Shown: piece by piece, positions 1-64,000 of the stretch
Numbering within the stretch: the first letter of the stretch is position 1
Layout of the letters: every line of letters begins with the position of its first letter
From: Paragordius varius
Taxonomy: Eukaryota; Animalia; Nematomorpha
DNA: 64,000 nucleotides
Direction: 5' to 3'
Assembly: GCA_964247055.1 (NCBI GenBank)
Contig: OZ176054.1
Location: 6,696,001-6,760,000 of the forward strand
Position numbers and translations under genes: made by a program
Notes under the pieces: generated by a model
Databases searched by the model: none
What the model was told of the DNA's origin: nothing
The model's input: the letters and a program-made list of their open reading frames with translations, nothing else

Positions 1-2125
1 AACTTTACTCAATATTTACGCTATATCCATCAATATAAGAAATATAGAATTCAAAGGTACATCACCTAGCCATTCAAGTCTAATCCTTATTTAATAGCTT
101 ATGGTAAAACAGGGTTAAATTTTACCGAATGACAAAGGATACAGGTGTAGCCAGGATCGATTAAATAGAACCCATAAAGCAGCTTGTGAAACTGTCAAGT
201 GAAAAGCGATGTCCCAACCAAGCTGCGAGATAAATTTTTATTTGGCTTAAAAAACCCTAACGTTGAGAGTGGACAAAGCACATTTCCTATGGGAAAAAAA
301 GATGGTATTTAAAAGAGTTTGTGGGTATATTTAATTTAAAATTACTGCTTTAGCCCCTCTTACCGGCTAAACATGTTCAAGAAGGGTAAATTGGGCGCCT
401 CCCATGCAGGGTTTTATGAAATAAAATGGTCTCTTGCGCCTTGCTTTAAGCATCTATTTTAACGAACAAGCGAAATCGTTTTTTAAGCATTAATACCTAG
501 GGTTTGGTCAATAGTTCATAAAAAATATCTTCTTGCCTGTGTCAAGATTATTTTTGTAGCATCTGGGACTCATTGCCGAGCATAAACGGCTGGCCTTTTT
601 GGCTGGGAGATATTAATATCATTAGTTATAATTAAAGCGGGTATAAGGTAATAGAATACAATTATGAGATGTATTATAAAAAGTGAAAATAATCGGCCGA
701 CCTATTATCCAGATTGGCCCTCGCATTCTTAATTCTGCAAACATATCGCCCGATTTCCATTTTTTCATCCAATCGTAACTGACAATGCCAGCTGCTTATA
801 CCAAAAGATTCGAGCCGATGTTACAAAATTAAAAAGGCACAACCGCGTCACACCTATTAGCCAAAGACCAACGGGTTGGTAGAAGGAGTAGGACAAACTT
901 TGAAAACTAAATATAATCACCATAGCCAAATCATGCATATAAAGCTGCGAATGGCGTTTTATAATGCTACAGATGCGCTTTATATCCAAAAGATCAAGTT
1001 TTCAACCCTATCTATAGGTTAAAGTCGAACCCGGTCAAATTTATAGGACATGAATTGGAACATCGCCAATTTCAGCCCAATCAACATATCTACATAACAA
1101 ATGAATTGACTAAAAAGTTATGAAGTTAAGAGGAAGGAGTCAGCGGAAAACAGGTGGATCAGTTTCAAGAAAAAATAAAACATCTAGATACAGATACTGA
1201 TATGGCTCTTGGGGTAAATAATGCTTGTCACATACTTTATACCTAATATCAACAGCTGAAAATCTACAGTCGAAACTACCCTCACCCCAGAAACGAATAC
1301 TCCGGTAAACCAACACAATTACCTAGCACGGGGTCAAACTACTCCTAGCTTACGTGTTGTTTAAGAAAACCCGACCTGAAACAAAGATCCTTTGCGTAAG
1401 CATCAACCTCATAGATTAACTTAGAAGGAAAGTAACGTAAGATGGAAAAAACATACATTCATTACACATAATACAAACATGCCTTTTTATAGATAGAATT
1501 ATATGTTAAACACCGACAAGAAGCTCTTTTCTTAACGAACAATCACCTTTATCATCAAAATAAGAATTGTCATTTCAAAAATTTTTTCAATATGACGATA
1601 ATCTGTCCAATTCGTAAGACTCAAAAATGTACATATTTAAGTGTGGTATCATTACTACATAGTCCCGATTCCGCTTCTGTTATAATTTTGCGCGTTTAAT
1701 TTTTATAAACAACTTTAAAAACAGATTAGGTATTTTAAATCCAAGCTAAAAGTAAACTAAATTTCCGACCCGATGTATTTTAATATCATTAAATTGTTTA
1801 AAAATCGCATTTTTACCTTATTGAGAAAACAGACATTCAACCCGGATGTCATCAAACTTATTAACATTTAAACTGTAAGTTTGAACTGTTTCCACCCAAA
1901 AAGTAAAGTAAAGAATTACATTATGAAATTAAATAAAGATGATTTAATTCCACTTAGTTTCCTTAAAAATTAGATGCACTTACATGTTTAACCAAATCAC
2001 GAATAACCGAACATTTAATCTCGTTTTATTAACTATCTTTATTAATATTTAATTTCTTGACACTCGAACTATGCTTGATATAATTTTGATCGAATTATTT
2101 CTTACCTGATATCTTGATTCAACAT
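1..2125 (+). mobile_element. Decayed Gypsy/Ty3-like LTR retrotransposon internal fragment (copy 1, begins at window edge)
   Basis: Frameshifted integrase-core motifs on +: DLLSRL (about 700), IVTDN (772), PKTNGLVEGVGQTLK (861), matching the consensus HPQxNGxxERxxxTLK. A gag-like LRDKFLFGL lies at about 225. The whole block is repeated at 20217-23785. Confidence 0.65.
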
Positions 2126-2359
2126 AAACTAAATTTGATTTGCAGTCAAAAAAATATAAAAAAAAATAATTGTTATAATCTTAAAATTCAAATACGAACA
2201 TGACAAGAACCAATTTGTAGTCTTCAAGGACCAAAAATTTTAAAGGCAACTTAATTTTAGCAACTTAACGTTTGAAATAATATTTAGAAAATTTGGCGAT
2301 TCTTAATATATTTTATATAATTTACAAAAAAATAAGATTTTAATACAAAATAGGCACCC

Positions 2360-2440
2360 GGTGCAAAAATCCGTGATGGTGCTCCTTCCTCCTCCATGCA
2401 ACCCCTTGAATGTTAAAAAAAATAATCAAATTCAAACCGT
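2360..2440 (-). mobile_element. Fragment of the non-autonomous hAT MITE family seen at 49479-49736
   Basis: The reverse complement (tttgaatttgattatttttt...aaggggttgcat...ccatcac.gatt..tgcac) matches the 3' half of the 49479 element. Confidence 0.6.
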
Positions 2441-3099
2441 GAGCGGGACGAAATGTGGCACGTCACAAACAGAAATACGTGAAAAAAACATGCACATTCA
2501 ACCCCATTCCTTTGAAAACGACGGCTTGCTGAGCAAATGTATCAGGAATTGAAAATAAGATATTAGTTTCTGCGCGAAAATTATGACTTAGTAAGTTGTG
2601 TAAAAGCAGTATTCAAACTGAATTCGAATGCCCGACTAAAAATTGTTTTTGGAAAAAGGCTTGCGTCCGAAAAAGAGTGGCAATCCTTAAGTATTAAGAA
2701 CTTCAAAAAAATGCCACAAAAATTAAATATAGATTTTCATGGCTACATTCTTAGACATAAATATTGAACTATAGGGGTATTAATTATATGCCTTATGGTC
2801 TGAATCAATGGCATATGGTTAAGGTGACCAGACGTCCCGCTTTTGGCGGGACAGTCCCGCTTTCTCACACTTTGTCCCGCTCCCGCTGCGTTTTTGAAAT
2901 GTCCCGCTTTTTCACGATTATATAAAAAAATTTTTTTTTAATACAAATAAATTTTTTTATCCGTTTATATTTTTTATAATATCTTTAAAATCTATTCAAT
3001 TTTAAATTAAAATTTTTAATTTTAAATTAAAATATTTATTTTTTTCGAATTTTTATCATATGTTTATACACTTTGCTTCCTACTACTACTGTCATCATT

Positions 3100-3505
3100 A
3101 TCAAAAAGCCAAGTTAATACCACAAATCTCTAGATTAAAAGACAAATTAATACCACAAATCGGTAGCTTACACGTTTATTTCAGAAAATTAAGGTAATAT
3201 AATATTTACTATGCTAATATTTTAGTTTTGTTACTTGCTAACATATCAAAAAGCCAAATTAATACCATAAATCGATAGCTTAAAAGACAAATTGATACCA
3301 CAAATCGCTTACACGTTTAATCCAGAAAATTAAGGTAATATAAAATTTACTATGCTAATATTTTAGTTTTGTTACTTGCTAACATATCAAAAAGCCAAAT
3401 TAATACCATAAATCGATAGCTTAAAAGACAAATTGATACCACAAATCGGTACCTTACACGTTTAATCCAGAAAATTAAGGTAATATGATATTTATTATAC
3501 TAATA
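3100..3505. repeat. Tandem repeat, about 141-145 bp unit, about 2.8 copies, inside the hAT 5' region
   Basis: Units begin atcaaaaagcc at 3100, 3245 and 3386. Confidence 0.9.
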
Positions 3506-3518
3506 GTAGTTTATAATT

Positions 3519-5274
3519 ATGAGCACAAAAAGAGGTTGTAAATTCAACGATGAATTAATGAAAGATTTTCCTTTTATCAAAAAAACGAAGGATGAATCAT
3601 TTGTTAAATGTCTTATATGCGAGCGGGAATCCTAGCACATGGCGGCAAGCATGATATTACAAAGCATATGGAATCACAGAAACATAAAAAATGTTTAGAT
3701 ATGGGGGCATCATCTTACAAAATGAGCGATGTTTTTCGAAAAACCGCTTTTGGAGAGGAAGAAAAGAATTTGGCACTAGCTGAGGGCGTGTTATCATTTC
3801 ACGCCGTTAATCACAATCATTCCTTTAGATCTATGGACTGTACCTCACAGGTTATTCGCACCTTATTCAATAAAAAAATTTACATGTACCCGTACAAGGG
3901 CTGAAGCCATTGAATGCAATGTCCTTTCGCCACATGCATTTTCTGAAATACAAAAAGATTTACTGAAAATTAATTTCATATCGCTATACTTTTATGCATC
4001 TCACAAGGAAACAAAATTATTTCCCAAATAAGATATTTTGATCCAGAAACTGGAGTAATTAAAATTTCAGATTTTATTTCGCTACCCGGTGTAAATTCCG
4101 ACATAAGTTTTACTTCAATAATGAATATTTTAGAAAATAATAATTTAAAAGACAAAATTATCGCATATTGCGCTGATACCATTACGAACTTCGGTGGAAA
4201 AGCAAGGAGGGGAACAAAAAATATTTTTCATAAATTACAGATAATCCTAATCAAAACATTATTGGCGTTGGATGTGCAGCGCATTTGCACAACGCTATTT
4301 TAACAGCTACTGATTTGTTACCCCTAGATGTGGAAAATTTAGTTATTAAAATATATATCTTTTTTATATATACACGGTACGCGTTGAAACGCTTAACGAA
4401 TTCTGTGAAAATGCTTGGATATTGTAAAACTCGTTGGTTAGCTCCTCTGCCAGCTATCAAAAGAATTTTAAAAATGTATGATTCTTTAATATCCTACTTT
4501 ATATCACAGGACAAATGTCCTACAACTTTGGAAAAGTTTTTTGAAAGTGATTCTTTAAAAATATGGTTAGAGTCCCTACATAATCAAGCTTCTCTCTTTC
4601 AAAATGTTATTAAATTGATAGAAGGTGACAAAATTTCGGCAATTGAATTAGTCAATTAAGTTAGAACCTAATTCCAATGTCAAGAAAGGTTAGAAAATAA
4701 TTTTATACCATTAACCATCCGCAATTAATTTTGAAAAACAAGGCTTAATAAATCGCCAAGATATCCTGTACCATATAAAAATGTTTTATACAAACTGTAA
4801 AGATTATTTGGAAGACTGGACGACGCAATTCAATGAAATTGATCATTTTCATTGAATAACATTAAATCCATAATTTAATTGGTGCGATGTTCAAAAATCA
4901 TTTGATTATAACTGTTCCCAAAAATTCTTAGTTAAAAGATATATAAATAATGAAAAACTTATATGGACAAAAAAATATACAGTAGAAAAGAAATGGCTGG
5001 AAATATTTCATCATTTTGAAGCCAACTATATTATATACAATAATATTTAAAGTGGAATTTTCACTATCTTTACCTGGAACCAACGCTACTGAGCGCGTTT
5101 TTTCCATAGGTGTGGACATCGGAAAAATCAAATTTAAATGTTGAACCTTTGAAGGCCGTTTTATCTGTCAAATATAATTTGACAAATTCTTGTGAATACT
5201 TCTACAATATTTTAAAAAATGATGACAATCTGCTAAAACGCATTCACTCAAACAAAAACTATACCAAAGAATAA
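3519..5274 (+). pseudogene. hAT transposase pseudogene
   Basis: BED-finger-like CLIC...HGGKHDITKH...KH, IAYCADT, the CxxH motif GCAAH, TRWL, and the C-terminal dimerisation motif SLPGTNATERVFS. Multiple frameshifts and stops. Confidence 0.9.
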
Positions 5275-5294
5275 AATATATTTCTTATATTTAT

Positions 5295-6140
5295 AAAGTT
5301 TTTATGTTAAAAAATATACAAAATTACTTAAAATATTGTACAAGTCTTCATAATTTGTCAAATTATATTGGAACACATAAAATGGCACTTATTCAACATT
5401 TAAATTTGATTCCTTGTCCTTACTTAATTTACTGTGGAAAAACGCGTTCAATAGCAGTGGTTCAGGTAAAGATAATGCAAATTCTACAATTAAAATATTA
5501 TTGTATGGAACATAATTTGTTTAAAAATGAATATATTAACCATTTCTATCCTACGTATTTTTTGTCCATAATATAAGTTTTCATTCAATATATTTATTTA
5601 ATAATGAGACTCCATAAAAAAGTGTCATTGTGCACCGTCTTGTCTTCCAAATAATCGTTTCTGTTTGTATAAAACATTTTTATATTCTGGCTATTCATTG
5701 AGCCTTGTTTTTCTGGATGCTTTATAATATTGCGATTAGGTAATATTATAAAATCATTTTCTAACCTTTTTCGACTTGAAATTTTGACCTTGGTCCTGTG
5801 ATAAAAAATAGGATTCTAGGAGATCACATTTTTATAAATATTTCGATCGCTGGCAAAAGAGCTAACCAACAGTTCTACAATATCCAAGCATTTTAACATC
5901 TATATTTTCCACATCCAGGGGTAACAAATCAGTAGCTGTTTGAATAGCGTTGTGTATCTACCAATAATGTTTTGATTAAGATTATTCGCTAAATTGTTAA
6001 AAATATTTTTTGTGCCGCTTCTTGCATCACCCAGCCCACTTTGTGATGATTTCGTCTTTATTATTTTTTTCTAGAATATTACAATCACTTCACCCTTTGT
6101 TCGTGCACTAAATTTATTGAATAAGGTACAAACAACCTGT
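5295..6140 (-). pseudogene. Inverted, internally deleted second copy of the same hAT transposase
   Basis: The reverse complement aligns block-wise to 3845-5275, e.g. acagctactgatttgttacccct.gatgtggaaaat, atgcttggatattgta, ataaaaatgttttatacaaac, aatataatttgacaaatt. Confidence 0.9.
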
Positions 6141-7212
6141 AAGGTACAAATTTTTTTATATTTATAATGTATTTGTGTTAAAAATAAATAAATATTACAA
6201 TAAATTTTTTGTACAAAAATTTTTGGTGGTACCCCCCAATGACCCCCCCCCCTTCTCAGATTTGTCCCTTTTTCCTTCAAAAAATCTGGTCACCTTACAT
6301 ATGGTACAATTTTTATTTCTTAAAAGATTTTTTTTCAGGTCCTCTATTGTATGGCTGTTGTCAAAAAGTATTGAGGCGCCGTTGTTAGACAGAAACGCTA
6401 TTGTCGAAGTACTATCGACAAATGTTGCGGCCCAGTGTTCGGCAGAGGTGTTGTTAAATTATTATTATCCGAAGGTGTTGTTGTCGGATTACATGTAAAC
6501 CAATTACTATAAAGGGAATGTTGATTTATTTACATAAGAAAAGTAATAATATGTGTTACATTAAAACATTCTATAATATATATCATATGATCACATATAA
6601 TTACATCACAATATCAATTATCTTAAATTTTGGGCCGACGTTGTTTAGCAGTAAAGTGGGATCGGTATGATTAGCATTTTGCAATATGATTGCAACCTTT
6701 CTCGCAATTATTGTATGGTAAAATTTTCTTTCAACTTTCGTTTTTTATATTGAAAACCGCTAAGTTTAGGCATTCCTGATAATACAAATTTAATTAAAAT
6801 GATTATTTTTCTTATTTGAACTATTATCATATTCTACTCATCTAGATTATATTACAGAGCAAACGATTGATTGGATAAAACTTAAAAATATTAAAGCTTT
6901 AGTTAAACCGGAACCATTTTAGGGTTCGATTTTAAGTCCGTTTTTTTCTGATTACAATTCCTGTTCCATTTTTTAATCAAGAACTTTTTTTCCAAAACGG
7001 TTCCACTATATTTTGATCAAAAATCTTAATTTTTTATTTTTTGAGGCAATAGATACAAATTATACGTTAAAATGGCCATGAAAACAAACAATATAATTGT
7101 TTAACCGGTTTAAACGTAACTCTAATCCACTTATCAATATTGATTTATAAAATATATTTAAGGGCCATATGTTAAAATACTTTAAGACCTGGATACAACA
7201 CACTCATTTTAG

Positions 7213-7746
7213 TCCTTCGATTCAAATTGGGGTAGTTGGATACCCCAGGCCTGTTTAAAATCAAATACTTTAAAAAGTATGCAAGGCATCGAAACCATGG
7301 CAAAATTTTGCACTTATATAACATTAATAAACCGATATATATAAAAAAAATTATTCACAAACACTAGATATTACTTATTTTAAGCTAAAACCAAAAGGTC
7401 AAAATTTTGGCAACGTGACATGTGTCAAATTTTAAAATTTAAAAAATAATACAAGATAAACCGCTTTTTCTATTTCCATCAATGTTGGATGTAATTTATA
7501 TAAAAATTAGCTTTAGTTTTACTCTTAAAATTAAATGAAGACGATATTTTGCAAAAATTTTGTAAAAAAAATGGCGTCGAAGTAGTTTCAGATGGAACTT
7601 TTTTTTCAAAACAAAATTTTATTTAGATATTTTGGCATTCGTATAATTTTTATCAGGATAGAAGCATAAATTTGAATTAGGACTGTTTCCTTCAGTAGTT
7701 TTTTTTAAAAATATTAATTTAAGATACCCCAATTTGAATCGAAGTG
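7213..7746. mobile_element. piggyBac-like MITE, copy 1
   Basis: TIRs cttcgattcaaattggggta / taccccaatttgaatcgaag. TTAA on the right and TTAG on the left. Homologous to 10496-10935 and 30286-30680. Confidence 0.7.
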
Positions 7747-8364
7747 TTAAGCTGTGCATTTTGTATCTTAATAATACTTGACATGTATCAAAATTATATA
7801 ATCATATTTGATTCCTCTATAATGGATAATGGAATAATGAAAAAAGAAATATAATTCCAAGAAGAAAAGAGTAAAGTTGCTATTGCCAGCAAAAAAATGG
7901 TTTTAAGTAAAACAAAAAAAGAAAAAAAGCACGGCATAATATATGTAGTTGATGTACCATGTCCTCAATTGGGATAGAAAAATAACCATTTATTTAGGAA
8001 TTCGATATTGTAATATAAATTTAAACATTAACATAATGGGTGACATTTATAATTTTGAAAAGAAAATTAATATAAATAATGATCATATCCTTATATCTGA
8101 CACTTTGGTGATTTAAAGCAAATATTTTAAGGTAGGGCACATGAATGATATAAACAGGTTGAGGTTTAGAAAGGTACGAAGATAAAATGAAAAGACATAA
8201 TAAATAAGAATATAAAACAGTTGTTAGATTTAAATATTGATAATAAAGGAGAATTTCGATCAAGATTCAGGGTCATGACTACTCATAACTGGATAATTTT
8301 TTATGTATTGTTTAAAATAATAACTTTTCAATATCTATTTTTTAAAAATTAATATTTTTTGATA

Positions 8365-8433
8365 TCCGGGGCCCCCTCAACTATGGCGCCCGGTGCATCA
8401 GCCCCCCTTTCCATCCCTTAGCTATACCACTGA
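8365..8433. mobile_element. Right end of a GC-rich hAT-type MITE
   Basis: gggccccc...ggcgcccggtgca...tagctataccactg resembles the termini of the 18071 and 49479 elements. No left end or TSD found. Confidence 0.45.
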
Positions 8434-9394
8434 CCCATTCTATAGTTGGTAGATTAAATCCTATTGGGTAACTTGTTTATTTTTTGCTATTCCCTAAATT
8501 TTAGCATTCCCATTCAACCGACGTGAATCTACTACATTATTTTAAAAGTATTAATGGTAAAAAATTATTATATATATAGAGATTTTACAATTATATTGAT
8601 ATTTTCAGGGAATTTTTTTATAGGTATAAAAATTTAAAAGCAATAATTTTTGATACCGCAATCCATTATTGATCTGAATACTTATTTATAATCTATTTCT
8701 ACCAAGTAATATCAATTATTGACATATATGTACGTAATAATCTTAATGAATTGAATTAAACATTGACATCTTGTTTGAATATTTGTAAATTAATAAGTAA
8801 TGTAAGGGGCACATCTTCCACATTTATAGCCTTTTAATGTAATAAATCTTATAAAAAAAGTTTCAAAGGTGTTAGAATTCTACTCTAGAGTTTAAATAAG
8901 AACGTAAAATCCCAGCCATAATATCATATTCCGCATGAAATATAAATTATATATTAAAATATATTTATTTACATAATGTAAAAACGATAATATTTTATGT
9001 GAGATAGCTTTATATTATATTAAAATATATTTATATTCAACATGTAATAAAATAAATGCCAATATTTAATTAATTGTAAATTTTATAAAATATATTATGT
9101 ATCAGAAACCATTATGCATTTAAAAATATTGAGTATATAATAAATAAAATTTTCGTAAAGTTGACAAAAACTTCTGTATCATCTTGCGCGTCTTGCATAA
9201 TAATTGACCGTATATCATTCAATTGTAACTTGATTTGAGGTTAGATGGATAATGGGCATCTAATTCCAATATCAAATTTTTAAGACTGTTAAATTGCAAG
9301 TTACATGTTTTAATATATTACAATAATTAATAGGTTTTTAAAAATTCAAGAGATTTATGAATATTGGTTAAGATTCTCATAGAGTTATGGCACG

Positions 9395-10399
9395 TTATTC
9401 ATTTTCTAATGTTGTTTTATTGTTTATATCGGAAGAGGATGGGCTATCACATGCTGGGACATCCAAAATTATTTGATTTTCTTTGGCCATTTTCGATGTA
9501 TAATTTTGAATGGCTTTGCTATATAGTTGATTTAATGAGCATAAATCAACCTTAGGATGGTTTAAAAATATTGATAAATCTAAATTCTTAACATCTTCAT
9601 TCTCACAAATCAACATATCGAATTGAGTTCTAATTTCAGGCTTAAATGAAATTACATTTGAATTATCTATAGTCATTTCTAACTTTAATATTTCATCGAG
9701 TCTTTGTTTTGATGAAAGCAATCCTTCATTATAAGTTTTATATATAAAATCACTCACTTTAACTATATTATTATTATTATAAGTTTTGGAATTAATTATG
9801 ATGGCTGCCTTAAAAAACCTTATTCTATCTTCATCATCAAAAGTTTTGGATGTCCCATCTACTTCGATAAATCCGTGTTTGGGAACAATACTAGCTGCTC
9901 CTGGAGCTCTAAAAGCAAATGGAAAGTTTTTAGTTGAATTAGAATATTTTGCTTTTCCAGTTAATTTTCTCTTATTATAAATATCTACACAAACATAACC
10001 GTAGAAATAGGCAATTCTTGGGAGAGTAAAAGTTTCCGGATCTTTTGGCTTCCCAGAAATATTAAACAATTTGCTCAGCATAATAAAATTTGCTTTTGTC
10101 ATCCCGTTGGTTTTCTTCAGTATATTTTCTGGTTTAGTATCTACAACACAGTATAATAAAACTAAATATGCCATATGATAAGTAAAATTTTTAATAGTTC
10201 CATCCGACCAAGTTTTTTCATGGACAGTTGCAGATTGTTGTCTTGCATTAGCAATTGCAATCATAATCAAGGGATCATAACTTGGTGCTTCCATCATTTC
10301 TAAGTCTTCAATTGTGAGAAGAAATTTTGTATTTCGAAACATTGCATCAACTGCTTCAAAGGATCTTATTAATTCGTCAAGGCTTTTAAAATTTTCCAT
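9395..10399 (-). CDS. Endogenous viral element: Phenuiviridae (phlebo/tenuivirus-type) nucleocapsid-like protein, intact 334-aa ORF
   Basis: Uninterrupted ORF with ATG context aacATGg. Motifs fall in the order and approximate spacing of phenuivirus N: SYDP (GFDP), LVLLYCVVDTKPENILKK (LxLxxTRGNKxxKxxKK), LFNISGKPKDPETFTLPRIA (YxLxxxxxxxxDLTLSRIA), NFPFAFRAPGAASIVP (xYPxxMMHPxFAGLID), GLLSSKQR (SFLTxxQR). By-eye alignment only. Confidence 0.72.
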   Translation of the reverse strand: MENFKSLDELIRSFEAVDAMFRNTKFLLTIEDLEMMEAPSYDPLIMIAIANARQQSATVHEKTWSDGTIKNFTYHMAYLVLLYCVVDTKPENILKKTNGMTKANFIMLSKLFNISGKPKDPETFTLPRIAYFYGYVCVDIYNKRKLTGKAKYSNSTKNFPFAFRAPGAASIVPKHGFIEVDGTSKTFDDEDRIRFFKAAIIINSKTYNNNNIVKVSDFIYKTYNEGLLSSKQRLDEILKLEMTIDNSNVISFKPEIRTQFDMLICENEDVKNLDLSIFLNHPKVDLCSLNQLYSKAIQNYTSKMAKENQIILDVPACDSPSSSDINNKTTLENE

Positions 10400-10416
10400 G
10401 TTAATAGATTAATTAT

Positions 10417-10471
10417 CTTAAAATGTTGAACGGCTGATGATTTAATGTTTTAGAGTTAATTGAAAGCTTAC
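10417..10471 (-). other. Candidate 55-nt spliceosomal intron in the 5' UTR of the nucleocapsid-like ORF
   Basis: On the minus strand it reads caa|GTAAGC...aacattTTAAG|, ending 17 nt upstream of the ATG at 10399. Confidence 0.45.
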
Positions 10472-10495
10472 TTGAATACAACACATTCATTTCAG

Positions 10496-10935
10496 TCCTT
10501 GGATTCAAATTGGGGTTGTTGGATACCCCAGGCCTGTTTAAATTTAAAAACTTTATAAAATATGTAAGTAATTAAAACCATGGCAAAAATTTGCACTTAT
10601 ATATTAATAAACCGAAATATATAAACTTATTTATGAATACAAAGGTAAAAATTTAGTCGTAACATGTGTGCAATGGCTAAATTGAAAAATAATACAAAAT
10701 ATACCACTTTTATTTATATCAATGTTATATGTAATGTTAATAAATAATTAGCTTTAATTATAGCTTTAAAAATAAATGAACACGATATTTGCAAAAAAAA
10801 TTTAAAATAAAAATGGCGTCTATAATTTTTATTAGGATAGACGCATAAATTTAAAACGAGAGTGTTTCTTCAGTAGTTTTTTAAAAATATTAATTAAATT
10901 TAGTCTGAGGTATTTAGATACCTCAATTTGAATCG
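10496..10935. mobile_element. piggyBac-like MITE, copy 2 (same orientation as copy 1)
   Basis: Colinear with 7213-7746 along its length (ggataccccaggcctgttta, ccatggcaaaa.tttgcacttatat, aaaaatggcgtc). Right TIR is cctcaatttgaatcg. Confidence 0.75.
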
Positions 10936-11040
10936 TTTAATCTTTGGGGAGTTAAATTTAAAAACCACGTAAGCTATTTTTTTATAATATGATGGGGTAC
11001 TTTCTTCCCAAACATTCATTGGTACACAATTTCTCAATAA

Positions 11041-12458
11041 ATACCAATTTTCAGTCTAAAAAACATTTTTCAGTCAATCAAAACAATTTCCCAATCAAAC
11101 TAAACGTTTTTCCAGTCAAATGAAACCATTTCCCGGTCAATCGAAAGTTTTCAGTCAAGCAAAATGAGCTTTTATTTTTAATGATAAATATCAAAAGGAA
11201 TAAAAAAATTTTTGACAGTACAATTAATAAATGCATTTTTTGATAAATAAAAATCTGATATTGCGCAATCTGTAAATGATATACTATTTTTTTATAGGTG
11301 TAATCCATTTGCACATCGTACCCCAGATCATTCAAATCTCCTATAAAACACTCATATAAACTCTAAAAATTAATTGGGTGTTTCTAGGCTGAATTTACTC
11401 ATAATTAATATTATTCGGCATAGTTTATCATTTTTTCTAAACTTAGGCATATAATTCTGTTAACTTAAATTTAACATTGCCATAAAAATAAGCTTTTTTT
11501 AAAAAATATTATTTATGGTTAAGGAGTAAGATGAACCAAACAGAAAAGAAATATTAATAGTAGTAGAGATATACCCAATTTATTATTGTAAAGATTTAAA
11601 GGGGGAGACAGACATGTTTATTATGAATATGAAATGTGTGAGGTTAAGTTCGAAGCGTAAAATGTATTCAAAAAATAAAATTTTAACTAAACCAGCAACG
11701 CAGTTAACACTTTCTTACCTTTCCACTATTTTGCCCTAGTATACATTTTGGGAAAGTTTTGTGTACCAGAGCTCAATTTTGTAAATAAACTACTGTAAGT
11801 AAAATTGAAATATTATCAAACATTGTTCTCCTTTATTAGACAAAACGCTTATATTTGTGGCTTATAATGTCTGAAATTGGGACAGCTCCAAAACATGATT
11901 GAAACGAGCAGCTGATATCAAATAAAATTTATCGAGTTTTTGCTGGTAAAATGTGGCCTGAAAGCTTTGTAAATAATGATTTACATTTTATAACCATAAT
12001 ATAAATGTAATTGCCTGTTACATTAGCGTCAAAAATTTATTTAAAATAGCGGCAAAAAAGGTTTAATGAGAATTTTTTTACAATTTTGCACATATTTGAA
12101 AAAAATTGTATAATCCGCCTAAAAAACAAAGAAAGCATTATTTGATTTCAAATTATTAATCGCTCTGGGATTCAAAACTAGCCCAAAAGGTAATGTAAAT
12201 TTAAAAATAAATAACAATGCAGTAATGAGCGTCGAAAGTATTATTTTATTAGTATGTTCATTATGATAAAAAGTTATTTATCTTATTATATTTATCATTA
12301 AAAATAAAAGCGTTTTATTTGATTGGGTAATGTTTCGATTGACTGGGATATCGTTTCTATTTGAGAACACGTTTCGTTTGATTAGAGAAAATATTTAGGG
12401 CTGGGAAATTGTTTCGTTTGATTGGAAAAACGTTCTTTTAGACTCTCGGAAATGGTAT
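11041..12458. mobile_element. Foldback-type non-autonomous DNA element with inverted subterminal repeat arrays
   Basis: Ends are ataccaattt / gaaatggtat. Degenerate ~20-bp units (tttcccaatcaaac-like) at about 11050-11165 are mirrored at about 12315-12445. Confidence 0.65.
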
Positions 12459-12872
12459 ATATATTCATTGATATGTGATTTTGAAATAGTTGGTACTGAT
12501 CAAATATCACTTAATTTTGATTGATTTTCTGAAAAACTCGTCAAACTTTCTCTTTTCCTGAATTTTATTTATATAAAATTTATTTGCAAAGCGGACAGTA
12601 TTGCTTCAATTAAATATCATTAATGTTGTAAGGATTGAATTAAATTTAAGAATTCTTCCCAACCTACAATGTTAATAATTTAATATATGCACTTCCAATG
12701 TCATCAATATTCCCTAATTATAAAAACAAGACAGGTTTTGTGAATGTTTTTGTTGGGTTTAATATAAAAATATATTAATTGGTGCAGTATAAAAATTAGA
12801 GATGAATGTTAGATCTTACGCATGATTTGATCGGAATCATAATCTACAAATATAACTGTACATATGTACCAT

Positions 12873-15414
12873 TTAGGTGTCCAAATATCCCTAAAATAAT
12901 TTTATAAGGATATTATTTCTATGTTTCTTGTCAAATCCTGAAAAATTTAGCATAGAAATTAAATTAAAAATTTACGAGGCATGGAAGCTTGTTCGATTTG
13001 ATTAAGCATAGTGCGGCAATCTAATGGCGGAAATAATAATTCAACATAATATGGGCAAAGCAATGTTGCTCTGTGTAAACAAAATTTTGATAACCTCCGA
13101 ATTTAGTTTAAAATTAAAAATCTAACGACTTTTACTAATAATACTGATTGATATTTTATTTATGCCACAATCCGTATTATACATGGAAAAACAAAATTTG
13201 AGACATGTATTAATCCATTTTGTTGGAATATCCAAAACCTTTCCTACTACCCGAAACATATATATAAGTTGGATAATTGAAGCTTTCAACTATCAAATGT
13301 ATATCTATATTTTTTGTTAACGTGTTTTGAAATAAATACATTCAAAGTTATATATCACCTGTAATGGCTTCGAAAGCGTCTTAATATTAGATAAATTTAC
13401 ACCTTCGTTTCCCGCTTAGAATCTAAATTTTATGTATTTAAAATCAAAAAAAATATAACACCGTTAATCTTCCCAATATGTTTGGTGCTTGAGTCTATAT
13501 TAAAAATTTACCACTTTCCCATGTAGTCAAACCTGCATACTTAATTTTACCATACTTTCCATTAGTGAGAATCTTTGTGTTATCATATTCAAAGTATTAT
13601 TTAAAATAATATGTAGCAATTATATAATTTAAATTAGCTTTTTTCTTTTTGTCTCCTTTTTAACTTTATTTGATAATTGTGTTTTACTTTGATTATATAA
13701 ATTTCCAGTTACATTATACTGATAAATATATGTTTACCTGATCTTGTTTTACACATATTTTTTTATATGATGTCTAATTTTAACATTTATTTGGTGATCA
13801 ATGCTCTAAGCAAGTTACATCTTTTAAATTACATATAAGAGTTTTTTTGGCCAAAATTAAAGAGGTTTGCATAAAAAGCTAACTACTTTCATATTTTACG
13901 TTTAAACGGCTTATAAAATCTTAGTGTAATAAAGAGTTATAATAATTTATTTCCTGGTGGTATAATAAATGCGTTGTAGTACTAAAATGTATCATATATA
14001 ATGGTTTATAAATAGATATTAATTACCTTTTATTTATTAAAAAAATTATTTTAGAATTCAATATAGTACCTCAAAAATGAGCCCATAATTTGTAAAGAAA
14101 TGGTTCATTTTGCGGTAAAAAACTATTGGTCTGTTTTTAATTGGTTGATATTTTATTTTCTGCTCGAATTAACATATAATTGTGATTTGGATCTGTAAAA
14201 CCGCTTATAATTGCAGCCTTTCGCGCTAGGCCAAACTATAAATCTCGCACCGTAAGATTCAGGCTAATGGCTCTTTCCCTCAGGGTTTCAGCAAAAATAG
14301 GTGCCCTAAAATTTAAAATTAACCAAATTAATTTATAATATTTTTGTAAATGTTTGATCAACTTTAGAAAGGTCATTTTTTGTTATTATTATTAAACGGA
14401 AAATTATATAGAAAATTGTATTTCCATAACATATTATTTAAAATTTATTATATATGGTAGAATATTTCGAAATAACCTGTTTTCATATTATAAAATTTAG
14501 ATATATTAAGTTTTCTATACTCATTATGTCGGAGTATGATATTTCTTCATTTTTTTCCCTAAACTTCAATTTTTATTAATTTTTTTATTTTTTGCATAAA
14601 CGAATTTGAGTTATTTTGTTGAAGCGTACCTCAAACTATTTTGAAGCATAATGAAAACGGTGCAACACTTTAAGATATAATAAAACCCTTTTTATAAATA
14701 ATTCAATGATGTTGAACATTACTATAGGTTGAGAATTTTAATTTAAAGGCTTGTTTGCTTGCAAATTTTGGTGAATTTTTGTGAAAAAAACACAATATTT
14801 CTGAGTAAGAAAGTTTAGCATTATAAAATTAGCCGTTTATATCGTTTCCATCGTGCTGGAAATAGTGTGAAGTACGCTTTAACAAAATTTTAATTAAATT
14901 GAAAGTTTGCATTTATAAAATATATTTAGTTGATATCAAAATTTAGCATATATTTAAAATCATTGCAAAATGTCTGAATTTTTGTGTTTTTTTTAAGAGA
15001 ACAGTCCATTTTAAAAGAGCCAAAAAATTTGAGACTTTCTGAGCCCACATCTAACAATTTAAAATTTTTACAAATATTGTTTTGCTTTTTATATGCATTT
15101 TATGTTATATTTTAGTGATGTTTTTTGAAATAAAACATTTAGTTTTCACCAAAAAATATATTTGAAAAAAATTGCGCTTCTTTTGCAATTATACGGAGTA
15201 CTTACCACAAAGTGTAAATAATTTTATTTAATAAAAGGGGTAAAACCAAAAGCACCATGATAATCGTGTTATTTTCCTATCAGGACATATACATATTTTA
15301 TCAGGATATTTTTTGGTGGAAACTGTGTAATATATCACACCAATGGTATAAAAAGCAGGCAAAATATGTTTTAATTTTGTACTGCGTCAAAGTTCAAAAT
15401 ATCTGGTCACATTA
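12873..15414. mobile_element. Possible very old hAT remnant
   Basis: The right end atctggtcacatta and subterminal caggaca/caggata motifs resemble the 2820 element. A possible left end is ttaggtgtccaaatat, and a CFAH (CxxH-like) motif lies on the minus strand at about 13050. No TSD. Confidence 0.35.
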
Positions 15415-18070
15415 ATATATATATATATATATATAGCATATGTGCAAGTGTGCAGTCATGCAAAAATATAACTCACAATTTTCGCTGATGACACATTTAG
15501 TTTTATAAGCTACAATATTATTCTGCAAAAATATCTTTCTTTGAGATAATAAACTTTATAAAATCTATCAAAATCAACACATTATTAAACTAATTTGTTG
15601 AATTGGTTGCGCATATTTCTCGTTACATCTATAATGAAATTAAGATTTATCGTATAGAATCTACAAAACATAAGTGTGTCGCATAAATATTAAATTTATT
15701 TGGTGTTATTGTACAATCAATGATTCTTTTTTGCTAATAAAACTTTAATAATAAAGGCTAGTTAATAATTTGGAAAAAAAGTATTACCCAAAATATAGCA
15801 AAAATCGGTTTTGTTTGATACTTTTACCATTTTTTGACTAATGAGGATATCGAGTGCTTTACAATAAAAATTTAATTATTCGTTACCCAAAAATTTTGCT
15901 ATCGATCCTGAGTCATTTAGTTTTACCATAATTAACAATAAAATCATTAATAATTACTAGGAAAAGTCTGTTTGCTACATTTTAAAACTACGCGTTCATA
16001 TCCTTCTATAAATTAACTATGTATATATAGTTATACTTATCAAAGCGAATTGCCTGAGCATAAATTGTGTCTTTTCGTATGCTAAAATTTTAAATCTAAT
16101 TTACCTTGAGAAAGAACCTTTAAAATGAATATATATTTATAGGAAAATTTATATACAGCAGGGTGTCCAACGTAAATGGCTTGGTGGACTACAATCCGGC
16201 GGGCCGCATTCATAATATTAGGGACGTTAATAAATATTTTATCAGATGCAAAAATAGTAAGACTGTAAAATGCAACACAATATATATTTTTCAGTTCATT
16301 GTTCGTAAAATTTGTTTGAAAAACATCCGTGTTAGTAAGATTTTGTGAGCATATTTCTGCAAATTATGGCTATTCCATATTTTTCGCGGGCCACCCATAA
16401 TGCGGACGGCCGCATGCAGGATCTTGTATCAAAGGGTGCCAACATTTAGAGCTTATTTTCTACCTTTATAAACCAAATTTCACGCAAATAAGGAATTGGG
16501 TTAAAAATTTGAGTTAAACACCATATTACAGAAACAAATGTAAAGAACCAAAAATACCAAACATCTGTAAAAACTTTACAATTGTGAAATGGTTTCATGA
16601 ACCAATCAAAAATTATAGAAAATTTATCATTAATGGCATAACAAATTTAGAAAATCTTAGTTTTTTTTCTAGATAAGTGATATCAGCCTGTTTGTAGAAT
16701 TTTTGCCATTTTTCTTATTTGGTGTTTTCCTATTTATGAAGGTTTAAAAAATCTATCTTATTTTTATGTGAAATTTTACAAATGGTATCAACTGAACCCC
16801 AAATTTTGATAAATTATGTATGTATCTAAATTCCAAATATACCGTATCCATAGATACTAAAAATATTTTATTAATCTTCACACCAATAAAATTACCATTA
16901 TAGATGGCACATATATCGTCAGTGAAATTATAGGTATATTTCCCTATATCGCCTATAAATTACTTGAAAGTGGTTAAACCATTTGCGGATTGCCATTTTA
17001 CCACTATTCAATTATGATTAAATCAACTTTTTCTCATTTTGTCTGTTGTAAATATACAAAGTTTAGGAAACAAAATACCTGCTTGATGTTCCAATACAGA
17101 TTTTGCTGTAAAATATTAGCATAAAATCTAATTTTTAAGCTATGTAAAATGTTTGTAATATATCCAAATAGTATACAAAAGTGCAAAATTATTAATATAA
17201 TTAATAGACAGTTTGGTGTGTCTTGTAAAATTTGAAATCTATATGGTTTAAAATATATGAGAGAACGGGAGATCTGGGGGACTTATAGAAAATAACCGAA
17301 AATGAGATGATATTGAATTGAAGTTAAAAGCTAAAAAACCGGTTAATTTAACAGAATAAATCCTTTTCTATTTTTGCAGGCATAAACCAATATTTATCTA
17401 TTTACAAAATTAATAAACATATAAGAAATAAAAAAGACCTCTTTATTTTCCACTCCGCCAAGATCTGCCACTTAAATATTTATGAAAGGGTGCAGAAAAG
17501 AAGAATTGATTAAACAGATTTTGTCCTTAACATTCAATTTTAACCTAAAATAGGGAAATGTCCAACTCTTTGTGTTAATCCGAGATTAGAAGCTGTGCGT
17601 AAATAGGAAATTTTTGCAAATACCATATCCCTCATAGTTAAATAATCGGTTTGCAAAATATATGTTTATTAACATTCTCCTATAAGTTATGTTTTAATAT
17701 GGATTTAAAGCGAAACATTAAACGGCCAAGGCGCAAGATTCATTTTCAAAATCCACATCAACTTTTGACCACAAATTTTTCTCTAGACTTTTAGAAACTC
17801 GCTAATATAGGTTTTGAAGTTATCCAATTTCTCGAGTCCAAAAATTTAAAAAATGTAATATTTTATTCACTAGGAAACAATGTTTATTAATTAGCCTTTA
17901 ACCTAAACATTCAAAATAGTAGTTAATTTGCAAGTTAAAAATTATGGGTAATAAAACTACCCCAAAATGTAATTGTTTACTAAAAATATAAACTTTATGA
18001 AGTATAACTTAAATAAGCATGTGGTAACACAAAAGACAAAACATACGTTTTTACTACCGCCAACTCTTAA

Positions 18071-19426
18071 CAGTGGCGTACCGAGCATTTGCGGCGCCCG
18101 GGGCATAAAAATTTTATGGCGCCCCCCCCCCCCCCCCCTTTTTTTTAAAAAGCCAATAATACAATTTAGTAAAAAAAATACAAACGTTGTAACCTAATCA
18201 CCATAGATAAGACATCACAGTCATATAAATTTTAAATCTATATATATATATATCTATATCAGGGCTTCTTAAACTATGGGTCGCGTAGCAAAATTATGGG
18301 GTCGCGAGTGATAAAATTAAATTTACAAAAAATGTTTTTTAACTTGTAAAATCTATATGTTTATAAAAATGGAAAATGCGGCTTTGTGTGTTTTCGGAAA
18401 ACCGGTAGACCCATTCATATCCAAATGTCGAAATTATATAATCATTAATGAATGCCCCGACAATAGCTTCGTCTTTTTTTGAATTAGGCCCCCAGTTCGG
18501 GTCCACCCAGTGTAAAAAACGGGTTTTGAAAAATCGGGTCTTTGAGACAATTATCCTGAAAACGTGTTGGACCATTCGATTTCACATATACTTTTTTTAC
18601 TTATTTCAATTGCGCCAAACATAGTCCTCGCTTTTTTAATTTCGGCCCCTTTTTTACCCCCCCCCCCCCCGTAAAATGCCATTTTTTTCAAAAAAATTGT
18701 CCACAAAAATAATTTTTTGAATCTATTTTTCGCCCTAGGTATGAGACCGTTTGGCCCAAGTAAACAATATATTAGTATGAATGCACCGTTTTAAAATTTT
18801 ATGAGATCATAGCTATTAAATAATGTTTCGAAATACTTTTTTATAGCGCCCCCTCCCACCCGGAAGTCCGAAGGACTTCCTCGGGCTGCTTAGCAGCCCG
18901 AGATTTTCGCTAGTTATATATAAAAAAATGTTTTTGTTGCATATATTGAATTGATCTTATGATAATGGCGAACAATAATGATTTAAAAAATAATTGATAT
19001 AGGAGAATTTTACAATACATAAACAGAATTATAATGCATTTTATTTAATAAAATATTAATTATATGATTTTATCACTTGGAAAGTAAAAAAGCAACTAAG
19101 AGAAAAAATATCTTTTATGTAAAAATTTTTCTGGCTTTGGATAATGCAAATTATCAATTATATTATTAAAATCTATCATATTTTTCTTTTTCCACTCTCA
19201 ACAATGTTAAATCATTCTGTTTTATGGTACTAATTAGGTGAATAATATAGAGTATATATTTTAAGGATTATTACCTAATTGCTGAAAAATCTCATTTGAA
19301 AGTTCTTATTATTTTTGCATAATTAAAATTTAATTTTAAAAAATCATTTAGGCGCCCCTAAATAACGGCGCCCGGGGCATGATGCACCCCCTTGCCCCCC
19401 CCCCCCCCCCCCTCGGTACGCCCCTG
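18071..19426. mobile_element. Non-autonomous hAT element with nested insertions
   Basis: TIRs cagtggcgtaccgag / ctcggtacgcccctg. Perfect 8-bp TSD ACTCTTAA at 18063-18070 and 19427-19434. Confidence 0.92.
18352..18913 (+). mobile_element. Non-autonomous Helitron (short copy) nested in the hAT element
   Basis: 5' end A|TCTATATGTTTATAAAAATG, 3' hairpin tcgggctgc-tta-gcagcccga, then CTAG|T. Inserted between A and T with no TSD. Confidence 0.85.
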
Positions 19427-20216
19427 ACTCTTAACATCACAATTATATTGTAAGTAATAGGTTTATTTGATAATGTTTCAGTAAACTTCGTAATTTAATT
19501 TATTTATTCATAAATCTTAATGCATACCAAAGCTTGCCGTATTAAATTTCAAGGTGTCTCCATCAGTAATTTCTGATATATAATAGAATAATAATTAATT
19601 TACCATATTTTATGGAATAGACATGATTCATTTTGAGTATTAGAAAAACTAATAGAGTATAAAAATACATTTTGTTGAAAAAATTATTGAAATTATAAAT
19701 ATGTAAAATTATAATATTCATTTCTATTTTTAGCGTAAGTTTGAGTACAGCGGTTATCACAATTCGACTGTTTATTATTATATATTAAGTACATTCTATC
19801 AAATAATAACCATGATTATTAAACAAATATTTTAAATTTATTAGTCGTTTGAAAAGAAAATATATATACAAAAGCAAAATATCTAACACAAATTGTAAAA
19901 ACATAATATAAATTTTTTTTTAAATATTAACATGGTAAAAACTTGCGTTTTTATAGTTAGAAATGATTTATGTTAAACGCATAGAGATAGATAATGCCTA
20001 TTAGATTTTATTTGTGTTGTTAGATTTGGTTTTGATGTTTTACCATTACTGCCTTCAAGATGAGAACCTGTAGTTGATAAATGCCTTGATATTTATTTGC
20101 CAGGATGTATAAGTACTTGATGTTTAAAAAAATAGGTATTATTCGAATTCTCTCTCTTAATTGGTGCCGTTATTTTTCAAATAAATTTTGCTTTCAAAGA
20201 ATCAGGAACTTTACTC

Positions 20217-23200
20217 AATATATATACTATATCCATCAATACATGAAATATAGAATGCAAAGAAACATCACCTAGCCAATCAAGTCTATTCCTTATTTAA
20301 TAACACTAGACAACAAATTTTAACTTTTTTTAACTGCCATTCTTGTAAATTTAAAATTTATTTCATTAAAGTACATAATTAATATATCTGAAAAGAAAAT
20401 TGGTCTAGCATGGAAGAATTTTTTTATATTAGAGTTTATCGATAATTTTTGGCCCCGATTTAACATTAAACTCGAAATTTCGAAATTTAAAAGTTTTAGA
20501 TATGAAGCCAAGTATTTTATATCATTCGAAAGAGCGCAAAAAACTGCATCTTTTAAATGGTAGTAAGTCATTTAAATCAATCGGATGTAAAAGTTATTTG
20601 GATTTAAATGGTCGAAATTTTCAATCCTTAAATAAGTAAATAATTTTCACAGACAAACTAATTTGAAAATCATATAAATTATTTTAATATAATTATTAGG
20701 GTTATATTAGTATTTAATTTTAAAAAAATGTTTGAAAAAGCTTTTGGCTTGCTTTTTTAATAAAAAATATTATTATCATAAATATTTTACCTAGTGGATA
20801 CTAAAATGCATAGTTATAACTGTAAATTTATTCCATAATGGCTATAAAAGAATAAAAATACCTTAACTTTGTTTTTATCTTTAAAATTTCGAAATTATCA
20901 GCATTATAAAGAAAATAAATTAATATTGATGAGATGGTAGTTTTTAAAAAACGAAAAAATTAAAAATAGCTGTTTTGAGTGACATAAAAGCAAAAAAAAA
21001 TGTTTTAATCAAAAAAACTTTCTTGTGTTATCTTTTTTGGACATTCATCACCATCTAAACAAAGTTTGAGCTATTTTCATCCATTAGTTTTAAATATATA
21101 ATAATTAAAAAAAAATGCTCTCGCTTCGCGCGTTTGTCGCTCTTTCTGTCCAATATTAAGTGTCGATGTAATACATATTAGTATGCATTTTATAGAGTTT
21201 TTATTACTCTTTCGAATGATATATTACAAATGGGCATTACTTGTATATTTTCATAAAAAAACATTTTTTAGTAAAATTTTGATAAAGAGGGCGCATAATC
21301 AAAAAAATCAAATTATACAAAATTCTTCCAACGAGTTATAATTTTTTTTTCAGATTTACTGTTAAAATGATACTAAATATTAGAAAATGCAAAAAACTCG
21401 AGTGGCAGAAAAATTTGTTGTCTAGTGTAACTTATGGTAAAACAGAGTCAATTTTACCGAATGACAAAGGATATAGGTGTAGCTACGATTGATTAAATAA
21501 AACGATTAAAATCAGCTTGTGAAACACAGATGAAAGGCGATGAGGGAACCAAGCTGTGAGATGAATTGTTTATTTGGCTCAGCAAACCCTAAAGTAGAGA
21601 GAGAACAAAGCAGATACCCTATTGGGAAATATGATGGTATTTCAGTAAGGCTTTGTGGTCGGTATATTTAATATATAAAAAACACAGATTTTTCGAGAAT
21701 ATATATGACTGCTTTAGCCCCTCATTTCGAGGAATTTCCTTTTTCCGTACAGGTGTTCAGGGGAAATTGGGCGCCTTCCATGCGGGGTTTTATGAAATAA
21801 AATGGTCTCTTGCGCTTTGCTTTAGGCATCTGTTTTAATAAACAAGCAATATCGTTTTTAAGCATTAGTACCTAGGGTCTGGTCAATAGTTTCTAAATAA
21901 TTTATTCTATGCCCGTGTTTACCGTCAAAATAATTTTTATAGCATCTTGGGACACATTGCCTGATCCCAAACGGTTAGCCTTTTTGGGACGAAAAGAGAT
22001 ATTAATAGCATTAGTTATACTCAATCACTAAAGTGGATATATATGTAATAGAATCAACTATGAGAAGTATTATAAGTGCAAAAAATTGGCCGACCTGTTA
22101 TCCAGATTGGCCTTCGCATTTTAAATTCTTATACAAGCATGTGATTTCAATTTCCTTATCAAATAGTAACTGACGATGCCAGGTGCTTAAACAAAAAGAT
22201 TCGAGCCGATGTTACTAAAATTAAAAAGGCACATCCGCGTCACATATAAACCAAAAACCAACGGGTTGGTAGAAGGAGTAAGACAAACTTTGAAAACTAA
22301 ACAGAAATCACCATAGTTAAATCATGCATATAAAGCTACGAACGGCGTTTTATAATGCTACAGATGCGCTTTGTATCCAAAAGATCAAGTTTTCAGCTCT
22401 ATCTAGTGGTTAAAGTCGAACCCGGCCAAATTTATAAAACCTTAATTAGAACGTCGCCGATTTCAGCCCAATCAACATATCTACTTATGAAGATAGATAG
22501 AGTCAGCCGAACACAGGTGGATCAGCTTCAAGAAAAATTATAACATATACGGATACTGATATGGCTCTCGGAGTTGTGACATACTTCATAGCCAATATCT
22601 GCAGCTGAATTCCAAAACATTACAATCTACAATCGACACCACCCTCACCCCAGAAACGATTACTCCGGTAAATCAATGTGCATTATTTCTTCTTTTCTAA
22701 AGAGCAAATAATAACAAAATACTTGCGCCTAAAAATTCTAACACATTTTTAACTATAATAATTATATTTCAGGATATGTTCTACGGGTATCATAGTAATG
22801 ATCAGTGAGTATTTCAATATATTTGAGATTTCTAATTCGTTTTAACAAATGGAATTTATCAGGAAATATTTATCATCAATGATTACAAAACACAATTAAC
22901 GCGAGAATCGTAAAATATAATTAGCCGATGTAGTGTGTTACTTTCCCTTAGAAAGTTACCAAAACTATAATGTTCGTAAAGTTAGAAATTAATAAAAGAC
23001 ACTTTTGGGTAGAGATCTTAATCCCAAGATTAACTTGCCACACCATAAACGTGAAATAATTATATATTTGTAACATATAAAAGTAAATAGGTTATTTTGG
23101 ATTGGATACTTGTTGGAAATAAGAATGACTAATGAAAAAGATTATATTAAAAATAAGCTCATTCGTTACGAGCAATCACCTTTATTATCATCAAAATAGG

Positions 23201-23785
23201 AATTGCGATTTCAAATAATTTTCAAGGTGACGATAATCTACCCAATTCGTAAAAACACAAAAGTGTAATTATATAAGTGTGGTATCATTACTACTTAATC
23301 CCGACAGTTCCGCTTCTGTTATTATTTTCCGCGTTTAAATTTTTTAAACAACTTTAAAAACAGATTAGATATTTCATCCAAGCTAAAAGCAAATTAAATT
23401 TCCGATCCGATGTATTTCAATGTCATCAGATTATTTTTGTCCACACAATCGACCAGGGTTTCTGCAAACTTATAACCATTCATAGTGTAAGTTTGAGCTG
23501 TTTTTACCAATAAAAGTAAAGACATAATAATTTTAAATTTATATAAAGATAATTTAATCCCACTCACAAGATATATAATTAATTGCCTTTAGAATTCGAC
23601 AGATTTATATGTTAAACCAAACCACGATAGCCGATCATTTAATTAACTCGTTTTATTAACTATCTTTAATCATTTCAAAATAAGTTACCATTTTCAAATT
23701 TATTAACACTCGAACTATATAATATCTACGTATAACTTTGATCGATTAATTGCCAATTCACCTGATATCTTCATTCAACATACAC
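20217..23785 (+). mobile_element. Decayed Gypsy-like fragment (copy 2), interrupted by a CACTA-ended MITE
   Basis: 20217-20303 matches 1-97, and 21428-23785 matches about 98-2125 with an unmatched stretch at about 22680-23160. PKTNGLVEGVRQTLK lies at about 22255. Confidence 0.75.
20304..21427 (+). mobile_element. CACTA-ended (CMC/EnSpm-like) MITE, 1124 bp
   Basis: TIR cactagacaacaaatttt / aaaatttgttgtctagtg with a 3-bp TAA TSD. The empty site is visible in the paralogous block at about 85-105 (ttatttaatagcttatgg). Confidence 0.9.
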
Positions 23786-23869
23786 TTGAGGAATATATGT
23801 TATTTTTTAAAAAAAGTTGATGTTCTATGAAAAGGATAACAAACGTAGATATTTGTTAACAATTAATAA

Positions 23870-24933
23870 GATAGATGCAAATTTTTCTGCCACTCGAGTT
23901 TTTTTTTAGTATCATTTTAACAGTAAATCTGAAATAAAAATTATAACTCGATGGAAGAATTTTGTATAATTTGATTTTTTTGATTATGCGCCCTCTTTAT
24001 CAAAATTTTACTAAAAAATGTTTTTATTTGAAAATATACAAGTAATGCCCATTTGTAATATATCATTCGAAAGAGTAATAAACACTCTATAAAATATATA
24101 CTAATATGTATTACATCGACCGTTAATATTGGACACAAAGAGCGACAAACGCGCAAAGCGAGAGCATTTTTTTAATTACTATATTTTTAAAACTAATGGA
24201 TGAAAATAGCTCAAACTTTGTTTAGATGGTGATGAATGTCCAAAAAAGATAACACAAGAAAGTTTTTTTGATTAAAACATTTTTTGTTGCTTTTATGTCA
24301 CTCATTTTGTTTTTTAAAAATTACCATCTCAATATTAATTTATTTTCTTTACGAGGCTGATAATTTCGAAATTTAAGGTATTTTTGATCTTTTATAGCCA
24401 TTATGTAATAAATTTACAGTTATAACTATGCATTTTAGTATCTACTAGGTAAAATATTTATGATAATAATATTTATTAAAAAAGCAAACCAAAAAAAGCT
24501 TTTTCAAACATTTTTTTTAAATTAAATACTAATATAACCCTAATAATTATATTAAAATAATTTATATGATTTTCAAATTAGTTTGTCTGTGAAAATTCTT
24601 GACTTATTTAAGGATTAAAAATTTTGCCATTTAAATTTAAATAACTTTTACATCCGATTGATTTAAATGACTTACTACCATTTAAAAGATGCAGTTTTTT
24701 GCGCTCTTTCGAATAATACAAAATACATGGCTTCATATCTAAAACTTAATTTTCGAAATTTCGAGTTTAATGTTAAATCGGGGCCAAAAATTATCGATAA
24801 ACTATAATATAAAAAAAATTCTTGCATGCTAGACAAATTTTCTTTTCGGATATACTATTTATGTACTTTAATGAATTAAATTTTAAATTTACAAGAATGG
24901 CAGTTAAAAAAAGTTAAAATTTGTTGTCTATTG
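23870..24933 (-). mobile_element. Second copy of the CACTA-ended MITE, inverted
   Basis: The reverse complement is colinear and highly similar to 20304-21427. Ends are slightly degenerate (ttgttgtctattg) and flanked by TAA on both sides. Confidence 0.9.
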
Positions 24934-25168
24934 TAATTAATTAGGATTATTAGCACTCAAATGGTCCAAAATCATTACATGTTTAGGGACCAACTTGCAT
25001 TGAGTTATGATTAATCTTAAATTTTAAAAACCAACTTGAAAGGAACCGATTTGCTTCAAGATTTAAAAGGTAAAGGCAATAAAAGTAAGTTTGGAATTTA
25101 ATAATTAATATATATATTAAGATTTTAAATTTGGCTAATGAAAAAACAAACAGTTTATACAAGATAAA

Positions 25169-26642
25169 TCTATATATTTATAAAAATGGAAAATGCTGGC
25201 TTTGTGATCTGTTTCCGGAAAACCGGTAGACCCATTCAAATCCCAATATCAAAAAATATAATCATTAATGAATGCCCCACAATAACTTCGCCCTTTATTT
25301 GAATTAGAATTTCGGGCCCATTTCGTGTAAAAACGGGTTTTTTTGAAAACAGAGGTCCACAAAAATCGTGTCTTTGAGACAATTTTCTGGAAAACGTGTT
25401 GGACCATTCGATTTCCAATATGATTTTTTTACTTATCTTCGATTGCGCCGAACATAGTCGGCTCGCCTTTTTAATTTAGGCCCTCTTTTTACCCACTCCC
25501 CCCGTAAAATGCCATTTTTTTAAAAAAAATTGAGTTCACAAAAATATTTTTTTAATCTTTTTTTTCTCCCAAGGTATGAGACCGTAAAAATTCAATAAGG
25601 ATTCCCCTGCGGAAAGGCAAAAATTTTAGCAAAGGTTTTTTTGATGATAGCTGCTGGGTAAGGAGCTACCCGCGAAAAACTGAACCGTCATATCGAAATA
25701 GCGTGCTTTTGGGGCTAAATTTCAGAATACCTATCAGGCCAAATGAGTTCAATACCTGCTTAAAGTATTACCCGTAAAAAGTCAAAAATCTAAGCGGATT
25801 TTTTAAATTAGCCGTTAGGCCCTTCACGCCCTGAAAAATGCGCCACCATAGAATAATTTTTTTTTATTTCAATTTTTCCGAAAATTAATGAGAGCATATG
25901 GCATCAATCATAATTCCAGGTATTCTCTGTAAAAGGCAAAGATTTTAATCAAGGCATTTGTATCAGGCTCTGGGTAGGGAGCTACCCGCCAAAAACTGCG
26001 CCACTATATAAAAATTGAGTTATTTTGAAACTAATTTAAAACATATGCCATATGAGCTCATTTAAAGTTTGAAATATTACCCGTAACTATTAAAATTAAG
26101 GTCAGGTCTTTTTTATTAGCCGTTAATCTGGGGCCTTTATGACCTAAAAATACGCCATCATATAACGATTATTTAGTGTTGAGGTATTTTTTCGAATAAC
26201 CCATGAGACGATGGTCTCAAAGATGATTCCAAATATTTTCCCTATAAAGGCAAAAAATTTAACTTAGCGCTTTTTCCATATAGGCCTATGGGAAGGGGTC
26301 TACCGGTTTAAAACTGAGACGCCATACAAAAATGGCATGGCTTTGGAGCTAATATTCAAAAAACTTAAGAAGCCATACGAGTTCAATAAAGGCTTTAAAT
26401 ATTATTCATAAAAATGTAAAAATTATAGTATAGCGGTTTTTTCCGTTAGCCGTCAATTTGGGGCTTTTACACCATTAAACAATATATCAGATGAATGCAC
26501 CGTTTTGAAAATCCTAATGAGATCATAGCTATTAGTTTCGAAATAATCCACATATATGGACATTTTATTGTCCCTTTAAATAGCCCCCCCCCCCAGAAGT
26601 TCGAAGGACTTGCTCGGGCGCTTAGTAGCACATTTAGGCTAG
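25169..26642 (+). mobile_element. Non-autonomous Helitron (long copy) with three internal diverged ~310-bp repeats
   Basis: 5' end A|TCTATATATTTATAAAAATG and 3' end cgaaggactt..tcgggc...CTAG|T, both shared with 18352-18913. Internal units recur at about 25575, 25890 and 26200 (aaaggcaaa, ctacc.g...aaaactg, ttagccgt). Confidence 0.85.
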
Positions 26643-26688
26643 TAATTTATATAAATTAAGGATTTTAGAAACGACTATATCATTGATT

Positions 26689-26691
<3 letters not shown>

Positions 26692-26729
<38 letters not shown>
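26692..26729. repeat. (TA)n microsatellite
   Basis: Uninterrupted TA run. Shorter runs occur at about 15415, 34710 and 62105. Confidence 0.95.
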
Positions 26730-26733
<4 letters not shown>

Positions 26734-28098
26734 ATATACATGTGTATATATGTAATTATACTCTATATTCAAATTAGATCTATTTGAACACCATACCCAT
26801 AAAAATAATTTTTTTCACCATGAATCCATCCCCTATAAAAACCCCTGAATAAAAAGCTTTAAACTAATTAGCTTATGCAGATTATAATGGACTATGCTAT
26901 TTTTAAATAAAATACTGGAACAATTGAAACTAAATTAATTGATGTTTTAGTTATTGTTAATGCCACAGTTCCAACATGTTCAATAATCATGCCTTATAAG
27001 CCCATTGAGCGAACTAAAAAATATTTATGCCAGACTAAAAAATGGATAATTTTTTACGGCATAACATGACAAAGGCTCGGTTAATTTAATATGATTTAAA
27101 ATCAATTATCATTTGAATCAAATATTATTATATATCAAAATATTGTTTTTATTTAACATAAAAAATTTGGCTTTTCAAAATACTTACGTCTGCTGTATTA
27201 ACGTATGTATATGTACTTTCAAAGGATAACGTACTTTGTGAAAAAAAAAACATATATAAAATTACGTTTTATTTTAACTTTTTATATAGTATTATTGAGA
27301 TATGATCATGTTTTTAGCCCTTATTCTTATTTTACTAAGTATCTTTCATTCAAATTATGTTTTTATTAAGATGTTGTAAATGTTTCTGGCCTATTCACAC
27401 CGAATAGTTTATCAGGTAATATTTAATATGGCAAATATTACGTAAATACTGTGATGGCGAAATCTTGCTAATCGAATATATTTAAAATAACTCTTCATCG
27501 TATTTTTATCCTTCTTAAAACGATAAAGAGATTTAATTATTTTATCATCTGCTATATCCACGACTTTTCTTGGCTTAGGAATAAACATAGAAATGTATAT
27601 AATTTTCTCTTTTTATACTAACCACGTTGATCATGGTAAACTAAGCAAATGAGCACATACAAATTATTGACAACGAGTAGCAAAAAATACAAAATAATTA
27701 AAATAATATAGGAAAAAAACCATTATGTCTTACATGAATGTTATAATAGTTTAAGTTTTTTATCGCAAAATTTTGGAAGTAAATAATATATAGAGTAGTT
27801 TTTAATATTTGAAATAGAATGTGAATATCTATAATTGGTTATTGCAATTATCAAAAACGTCCTAGTTATTAACTTACTAGTTTATTTGGTAGAGTCAATT
27901 TTAGATAATTTGTAAAGAGGTTGGTTGGAAATTATTTTTACTTATTATATCAACAGAATATAGGTTATGTTACTTTTACTATAGTGCATTCGGTTGTCAC
28001 ATAAACTCACTTTCGAAGACATAATTTTGAAAAAGTGTGAAACCGGTTTTGTTTTAAATATGTAAATATTTTCTATTAATTTATTGTACGCCAGATTT

Positions 28099-28155
28099 AT
28101 GTCGAATTCAAGCGACACAAGCAATAAATCTCACAAGATTGGCATCAGGATTCAG
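28099..28155 (+). CDS. Predicted exon of an uncharacterised multi-exon gene (MSNSSDTSNKSHKIGIRIQ); true start uncertain
   Basis: CCAG acceptor at 28094, CAG|GTAATG donor, phase 0 out. Confidence 0.35.
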
Positions 28156-28387
28156 GTAATGATTTTTTTGCAATGATAAATAGAATTTTTTTTGACCACA
28201 ATCCAATAGTTTCACGGGAAAACAATTTAATATTGTGGAAAGTCCCTTTACACCTTGAAATAACACCGGTTGATGAAATTAATCGGAAATATATGCCAAA
28301 CCTTCTCATGTTTCAGGATATAGAAAAAATTTTAAAATTTTTTGGTTCTCCCGTATTATTTATTATATTCACCATGCATACTTTTAG

Positions 28388-28552
28388 TTTTATATACGTA
28401 TACCGGCACATGATTTTTATTATCTTAAATTGTGTGCCATATCCAATCAAACATTAGGTACAGTGTTTGGTACTATTTTGCCGATTCGAAATGAGATTTG
28501 TATAAATCTTTCTCCATACCTTACACAACCACCTATTACAGAAATTAAAGCG
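28388..28552 (+). CDS. Predicted exon of the uncharacterised gene (FYIRIPAHDF...PITEIKA)
   Basis: TTTTAG acceptor, 55 open codons, phase 0 to 0. The donor is weak (GTTTTT). Confidence 0.4.
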
Positions 28553-28644
28553 GTTTTTAGTTAAATCATAACTAATTTATTGCATATTACATGAAATATT
28601 TTTAAAAATTTAGATGAATAAAATAACACTTAATTGATCAATAG

Positions 28645-28858
28645 ATCATTTTTTTCCAAAGAAACAGAATCACTGACATGCAAGTTTTTGAAGAGTATCA
28701 AAAAATAAATGGCGATTTTTCCCTACTTGGGGTGGGTTTAGATAATCAACAGCGAAATATGCGATTCCTAAGTTCCTTGGTCCGTACCCAAGATGTGTAT
28801 GAAAGAACTGAAAAAATAATTAGTTTAGTGTTGGCAGATTGTTCTATTAATTACAATA
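28645..28858 (+). CDS. Predicted exon of the uncharacterised gene (...MQVFEEYQKINGDFSLLGVGL...CSINYN)
   Basis: Open frame, donor a|GTAAAA, phase 1 out. An alternative acceptor exists at 28661. Confidence 0.5.
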
Positions 28859-29271
28859 GTAAAACTTTATAAATAATTACTTTTTTGAAGCCAGTTCCTA
28901 GCGAAGAGATGCCCAATTTATATTATTTTTTATTTAAAATAAAATATTGAAATTAAATAAATAACGTATAAATTTGGTTTTTCCGCAAATCATTTTGCCA
29001 TTTATTGGTTTATTATTCAAATCGCCGGTTAACTATTATGTAAATTAATGTTTTCACGTATAAAATAACGCAGCAGTTGTCAAAATAAAAAACACTTTAT
29101 CATATAATTTAGTCAATCTTATTCCCCATTTCCTGGCGTTGCCCGATCAAACTCACTTTTTAGGAAAAAGTATTTTTTTTTATTATTAAAATATATTTTA
29201 TATCCAAAATTTATTAAAAAAAAATTTTTATTTTAAATTTAAATATTCTCCTCCGTAAAAAATATATTTAG

Positions 29272-29359
29272 GTTTGTCGGTGTTAGAAAACTATGCTTGT
29301 CACCACATAAAAACATCTGGAATTTACAGCATTTATGCGGATAGAAATATTTATATTCG
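29272..29359 (+). CDS. Predicted exon of the uncharacterised gene (LSVLENYACHHIKTSGIYSIYADRNIYI)
   Basis: TTTAG acceptor, cg|GTATAT donor. Phase 1 in and phase 2 out match both neighbours. Confidence 0.55.
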
Positions 29360-29850
29360 GTATATCCAATTAATTTTAGATTATATTATCAAAACTGTTT
29401 ATTAGTTTTAATATATATATATATATCATAGGCAAAATTCAGTTAATTCATTTTTTATATGTAATAAATGTAAAAATAAATTTGTAAATCAGGGTTTTAA
29501 CCAGCGTAAAGCCCCCTGGGAAACGCATTTTCAACCAAAATCCAGCGGGCAGCATTAATATATGGGGAATTAAATATAATTGAAACTTTTAAACACATGA
29601 ACAAATTTTAAATATCTCACCAATTTTTTCTAGAAAGAGTCAGTCAAAAATTGTTTGATATCCATGAATTTTACTAAAACTAATTTTATAAATAGCAATA
29701 ATTTGCCAATTATTTCGTATTTATTTGGTAATATTAAGTTTTGTTTATGATATTGTTTCAAAATCGTTTATATGTTGTTTTTGATGTACTCAATGATAAT
29801 ACCTTTCTAAAACCAAACTTAACACTTTCCTTTAACCTTAACCCTTATAT

Positions 29851-30224
29851 ATACCATTTACAATTCAATTTCACCCTTAAACAATTCAAATTCCCCCTTG
29901 AACAATTCAAATTCACCCTTGAACAATTCAAATTCACCCTCGAACAATTCAAATTCACCCTCAAATAAAATATGTTTTTTAAGATTAAAAATTACCTATA
30001 TTTTATATATTTTTAAAAAATAAAAATTTTGTTTTAAATTAAAATATTACTGAAAAAATAATAAACTATACCATAAACATATATTTCATATTAATAATGA
30101 GTTATATTAGTTAAAAAACACCTAATTTATTTTTAGGGTGAATTTAAATTGTTCAAAGGTGAATTCGAATTGTTGGAGGGTAAATTTGAATTGTTTAAGG
30201 GTGAATTTGAACTGTAAATGGTAT
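29851..30224. mobile_element. Foldback MITE with 21-bp tandem subterminal units
   Basis: TIR ataccatttacaattcaa / ttgaactgtaaatggtat. About five copies of aacaattcaaattcaccctt(g), mirrored in the right arm. Related copies at about 33226-33484 and 56595-57025. Confidence 0.8.
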
Positions 30225-30285
30225 ATTCAAACTCAACACATTAATTAATTACTTTTCACTTAAATGCAAATCATGATTTATTATG

Positions 30286-30680
30286 TCCTTCGATTCAAAT
30301 TAGGATTATTGACCACCCGTTTATAGAATGTGTTGAAACATTTGAAAAGTTTGCACTTTTATAACATTGTTGCTCCAAAACATGAAAAAAAGATTCAAGC
30401 AAAATGACTTGATATTACGTATTTTATGGATAAACCTGAAGGCAAAAATTTAGTCAACATATGAGTTAGCTAATGCTAATTATATATATTGCAAATTATT
30501 TCTCCATAGTATGTAAAGAGGATATTTTGCAAAAATAAGTTTGAAAAAAAATGGGTATGAAGTAGTATTGGCTTAATTCATATTTTTATTTAGATAAACT
30601 TTTGCCAAAATTTAAATTGGCACAGGAGCATTTTGGTAGTTTTTGATCATTAATGTCAGGTTACCCCAAAATTGATATGT
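30286..30680. mobile_element. piggyBac-like MITE, copy 3 (more diverged)
   Basis: Starts tccttcgattcaaatt and shares internal blocks (ttgcactt..ata, ggcaaaaatttagtc, aaaaaatgg..t..gaagtagt) with 7213-7746. Confidence 0.6.
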
Positions 30681-30835
30681 AAATATTATTTTAAAGCCTT
30701 TTAAGTGTTTAATAAGCATATTCTTTGATTTTTATAGTATTAATTTTTAGATTATAAGCCAAAATATTTTAGTGTTATAATTATGTAAACCAACGCTTTT
30801 TTAAATCGACACTTTAATATTTACGGAATTTAAAA

Positions 30836-31154
30836 ATTGAGAAAAGCGAGACGACTATGTTCGGCGCAATCGAAAATAACTAAACAAAAATCATATTTGA
30901 AATTGGATGGTCCAACACGTTATCCGGAAAATGGTCTCAAAGACACAATTTTTGTGGACTTCTGTTTTCAAAAAACCCGTTTTTTACACGGGGTGGGCCC
31001 GAACCGGGGGCCTAATTCAAAAAAAGGGCCAGGCTATTGTCGGGGCATTTATTAATAATAATATATAATTTTGATATTTGGATTTGAATGGGTTTACCGG
31101 TTTTCCGGAAACAGATCACAAAGCCAGCATTTTCAATTTTTATAAATATATAGA
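30836..31154 (-). mobile_element. 5' part of the same Helitron family, truncated, intronic
   Basis: The reverse complement begins A|TCTATATATTTATAAAAATTG and matches 25169-25460. Confidence 0.85.
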
Positions 31155-31198
31155 TTATTTTCAACATTAACCAAGTACCAATTATCACAAATATATAG

Positions 31199-31385
31199 AT
31201 ATGTCCCAATAATTGTTGAACACAATGAAACCGAATTATTTAAAACTCTTGAACTCAAAGTGCAAGCAAAATTTGTTAAATCACGAAAGGTTAATTCAGA
31301 AGAATACATTGTGTTCTTTAACTCTTCCTATGATAATATTAGCGATTATGCTAAAGCCTGGCCAGGACTTATAGCTAAAGGAACG
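31199..31385 (+). CDS. Predicted exon of the uncharacterised gene (YVPIIVEHNETE...AWPGLIAKGT)
   Basis: TATAG acceptor, 62 open codons, acg|GTAAAA donor, phase 2 in and phase 0 out. Confidence 0.6.
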
Positions 31386-31942
31386 GTAAAATCATTTTTA
31401 AAATGTTAAAAATATAATTTATTTACCAAGATATAAAAATATTTTTAAAAATTAATTGATACTATATTATTTTTATGGCGGCAACCCCATTTAATATTTT
31501 TCTAAATATAGTATAATTTATCAATGGACAGCTCGACGACGAATAATGAATGTTATATGTCCATTATTAATTTGGATAATGGTGATGAGATAAAATATAT
31601 AGTCCCAATTTCAACCAAAGTATATAGTTAGTTGCATTTATCCAATTTACTTTTTTTAGTAAAATTATGTACTTACTGAGTTAAAAGACCCTATAATGTG
31701 GTAATTTTTTATTATTAGCATTATGCATTGACTATAATCAATAATGTTATTACACAATTAGATAAATATAAAAATGTAATAAGATTTGAAAAAGTATGAT
31801 AATTTTTTTTATTTATATATTGGTCATAAAGTTTTTAATTGTTATTTATATCAGTATTTGACTTCATCTATATAAAGAACGATTAAACAATTCATACTCT
31901 ACTTTTTATATATATGAATGTCTTTGATTTTTGCTTGCTTAG

Positions 31943-32158
31943 TTAACATTTTCACAAATCAATGATCGACTATATTTGCAATTGGAAACAATGGAAGCAA
32001 AATCAAAAGCTTTTTTTTCACGCCATTTGGTGACCGAATATCATTGTGATTTACCGACAACCGTGGTCCGTAGAAATAATGGGGATTATCATTTTAGGGT
32101 TTGGAACGAAGATCCCTTCACAATATCCAAATTTATAAGAACGTGTGAATTTGTTTAA
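31943..32158 (+). CDS. Predicted last exon of the uncharacterised gene (LTFSQINDRL...IRTCEFV*)
   Basis: ttttgcttgcttAG acceptor, phase 0, in frame with track ORF 31976-32158. Confidence 0.6.
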   Translation, partial: LTFSQINDRLYLQLETMEAKSKAFFSRHLVTEYHCDLPTTVVRRNNGDYHFRVWNEDPFTISKFIRTCEFV

Positions 32159-34702
32159 CAAATGTTTGTAATGAAAATAAAACAAAAATTGATTATCTAA
32201 TAATTACATACAAAGAAACTAGTTTGGTTTTACTCCTTGGTTTTTGTATACATTTAAAGAAATATAACCCCATTATATGATGGTATCTAAATATTCGCAT
32301 TTTAAAAGCTTTTTATATTATTTTAGAGTGTATTAAAGGCTTCTATGCTAAAAATATTTTTTTCCAAGGAAAAGTTTGTAAATATTTTATGTTAGACCCT
32401 TTACAATATCTGTTTTGAACAAAATAATTCAGGTACTTATAGAAAATATTAAGGTTAATCGCTAATGGTGCACATGGTTGTTTAATATGTCTAATATCCA
32501 GTTTTTTGATAGAAAATTAACTTAAATTTGTTATGATATTAAATTAGATTAAATAATTTTACACATTATTAAAATACGTAATCAAGCGGGTTATCAAAGC
32601 AATTTTTTTAGGAAACTTTAGTTATCCATGTCAAATACGCCCAGCCAAACCTTTAAAAATGTCCATTTCGGTTGCATCCGTATTTACCAAACAAGGAAAT
32701 TGCTGTTTTTAACAAAAGTTTGACAATATGCCGTATGAAAAAACAACTGATTGTATTAAAAGGAATCGATTCCCAAAAAATATTTTCTTTATTATGGTTT
32801 AGAATTTATTTTGCCATCATAAGGTTCTATTGTCACTTTTTTAAATTTAATAGCACATATTATTTTGGTTACAATGATAAAATGTAGATAAATGTAACTA
32901 ATAAATAAATTTTCTAACTAATTTCTTTAAAAATATAAGTAAATAAAGAGACAATATTGTGAACAAAATAAAGAAATAAGGTTAACTTTATAACAAAGAT
33001 TATAAAAAAGAAAATAATATATTTTATTATTGAAACCGTTCGGATCTACAGTTCCAATTATAATACATATGATTTCTAAAATTTTGAAGTTAAAAAGAAG
33101 CCTTGGATCCATTTTACGAAAATATCATAATTCTTAACCGATATTAAAGGTATTAATTCTTAATAAAATTTTGATATTAATAAATATTTTATCCATATAA
33201 GTGTTCGTATATCCAATATTAATATATATCATTACAGGTCAAATTCACCCTTAAACAATTCAAATTCACTCTAATTCAAATTTATCCTAAAATTATATTT
33301 TAAAAAAAATGAAATTACATTTATAATATTGAAAAAACTATGCCATAAACAAATAATTCATATTGATAATGAATTAAAGCCCTAATACATAAAATATTTT
33401 TACTGTGAATGTGAAATATTCAAGGGCAAATTTTAATTTCCAGGGAGAATATTGTTCAAGGAGAAAATTGAAGTGGAAATGGTATATATATTAAATTTTC
33501 TACTGGAGAAATATTTTTTTAATTATGTTATTCACCTAGCAAAATCCAAAAACATAAACAATTCGAATGAGCTCTATCTTTTGAAGTGGTTTTCAGTGCA
33601 AAACCCTATCAAATTAAAAACTTTTAACGATTAGTGTAGGGATAGGTGAGATAAGTCAAAGGAAGATAATTATTTTATAAGCCAAGAATTTTTTTAACAC
33701 ACAAAAATGTTTTTTAAACGTTTTTCTGTTCTTAAAATTATATATTTCAAAGAAAAAACCAATATGTATTTTTTTTGGCTTTGAGATATGAATATATTAA
33801 ATTGGCGACAGGCATTTTTACCAAAATATAATCCCATTATTATGTATGTGTCTGCATGGAACAAATATATCGTATTCTAAATTGTTATTAAAATTAAAAG
33901 ACTCCAAAGTAACAACATACCTATATTGAAATATATGAGGTGTAATTATATATATATATATATATACTGTGTATCGTAGCGTTTAACCAAAAACAAGTAA
34001 TATCTGAAAATCAAATGGACAAAAAGAATTATATAGATTTTAACATACTGACTATACCTAGCTATTTATTATTTATATACTCTCCAAAAATAATTGGAGG
34101 TAGGACAGTCGCCAAATAAACGTTGACAGTACAACTCCTTAATATTAAGATTAGAGACAACTAATTGAGTGTGCTCAAAATTAACTTGGAAATTATAAAT
34201 AACACCCCTAAATATACCCAAAATTTTTATATACCTAAGAAAAATTGCACCATTTTTTTGTTTTGTCCTACGCTTTTATGTTACAAGGGTGCAGCTACTA
34301 AATGCTTAATCTTGATCTAGTAGAAAATAAAATTATTTAAATATAATTATAAAAGGCCACGTAAGATTAATTATGTAATGTTGATTATTTAAACATATTT
34401 TGATGGGACATATGGGGAAATTTTCGAGTTTTCCATTTATATGATTTATTTAGCCTGCAATTTAATGTAAATATGTTTAGATGATAAATATAATAAGTGT
34501 TGAAATTAATTTTAACGTTATTTCATATAAAAATTTACAAATATATAGGGTCGAATTTTTTATTCAATAAAAAAATAGATGAGGTCTTAAGTTAAAAGTT
34601 GTGTGATTTATTTTGTTGAGATTAATGCATAATAGGCTAATTACAAATAAAAATAATATTTCATAATATTAAATGCTTGAATATCTGTAAAGGAATATTT
34701 AT

Positions 34703-34734
<32 letters not shown>

Positions 34735-35325
34735 TAGTAATATTTTATTGATCTATAGCTGAGTCACACTTTAAAATTCTCCGGTGTGTTCCGCTTTCCC
34801 CTAACGTTAATTAAATCTATTTTGCAAATATAATTGGAATTTGATTGAGAAGTGGTACATATTTCGGTAACCTAAAATATAAACCTCGTATTTTGTTTGT
34901 TATAAAAACCTTATGACGATCAGAATTTATCTCAAAGATAATTTTGATGTCATGCGATTATAACCATTTCCTTTTTTATAAATAAAAGTATAGATACTCT
35001 GAAAACAAAAATACTAAAATAGATAATCTCTCTGTGATTCCGTATAAAAATAAAATGATCATTAATTATTACAGATCATTCAGAAGTGTAAAAATTAAAG
35101 TCAAATATTTTTTAAGGGAACATCCTTTTCAAACCAACGTTTCCATAAGCTACTTAATTACAATTATAAATTATATAATTGAGTGTATTAGGTTACTCTA
35201 TTCTCTTTTTATCCAAAATGGCAGTAATAAAATTAAGTTCAAAAAGCATATTTATCTTAAAATAATACTTGGTTTTTTGGTTTTTATATCTTTTTGTTTA
35301 ATTTTAATTTTTTCTTTACAGTTTA

Positions 35326-36499
35326 CCAAGTTTAGTCATAAACTATTGCCGGTACTTCAGCCAAAAAGCAAACGATTAATTTGTTACAGATCCCGTTTTG
35401 TTCATCTGACACTATATGAGTCCATCAAAACTAGCCTCTTCTTTTTATCATTCACTTATCATGTGGAATTTTGTGGCTGAAAAAGAACATTTGCCGCACG
35501 ATGGCCTTTCTTTCTTTAGTCAGAAAAAAAAACAGTTTTATGTCATCGTTAACTCGTGGAAACATATGGTCAACATGCTTTATCGATTAAAACTCGTGAA
35601 ACATGACTTTCATTATGCTCTGATTTCAATGTGAGAGAGAGTGAGCGCTCAGGATGATCATACAAGTGAGCAGAAGATGAAGTACAAAAATTATCATGAC
35701 CCAACTCAAACTCAGGCAATTGGCAAGCATTATCTGTATAGCAAAAATAATCAGGAACGGCCTCGAGCAATGGGAAAGATTACCAAACTCGGTAAAGGGG
35801 TCGACCACAATTTTAATGAACGCCGATTCGGAAATCGCAGAGTGCTTTGGAAAATTCTGCTTCGCCACGAAATAATCATTTTTGCGTCGAATTGTGACAT
35901 GTGATTAGATGTGGCTTTATTTAGTACCAAAGCGAAAGACATCGTGACTTCCATCTTGCCAAGCCGGTACATCAACCCAAGGCCAAATCTCTTTGGCAAG
36001 AAAACTATGATCTGTGTATGGTGGGATAAGAGCGGTATTGTACATTAATTTTTGAAGCCTGGTAAAATCATCAATTGCCATCACCATCAAATAATTAGTT
36101 TAAATGCATTTGAAAAACGACAGATGGCCAGAAGACAGACATGGCAAAGTGATTTTGCTTCATAACATTGATCCGTCTCATTCATCAAAACCATTTACTT
36201 TCACATCCATTGGATTTTCTCTCGCATTCGCTGAACTCTCCTACTTCCCATCTGATTTTTGCATCAAAGGGGCACCACCTCGCAGAGCAACACTTTAACA
36301 ATTTTAAGAAATTAAAAAATGGCTTGACCAAAGGTTTTTCGAAAAAAACAATCATTTTTCTGACACGGAATTCAGATATTTAAGAGATGGGAGAAATGTG
36401 TTCAATATACAATATTTAAAATAAAATATATAATGGATTTTCTGTAAAAAATACATGTTTTGTTAACACAAAACCGGCAAAATTTATGACTAGACTTGG
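35326..36499 (+). mobile_element. Near full-length Mos1-like mariner, transposase pseudogene from about 35460
   Basis: ~28-bp TIRs ccaagtttagtcataaactattgccgg / ccggcaaaatttatgactagacttgg, TA on the left. Frameshifted Mos1-like peptides: MWNFVAEKEHL, RAMGKITKLGK, RRIVTCD, RPNLFGKKTMICVWWD, KVILLHN, FASKGHHLAEQHF, RWEKCV. Confidence 0.93.
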
Positions 36500-39400
36500 G
36501 AGATTTATACGCAGCCATTGTTTGTGTGCAAAATTTAACTATTTAAAGCTTAATGCCATTTATAGTGGGATTTTTGTTCACAGTAGTGCCTAAATAAAGA
36601 TTTCAAAGTTCTGTTAAATTTAAGATCAGGGTACATGAGACCAGCCAAGGCACTAATGTAAATTTAGATAAAAATCAACATGCATGAATGCGACCGCTTG
36701 ACAGAACACGAAAATTAAATGCTATATTACACGGTCCACCTAAAATTAATCTTGATAAATTTGGATTGAAAATATATCGTTATTTTGATGGTGCTTTTGG
36801 TTTTCCGGCTCACATATTAAAGAAAGATATTTCTATTTTTATGGCAATCGTGGCACCTTGAGAATTGGTATGTGCTACATTGAAAATTTTGTAAACTATA
36901 TTATAAATTATATTTAAAACAAAACAATATCTAGGCCAAATTTTATTTTTACATGTGAGCTCCAAAAACTTATATTGTCGGACTCCACTAGAATAGTATA
37001 GTTTTTTATTAGTAAGAGGGCCGTGCATGGTATAAATATGTGCTAGACATATAATTTTTATGAATATAAAGCCTACTTGCTTTAGTAAAATTTTGGGAAA
37101 ACTCTGTTAAAGCGTGTTATATTTTAACAGCAATAGAAACGGTGTGAAAACATATTATTAAAAAATATATTCTACATTCGATGCCGCTTAGATTTCATTA
37201 TCGATTAACGATTTTTAAATTTAGTAGATTTTATATATTTAATTTGAAGGGTAAACAACCTTTTTAAAATGTGAGGTGATAGAAATGTCAGACACATTTT
37301 AAATTAAATAAATATTGCGAAAATTAAAATTTTAGAGCTTTTAATAATAATTTGGTAATAAAATAGCACAAAATTATCGCGCAATCTCAACTCCTTTGCG
37401 TTTTTTTATGATATTTGCATATGAGCAATTACTATAAAAGCGAAATTCTTAAGTGATTCGTGGCAAAAACAAAAGCACTATGAGATTTTCTATTATTTAT
37501 GTTATATTTTTATTTAATCAAGATATTTTTATGACCCCGGGGCACTATGTTGATCTTTATTCTTTAGCGATACAGCTTGCTTAAAATGTTTATTTTTATA
37601 AGAAAGGATTTCATCTGTTAACGTATTTACCGAAAAAAAATGAGGTTAATTTTTATGCACATATCGTAGTTGGTATTGAAAAAATTTTCATATTTATAGT
37701 TTAAAAATTCACAATTAAAGTATTTTTCGATTCAAATAGGGAAAAAAGCCGAACTTTTGCTATAGACGAATAAATCATTTGTTACATTTAGGGCGAAAAT
37801 TATTTAGTTTTGGGGTAGGTGTGCGAAGTGAAAAAGACGGGTATTTTCGATAACATAAATTCAAGAGAAGGTGTCGATAATTTATGGATAAGCTTACGCA
37901 TGATTCACTTAAAACACAGAAAATGATGCGATGTAGTTATATCCAGCCTGTGAAGTAATAATTATTAGGATATTTTTGAAAGGATTCTGTCGTTTTATTA
38001 ATAGCATAAAAATTGTTTAATTATTCCATATTTAGCAACACACATAAAATTTGGCATTAAAATTCAATTTTTGATTATGGCATAAGATGGGAAACAAAAT
38101 TCCTTTTTTCTAGCCATAATAATTCGGGTATTTTTAAAAAATTTAATTGTGCATTTAAATTATCTTAAAAGCAAAACTTTGTCTATTTTATATTGAAAAA
38201 ATGGTATTGAGAAACTGAAATAAACACCATCATTTTTGACAGTATAACTTTGGATAATAAATTTTATCGTAATCTAAAATATTTACATTATGGATGTTTC
38301 GAGTGGTGGTTTCCATAATAATTTAAAAAAAAGAGAGATAATAAAAAGCTTATATAAATTAGGTAATTATATGATGGTAAATCATCATTTGAAACCAATG
38401 TAAATATTTCTGTATTTGGATAAAATTATATAAATATTTTTATTACCATTTTTTTCTATATGGTTTTTTGTTTGACATGTTACATCTTAAAGTGTCTTCT
38501 TTTAGTATTAAAATAATATTTTTACAATTCTACCTGAAGGGAGCTACCAAATTAATAATACATATATATTATCATATTTTTCTACTTTAAACACAAAAAA
38601 ATATTTGTTTTTGAGACAATCTGGTAATTTTTTATATAATATATTTAACAACAATAAAAATTTATGTTAATAATGCAAATATAATAAGTCATTTTTATAG
38701 CTTTTTTACGATCACTTAGTTATTATTATTGTGTATGCGAAATATTTTGTTTGTTTAATAACAATAATTATACAACAAAACTACTCCAAAATACTTTTAT
38801 TTTTTTGTTTATAATTTATATATTTATTATGTAAAGATGGTAAAAGTTCTCAAATTTGGGTAATTTTATTTTAACACGTAGCTGTAAAAAGTGTTAAAAT
38901 AATTAAGTACACTAACGATATCCTGATTTCATTCAAAATATGGAAAGAAAATATTTTGGCATTGAATTCAATTTTAAATATAGGATCAAAATTATGTAAT
39001 CCACCCTACTCAAGTTAAAAATAGATATTATAAAAAAGTTATAACATTCAAAAATAACAAAAATTTATAGATAAATTTATAATATCCACTATCATTATTT
39101 AAGGATAAAAGACCCAATCCAACAAAAAATTTAATTGAAGCTGGAGCTTATTCGAACTTAAATATCTACATAGATCTAATTTAAAATTCATTTGGTCAAT
39201 TTTAATTGATATCTTAAATTGTTATGCATCACATCATACTCCAAATAATTTTCAAATTTCAATCCATTTGCGGTCGATATTAACACGATTCATTAAAACA
39301 AACATTTTTGATATGTATAATTCTGTCCAGAACTCGAAATCGGATTTTTTTTAATTTCTCGAACTTTTTTTGATTTCTCCGATCTCAAATTGATTTCGAA

Positions 39401-40581
39401 ACTTACGTTAAAATATTATATTATATTTTAAATAATAAAAAAAATGTTTGGAAAACAATGAGTTTGGTTATATTAAATTTATACGGCTAGCTGATCAAGC
39501 TCAGAAACTTTAAATATAAACCAATTAAAATTGTAGTTAGTAAGAAATTTATATTATTTATAGTTTGGTTTTTCATTTAACTGCTAGATATATATTTAAC
39601 TCATAGTGATTATCTCATGTGGGACTTACTCAGGAGTCCAAAAACAAAGCATATCTTTTGCTAAAGTACGTACAGCCAAATTATCAATTTAAGGCCATCG
39701 ATTAGTATGAAGTTTAATATCAAATATTTTATATTAACACCAGATGACATTTTTTAATTTTGTAATAAAATGGCTTCTTAACAGGATTTAATTTTAATTA
39801 TTTGATACTAATATTACTATTTACTGTAACATGTTACTATACATCCAATATGCAATCAATAGGTAGAACAATTATTTATCAGTTTTGAACTATGTTTTAT
39901 TAAGATGGCGCTTTCTTTTCTGATAATATTTTGAGTAACTTTGAACTAATTAAATATGGAGAGAGTGGGATGCCATTATTAAAATTATACTGTTATTTTA
40001 TAGGTGTCATGGAAATTATATGTTTTTGCCAATGTATTATTTTAATAGATAAAAAAGGCAAAAAATATAATAGATCCCTATCTTTTTGTACTACTTCTCT
40101 GGTAAACGAATCTTTTGTCGTTTTGCAATTTTTTTTGTGCAAAATTTATATGTAATAAGAATTATTTTTGGCTCCTAAATATTTATATGTATTTATTTAT
40201 ATTATTTCAAATATAATATGACAGTAACATTAAAAACAACCACTATTTCAAAGTATGTTAAATTTAAATATACCCAATGAACGATTTGAGAGACTAATTT
40301 TTAGATAGAATGAATAATGGCGGGTTTTCGGAATGGGGAAAAAGTGGGAGTCAAACAAAAAAATGGATAAATGCCAAACAAATGCGCCAAAGAATAGCTG
40401 AATACAATATTTTGGCTTTGACTTTTTAAACTTTTATATATTAATAATATACTAGGATTAAAGTTAAAACACCCAATGAAACTTTAATAATTTACCTCTT
40501 GCGAATATCGTTTGGGGGTTAACTTTATTTTAACGTGTTTTTATAATTACCTCAATATATATTATATATATAATATATCTA

Positions 40582-40808
40582 CAGTCATGTATCCTTTATT
40601 TTAGTAAAATTTATTTTTTTTGTTAAAGTGGTATAAATATTTGGTAAAGAATAGAAAAAACAAGAGCTCTATGGTATTACATAACAATATCATATTCATC
40701 AAAAAAGTATAAGAATTACCATAGAGCTTTGTTTTTCCATTTACCAAATATTTATACCCATTTAACGAAAAAAATTAATTTTTTGATAAAATAAAGAATA
40801 CATGACTG
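40582..40808. mobile_element. Tc1/mariner-type hairpin MITE
   Basis: TA|CAGTCATGTAT...ATACATGACTG|TA with ~95-bp inverted arms. Confidence 0.85.
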
Positions 40809-40833
40809 TACTTTTTTGTATAAAATACATTTT

Positions 40834-41088
40834 CAGCAGAAAGCTAGAGGGAAGGGGAGATTAATGCAGGGGCTATAGTTGTAGGGGTGCCGGATTTTAA
40901 AATTTTATCAATTTTTTTTAAAAGGTATTTAAAAGTTAATATTTTAAATAATACATAAAAAATCACCCATTTATGAGTGGTCATGCTCATGGTTTGAATT
41001 TGAGTTAAAATGCAAGGGGTTGCATGGAGGGGAGGGGGCGACAACACGGATTCACGCACCGATAGCTAAAAATGCAGTTACGCCTTTG
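40834..41088. mobile_element. Older copy of the 49479 hAT MITE family
   Basis: Shares aggtatttaaaagtta, aaaaatcacccattta, aaatgcaaggggttgcat and aaatgca.g.tacgcct.tg with 49479-49736. TSD not preserved. Confidence 0.75.
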
Positions 41089-44000
41089 ATTTCTGGTGTG
41101 ATACACAACAAATGTCTTATTATCCTATTTTTAATAAATACTCAATCGTTTCATTTACGAACCTTAATCAGATCCATTAAGTTTTTTTATACATAAAATG
41201 AAACTATGTTTGTTAAATTATCACACTTTTCTTGTATTATATAAATATTAAACTAAGCACTGAAATCTTTTACACATAAGAAAATATGTTATAATCGAAA
41301 TATTTTAGGTATTATAAGTCAAATTACGTTAAGTAAATCCTTTAAAAAATCATAAACACAAAAAAATTATTATATGATATAATACTTTTAACCAAATCTA
41401 TGCTAATTTTTTCCTTAACGTTATATGGCAAGAAAGTGATGAGGAATCTATTAATTAATTGAAATATGAAAAGGCAATTCAAAAAATTGTATATTTAATG
41501 GACCCCCTTCCTTATAAACTCTTATATTTTGGGCACAATACGAGAAATAAAAACTTTGATAATCATATAAAAAGTAAAGGGAAATAAAATGGATTCGTTG
41601 TAAAATTCAATGGATTGAAAATTTAGAGGCCTACCTACTTCTGCATCATCTAATACCTCCAGCTGATTGATGCGCAAATCTTCCAAAACTGCTATTATCG
41701 ATGAATTTCAGATAATCAAGGGCTTTTTTAAAAAGTTATGGCAAATAGTTAATCATTTGAGTTGGATTTTTATGTATAGATGTGGAAGATTTATCTTTAT
41801 TACTTTTATCTAATATGCGTCTTGTCAAAAATATGAGAACCTAGACACCATAACATTGCAATACAAACTATGTTTTGCGTATATAATTTACATTTTGATG
41901 TTAACACCTATTTCAAAAGTTGTAAGTTGTAAAATTAGACAACTTTCACATGCATATATCAAGATATTGATCTTAAATCAAAGAAAATTAATTGTTATTT
42001 GATAGGCCGCAGTGTCTGTTAGAAGGGTGTTTTTATTATTTAACCTGTTTAAGTATATCAAAAAAATCCAAGACTTAAAATCTAAAATGATGTGTAAAAA
42101 GTTTAAATTAAAATTAATAAAAATAATCATTTTTTTACTTAATTTTTTTATTCTTAAATTATAAATTGTTGTAGTATAAAAAAACAATATAAGAATAGTT
42201 GATTATTAAATACTTTTGTATAAAATAATTGTTATCTCTATGCTAATTAGTTAGTAAATATTTTTAAATAGAGAAAATACATATACTATATGTATATTTT
42301 TTATATTCAAATTTCATTATATTTAACTGCCATTCATTTTTTGATTGACATAAAATTATTATACTGTAAATATTTACCAGTCAAAAAATTTTTATAAAAT
42401 AAAATTGATGGTATATTCTTAAGTCATTTCAAGCATATAATATGTACTTGCAAAAGTTATTATGCTTTAGGGATCGAAATATATGCACAAATATATTTAT
42501 TATATGATAAGAAACAATTATGATACTAATTGTCTAACTAATGTCCTACTGTCATCCAAATAAAAATTATGCTTTATTATTTTTTTTATCATATCTTATT
42601 AAAAACATTTTATAATCTACAGAGTAAATAATATGTTTGGTCATTAATTTTTTATTGATAACGGCGCCAAACAAGTTTAAAGTATTCCCTAGCATCATTT
42701 ACATAAGAAAATTTAAAACTTTCACCATCATCTATATAAATATTATTTTTTATGAACTTTCAGTCAAACAACTTGGCATGGTATTAAGTTTAATACAATC
42801 CTTTTAGTAAGATTGTGAATTTTTCTGTTCTAATTATCAAACGACATTATAAAAACATTGCCATTATTAAATATTTGCCATAATTTTATAAATTGTATTT
42901 TGCAATGAAGGTTTTAACACAGGTTATCGTTTACAAATAGAATAAAGGGTTAAAAACAGCATCACCTTCATGCCTATTTTCAAAGCGCAAACTACAATTA
43001 CACATCTTTTACACGGTTTATATTATTTTCAACCACATTATCTCTTTCATTACCTTATGCATAGATTTTATAAATGGAATCGAACAAACACACAAACATA
43101 ATATTGAGAAGGGATATCCAAGTAAAGCATTTGCTTTTTTATTAATTTGATTTTAAAACAGTGAAAACAAAGTCAAATCAATATAAAAGTTTGACATGAA
43201 AATCACATTCAAACCGTTTCGCTATTTATGTAAAGCCGTCCTTAGTTTTAAAGCCATTCCCAGGCAAATGGAAAAGGCTTAATAAGCTCTAATTAATTCT
43301 TATCGGTTTAAACACTGGAAATCAATTTAAAATTTAGTTTTTTAATTATTAATATTGCTTTAAGTTTCAATATAAACTGTCACGTAGTAAAGAACCATAT
43401 CGTAATGCACATAGTACATCGCTATTAAAATAATTTTATAGACAGTGATATTTATGAAAAGGATATATACTATTAAATGTATATGGTTAATATACTATTA
43501 TTCCTTTTTGACCATTTAACATTTATCGATTTTACTTACCACTAAATAATACTTTTTTAATTTGCAAAAAAAACGTCCAAAAATAAACGCATATATATTA
43601 TATATATGTATGTATACATAGGATAATGTCTTTTTCTACATCAACAATTTATTTATCTTTTCAAAGTGTTTCACATTTTGAGCAATTTTCAGAGACTATT
43701 TGGTTTTTTTACTTAAATATATGATAGATATGACGTAAAAATATAAAGTACAAATTGAACTCTCTTTTAGGTATGGAGATCCATATTGTATAATATATCA
43801 TTACATAATTTATGTTTCTTTTATAGCTCTCTCCGATAATTGACACGTAAAATGGACAGACATCATAATATATTTTTTACATATTGTGGCTTCAATATTT
43901 GTTTTAACCAATTATTCCTATAAAAATTCGATGAGTATATAATGCTTAAAAACATATCGTATCTACCCATAAAACATATTTAATATTCAAAAATTTGATC

Positions 44001-44438
44001 GATAATTATCTGTCAATATGCAAATATACCTAAAAAAGTTTTTATCAAAATTCACACGTCTACAAGCGAAATATATGTATACATACATCATATCTTTGAT
44101 TATCCATATTCGTTCGTTCGTTATCAAATTTCACCCTGGACAGCCTTTTTAACATATATAATACTCAATGTATATATTAAATATAATTATCAATAAAATT
44201 ATATCTATTTGAATCAATTAAATATGCATTAAATTTTATTTACCAATTTAAATATAATTTTTGCATATATTACAACAATATGGGAAACGAAAATATTAAT
44301 AGCCAGTCATTAATTCAAAATTGATTATTATTAACATTTATTATGTTAATTAAGAAAAAATATATCTGAAAGATATATACACCTATTGTGATTTGAGGTG
44401 TTTGTACATCGATTAATTATTCGATCCTTTCATTATAA

Positions 44439-45027
44439 ATGTGGCAAAATTATAGTATAGAAAGTATATTAAATTCCTCTACACCTAATTTGGGTACCGG
44501 TACTGCACATTCCAGTATTTTACACGGATCTCAGATTGAGTTACCCAAAATAAATTTTCCCATGACGGCCGCTTCGGCGAATGTAAATAAACCAATATCT
44601 AATAATTATAAAGACCCATTGCTACAAAAAAAAATGCCTGAAAAAATCCTTCCTAGCGATAATAAGGTGACATCCAAAATCACCATAAATACAACACCAC
44701 CAATACAACCACCTACAACTAGGAGTATTACAACATCAAATGAAAATAATAAAAAACCTGATACGAAAAGACGCCTGATTGACGAAAACAGTGAACATAA
44801 TTCTATTAAATTTACAAGAAAAAATGAAAGTGTCGATATCAAAAACCCTAAAAGAAAAAAATGGACAAAAAGGGCTAATATCGTCACAAATAATGATAAT
44901 AGCAAATGTTCAAACACTTCGTCAGGCACCACGACCCACAATCGAAATGGAAAAACTATAGTTTTACCCCCCAATCCTATGCCAGCTTGGATATTTTGCA
45001 CGAGATATTCCGACAGACCATCCTCAG
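44439..45027 (+). CDS. en: Engrailed homeobox gene, exon 1 (eh1 and EH2)
   Basis: eh1-like YSIESIL at residues 5-11. EH2 MPAWIFCTRYSDRPSSG ends at the conserved engrailed intron position (tcag|GTATTT, phase 1). Confidence 0.95.
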
Positions 45028-46935
45028 GTATTTTAAGAGTTTAAAAGGCCCAAATAATATATAATTTTTAAAGTATATAAAATTAATTTCAGGGTTTGAA
45101 TAATTAAAATTTGTTGCTATTTACATGTGCAATGCCAATCAAATTTTATTGGAAAATATTTTAAAAATGCCCAATACCTTTTGAGAGCGTATATCGTGCA
45201 TAACCCTCCTTTTTTAAAGCATTGCACGAATATTTAATATTGACACATTGGGCTACGTGGTGTTATAGAACCAGGTGTAAATTATTTTTCTGTATTCAAT
45301 GTGTAGTTCACGACTCTATATAAAATTTTAAATATTAGTTTAACAGCTATACTCAATTATTTATTCCAACCAATCTTATAGCAAAAAATATATAGGAGTT
45401 CCTGGTAAAATATTAGTGTGTATGTCTTAAATTTCTTTATACGAGTCTTGCCTTGTCCGAAAAAATAATGCTATTAAATAAACTCAAAAATTTGTTTTTT
45501 ATTCTTAAAAATGTCAAAAATAATTTTTGTGTTTGATAAAACAATTTATGACTTTTCAGTATACTCTGCCTTTCTCTCTCCTTAATGAGTGGTTTTGTTT
45601 TAGATTTGTGCATCCATTATTATTTTAATAATCTTATCTTATAAATAATTTTTTGAATTAATTATTATTTCATTCTTTATGTTACTTTTTAAAAAACTAT
45701 GTTTACTAACATAAACGGAATAATAAATGCATCAAATATATTTATAATGATAATAATATAACATATCTAATTTACAAAAAATGTGTCAAAAACATTTTTC
45801 TCTTTCCACTATTAAAATTTAATTTTATCATCCATTATTTGAAAAAAAATACCTTTAAAAAATGTTTTATAGAAAAAAATGTACATTAAAAAATTATACA
45901 ATTATATATATATCAACGCATATTTTAACATATATAGATATTTAGAATTAATTATGATATAGCTTTAAAAACAATTTTAAACCGGATAATTTAATAAATA
46001 TTTAAGATTTTTTGCAATTTTAAATTAGGTTACAATGTAATCAAGGTTCCAAATTTAGATATTAAAATTTATTTCTATCAAAAAAATCTAGTTAACATTT
46101 GTTATTATGGATAAATAAGTTTTTATGGATATTTTAAAAGCAAAGGCCAAACTATTTGGCATATCTTTTATTAAAACAAATGGTCCATTAAATAAAATAG
46201 ATGTGTTTTCCAATCATTAAGTTTTATGTAATTTTTAAATATTTTATCAACAAACACCTCTCTAAACAATATACTGATGAATTTATTTATTCTTTGTGTG
46301 ATATTTATTACTGATATAATTACGATTTGTTGTCTCAAACTATATTAACTTACAAAACTGGACTTACTCATTTTTTGAAAGGCATAAAAAACTCAAACTA
46401 CTGTCACTAACCACCACTGTTTACGTATTATTTCGTTAAAATTTACAACTTTTTTTTTGGCTTTTGAGCGTGTCGTTTTTTTTATTTAATGAAGGCCAAA
46501 GTTATACTTGTTTGAAAAGTACAGTATATATAACTTAATTTACACAACACATACAATGAAATAAGCTTGTTGCATAAATCTTACAATACATTTCTGAAAC
46601 CTTTGAAATAAAATGTAATATAAAACTTGATATCAAGAGACAATTATTTATTTTTGTCCATACTATTTTTTAACTTGATTATCATAAATGTGTTTAAAAC
46701 TGCAAATTATAGAATAAAAATAGATATAAATTGGTAAAACAATCAATTATATTTAAAATTTTGATCAAATAGTTTATGTTAAAGAAATTGCGAAAACGTA
46801 TGGGTGTTTTTTTTTAAAAAATACATTTTTTTTCGTTATAACGTTTTATCTGTATAATTGTAATTTTTACTGCAATTATTTGAATCTGTTTTGATTCTGT
46901 ATAGATATACTATGTTTATATAACTGTTTATGTAG

Positions 46936-48137
46936 GATCTCGCGTTAAACGAAAAAAGAAAACACTGACATCAACCCAAACACCCAAAATGCCCAAAATA
47001 TCAAATCACAAAATGAATGATTTACTGCCTGTAACTTGTTGTGAAAGCCTACCGCCTCCTATTGTTTCTCCTGTGGATGCCCTCATGTCTTTTACTTCTA
47101 TGCTAACTGAAAGCATTAAGGTTCCTGCCCATGCTAATACATTATTATGTGGGGATGGTATGGTCGCTATTGACAACATGAAATGTGAAAAAAACAAGGA
47201 ATCAGTAGATATGTCTGATAATGATAAACGTCCACGGACAGCTTTCACCCATAGCCAATTGCAAAGGCTTAAACGGGAATTTATTATAAATCCCTACCTC
47301 ACTGAGGCACGACGTCGAGACCTGTCTCGAGAACTCCAATTAAACGAGAATCAAATCAAAATTTGGTTCCAAAACAAACGGGCCAAATTAAAGAAAAAGA
47401 AGAAATGTATAACGCAAGGACAACTGTCAAAAAACCAAGAATCTCCTCTGCTGGCTACAAAAAATAATTTAGCATGCCAAGTATCATCATCAACCACATG
47501 TTCAACATGTTCAGAGGACCAAGAAATAGATTCAGAGCCTGAATCTAACAACCTCAAAGGGCTAAATGTAGAAAATTTGGAAGAATTTAATAAGCAAACC
47601 ATTGATTGTAACAACCATATGAATTCAGATACTTCCTCCCCTGCTATTTCATTTCTTTCCCCAAATATAAATAATGGTTCAACTTTAGGCGTTGGCCATC
47701 ACAAAAATGAAAACGTAACAGTAAATAGCAATAAACTTCACTCCAATATAAATCCAGATGCGAAAATGCCCATGAAATCCACCAATAATTCAATCGTTAA
47801 GTTATTTGCTTCAGAAAATTTACCAACCACAAATGACACGATAAAAAGTGTAAAGAGCATCACAGAACATGTCAATGTGATCAATAATCCAGCATCATAT
47901 CTATACAATTTTTATTACAATTTTTTACCATCCATATTTTCAAACTACCCTAATTTCAATATACTTAACAATGTTTTAAGACACTCTCTTTTACTAAAAC
48001 ACCACCACAATATGGCACAAACTATGCACCACCCATATAATATTCAAATGATCACTAATTGTTTGAATTATAATTTTAATCAAAATTATGAACATAATCC
48101 AAATATCGCTTCCCTTTCCAATAGCATATCCAATTGA
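46936..48137 (+). CDS. en: Engrailed homeobox gene, exon 2 (EH3, homeodomain 47223-47402); joined protein 596 aa
   Basis: TGTAG acceptor at 46935 gives in-frame [11 protein letters not shown]. Homeodomain [20 protein letters not shown]...[28 protein letters not shown] is diagnostic of En. Confidence 0.96.
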
Positions 48138-49478
48138 TTTTGTCATTGTGCTGTATTAGCAAATATTATATTAAATAAAAATTATATATTTTCATTTATG
48201 GTTTATATAAATGATTGTTTACAGAATCGGATTGTTTATAGTTTTTGCTAAAAATTATTGCAAAAATAAACGGTTAATAGGTGAGTTTAAATTTGTTTAC
48301 TTTACTGTAAATTGTTAGTTTGGAATATCGTTTTTTTTGTTCAAAAACCAACGAAATCATATTGTGGTGCCCTGCGGTTTGCTACAAAAATAATGGACAT
48401 GCTATTATATTTATATACTTTTTGACACATGTCTAATTGCCTATAATGGATATAGAGTTAATGCAGTCATTAAATGCCAAAAAAACAACTTTGGTAAAAT
48501 ACTAATGTGTTTATTGTCTTTTTGGATATGAGCTTCGCAAAGTTATATATTGATTTCTTTTTGTTCAATATCCGATTATAGACTGAAAAGTTTTTAAATG
48601 AGACATGGTGTCGCTCTGTAAGTGACATTACGCGATAAGAAAAATTTATAAAATGTCTAACTAGATCCCAAAAAAGATTTTTGATTTTGAACCGCTAAAT
48701 CTTAAAATTTAATAAGGAATTACGCATAAATTATAATTACACTTTGTAGTAACGATATGTTATTTTTAAAAGTTAATATTAATTTTATTTTAAAATTATT
48801 GATAGATTACGACAATATCGCTTAAAAAATATTGATGACATCCATAAAAAATTGATGGTTAAACCCCTATGTATGACTAGAATAAAAAAACTGAAATGCG
48901 CAACTATCGGACTCTTGGTTGAATTTTAAAAATAATGTAACCAATGTAATTTAATTAATATATTTTTAACATACAATTCTTATAAGAGTTTGATTTGAGG
49001 AATTTTCGATTAAAACATATGGCTGCATTATCATAATTAACCAAAATTAAAAGGTATTTTTTTGAAAAAGCTAAATTTAAAACAAATTTTTTTTTTGTTA
49101 AATTATATCATAAATTAAATATCTATAATTTATTAAATATGGGCTGCCACAAATTTATACAAATGGGCGTTTGTCCTATAACGCAAAAAACCGAGATTGT
49201 CGAAAGCTCAAAGCTAGTTTTGCATAAAAATTGGTTGCTTATTGAATACTTTATAAACTCATATAAAAAATTGTATTAAATCAATTAATTTAGAAACACC
49301 TGCAATACAAATACTTGTAATTATAAGCGTTTTCAGATAAATGTGTATTACTCGTTTCGTGCTTAAGAAGGAAAAATTAAAAATATATGCCTTTTTTCAA
49401 GTAACATTATATATCTTAGAAATTTATAATATTTTTAAAATCCAAATTTGCTATATATTATAATTATATTGCTCGATT

Positions 49479-49736
49479 CAGAGGCGTAGCTATGGGGCGG
49501 AGGAAGGGGGGCGGATGCAGCGGGCATTGGGGCCGGATTCAATTTATTTAATTTTTATATAAAAAAATAGGTATTTAAAAGTTAGTTATTTTTTTACATA
49601 TTAACAAAAAAATCACCCATTTAAAATTCCTGTTTGAATTTGATTATTTTTTTAAATGCAAGGGGTTGCATAGTGCGGGAGGGGGCCCCATCACAGATTC
49701 CTGCACAGCGTGCCAGAAATGCAAGCTACGCCTCTG
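49479..49736. mobile_element. hAT MITE, 258 bp
   Basis: TIR cagaggcgtagct / agctacgcctctg. Perfect 8-bp TSD GCTCGATT at 49471-49478 and 49737-49744. Confidence 0.95.
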
Positions 49737-51296
49737 GCTCGATTGCCCTATCTTTGGTACCGAACAAGTCAATCACCCGTTTTTTAAAAATAGTGAACTC
49801 AGTCGGCAAAAACTGAACGTTTTTGGATAAAACCGATACTCTAGGTTTTTTATTCGTAAATTCGATTTTTGCATTTTACACGCTTTACTGTACAAATATT
49901 TTAAAGTTTATTGAAACTCATTACAAATGTATTTTACTCCTATCTATTGTGCAAAGAGTTAGCCATTTCAAATTATAAAATTTATAACGAAAATTCTTAA
50001 TAACTACGTAGAATTAGTAGTAGTTTTTAATTCTGAAAGCTGGTGAGTTTTTATATTGAAAAATTCAAAAATTAAAAACAACAACTGTTTTTACACTAAA
50101 TTTGGGAATAATATTTTTTGAAAACTTTATATATTTTAATAAATTATTTGCATTATATGTCCGGAATCTGTGATCCATTTTAGTATAGACATACCCATTT
50201 TGATCAATGAGCCGGCTCAAAAATAACTCAAATGAATGGCTCAAATGAAATAACAATATCTAAATTTGAATTGGGGATATTTAATTTACCAATTTAGTGG
50301 CTTAATATTTTTTTTTAGAAACTTTTATCTTTCAAAAGTAGGAGAAAAAATGGTATTTTTAGCTGATTTATTTAAATGGCCCATTCACACAGGCAAATTT
50401 GAGAATTTCTTTTTAATCGTGTCGGAATCTTTGTCCTAAGCTTATAGATTTTAATCCTTATATTGTTCTTTCAATCTTCTTCTCAAGATAATGCAGAAAA
50501 TGCCATGTTAATGGCAATTCTTCCTACTTTTAATTCACAAATCTCCAAGTTGGATTTTTCAGTTTCGCATAGTGTAACTAAATCAAAACACTCCGCCGTA
50601 AATGTTAACTCAACCCTTAGTTAGAGATATATGCTAAATTTTTTAAGTTACATGGATGAAATTCTATTAAATAGCTGTTTAATTTGCATATGAAGTTCTT
50701 AAATATTGTACCATAAGTGTACCACAAAAATAAATTGTGCTCATCTATCTAAACAATTATTACCATCGTTTAAATTTAATTTTTTTTATGTAGCCAACTT
50801 TGACATTTGTTTTATCATTACGCTCTTCCTTATATATATATTCATTTAATTTTTTTAAATATTTGTATTTATAAAATGATATTCTAACTTTACAAGTGGT
50901 GAGAAGGTTAAAATATCATAATATTATTTATATTAATGATGTAATATATTATAATGGTACATTACAAAAAATAGTTGAAATATGTGTGTGTGTGTACAAT
51001 AAATAATAGGTAAAAATGAGACATTTTTGTATCTCGAAATAGACGCAAAGATTGATGAGTTTATTATTTAATATACCTTTTTTTTCGTTTGGTTGGTTGG
51101 TTGATAGTTGTGTTTTCCAAACATTTTTCTTTATTATGAATACGATTATCATTTATAATGTCATATTAAATATTTTTTTATATTTTGCTTTTATATTATT
51201 TAGAGATAGAATCCACAATATTACCTCTTACCATACCATATATACATTAGTGTAAGTATTTAATATAGAGACAACGACGGACCCTGCAAATTTATA

Positions 51297-51478
51297 CAGT
51301 ATGCATTTTAAGGGTTGCTTATTTCACACTATAGTAGGGCAATTCGCAAGACATTAGGATATGGAAAAAACTACAAAATATTGAATAAACCATTAGATCT
51401 TTCTTTTTTTCCATACACTCCTGTGTTGCAAATCGCCCTACTATAGTGTGAAATAAGCAAGCATTAAAATGCATACTG
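51297..51478. mobile_element. Tc1/mariner-type hairpin MITE, 182 bp
   Basis: TA|CAGTATGCATTTTAA...TTAAAATGCATACTG|TA. The arms include ttgcttatttcacactatagtagggc and its exact complement. Confidence 0.88.
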
Positions 51479-52899
51479 TATATGCATATACATATGCATA
51501 TATCCAGAGAGTAGTATATTTTGCATGACGAAAAAAAAAGTTTTAGCCCAAAGCTTAATATAATGAAATTTATTACATTTTTATTTATTTATTTATCTAT
51601 GCTAATAAGACAGGTAATCTCATATCTCCTTTAATAAAAACGAAAAAAAACCAATATACATATATTAATAATATATACATAAAATGATATTTTATTATAA
51701 ATAAATTATAATTTTGACATCAACACACACACATACAAACCCTACATCTATGGATAGGTATGTATTACGATACGAAACAATTTATTAATGAAGACAGGTC
51801 TTGTTTTCAGAAATTTTTACAATAGGACATACAAAAAATTATGCCTACATATTCATATACATATACAAAGCATAAAAATGTAATTAAAATTACTGGATAA
51901 AAATTGTAAATAATTTTGGCGTCTTTTATGGATAATACATATCTCATATTTTTTTGTCATTTATGCATAAAATATATTTGGGTTTGGTGTTGTGTGTGTG
52001 TGTTTGAGTCTAGTTTTTTATATCAAGGTATTTTTTCAGTCAAAGATGTGTTAAAAATTTTGAAACTTTAATACGAAAGAAATATAGGCTCTTTTTTGAA
52101 TGCTTTTGGCTCCATGAATATCATCAAAAACAAATTAGGTGTCGTAAGCAAACATTAATAACATTTAAAAATTTGTGAAATAAGATCTCTTTCAGAGGTG
52201 TTTACTTAATTTTAAAGTCTCAAAATTTAAAATATATATATATATATATAGCTTTTTCAAAATAAACTTCAATTGCGAAGATTGTAACATATATACAATT
52301 TAGCTATAAAAAAATATGCTGATTGTTATAGTAACTTCAGCGTGTTAAATAGGACAATATTAAAGTTATTTTCGAATGAGACGGTGTACAGTCGACTAAT
52401 AATTTTTGGTCCAAATGTAGATTTTGTTAATATTTTTGATAAATAATTAAATTATGCGCGACCCTGCGTACGGAATCTCTAAATTATAACATGTAAAAAG
52501 TGTTTTTAACATTTTTATTATTCCAGCATCCTTCACTATGCCTAACACTCTGTGATAAAAATTGGGGTCAAAAAATAAAATGTTTAAGAACCATATTATT
52601 CAATGGGTAAAACTTCACGATAAAGAGTATCGAAATGATAAATGAGGTTGAAATATTAGAAAAAGGGTTATTTCAATATTTCAGGTATTAGCTCCAATCA
52701 AATCGCATTTTTGTCGCACATTTGGTCAAATAAAATAAAATGGAATGGGGGAAAACAACGCGTCAACTAAATGTCTTAATTAATATTTATCATAAAAATA
52801 CTCCCAAACGCAAAATATATCGATAATTTTACAATTTTACAAAAGGCTCTTAACTTACAAGAATTAGAGCTAAAAATCGCATTTTGAAGTCCATTGTTA

Positions 52900-53530
52900 T
52901 AGACAACATATGCGGAGATATTAATTTTGAATTTAAAAGCTTCTATTAAAACGATATGGTTATCTTCACAAATCCAAACTCACTGGCTCTCATGCTACAA
53001 AATTTTGTAAATGATGTCAAAAATATGGGCTACAGATTAAATATCGAAAACAAAGATAATATAAATTAACCCTTAATTTGCAACTCTTCAATAACTGTTA
53101 ACGGGAATTCTATTGAAACGTCAAAAATTAAACATATCTCAGGTTCTCAATACGTGACGATAATATTGTAATCCATAGATTAAAGGGATTTTTATGGCCA
53201 AAACGGCAGCAATTATTTGTAACAAAATTTAGGGATCCCATGATGTCTTAAAAACGAAAATTCGCATCACGAATACAATCATTTTTCCAACTTTTCGCCA
53301 CGGGTGTGAAGGTTGGACTTTAAAAAATTCGACGAACGAATTATAAACTCCTTTGAACTATGGATAAGGAAAAAACTTCGGCAAATAAAATGGATGGATA
53401 ATATAAACAACACAATTATAAATAAAATCAATCCCGATATGATATTGCTTGGATTGCCAATCTGCATTACTTTGGACACATTATAAGAACTCATTGGAAA
53501 AGTCCTTGATGTTGGGAATGGTTGGTGATA
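52900..53530 (+). mobile_element. RTE-clade (BovB-like) LINE 3' remnant
   Basis: Frameshifted peptides KTKIRITNTIIFPTFRHGCEGWTLK, INSFELWIRKKLRQIKW, LHYFGHIIR and LEKSLMLGMVG match the RTE post-RT domain consensus (TKIRL...YGCESWT...FELWCWRR...KYFGHIMR...LEK.LMLG). Confidence 0.85.
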
Positions 53531-53678
53531 CACGTACATTTTTTATTTAGGGAGTTTTATGCTCAAAAGCCAGGAAAAAACCAAAAGGGTATAAAATATT
53601 TAATCAGTATCGAAATTCCCTTAATTAACAAATTGCAATGATAGATGGTATATCGAATCGAATGATATAAATGTATTA

Positions 53679-54656
53679 CGTCTAGCCATAAGTTTTTACT
53701 ACTTTTTTTGGAAAACATGTAATAAAAAGAAGATGATAAATTATTTATTTTATTTTGCATATTGTACGTCGGCTTTTACACATTTTGCCCATCCCGTAAT
53801 ATATCAATGCCGTGTCATAAAAAATGATTGTCTTGGAAATCCACAAGCTTTTTTAACGTCTTCGAAATTGGTGAAGTGCTGCTCTGCGAATGTATGACCG
53901 ATTGATGCGAAGTTCAGTATGGGGCCAAGTCAGTGGAGTTCAGCGGATATGAAGAATATTTTAAGGAGTTTATCATTAGTTTTGCTCTCTCCAGATATAG
54001 AACATGATATTTTTTCAAAGATATAAGCCTTGGTGTTGGGGGATCGGCTTGACAGATATAGAGCCACGATTTCGCTTTAAATGTACAAAATTAAGCTACT
54101 TACCATCACCCGTCGCAATTTCATGCAAAAAATTCCCTTTTGTGACGTTGAAGCATTACTGATTATCGATTTAACGTTTATTCAACATGTATGGGAATTA
54201 TTTAGGGAAATTTTTAGTCTTTCTCATTGCAAACATCTCTGGATTATTTTTGTGATGAGATGTAAGGCTTCTGGCAATTGTTGATAAGTTTAATAATTTT
54301 TTAGCATCTTCTAAGTGTAAGTCCACTAGAGAGCCCAAACTCTTTCACAAGAAATCACAGTTTTAATTTTTAGAAACCATGTTTCCCATGTGTTAATCGA
54401 TAAAGCATGTCATCATATGTTTTGCCAGCAAACGATAACTTTCAACGGCCTATATCTTCTGGTGGCAATGCGTGCAGCAAATGTTCTTTTCAGGCATAAA
54501 ATTCGACATGATAAATAAAAGGATAAAAATAAGATGCTATTTTTGGCGACAACTTGTGTGTGTTTGTGATTTAATTTCACATAAACAAAATGTGGTCCAT
54601 ATCAAATTAATTGTCTGCGTTATCACTGATGGCTATCTTAGTTAAACCGGTCCTGG
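53679..54656 (-). mobile_element. Second Mos1-like mariner, internally deleted pseudogene
   Basis: Minus-strand peptides MSNFMPEK, NSTDLAP, FASIGHTFAEQHFTNFEDVKK and WAKCVKAD. The end gtctagccataagtt resembles the TIR of the 35326 element. Confidence 0.85.
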
Positions 54657-55699
54657 TATATTAAATGTTTTGTAAAAAATGATAGCTGGTTCTGCTTTGA
54701 AACAAATTATCTAAAAAAAATTCACTACATTGGCTAACTGCATCTATATACATATAGGATTAAAAATATTTTACCGCATAATATTATTTTAAAAATTTTG
54801 CAAAATATGATATTTTAACTTTAATCCTGTAATGTATTAGAAGACCTTTAAAACTTCGATAAGATTTTTAAAATTTTTCCCTCGATACCAAATAAAATTT
54901 AATTGACGCGATTTCTTTTTTGTATACCATTTGTACCTCGCTACCCTTAAAAATTATGAATTTTACATTGAACATACATTCACCCTCAAACATTTTAAAT
55001 TACATTAAAATTAAATTTTTTTTCAAAATAAAAAGTTTTATTAAAATTGCAATTCTAAACTATACAATTATTTTACCTTGATTCCGAAATTTGCTTAATT
55101 TGGATTTAATGAAACTATGATTCCTCGAATACTCTATTGATTTTATTATTTCTTTCGTTTTCAGTATAATCTCATGTATTAGTAGTTATGTTTACCATTA
55201 ACTAGAAAGAAATTGGCTAGTTAAAAGACAAATTAGTTATAAATGTTAAAACATCTCCGTATATTTTATTTAAATATCCAATTAAGGCTAAAAAGTCAAC
55301 ACTATGAATGATAACCACGAAATAGATAGGACTTATATGTTATCAATAACAAAAAATTTCAACTTGACATTGTTTTCATTTAAATTTTTCAGCTTAATTT
55401 AGTAGTCATTGATCGTCATAAGAGTGCTTTCATGTTGAAATAATACTAAATTTATAAGATAGTTGAAATTTTTTATAATTATTCAAATTAGGTCGCGCTA
55501 TTTATGGCACATGTTATTTTAACGTTTTGATATTTTTTAAATTACAAATATCTATGAGTTGATATCATATTTCTAACCATACGATTTTAATGAAAAAACA
55601 TAAATTATTTCTAATAGAACGCAGATGATATGTTACCATTTAATATTGTGGATTGCTCTTTAGATTTATGCCAACAACTTAAATGTACCATTGCAAACT

Positions 55700-56320
55700 C
55701 AAACCATGCAATACTCGATTTTTAAGAGACTGAATGCCATCACCTGGGACAATGACATCCAGGGAAATAAATGTTCAAGCCGCTGATATATGAGCAAGTT
55801 GGTTACCAATCTTCGGCATGTCTTTTGGCCAAAGTGAGAATTAGTTCAAAGCAAGGTCAACGATTATCAATCCCGGGCTAACGCCCCAGTTGAAGGTAAA
55901 GCTGAAACATGGTTACAAGAAGGGGTGACGTTGACACTTGTGATGTTTAACATCCTCAAAATTGGCCTAACTTAAAAACCACATACATGTAAAAGCAAAA
56001 GAAGACCCTTTTTGCGCCAAAGATAAGATAAAAAAACTCTACATTAGACTCGACATAGACCTTTGACATTACTTTAAGAGTAGGGACCATGCGCTTGTAC
56101 GGTTATTTAAAATCAAATATTGCTTATATATAAGCTTATTAACCATACTAACTTACAATGACACATAACATAAAGGCATTCTTTATGTATGTAGATACCA
56201 ACATCAAACCCAACCTCCGATGTGTCTCCTCGCCTCTAAAGCTCCATGCGTTACGGATAGGTAATGCCCTGACGGGTGGCCGACAATCTTTCGACGCTAC
56301 ACCCCTGTTTACATATTTGG
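55700..56320 (-). mobile_element. Possible non-LTR retroelement remnant
   Basis: GC-richer island with a minus-strand VPGDGIQ (PGxDGI-like) motif. No further motifs resolved. Confidence 0.3.
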
Positions 56321-57651
56321 GTTAAAGCTATTCTATGATATTTTGGAATGAAGCATTTGTTTTCGTCAAAAATTTAGCATACTAATTGTTATATTTTTTT
56401 GATGTAAAGCAATCGCCACAAAAATAGAATAACTTTCTTAAATAAATCATATGCCCCAAAACTAGAAGCTCTTTAAGAATGTAGATGTATTCTCTATCAT
56501 AATATTTCTATTGTATGGATATATTTGTATATCAGATTTCGCTCATTAATTTTTCTCACCCTACGTGCATTGTAGACTTAAACCATACTTCAAATACACC
56601 AGTGAACATTTCGATTTTACCCTTGAATATTTCAAATCTCCCACATAAACATTTCGATTCACCAAAAATTAATTATTTGCCATTGCGCTGAATCAACTTA
56701 TATTTTATATTAAGTATGTTTTCGGTATCATTCATCCTTTTTTCTGTTCATCTACATTAGTTAGTTTCAATAAAAAAATTTCAAAAACAAAAAATGGTAT
56801 ATTTTGATTTTAGGTGTTTTTTTATTCTAGCACATATTAACAAAACAAGACACCTAAAATCCAGTATTACATATTTTGATTCTAAAAAAAATTTTAAAAT
56901 ATTAAGATATTAATTTATCAAAAACAAGCATGTAAAATTAAATAAGTACCAAAACAAATATCATTTTTGAGGGTGAATTTTTTTAAAGGGTGAATTGAAA
57001 TTGTATAGGGCGAATTTGAGGATTTATACATTTTGGGTTATAAATGTGGTTGATGCCCGCTAGTATTATACAATATTTGAAACTAACCTTTACCCAATGT
57101 AATCATCAAATATAAATAAAAACATAACTTGAGCTATATCTGCTTTATTAAGCGCATAGATATTTCAATTAAAATCCAAACTATTTATATTTATTTCATA
57201 GTTATGTTTTCAATAATATACATTTTCATTCCTCATTTTATTTATTACATTACGTGATTTTAGAATAATAATTATATATACATAAATAAATATTATAAAA
57301 ATATGTATGGTTGATGCCAATCAAATTAACAAAAAAAAACTAGAGACTCCCGCTGCGCACTATTAAACAGTGATAATAATCAAAATCGAATGGTTTTTAT
57401 AATAATTAATATATCAAATATTTTACAGATTAAGATATCGATATGATTGCAAACTTATTAATTTTATATGAATTAAAGTGTGGTAAGAAATCGATTTCCG
57501 GAAAAACAGTTAAAATCTTATTTGCAACACATAATAAGCTAAACATTTTTTTAAATTGTTAATTAATTTTTTAATTGTGGAATAACGGGTTTTGAAAAAT
57601 ACCATTAAATAAAAACCTTAGTAAATAATATAATTGAAAATTCATTTTCCC

Positions 57652-58332
57652 ATGAATCCAACAAAATTTTCTTATGAATATTTGAAACCCGATGATAATT
57701 TTGAGGCGTCCAAAAGTTTAGATCCATCCCTTGTTTCTGCCTTCCTGTATAACTATTTAGCCTTTAATCATTATTTAGCAGGGGTGCAATCACTTTTAAA
57801 AAATAAATATAATGTCAACGATTACCTCCAATTACAACTGGGTGCTGGAACTAATAACTCTCCGAAATCGGCGGAATGTAAACCTAAAGAAAATACTATA
57901 GACAAAATAGAAACTAGTTTTGTTAAAGATCAAGAAAAATGTGAAATATTTAAAGAATCGTCAATAAAAGCTCCTCATCTTCTCCCGCCAAATCCCGATT
58001 TTCTCCATTCTAGAGAACGTAAAGAACAAGTTTATGATGATATAAAATATTGTGGATCCGTTGCTTCAGATTATGAGATCACAAAAAATTCCAAAAATAT
58101 GACCGATGATTTAGATAGCACAGAAAAATTGCATGAAAATATTTGTGGGAATTCCAATAGGCGATGCAGAACAGTCTTTACAGATGGTCAATTGATGGGT
58201 TTAGAAAAAAATTTCTCAATATACAAATACCTAAACACGGCTGAAAGAAATAAGTTAGCACGCAGTTTGGGTCTAAATCAAACGCAAGTCAAGACTTGGT
58301 ATCAAAATCGAAGGATGAAATGGAAAAAAGAG
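57652..58332 (+). CDS. Barx: Barx-family homeobox gene, homeodomain exon (start ATG tentative; an upstream exon is possible)
   Basis: Homeodomain [19 protein letters not shown]...[31 protein letters not shown] carries the Barx signatures QLMGLEK and [13 protein letters not shown]. Donor gag|GTAGAT follows KWKKE. Confidence 0.9.
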
Positions 58333-59509
58333 GTAGATGTTTGGGGATTATTATGATTTTACCATTGTTAAATGGGTTAAAAAATCTCTTAATAGTTTTT
58401 TCGCTTTATAAATCCGACCAATTTTTTGCCAAAAATATTAATATAAATTTAGGCAGAGTGCTACAGTTTTTTCATTTAGTTTTTTGAAATCGGGGCTTCT
58501 TTAATTTTTTTACTAAGAAAGCTGTCCATAATAAAAATTTAATATTGCCTTATGTTTACGATAAATTAAATATACAAGAATAGTTTTAGTTAATAGAGAT
58601 GGTTTCGTCAAAATTAAAACAAATAATTTAATTCAAAAAATTACATTTTTTTGTAAAATGGTATTAAATTTTAGTTGATCATGCCATAAAGCTTTGATAA
58701 GCATTTCGGTATATCTTAATACAAACCAATATAGATGCATAGCTTGGATTTCGGGAGTTAATTTAGTCAAACATAAACTATTTGAATATGGATAGTAAGA
58801 GGTTAACAAAGAGTTTTCGTCAGAGATGACTAATTAAATGTATTGATATTATATGTTAAATAATCCAATATAGGAAAGCCTACAGTTATAACTTTATTTA
58901 AATTGGGCGTAAATATTACTTTTATACTAAAGTTGTGTTTTTCAAAAAATTGATAGGTCGTTATCAGTCAATTAATCCACATTGCCTATTTTCGGATCCA
59001 ACCCTACTCTGTACCTATAACTATATTATATCATTAATATTTTTGTATCTTCAACTTAAGGTTGTTAATGTGTAATTAATTAGAATATCTTGAATATAAA
59101 AAATGATTTTAAGCTTAATTAGCATGATTTTTAAAAAATGCTCTCAATAAAATTAATTAGGATGATTCAAACATATTTTTGATTTGTACTCCGTAAATTA
59201 AAGAGTTAAATAAAACTTTTACATAATTATAAATGAATATGTTATAGCTGAGTTAATTATAAATATTTAAACTATTTGATATGTAAGCAATTAAAAGTAA
59301 CAAAATAATAAATTATTAAAGAAACGAAGTGCAAACTATGCGCTAATTATTTACACATGTTTGATAATTATATATTATTTTAATTAACACCATTAAAAAA
59401 ATATATAAAATTGTTACAATGAAAACTTAAAAATAACGCTTTTTAATTTCCAATAGGGTAAAATAAATGAAATTTTAATGAAATATTTTTAATTTAATTT
59501 TTTGTAAAG

Positions 59510-59623
59510 GCATTGAAAGTTGGACAATCCGATAAATTGATTAAGACCAAGGGCCGTCCCAAAAAACTAATCATCGAGCAAATGAACAAGGAAGAGTTGA
59601 TGGATTATCTGGATAATTATTAA
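59510..59623 (+). CDS. Barx: Barx, final exon (ALKVGQSDKLIKTKGRPKKLIIEQMNKEELMDYLDNY*)
   Basis: tttttgtaaAG acceptor, phase 0. Encodes the Barx-specific post-homeodomain motif (vertebrate Barx2: VLKGGQEAPTKPKGRPKK). Confidence 0.88.
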   Translation, partial: ALKVGQSDKLIKTKGRPKKLIIEQMNKEELMDYLDNY

Positions 59624-61284
59624 CTTTATTTTATTTTTATTGCAAGCAATAAATATGAAAAATTAATTTATTTCATTTAAAAATTATAGCCGACCAATGT
59701 AATTTGATTTCTAATTTTTGATTTTGATTTCTTTAAACAGACAGAACAAGGGTTAGGTTATCCGTCTAACATTTTTAAGATGCAGTCATTTAAGGTCATA
59801 TGCCACAAAGAATTGCAATTAACTGATGCAGCTTAATGTAGCAAACAAAATTAAGATAAATAGTTATTATAGCGATCTAATTATATTGATATCAATTTAC
59901 GAATATTTAGACAATTTTTTAAATTATTTTATCATGTGATAAATTTGAGCTTCATTATTTAGACTGGTTCATTTAAAAACGGTCTCAGTAACAATCATAA
60001 ATCACAGTTCGTAATCGGTATGCGGCTTTGATAAATATTGTAACAAAATCAGTATACAGTTTACAATTAATAATGAAGGCATATCTTAAATCTCAAAACT
60101 GCACAACTTTTCCCGTGCAAGCAAAATTGTTTAATTTTATGGGTCTCGCAAAGCACGATAATTTTTTAAAAATGATGGTAAAGAGATTTTAAACCATGGT
60201 CGGCTTCGCGGGCCTCATTTTTGAATCAAAAAATATTCGCAAAATATACGGCATTAACAAGTATTTAAATAGAACTTCTATTTATTTTATCTAGTTTTGC
60301 TAGTTGATTTGCCGAAATTCGGTAAAATTTATTTAGATTTGTTTAAAATCAATTTTTTGATTTGGAAAATTCAATATTTGGTATTCCTCGCGGGCTGCAG
60401 AAATATTATTAAAAATATTATTTTAATTTTAAAAAAAGTCATTAAGTTGTAATTTTCCATTTTATATAAAAATGATAATTTACTACTGTATTATATAAAT
60501 TATATATTGTATTTAAAGGATTTTTCGTAATAATGCATCAAATTATTTGAATATTAACATTGAGTATTTCAGTCACTATCATGTCTTTTATGAAAACTTC
60601 TGGAATGCGTAAGCCCATTTAAATTGATATGGTTATTTTAATACATATATTAATTTACCAATCTTGCTCAAGTTACTTATTTGATTACCTGTTAGCCCCA
60701 TTTTTATCACCACTTTGCAAATATATTATTAAATAATGGTCATATATATTTCCCATAGGAAGGCGTAAATTATAGTTGGCCTTTTTTAAATTAGCTCTGA
60801 CTGCCCCACCCTAACCTCCAAAAAATCAGGACTTCTAAGCGATAATATGGAAAAGGTTTACCTTCATATTTAAATTAACCATTTATTTCCTTTATAAATG
60901 GGCAAACCGGGTCGCTATTTCGAATTGATTCATAATTCATGGTTTCGATTAAGTCAGAACAACGCTAAAAGTAGTTTAGCTTGTATATTTTATTCAAAAC
61001 AAGTTAAATTGGTAAAAAATCCGATTTCTGCTATATATAATATGATAAATAAAATTTCATAACACACTTTTAGGTGTAAAAAAGACACTGCCCATGTCTT
61101 AACAATTTTAAAATATAATATCATATAATTATTCATATATTATTATTTATTGATTGTATATCAACCCGAAAAAATGCAAAATCTAATTGGTTAAAACATA
61201 CATAGTGTATTGTGCGTATATTGAAGTAGGCCTTAACCTAACCGCAGACTATCAGATATCATCTAAATAAAAAAAGTTGATATG

Positions 61285-61426
61285 TCAATAATCATGTAAA
61301 ACAGCTCTTTTTTGAGTTGTAAATGTAGATTTTTCCGGCAAATTGAATTGGGACATCATACAGTTTGAACAAAGTAAGATGGTTAGCGTTAGAGGTAGAT
61401 ATATCAAGGAATATCGGAATAATTTT
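61285..61426 (-). CDS. COX10: Protoheme IX farnesyltransferase (heme O synthase), last exon
   Basis: TGTAG acceptor, then (R)KLFRYSLIYLPLTLTILL..., matching the COX10 C-terminus RRLFFCSLWHLPLLL. Stop TGA at 61285-61287. Confidence 0.88.
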
Positions 61427-61544
61427 CTACATATAAAAAATATATATCACATGAATCATATGTTTATAAATAATTTTATAAAAATATATTTAATTATACT
61501 AAAATGTATTAAATACTATTTTAACTTTAAATATATATATATAC

Positions 61545-61956
61545 CTTGAACTTTGACTATCTTGCCATTTTTTAAAAGCATAGGCCAGCCTTATATTTTG
61601 CAGGGATAAAGCTATCGTACTGATTGTCATAAACGTAGCCAATAAAATATTGGGTAATGGAGTATTTTTGGCGAACAAATGCATATTATGGAAAAAATTA
61701 GCACTAGATTTGTCCATATTATGAATGGGAGAATCAACATTTTTGCATTGACGAAGCGTTATAGCGATACATAGACCACAAACAATAAACAATGAGTATA
61801 TAGAATGATTCAAGGCAGTTTTAACGCACAGAGCGGGTTTTAGTGCAGACATCATACGATAACCGGCACGGCAATAATCCTTTCTTAGATTCCAACTCAG
61901 CGCATTGAAGTGTGGGAATTGCCAGGCATAAAGAAGGGATGCCAGCAAAATTCCAA
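61545..61956 (-). CDS. COX10: COX10 exon
   Basis: [28 protein letters not shown] is the COX10 signature. CATAG acceptor and ag|GTATAT donor. Confidence 0.95.
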
Positions 61957-62678
61957 CTATGTTTTTTACACAAAATATACGAATGATATAAAATTCATCA
62001 TTTTATTAAAATTGTGGAAAAACAGAATGTGGCTTTTAAATTTCTATTTTTATTCGGCAAGATTTGGATATTGCACGATTCTTAAGAAATAAATTATATA
62101 ATTTATTATATATATATATATATATATGTTGTTAAAATAGACTGCTAAAATTAATAACAAAATATATAATGGTTTCTTTGTTTAGGATAAGTTAATTAGA
62201 TACAATGGATCCCATGATAACTTAAAATGTTATATAAACATGGATTATAATCCAAATCATAACCAATTTTAAATCAAAAATTAAATTTTCATGTAAAATT
62301 AGATTAGATTAAAATTTAATTAGATAACAAATAAATTTTGTTAATTTTCATTAAATAATTTTTTTATTTGATAATATATATTTTGGATAACATTGTTTTA
62401 AGCTTATTACGATGATGGCTGAATACTATGCTAAAGTTAGTATTCTGTGGGATGATACAAGATATTATAGGGAAGGTTATTTCAAAAAACTGGGACTTAA
62501 TTTAAAAATCGGAAACATACATAATATTAAATACTTTGACATTATCTGAAAATACATGATAAAAAAACCAATTAGCGTATCGGCGTTGTTAATAATACAG
62601 ATATTAAAATATAAAATTGTTTTAAGCAGTTTAATAACGTTTTGCAAAAAATTTGTGAAATTGTAGAATAAAAAATAC

Positions 62679-62774
62679 TGATATCCATGTGACTAAGTAA
62701 ATCAAGCAAATAATTTAGATCATTGGTTGAAAGGGAAGTATAGTCTACATTTTGTAGTGTTTTGGCATAATAAC
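62679..62774 (-). CDS. COX10: COX10 small exon (GYYAKT...LSHMDI), donor position tentative
   Basis: TACAG acceptor, phase 1 in and phase 1 out (a|GTATTT). Supplies the GWTAATGSLDxG segment missing between the flanking exons, plus an insertion. Confidence 0.6.
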
Positions 62775-63398
62775 CTGTATAAAACATTGATAAAATTATT
62801 ACAAATGTGAATATTCCCAATACAATTTCATCATTTTAATAGAGCAATTGATTAATTAAAAAATTATTGCGAATAAAATGGTATATGCAAAGTAGTAAAT
62901 ATGACAATATATTACTGTAAAAATGTATTTAAATTTATATAAAAGCATAATTCGTTGATAAAGAAATAAAAATGAAATTGGCATAAACTTATTTACCTAA
63001 ACATGAATCATAAACAAAACACATTTAAAACATTTTTATAAATTATGCTTTTTTGATTTCTATCTAATTTTGAAAAACATATAAAAATTCTTTAAAGACA
63101 CAAATTAAGTTATAAATTTTAAATATAAAAGACAATAAGACAAATATTAAAGACAACCCAATATTTTAAACCATGATTTTTAAATATAACTTATTGTTTT
63201 GAGTGTAAAAATAATAGAAACGTTAATGACAACACACTACTATTACATATTTTACATTTATTATTATAAAGAAAAAAAACAAAAAGTTTCAAAAAAGTAA
63301 AGCAATCTGTATTTACAATACCGAAAAATATTTGTCTTTTAGTTTTTACATTTTTGTCTTTATAATATTTTTTTTTGTGCAAAATCCCTCTCATTTAC

Positions 63399-63598
63399 CA
63401 ATTAAGGGTGGGATTGCTCCAACCAAAGCTCCTATCCACGTATTTAGTATACTTTTCCGTTTCCATCTGGTGTAAATACCGGCATATAGGATGGCATTTC
63501 CAGCAGCTAAAACTGTTGAAATGGGGTTACTCGTGTAAGCCATAAGCAAAGTACCAAGGGTAAAGACCGTAACTCCAAAACAAGTAGCATGTAACGGG
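63399..63598 (-). CDS. COX10: COX10 exon (upstream exons lie beyond the window)
   Basis: PLHATCF...YTRWKRKSILNTWIGALVGAIPPLIG matches the UbiA/COX10 motif. TTTAG acceptor and g|GTAAAT donor. Confidence 0.95.
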
Positions 63599-64000
63599 CT
63601 AAATTAATTCATTAATTAATTACATAAAAGAAAAGTTTATTTAGAGTCTCCATAAGAAGGACTTTTGTAACGGTTTATAAAAGCTAAAACTCTCACCTGA
63701 TTCAAGGTCTGACTTGAAAAAAATCTAAACTGTAGATTTAAAACAATGATTGTTATTGCCCCAGCATAAAAATGAATAAAAACTTTTTATAAATCATCAA
63801 CACAATAAAGTTTTTCTACTGATACACTTAAAAAATGGCTTAGGTAAAAAAGCGTTTTTAACATACACACAATGCCTACCTTATTGTTGGTTGATTCGCA
63901 TTATTGTTGGCCAATTGGCAATACAGTAGCGTATAATAATTTTGTCCATAATTAATAAACAAATTTATAAATGTTGTATAATGGGAAAAATAGTTTAATT

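Follow-up and report, generated by a model that had tools for sequence, protein, structure and literature searches.

The open reading frame (ORF) at positions 9395 to 10399 of the window, the whole 64,000-nucleotide stretch of DNA that was analyzed, is an endogenous viral element (EVE) of non-retroviral type: host DNA surrounds it, a transposon relic is next to it, and it has no polymerase or viral termini. Judged by transitive sequence homology and a predicted fold, its product is almost certainly a homologue of the nucleocapsid protein (N) of the Phenuiviridae, and from its sequence composition we put the chance that it has been kept by selection at about even. The features of the locus are:

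8668-9394: 3' flank, rich in AT, with neither a poly(A) tract nor a further ORF
9395-10399, minus strand: intact ORF, Phenuiviridae-type (Tenui_N-like) nucleocapsid homologue (ORF call and sequence homology)
9398-9598, minus strand: acidic C-terminal tail of 67 aa with one predicted helix (286-308) and no fold assignment (model)
9599-10399, minus strand: residues 1-267, homologous to full-length phlebovirus N with arm, core and C-terminal helix (alignment and model)
9839-9871, minus strand: beta-hairpin by prediction (residues 177-187) and probable insertion when compared with the nearest relative (alignment and model)
10016-10027, minus strand: TLPR, counterpart of TLSR; each of the 36 rows has the same T, L and R (alignment)
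10133-10144, minus strand: VDTK, counterpart of RGNK, differing from 35/35 comparators at the R64/G65 positions and keeping K67 (alignment)
10271-10282, minus strand: SYDP, counterpart of the GFD motif, its G position differing from 35/35 comparators (alignment)
10289-10399, minus strand: residues 1-37, putative counterpart of the N-terminal oligomerisation arm (alignment; model pLDDT 42-53)
10400-10469: 70-bp spacer upstream of the ATG, with an in-frame stop just upstream and without a viral terminal octamer
10470-10935: decayed MITE-like host repeat of high copy number, which resembles the copy at 7187-7767 at 75-85% and has one of its terminal repeats truncated

The uninterrupted frame of 334 codons reported by the first-pass annotation was confirmed from the ATG at 10399 to the stop that ends at 9395 on the minus strand. 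At 0.073 stops per codon, chance alone would give the window about 1e-7 frames of this kind. The neighbouring transposon ORFs had been described as broken, and in the six repeat-derived relics the longest open frames are indeed just 67-141 aa. Pfam named none of these relics, which we take from their motifs to be transposons. Across the six frames of the window no further piece resembling N is conspicuous (next-best segment E 0.075-0.11, n=642 segments). The GC content of the window is 21-36%, and an engrailed-type gene, a BarH/BARX-like homeobox exon and a UbiA exon within it point to an AT-rich bilaterian host.

Taken directly, the ORF gave no Tenui_N (PF05733) match listed up to E=1 in a Pfam scan and misses the gathering cut-off of that family (25 bits) on its own. 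Direct searches of PDB sequences and of viral contigs and a word-seeded homologue search were also blank, and the ESM Atlas gave leads only (best 0.82). Homology was instead reached over a bridge. A HMMER scan of 1.84 billion representatives returned only two proteins at E<=0.001, P0122 (E 4e-5, 28% identity) and P0123 (E 2e-4, 27%), both of which exceed the Tenui_N cut-off (E 4e-21 and 4e-13, respectively). P0122 and P0123, which come from Logan contigs of 958 and 999 nt, are single-member Tenui_N proteins without a name. When a three-sequence profile was compared with 15 phlebovirus N proteins, hhalign gave a probability of 99.1% over 203 columns, and all 13 sequences that this profile matched in the PDB were N proteins; in a homologue search it retrieved P0123 only. 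No virus closer to the ORF than 28% was found in the word-seeded, viral-contig, 1.84-billion-representative and three-sequence profile searches. A metagenome scan with P0122 had no matches, and the count of RG conservation given below is thus limited to 35 rows.

A profile of 34 phlebovirus N proteins scored the ORF at 11.1 bits, above 2000/2000 global and 1999/2000 local shuffles. We rejected this phlebovirus-only profile as stand-alone proof of identity, since the reversed ORF scores 9.0 bits. Our first profile had included a phage frame (L012), which scored -2.2 bits against the ORF, and alignment A3 omits L032 (stop in range) and L051 (partial). A tree of 15 of the 36 rows was saturated, with terminal branches of 6-10, and gives no placement. 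The proposed comparison with PF05733 was therefore negative as a direct scan and positive through P0122/P0123 and the profile-profile match, and the ORF is best described as Tenui_N by bridge homology and predicted fold, not formally by Pfam score.

The predicted structure is consistent with this assignment. A single-sequence AlphaFold model of the ORF had a pLDDT of 33, and a model made from the 36-row alignment reached 63. Residues 12-267 of the latter superpose on residues 1-245 of RVFV N (Z 15.1, rmsd 3.6, 208 aligned), and the same Z was obtained against SFTSV N, as compared to 5.3 for the next row. The model matches phlebovirus N in the PDB, and its top BFVD match is the N of Gouleako virus. 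The structural check against RVFV N thus came out positive for a model built from an N-rich alignment: 33 of its rows were phlebovirus N, so the fold match is biased, and the sequence bridge is free of that bias. From the model, the core N fold is predicted to be retained. Taken together, the bridge, the profile-profile match and the superposition bear out the Phenuiviridae-type identity first claimed for the gene, whose product is predicted to work like, and to descend from, a Phenuiviridae N.

The embedding of the gene in animal DNA, also claimed at first pass, is supported by sequencing run X1, in which one 1832-nt contig spans 9200-10499 and joins the ORF to both non-coding flanks, free of differences and gaps; the assembly may itself derive from X1, which is hence perhaps not independent. 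On the 3' side of the ORF positions 9200-9394 were aligned on this contig, and the start of the flank at 8668 was taken from the record offset. On the other side the contig enters the very high-copy host repeat by 30 letters, one short of our bridging rule, and X1 contains this repeat at very high depth. The depth of the contig (406) was not taken as copy number. The copies at 7187-7767 and 10470-10935 are members of one MITE-like family of very high copy number, whose terminal inverted repeats measure 43 bp, and loose ends of the family in the sequencing runs suggest that its ends are flanked by TTAA. The ORF stretch was present in 4 of the 11 runs listed, none of the 4 being listed as an RNA run. 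Run X6, a further sample of the host species (organism A), shares next to no sequence words with the stretch, which speaks neither for nor against. Runs X3 and X4, from other organisms (B and C), contain identical pieces of it (depth 2-6) along with the host repeat. As orthologues these were rejected, being identical and of that depth and accompanied by the host repeat, while run X5, also from organism B, has neither; they are probably carry-over.

The first-pass annotation had seen no polymerase, glycoprotein or genome termini nearby. Two of these absences held: there is no polymerase in the window (among the matches listed, the best tblastn hit of 69 L frames had E=0.021, and the best profile hit E=0.09), and neither ACACAAAG nor its complement occurs between 7.5 and 12 kb. 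For the glycoprotein the absence stands by Pfam scan only, in which 116 of the window's 120 stop-free frames of at least 62 aa gave no viral family and no glycoprotein, and a decayed M relic may be present. No target-site duplication was detected, as the longest word shared by the flanks is 8 bp, a length reached in 488/500 random placements; the 8-bp direct repeat at 9380 and 10451 was rejected as a candidate because it is at chance level. There is no poly(A) tract near the stop, and the nearest Gypsy-like relic lies 7 kb from the ORF.

The motif order reported at first pass holds, the ORF being collinear with phlebovirus N through SYDP (residues 40-43), VDTK (86-89), TLPR (125-128), FP..P (159-166) and IIN (201-203). 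Homology to N stops near residue 267. In the arm region helices 7-23 and 30-34 are predicted with low confidence. Residues are numbered by L036, which matches residues 1-231 of PDB 3ouo/3lyf, and the functions of RVFV N residues are those given in Table 1 of PMC5764413 and in the portions of PMC4974529 drawn on here; that table lists Y30, R64 and G65 as RNA-binding. The ORF keeps the counterparts of D34, K67, K74, R106, A109, P147, I180 and N181, and has Y for F33, likewise found in 5/33 phleboviruses. Changed are Y30, G32, R64, G65 and F149 and, less surely aligned, L126, P127 and F176. The RG pair at 64-65 is present in 35/35 comparators, both nearest relatives included. Two of the three residues of the basic triad R64/K67/K74 are retained (K89 and K96, with V86 at R64), and 11 of the 42 phlebovirus-invariant columns are kept, as compared to 20 in P0122 and 15 in P0123. 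The core is basic (31 K+R vs 22 D+E) and the tail acidic (6 K+R vs 11 D+E). What is predicted is thus an N-fold core that is still basic at its surface and has a remodelled groove, which would make RNA binding weaker than, or altered from, that of viral N.

Long residence under selection had been argued at first pass from the tail, the core residues and the intact frame. The tail of about 70 aa is real when compared with phleboviruses (67 aa), and the length of the protein is ordinary for phenui-like N: 28 of the 50 BFVD targets listed, which are viral N proteins, have at least 330 aa. Since so many viral N proteins reach this length and a chance read-through of 67 codons into host DNA has P=0.006, the tail is most simply viral in origin. 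Divergence at core residues carries no weight as a sign of domestication, as working viruses also lose one basic RNA-binding residue: in the parts of the reports concerned, the N of working rubodviruses has just two of the three, the number found in our ORF (PMC6724010), and tenuivirus N varies in the region of the RNA-binding motif (PMC4377212). The intact frame, taken by itself, is compatible with a recent insertion. Intact EVE frames can reflect recent insertion, as stated in the relevant section of PMC2987831, and in an isopod crustacean 30/54 EVEs were without nonsense mutation, which the corresponding passage of PMC4231630 interprets as recent.

Without selection, a copy is as likely as not to have broken once divergence reaches 0.5-1.3% (indel ratio 0.1 to 0), and any sign of deep residence would therefore point to selection. 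Such a sign was sought in the dinucleotides. At codon junctions the observed/expected ratios of the ORF are 0.89 for CpG, 0.88 for TpA, 0.84 for CpA and 1.08 for TpG, as compared to medians of 0.32, 0.47, 1.30 and 1.59 in 33 N genes, all from phleboviruses, and of 0.30, 0.70, 1.37 and 1.34 in 69 L frames, these being the loci with an open frame of at least 250 aa out of 120 L loci among the matches listed. The whole window has CpG 0.99 and TpA 0.88. None of the 33 N genes reaches the CpG and TpA values of the ORF, which are reached by 2 and 7, respectively, of the 69 L frames listed. A combined amino-acid-corrected statistic was -0.08 for the ORF, with medians of -2.46 for N genes and -2.12 for L windows; 0/33 N genes and 2/141 L windows among the matches listed came up to the ORF, and on this scale the host exons score -0.8, not 0. 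When third positions were redrawn, the share of viral windows reaching the ORF was 0.014 at 20%, 0.10 at 60% and 0.54 at 100%. Suppression of CpG/UpA is kept in 33/33 N genes and in 67/68 viral L loci among the matches listed.

The sole unsuppressed one among the 68 L loci listed is L095, a viral contig of 6145 nt with a phenui-like polymerase frame. Both matching L windows come from this one AT-rich virus (GC3 0.16), the one that lacks suppression among the 10 L loci listed with GC3<=0.28. The ORF itself has a GC3 of 0.21, vs 0.38-0.58 in the 33 phlebovirus N genes and 0.26-0.31 in three host exons, and a GC4 of 0.24 that is equalled or undercut by 23 of the 69 L frames listed, while its synonymous codon use fits 8/36 viral L frames better than the host exons. 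The counts are small (8 CpG observed vs 9 expected), giving P=0.054 averaged over the viral values. The donor lineage, with nearest relatives at 27-28%, could resemble L095 in its dinucleotides. The lost viral signature thus gives modest support to long residence: we judge the likelihood ratio to be about 3-10, and with a prior that we ourselves estimate at about 0.2-0.3 selection comes to roughly even odds.

We tentatively propose, at somewhat less than an even chance, that the N gene of a deeply divergent Phenuiviridae-like virus was copied in, likely long ago, and likely held open by selection, with a product predicted to bind RNA. A viral N mRNA would have been reverse-transcribed by a host retroelement and then integrated, and over a great age its synonymous sites would have taken on the composition of the host, with purifying selection holding the frame open. 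The ORF would be expressed in the host, and the protein, by prediction, retains the N core as well as some of the basic groove and would bind RNA without sequence preference, more weakly or differently than viral N. That the locus is an anciently domesticated phenuivirus-type N, with the RNA-sequestering fold retained as a protein of the host, its groove rebuilt and its tail acidic, we hold to be just short of evenly probable.

The same gene may also be a recent unselected insertion, a plausible reading only slightly less probable, in which the N mRNA of this animal's own unsampled, AT-rich phenui-like virus was reverse-transcribed and integrated too recently to decay, and the tail, the groove changes and the low GC all belong to the donor. 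Intact EVEs are common and often young, this ORF starts where viral N starts and has a length normal for the group, a tail that is hardly read-through is more simply viral, one AT-rich virus is without the dinucleotide signature, and the relatives too have lost over half of the phlebovirus-invariant columns. Speaking for age are the signature that nearly every viral L locus listed and every N gene keep and the ORF does not, the RG pair that both nearest relatives share with all other comparators, and the lack of a target-site duplication, poly(A) tract or adjacent retroelement as marks of freshness. Artefact is very improbable, whether as misassembly, as contaminant or as a host gene unrelated to viruses: the blank Pfam scan, the score of the reversed ORF, the possible origin of the assembly from X1 and the short reach of its contig into the host repeat would agree with it, and against it stand the strong transitive homology and a contig that joins ORF and non-coding flanks without difference in a run rich in host repeat.

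Two readings would give the locus a role in defence. By analogy with ground-squirrel itEBLN, the product could be an antiviral decoy that co-assembles with cognate viral N through its arm and poisons the ribonucleoprotein with its altered groove. The changes do fall on the RNA-binding positions Y30, R64 and G65 of RVFV N in a core fold that is predicted to be retained. We consider this unlikely, as itEBLN is 77% identical to its target and, in the part of PMC4964890 that deals with it, the mode is called rare by its authors; here no virus closer than 28% came up in the searches above, a gene of great age would have diverged from the virus it targets, and the arm is modelled at low confidence. 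The first-pass annotation had named a dominant-negative factor and a host RNA-binding protein as possible functions, and if the gene is old the former is the less likely. Less probable still is that the locus acts at the RNA level, as antisense RNA or a piRNA template with an incidental open frame. The captured phasmavirus N gene odin is expressed in antisense only, according to the section of PMC6620529 concerned, sandfly rhabdovirus N EVEs give piRNA profiles in the excerpt of PMC10974309 used here, and 22% of our window is repeated within itself. A function of the RNA does not maintain a reading frame, so the insertion would have to be young, and against this speaks the dinucleotide pattern; there are also homeobox genes in the same window.

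When set beside Phenuiviridae N itself (PF05733; RVFV N 3lyf; Gouleako N), the ORF is alike in collinear homology, in a predicted fold at Z 15.1 and in the kept counterparts of K67, K74, R106, P147 and N181; it differs in a structural identity to named N proteins of just 10-18%, a sub-threshold Pfam score, changed counterparts of Y30, G32, R64 and G65, the hairpin insertion, the 67-aa acidic tail and its coding in host DNA. Integration of N alone in an invertebrate genome is also described for the phenuivirus-like N EVEs of ixodid ticks, which, in the passages cited (PMC10675110; PMC2987831), cluster with known Uuku-, Ixo- and Phlebovirus, whereas our ORF is at most 28% identical to any relative found and belongs to a host that is AT-rich and evolves fast. 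Similarly, odin of Chaoborus americanus is a bunyavirus N coding region captured alone by an invertebrate, although the cited part of PMC6620529 presents it as derived from Phasmaviridae, in tandem copies, fixed, transcribed in antisense only and near a living virus, as compared to one copy in our window. EBLN, including itEBLN, share with the ORF an intact N-derived frame from a negative-strand RNA virus in an animal chromosome, and are the model for protein-level co-option in the section consulted (PMC4964890); they differ in deriving from bornavirus N, a different family, and in having orthology, selection and expression behind them. NlToEVE14 of planthoppers is likewise a non-retroviral EVE of an invertebrate, one that has become a host protein, and it differs in the Toti-like origin, the exon-intron structure and the knock-out phenotype given in the cited part of PMC10636211. 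No report of protein-level co-option of a Tenui_N gene was found in the open-licence literature (without supplements), which argues weakly for its absence.

The element documents, even should it be young, a very divergent, unsampled phenui-like lineage (27-28% identity to the nearest proteins found) in a poorly sampled animal, and as it escapes standard Pfam screens, fossils of this kind go undercounted. If the element is old and selected, protein-level co-option of negative-strand virus N would extend from bornaviruses to the phenuivirus fold, and nature would have supplied an example of an RNA-sequestering groove remodelled to serve the host.

Elsewhere in the window, the engrailed-type homeobox gene has two exons on the plus strand (44439-45026 and about 46935-48137), with engrailed as best matches (68% over the domain); the usual C-terminal engrailed motif PF10525 was undetected, and there is no close relative in the database. 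The second homeobox exon (57652-58335, plus strand) has BarH-like/BARX 2dmt as its best PDB match (E 9e-23), and the UbiA prenyltransferase exon is at 63394-63603 on the minus strand (E 4e-14). Two decayed plus-strand copies at 95-2130 and 21428-23786, presumably integrase-like from their motifs, are 73-77% alike, and the latter is flanked by 1.1-kb inverted repeats (20294-21417 and 23878-24943, 90% alike). At 3600-6150 there are two broken relics in opposite orientation, 71-81% alike, which we assume from their motifs to be hAT-like transposases.
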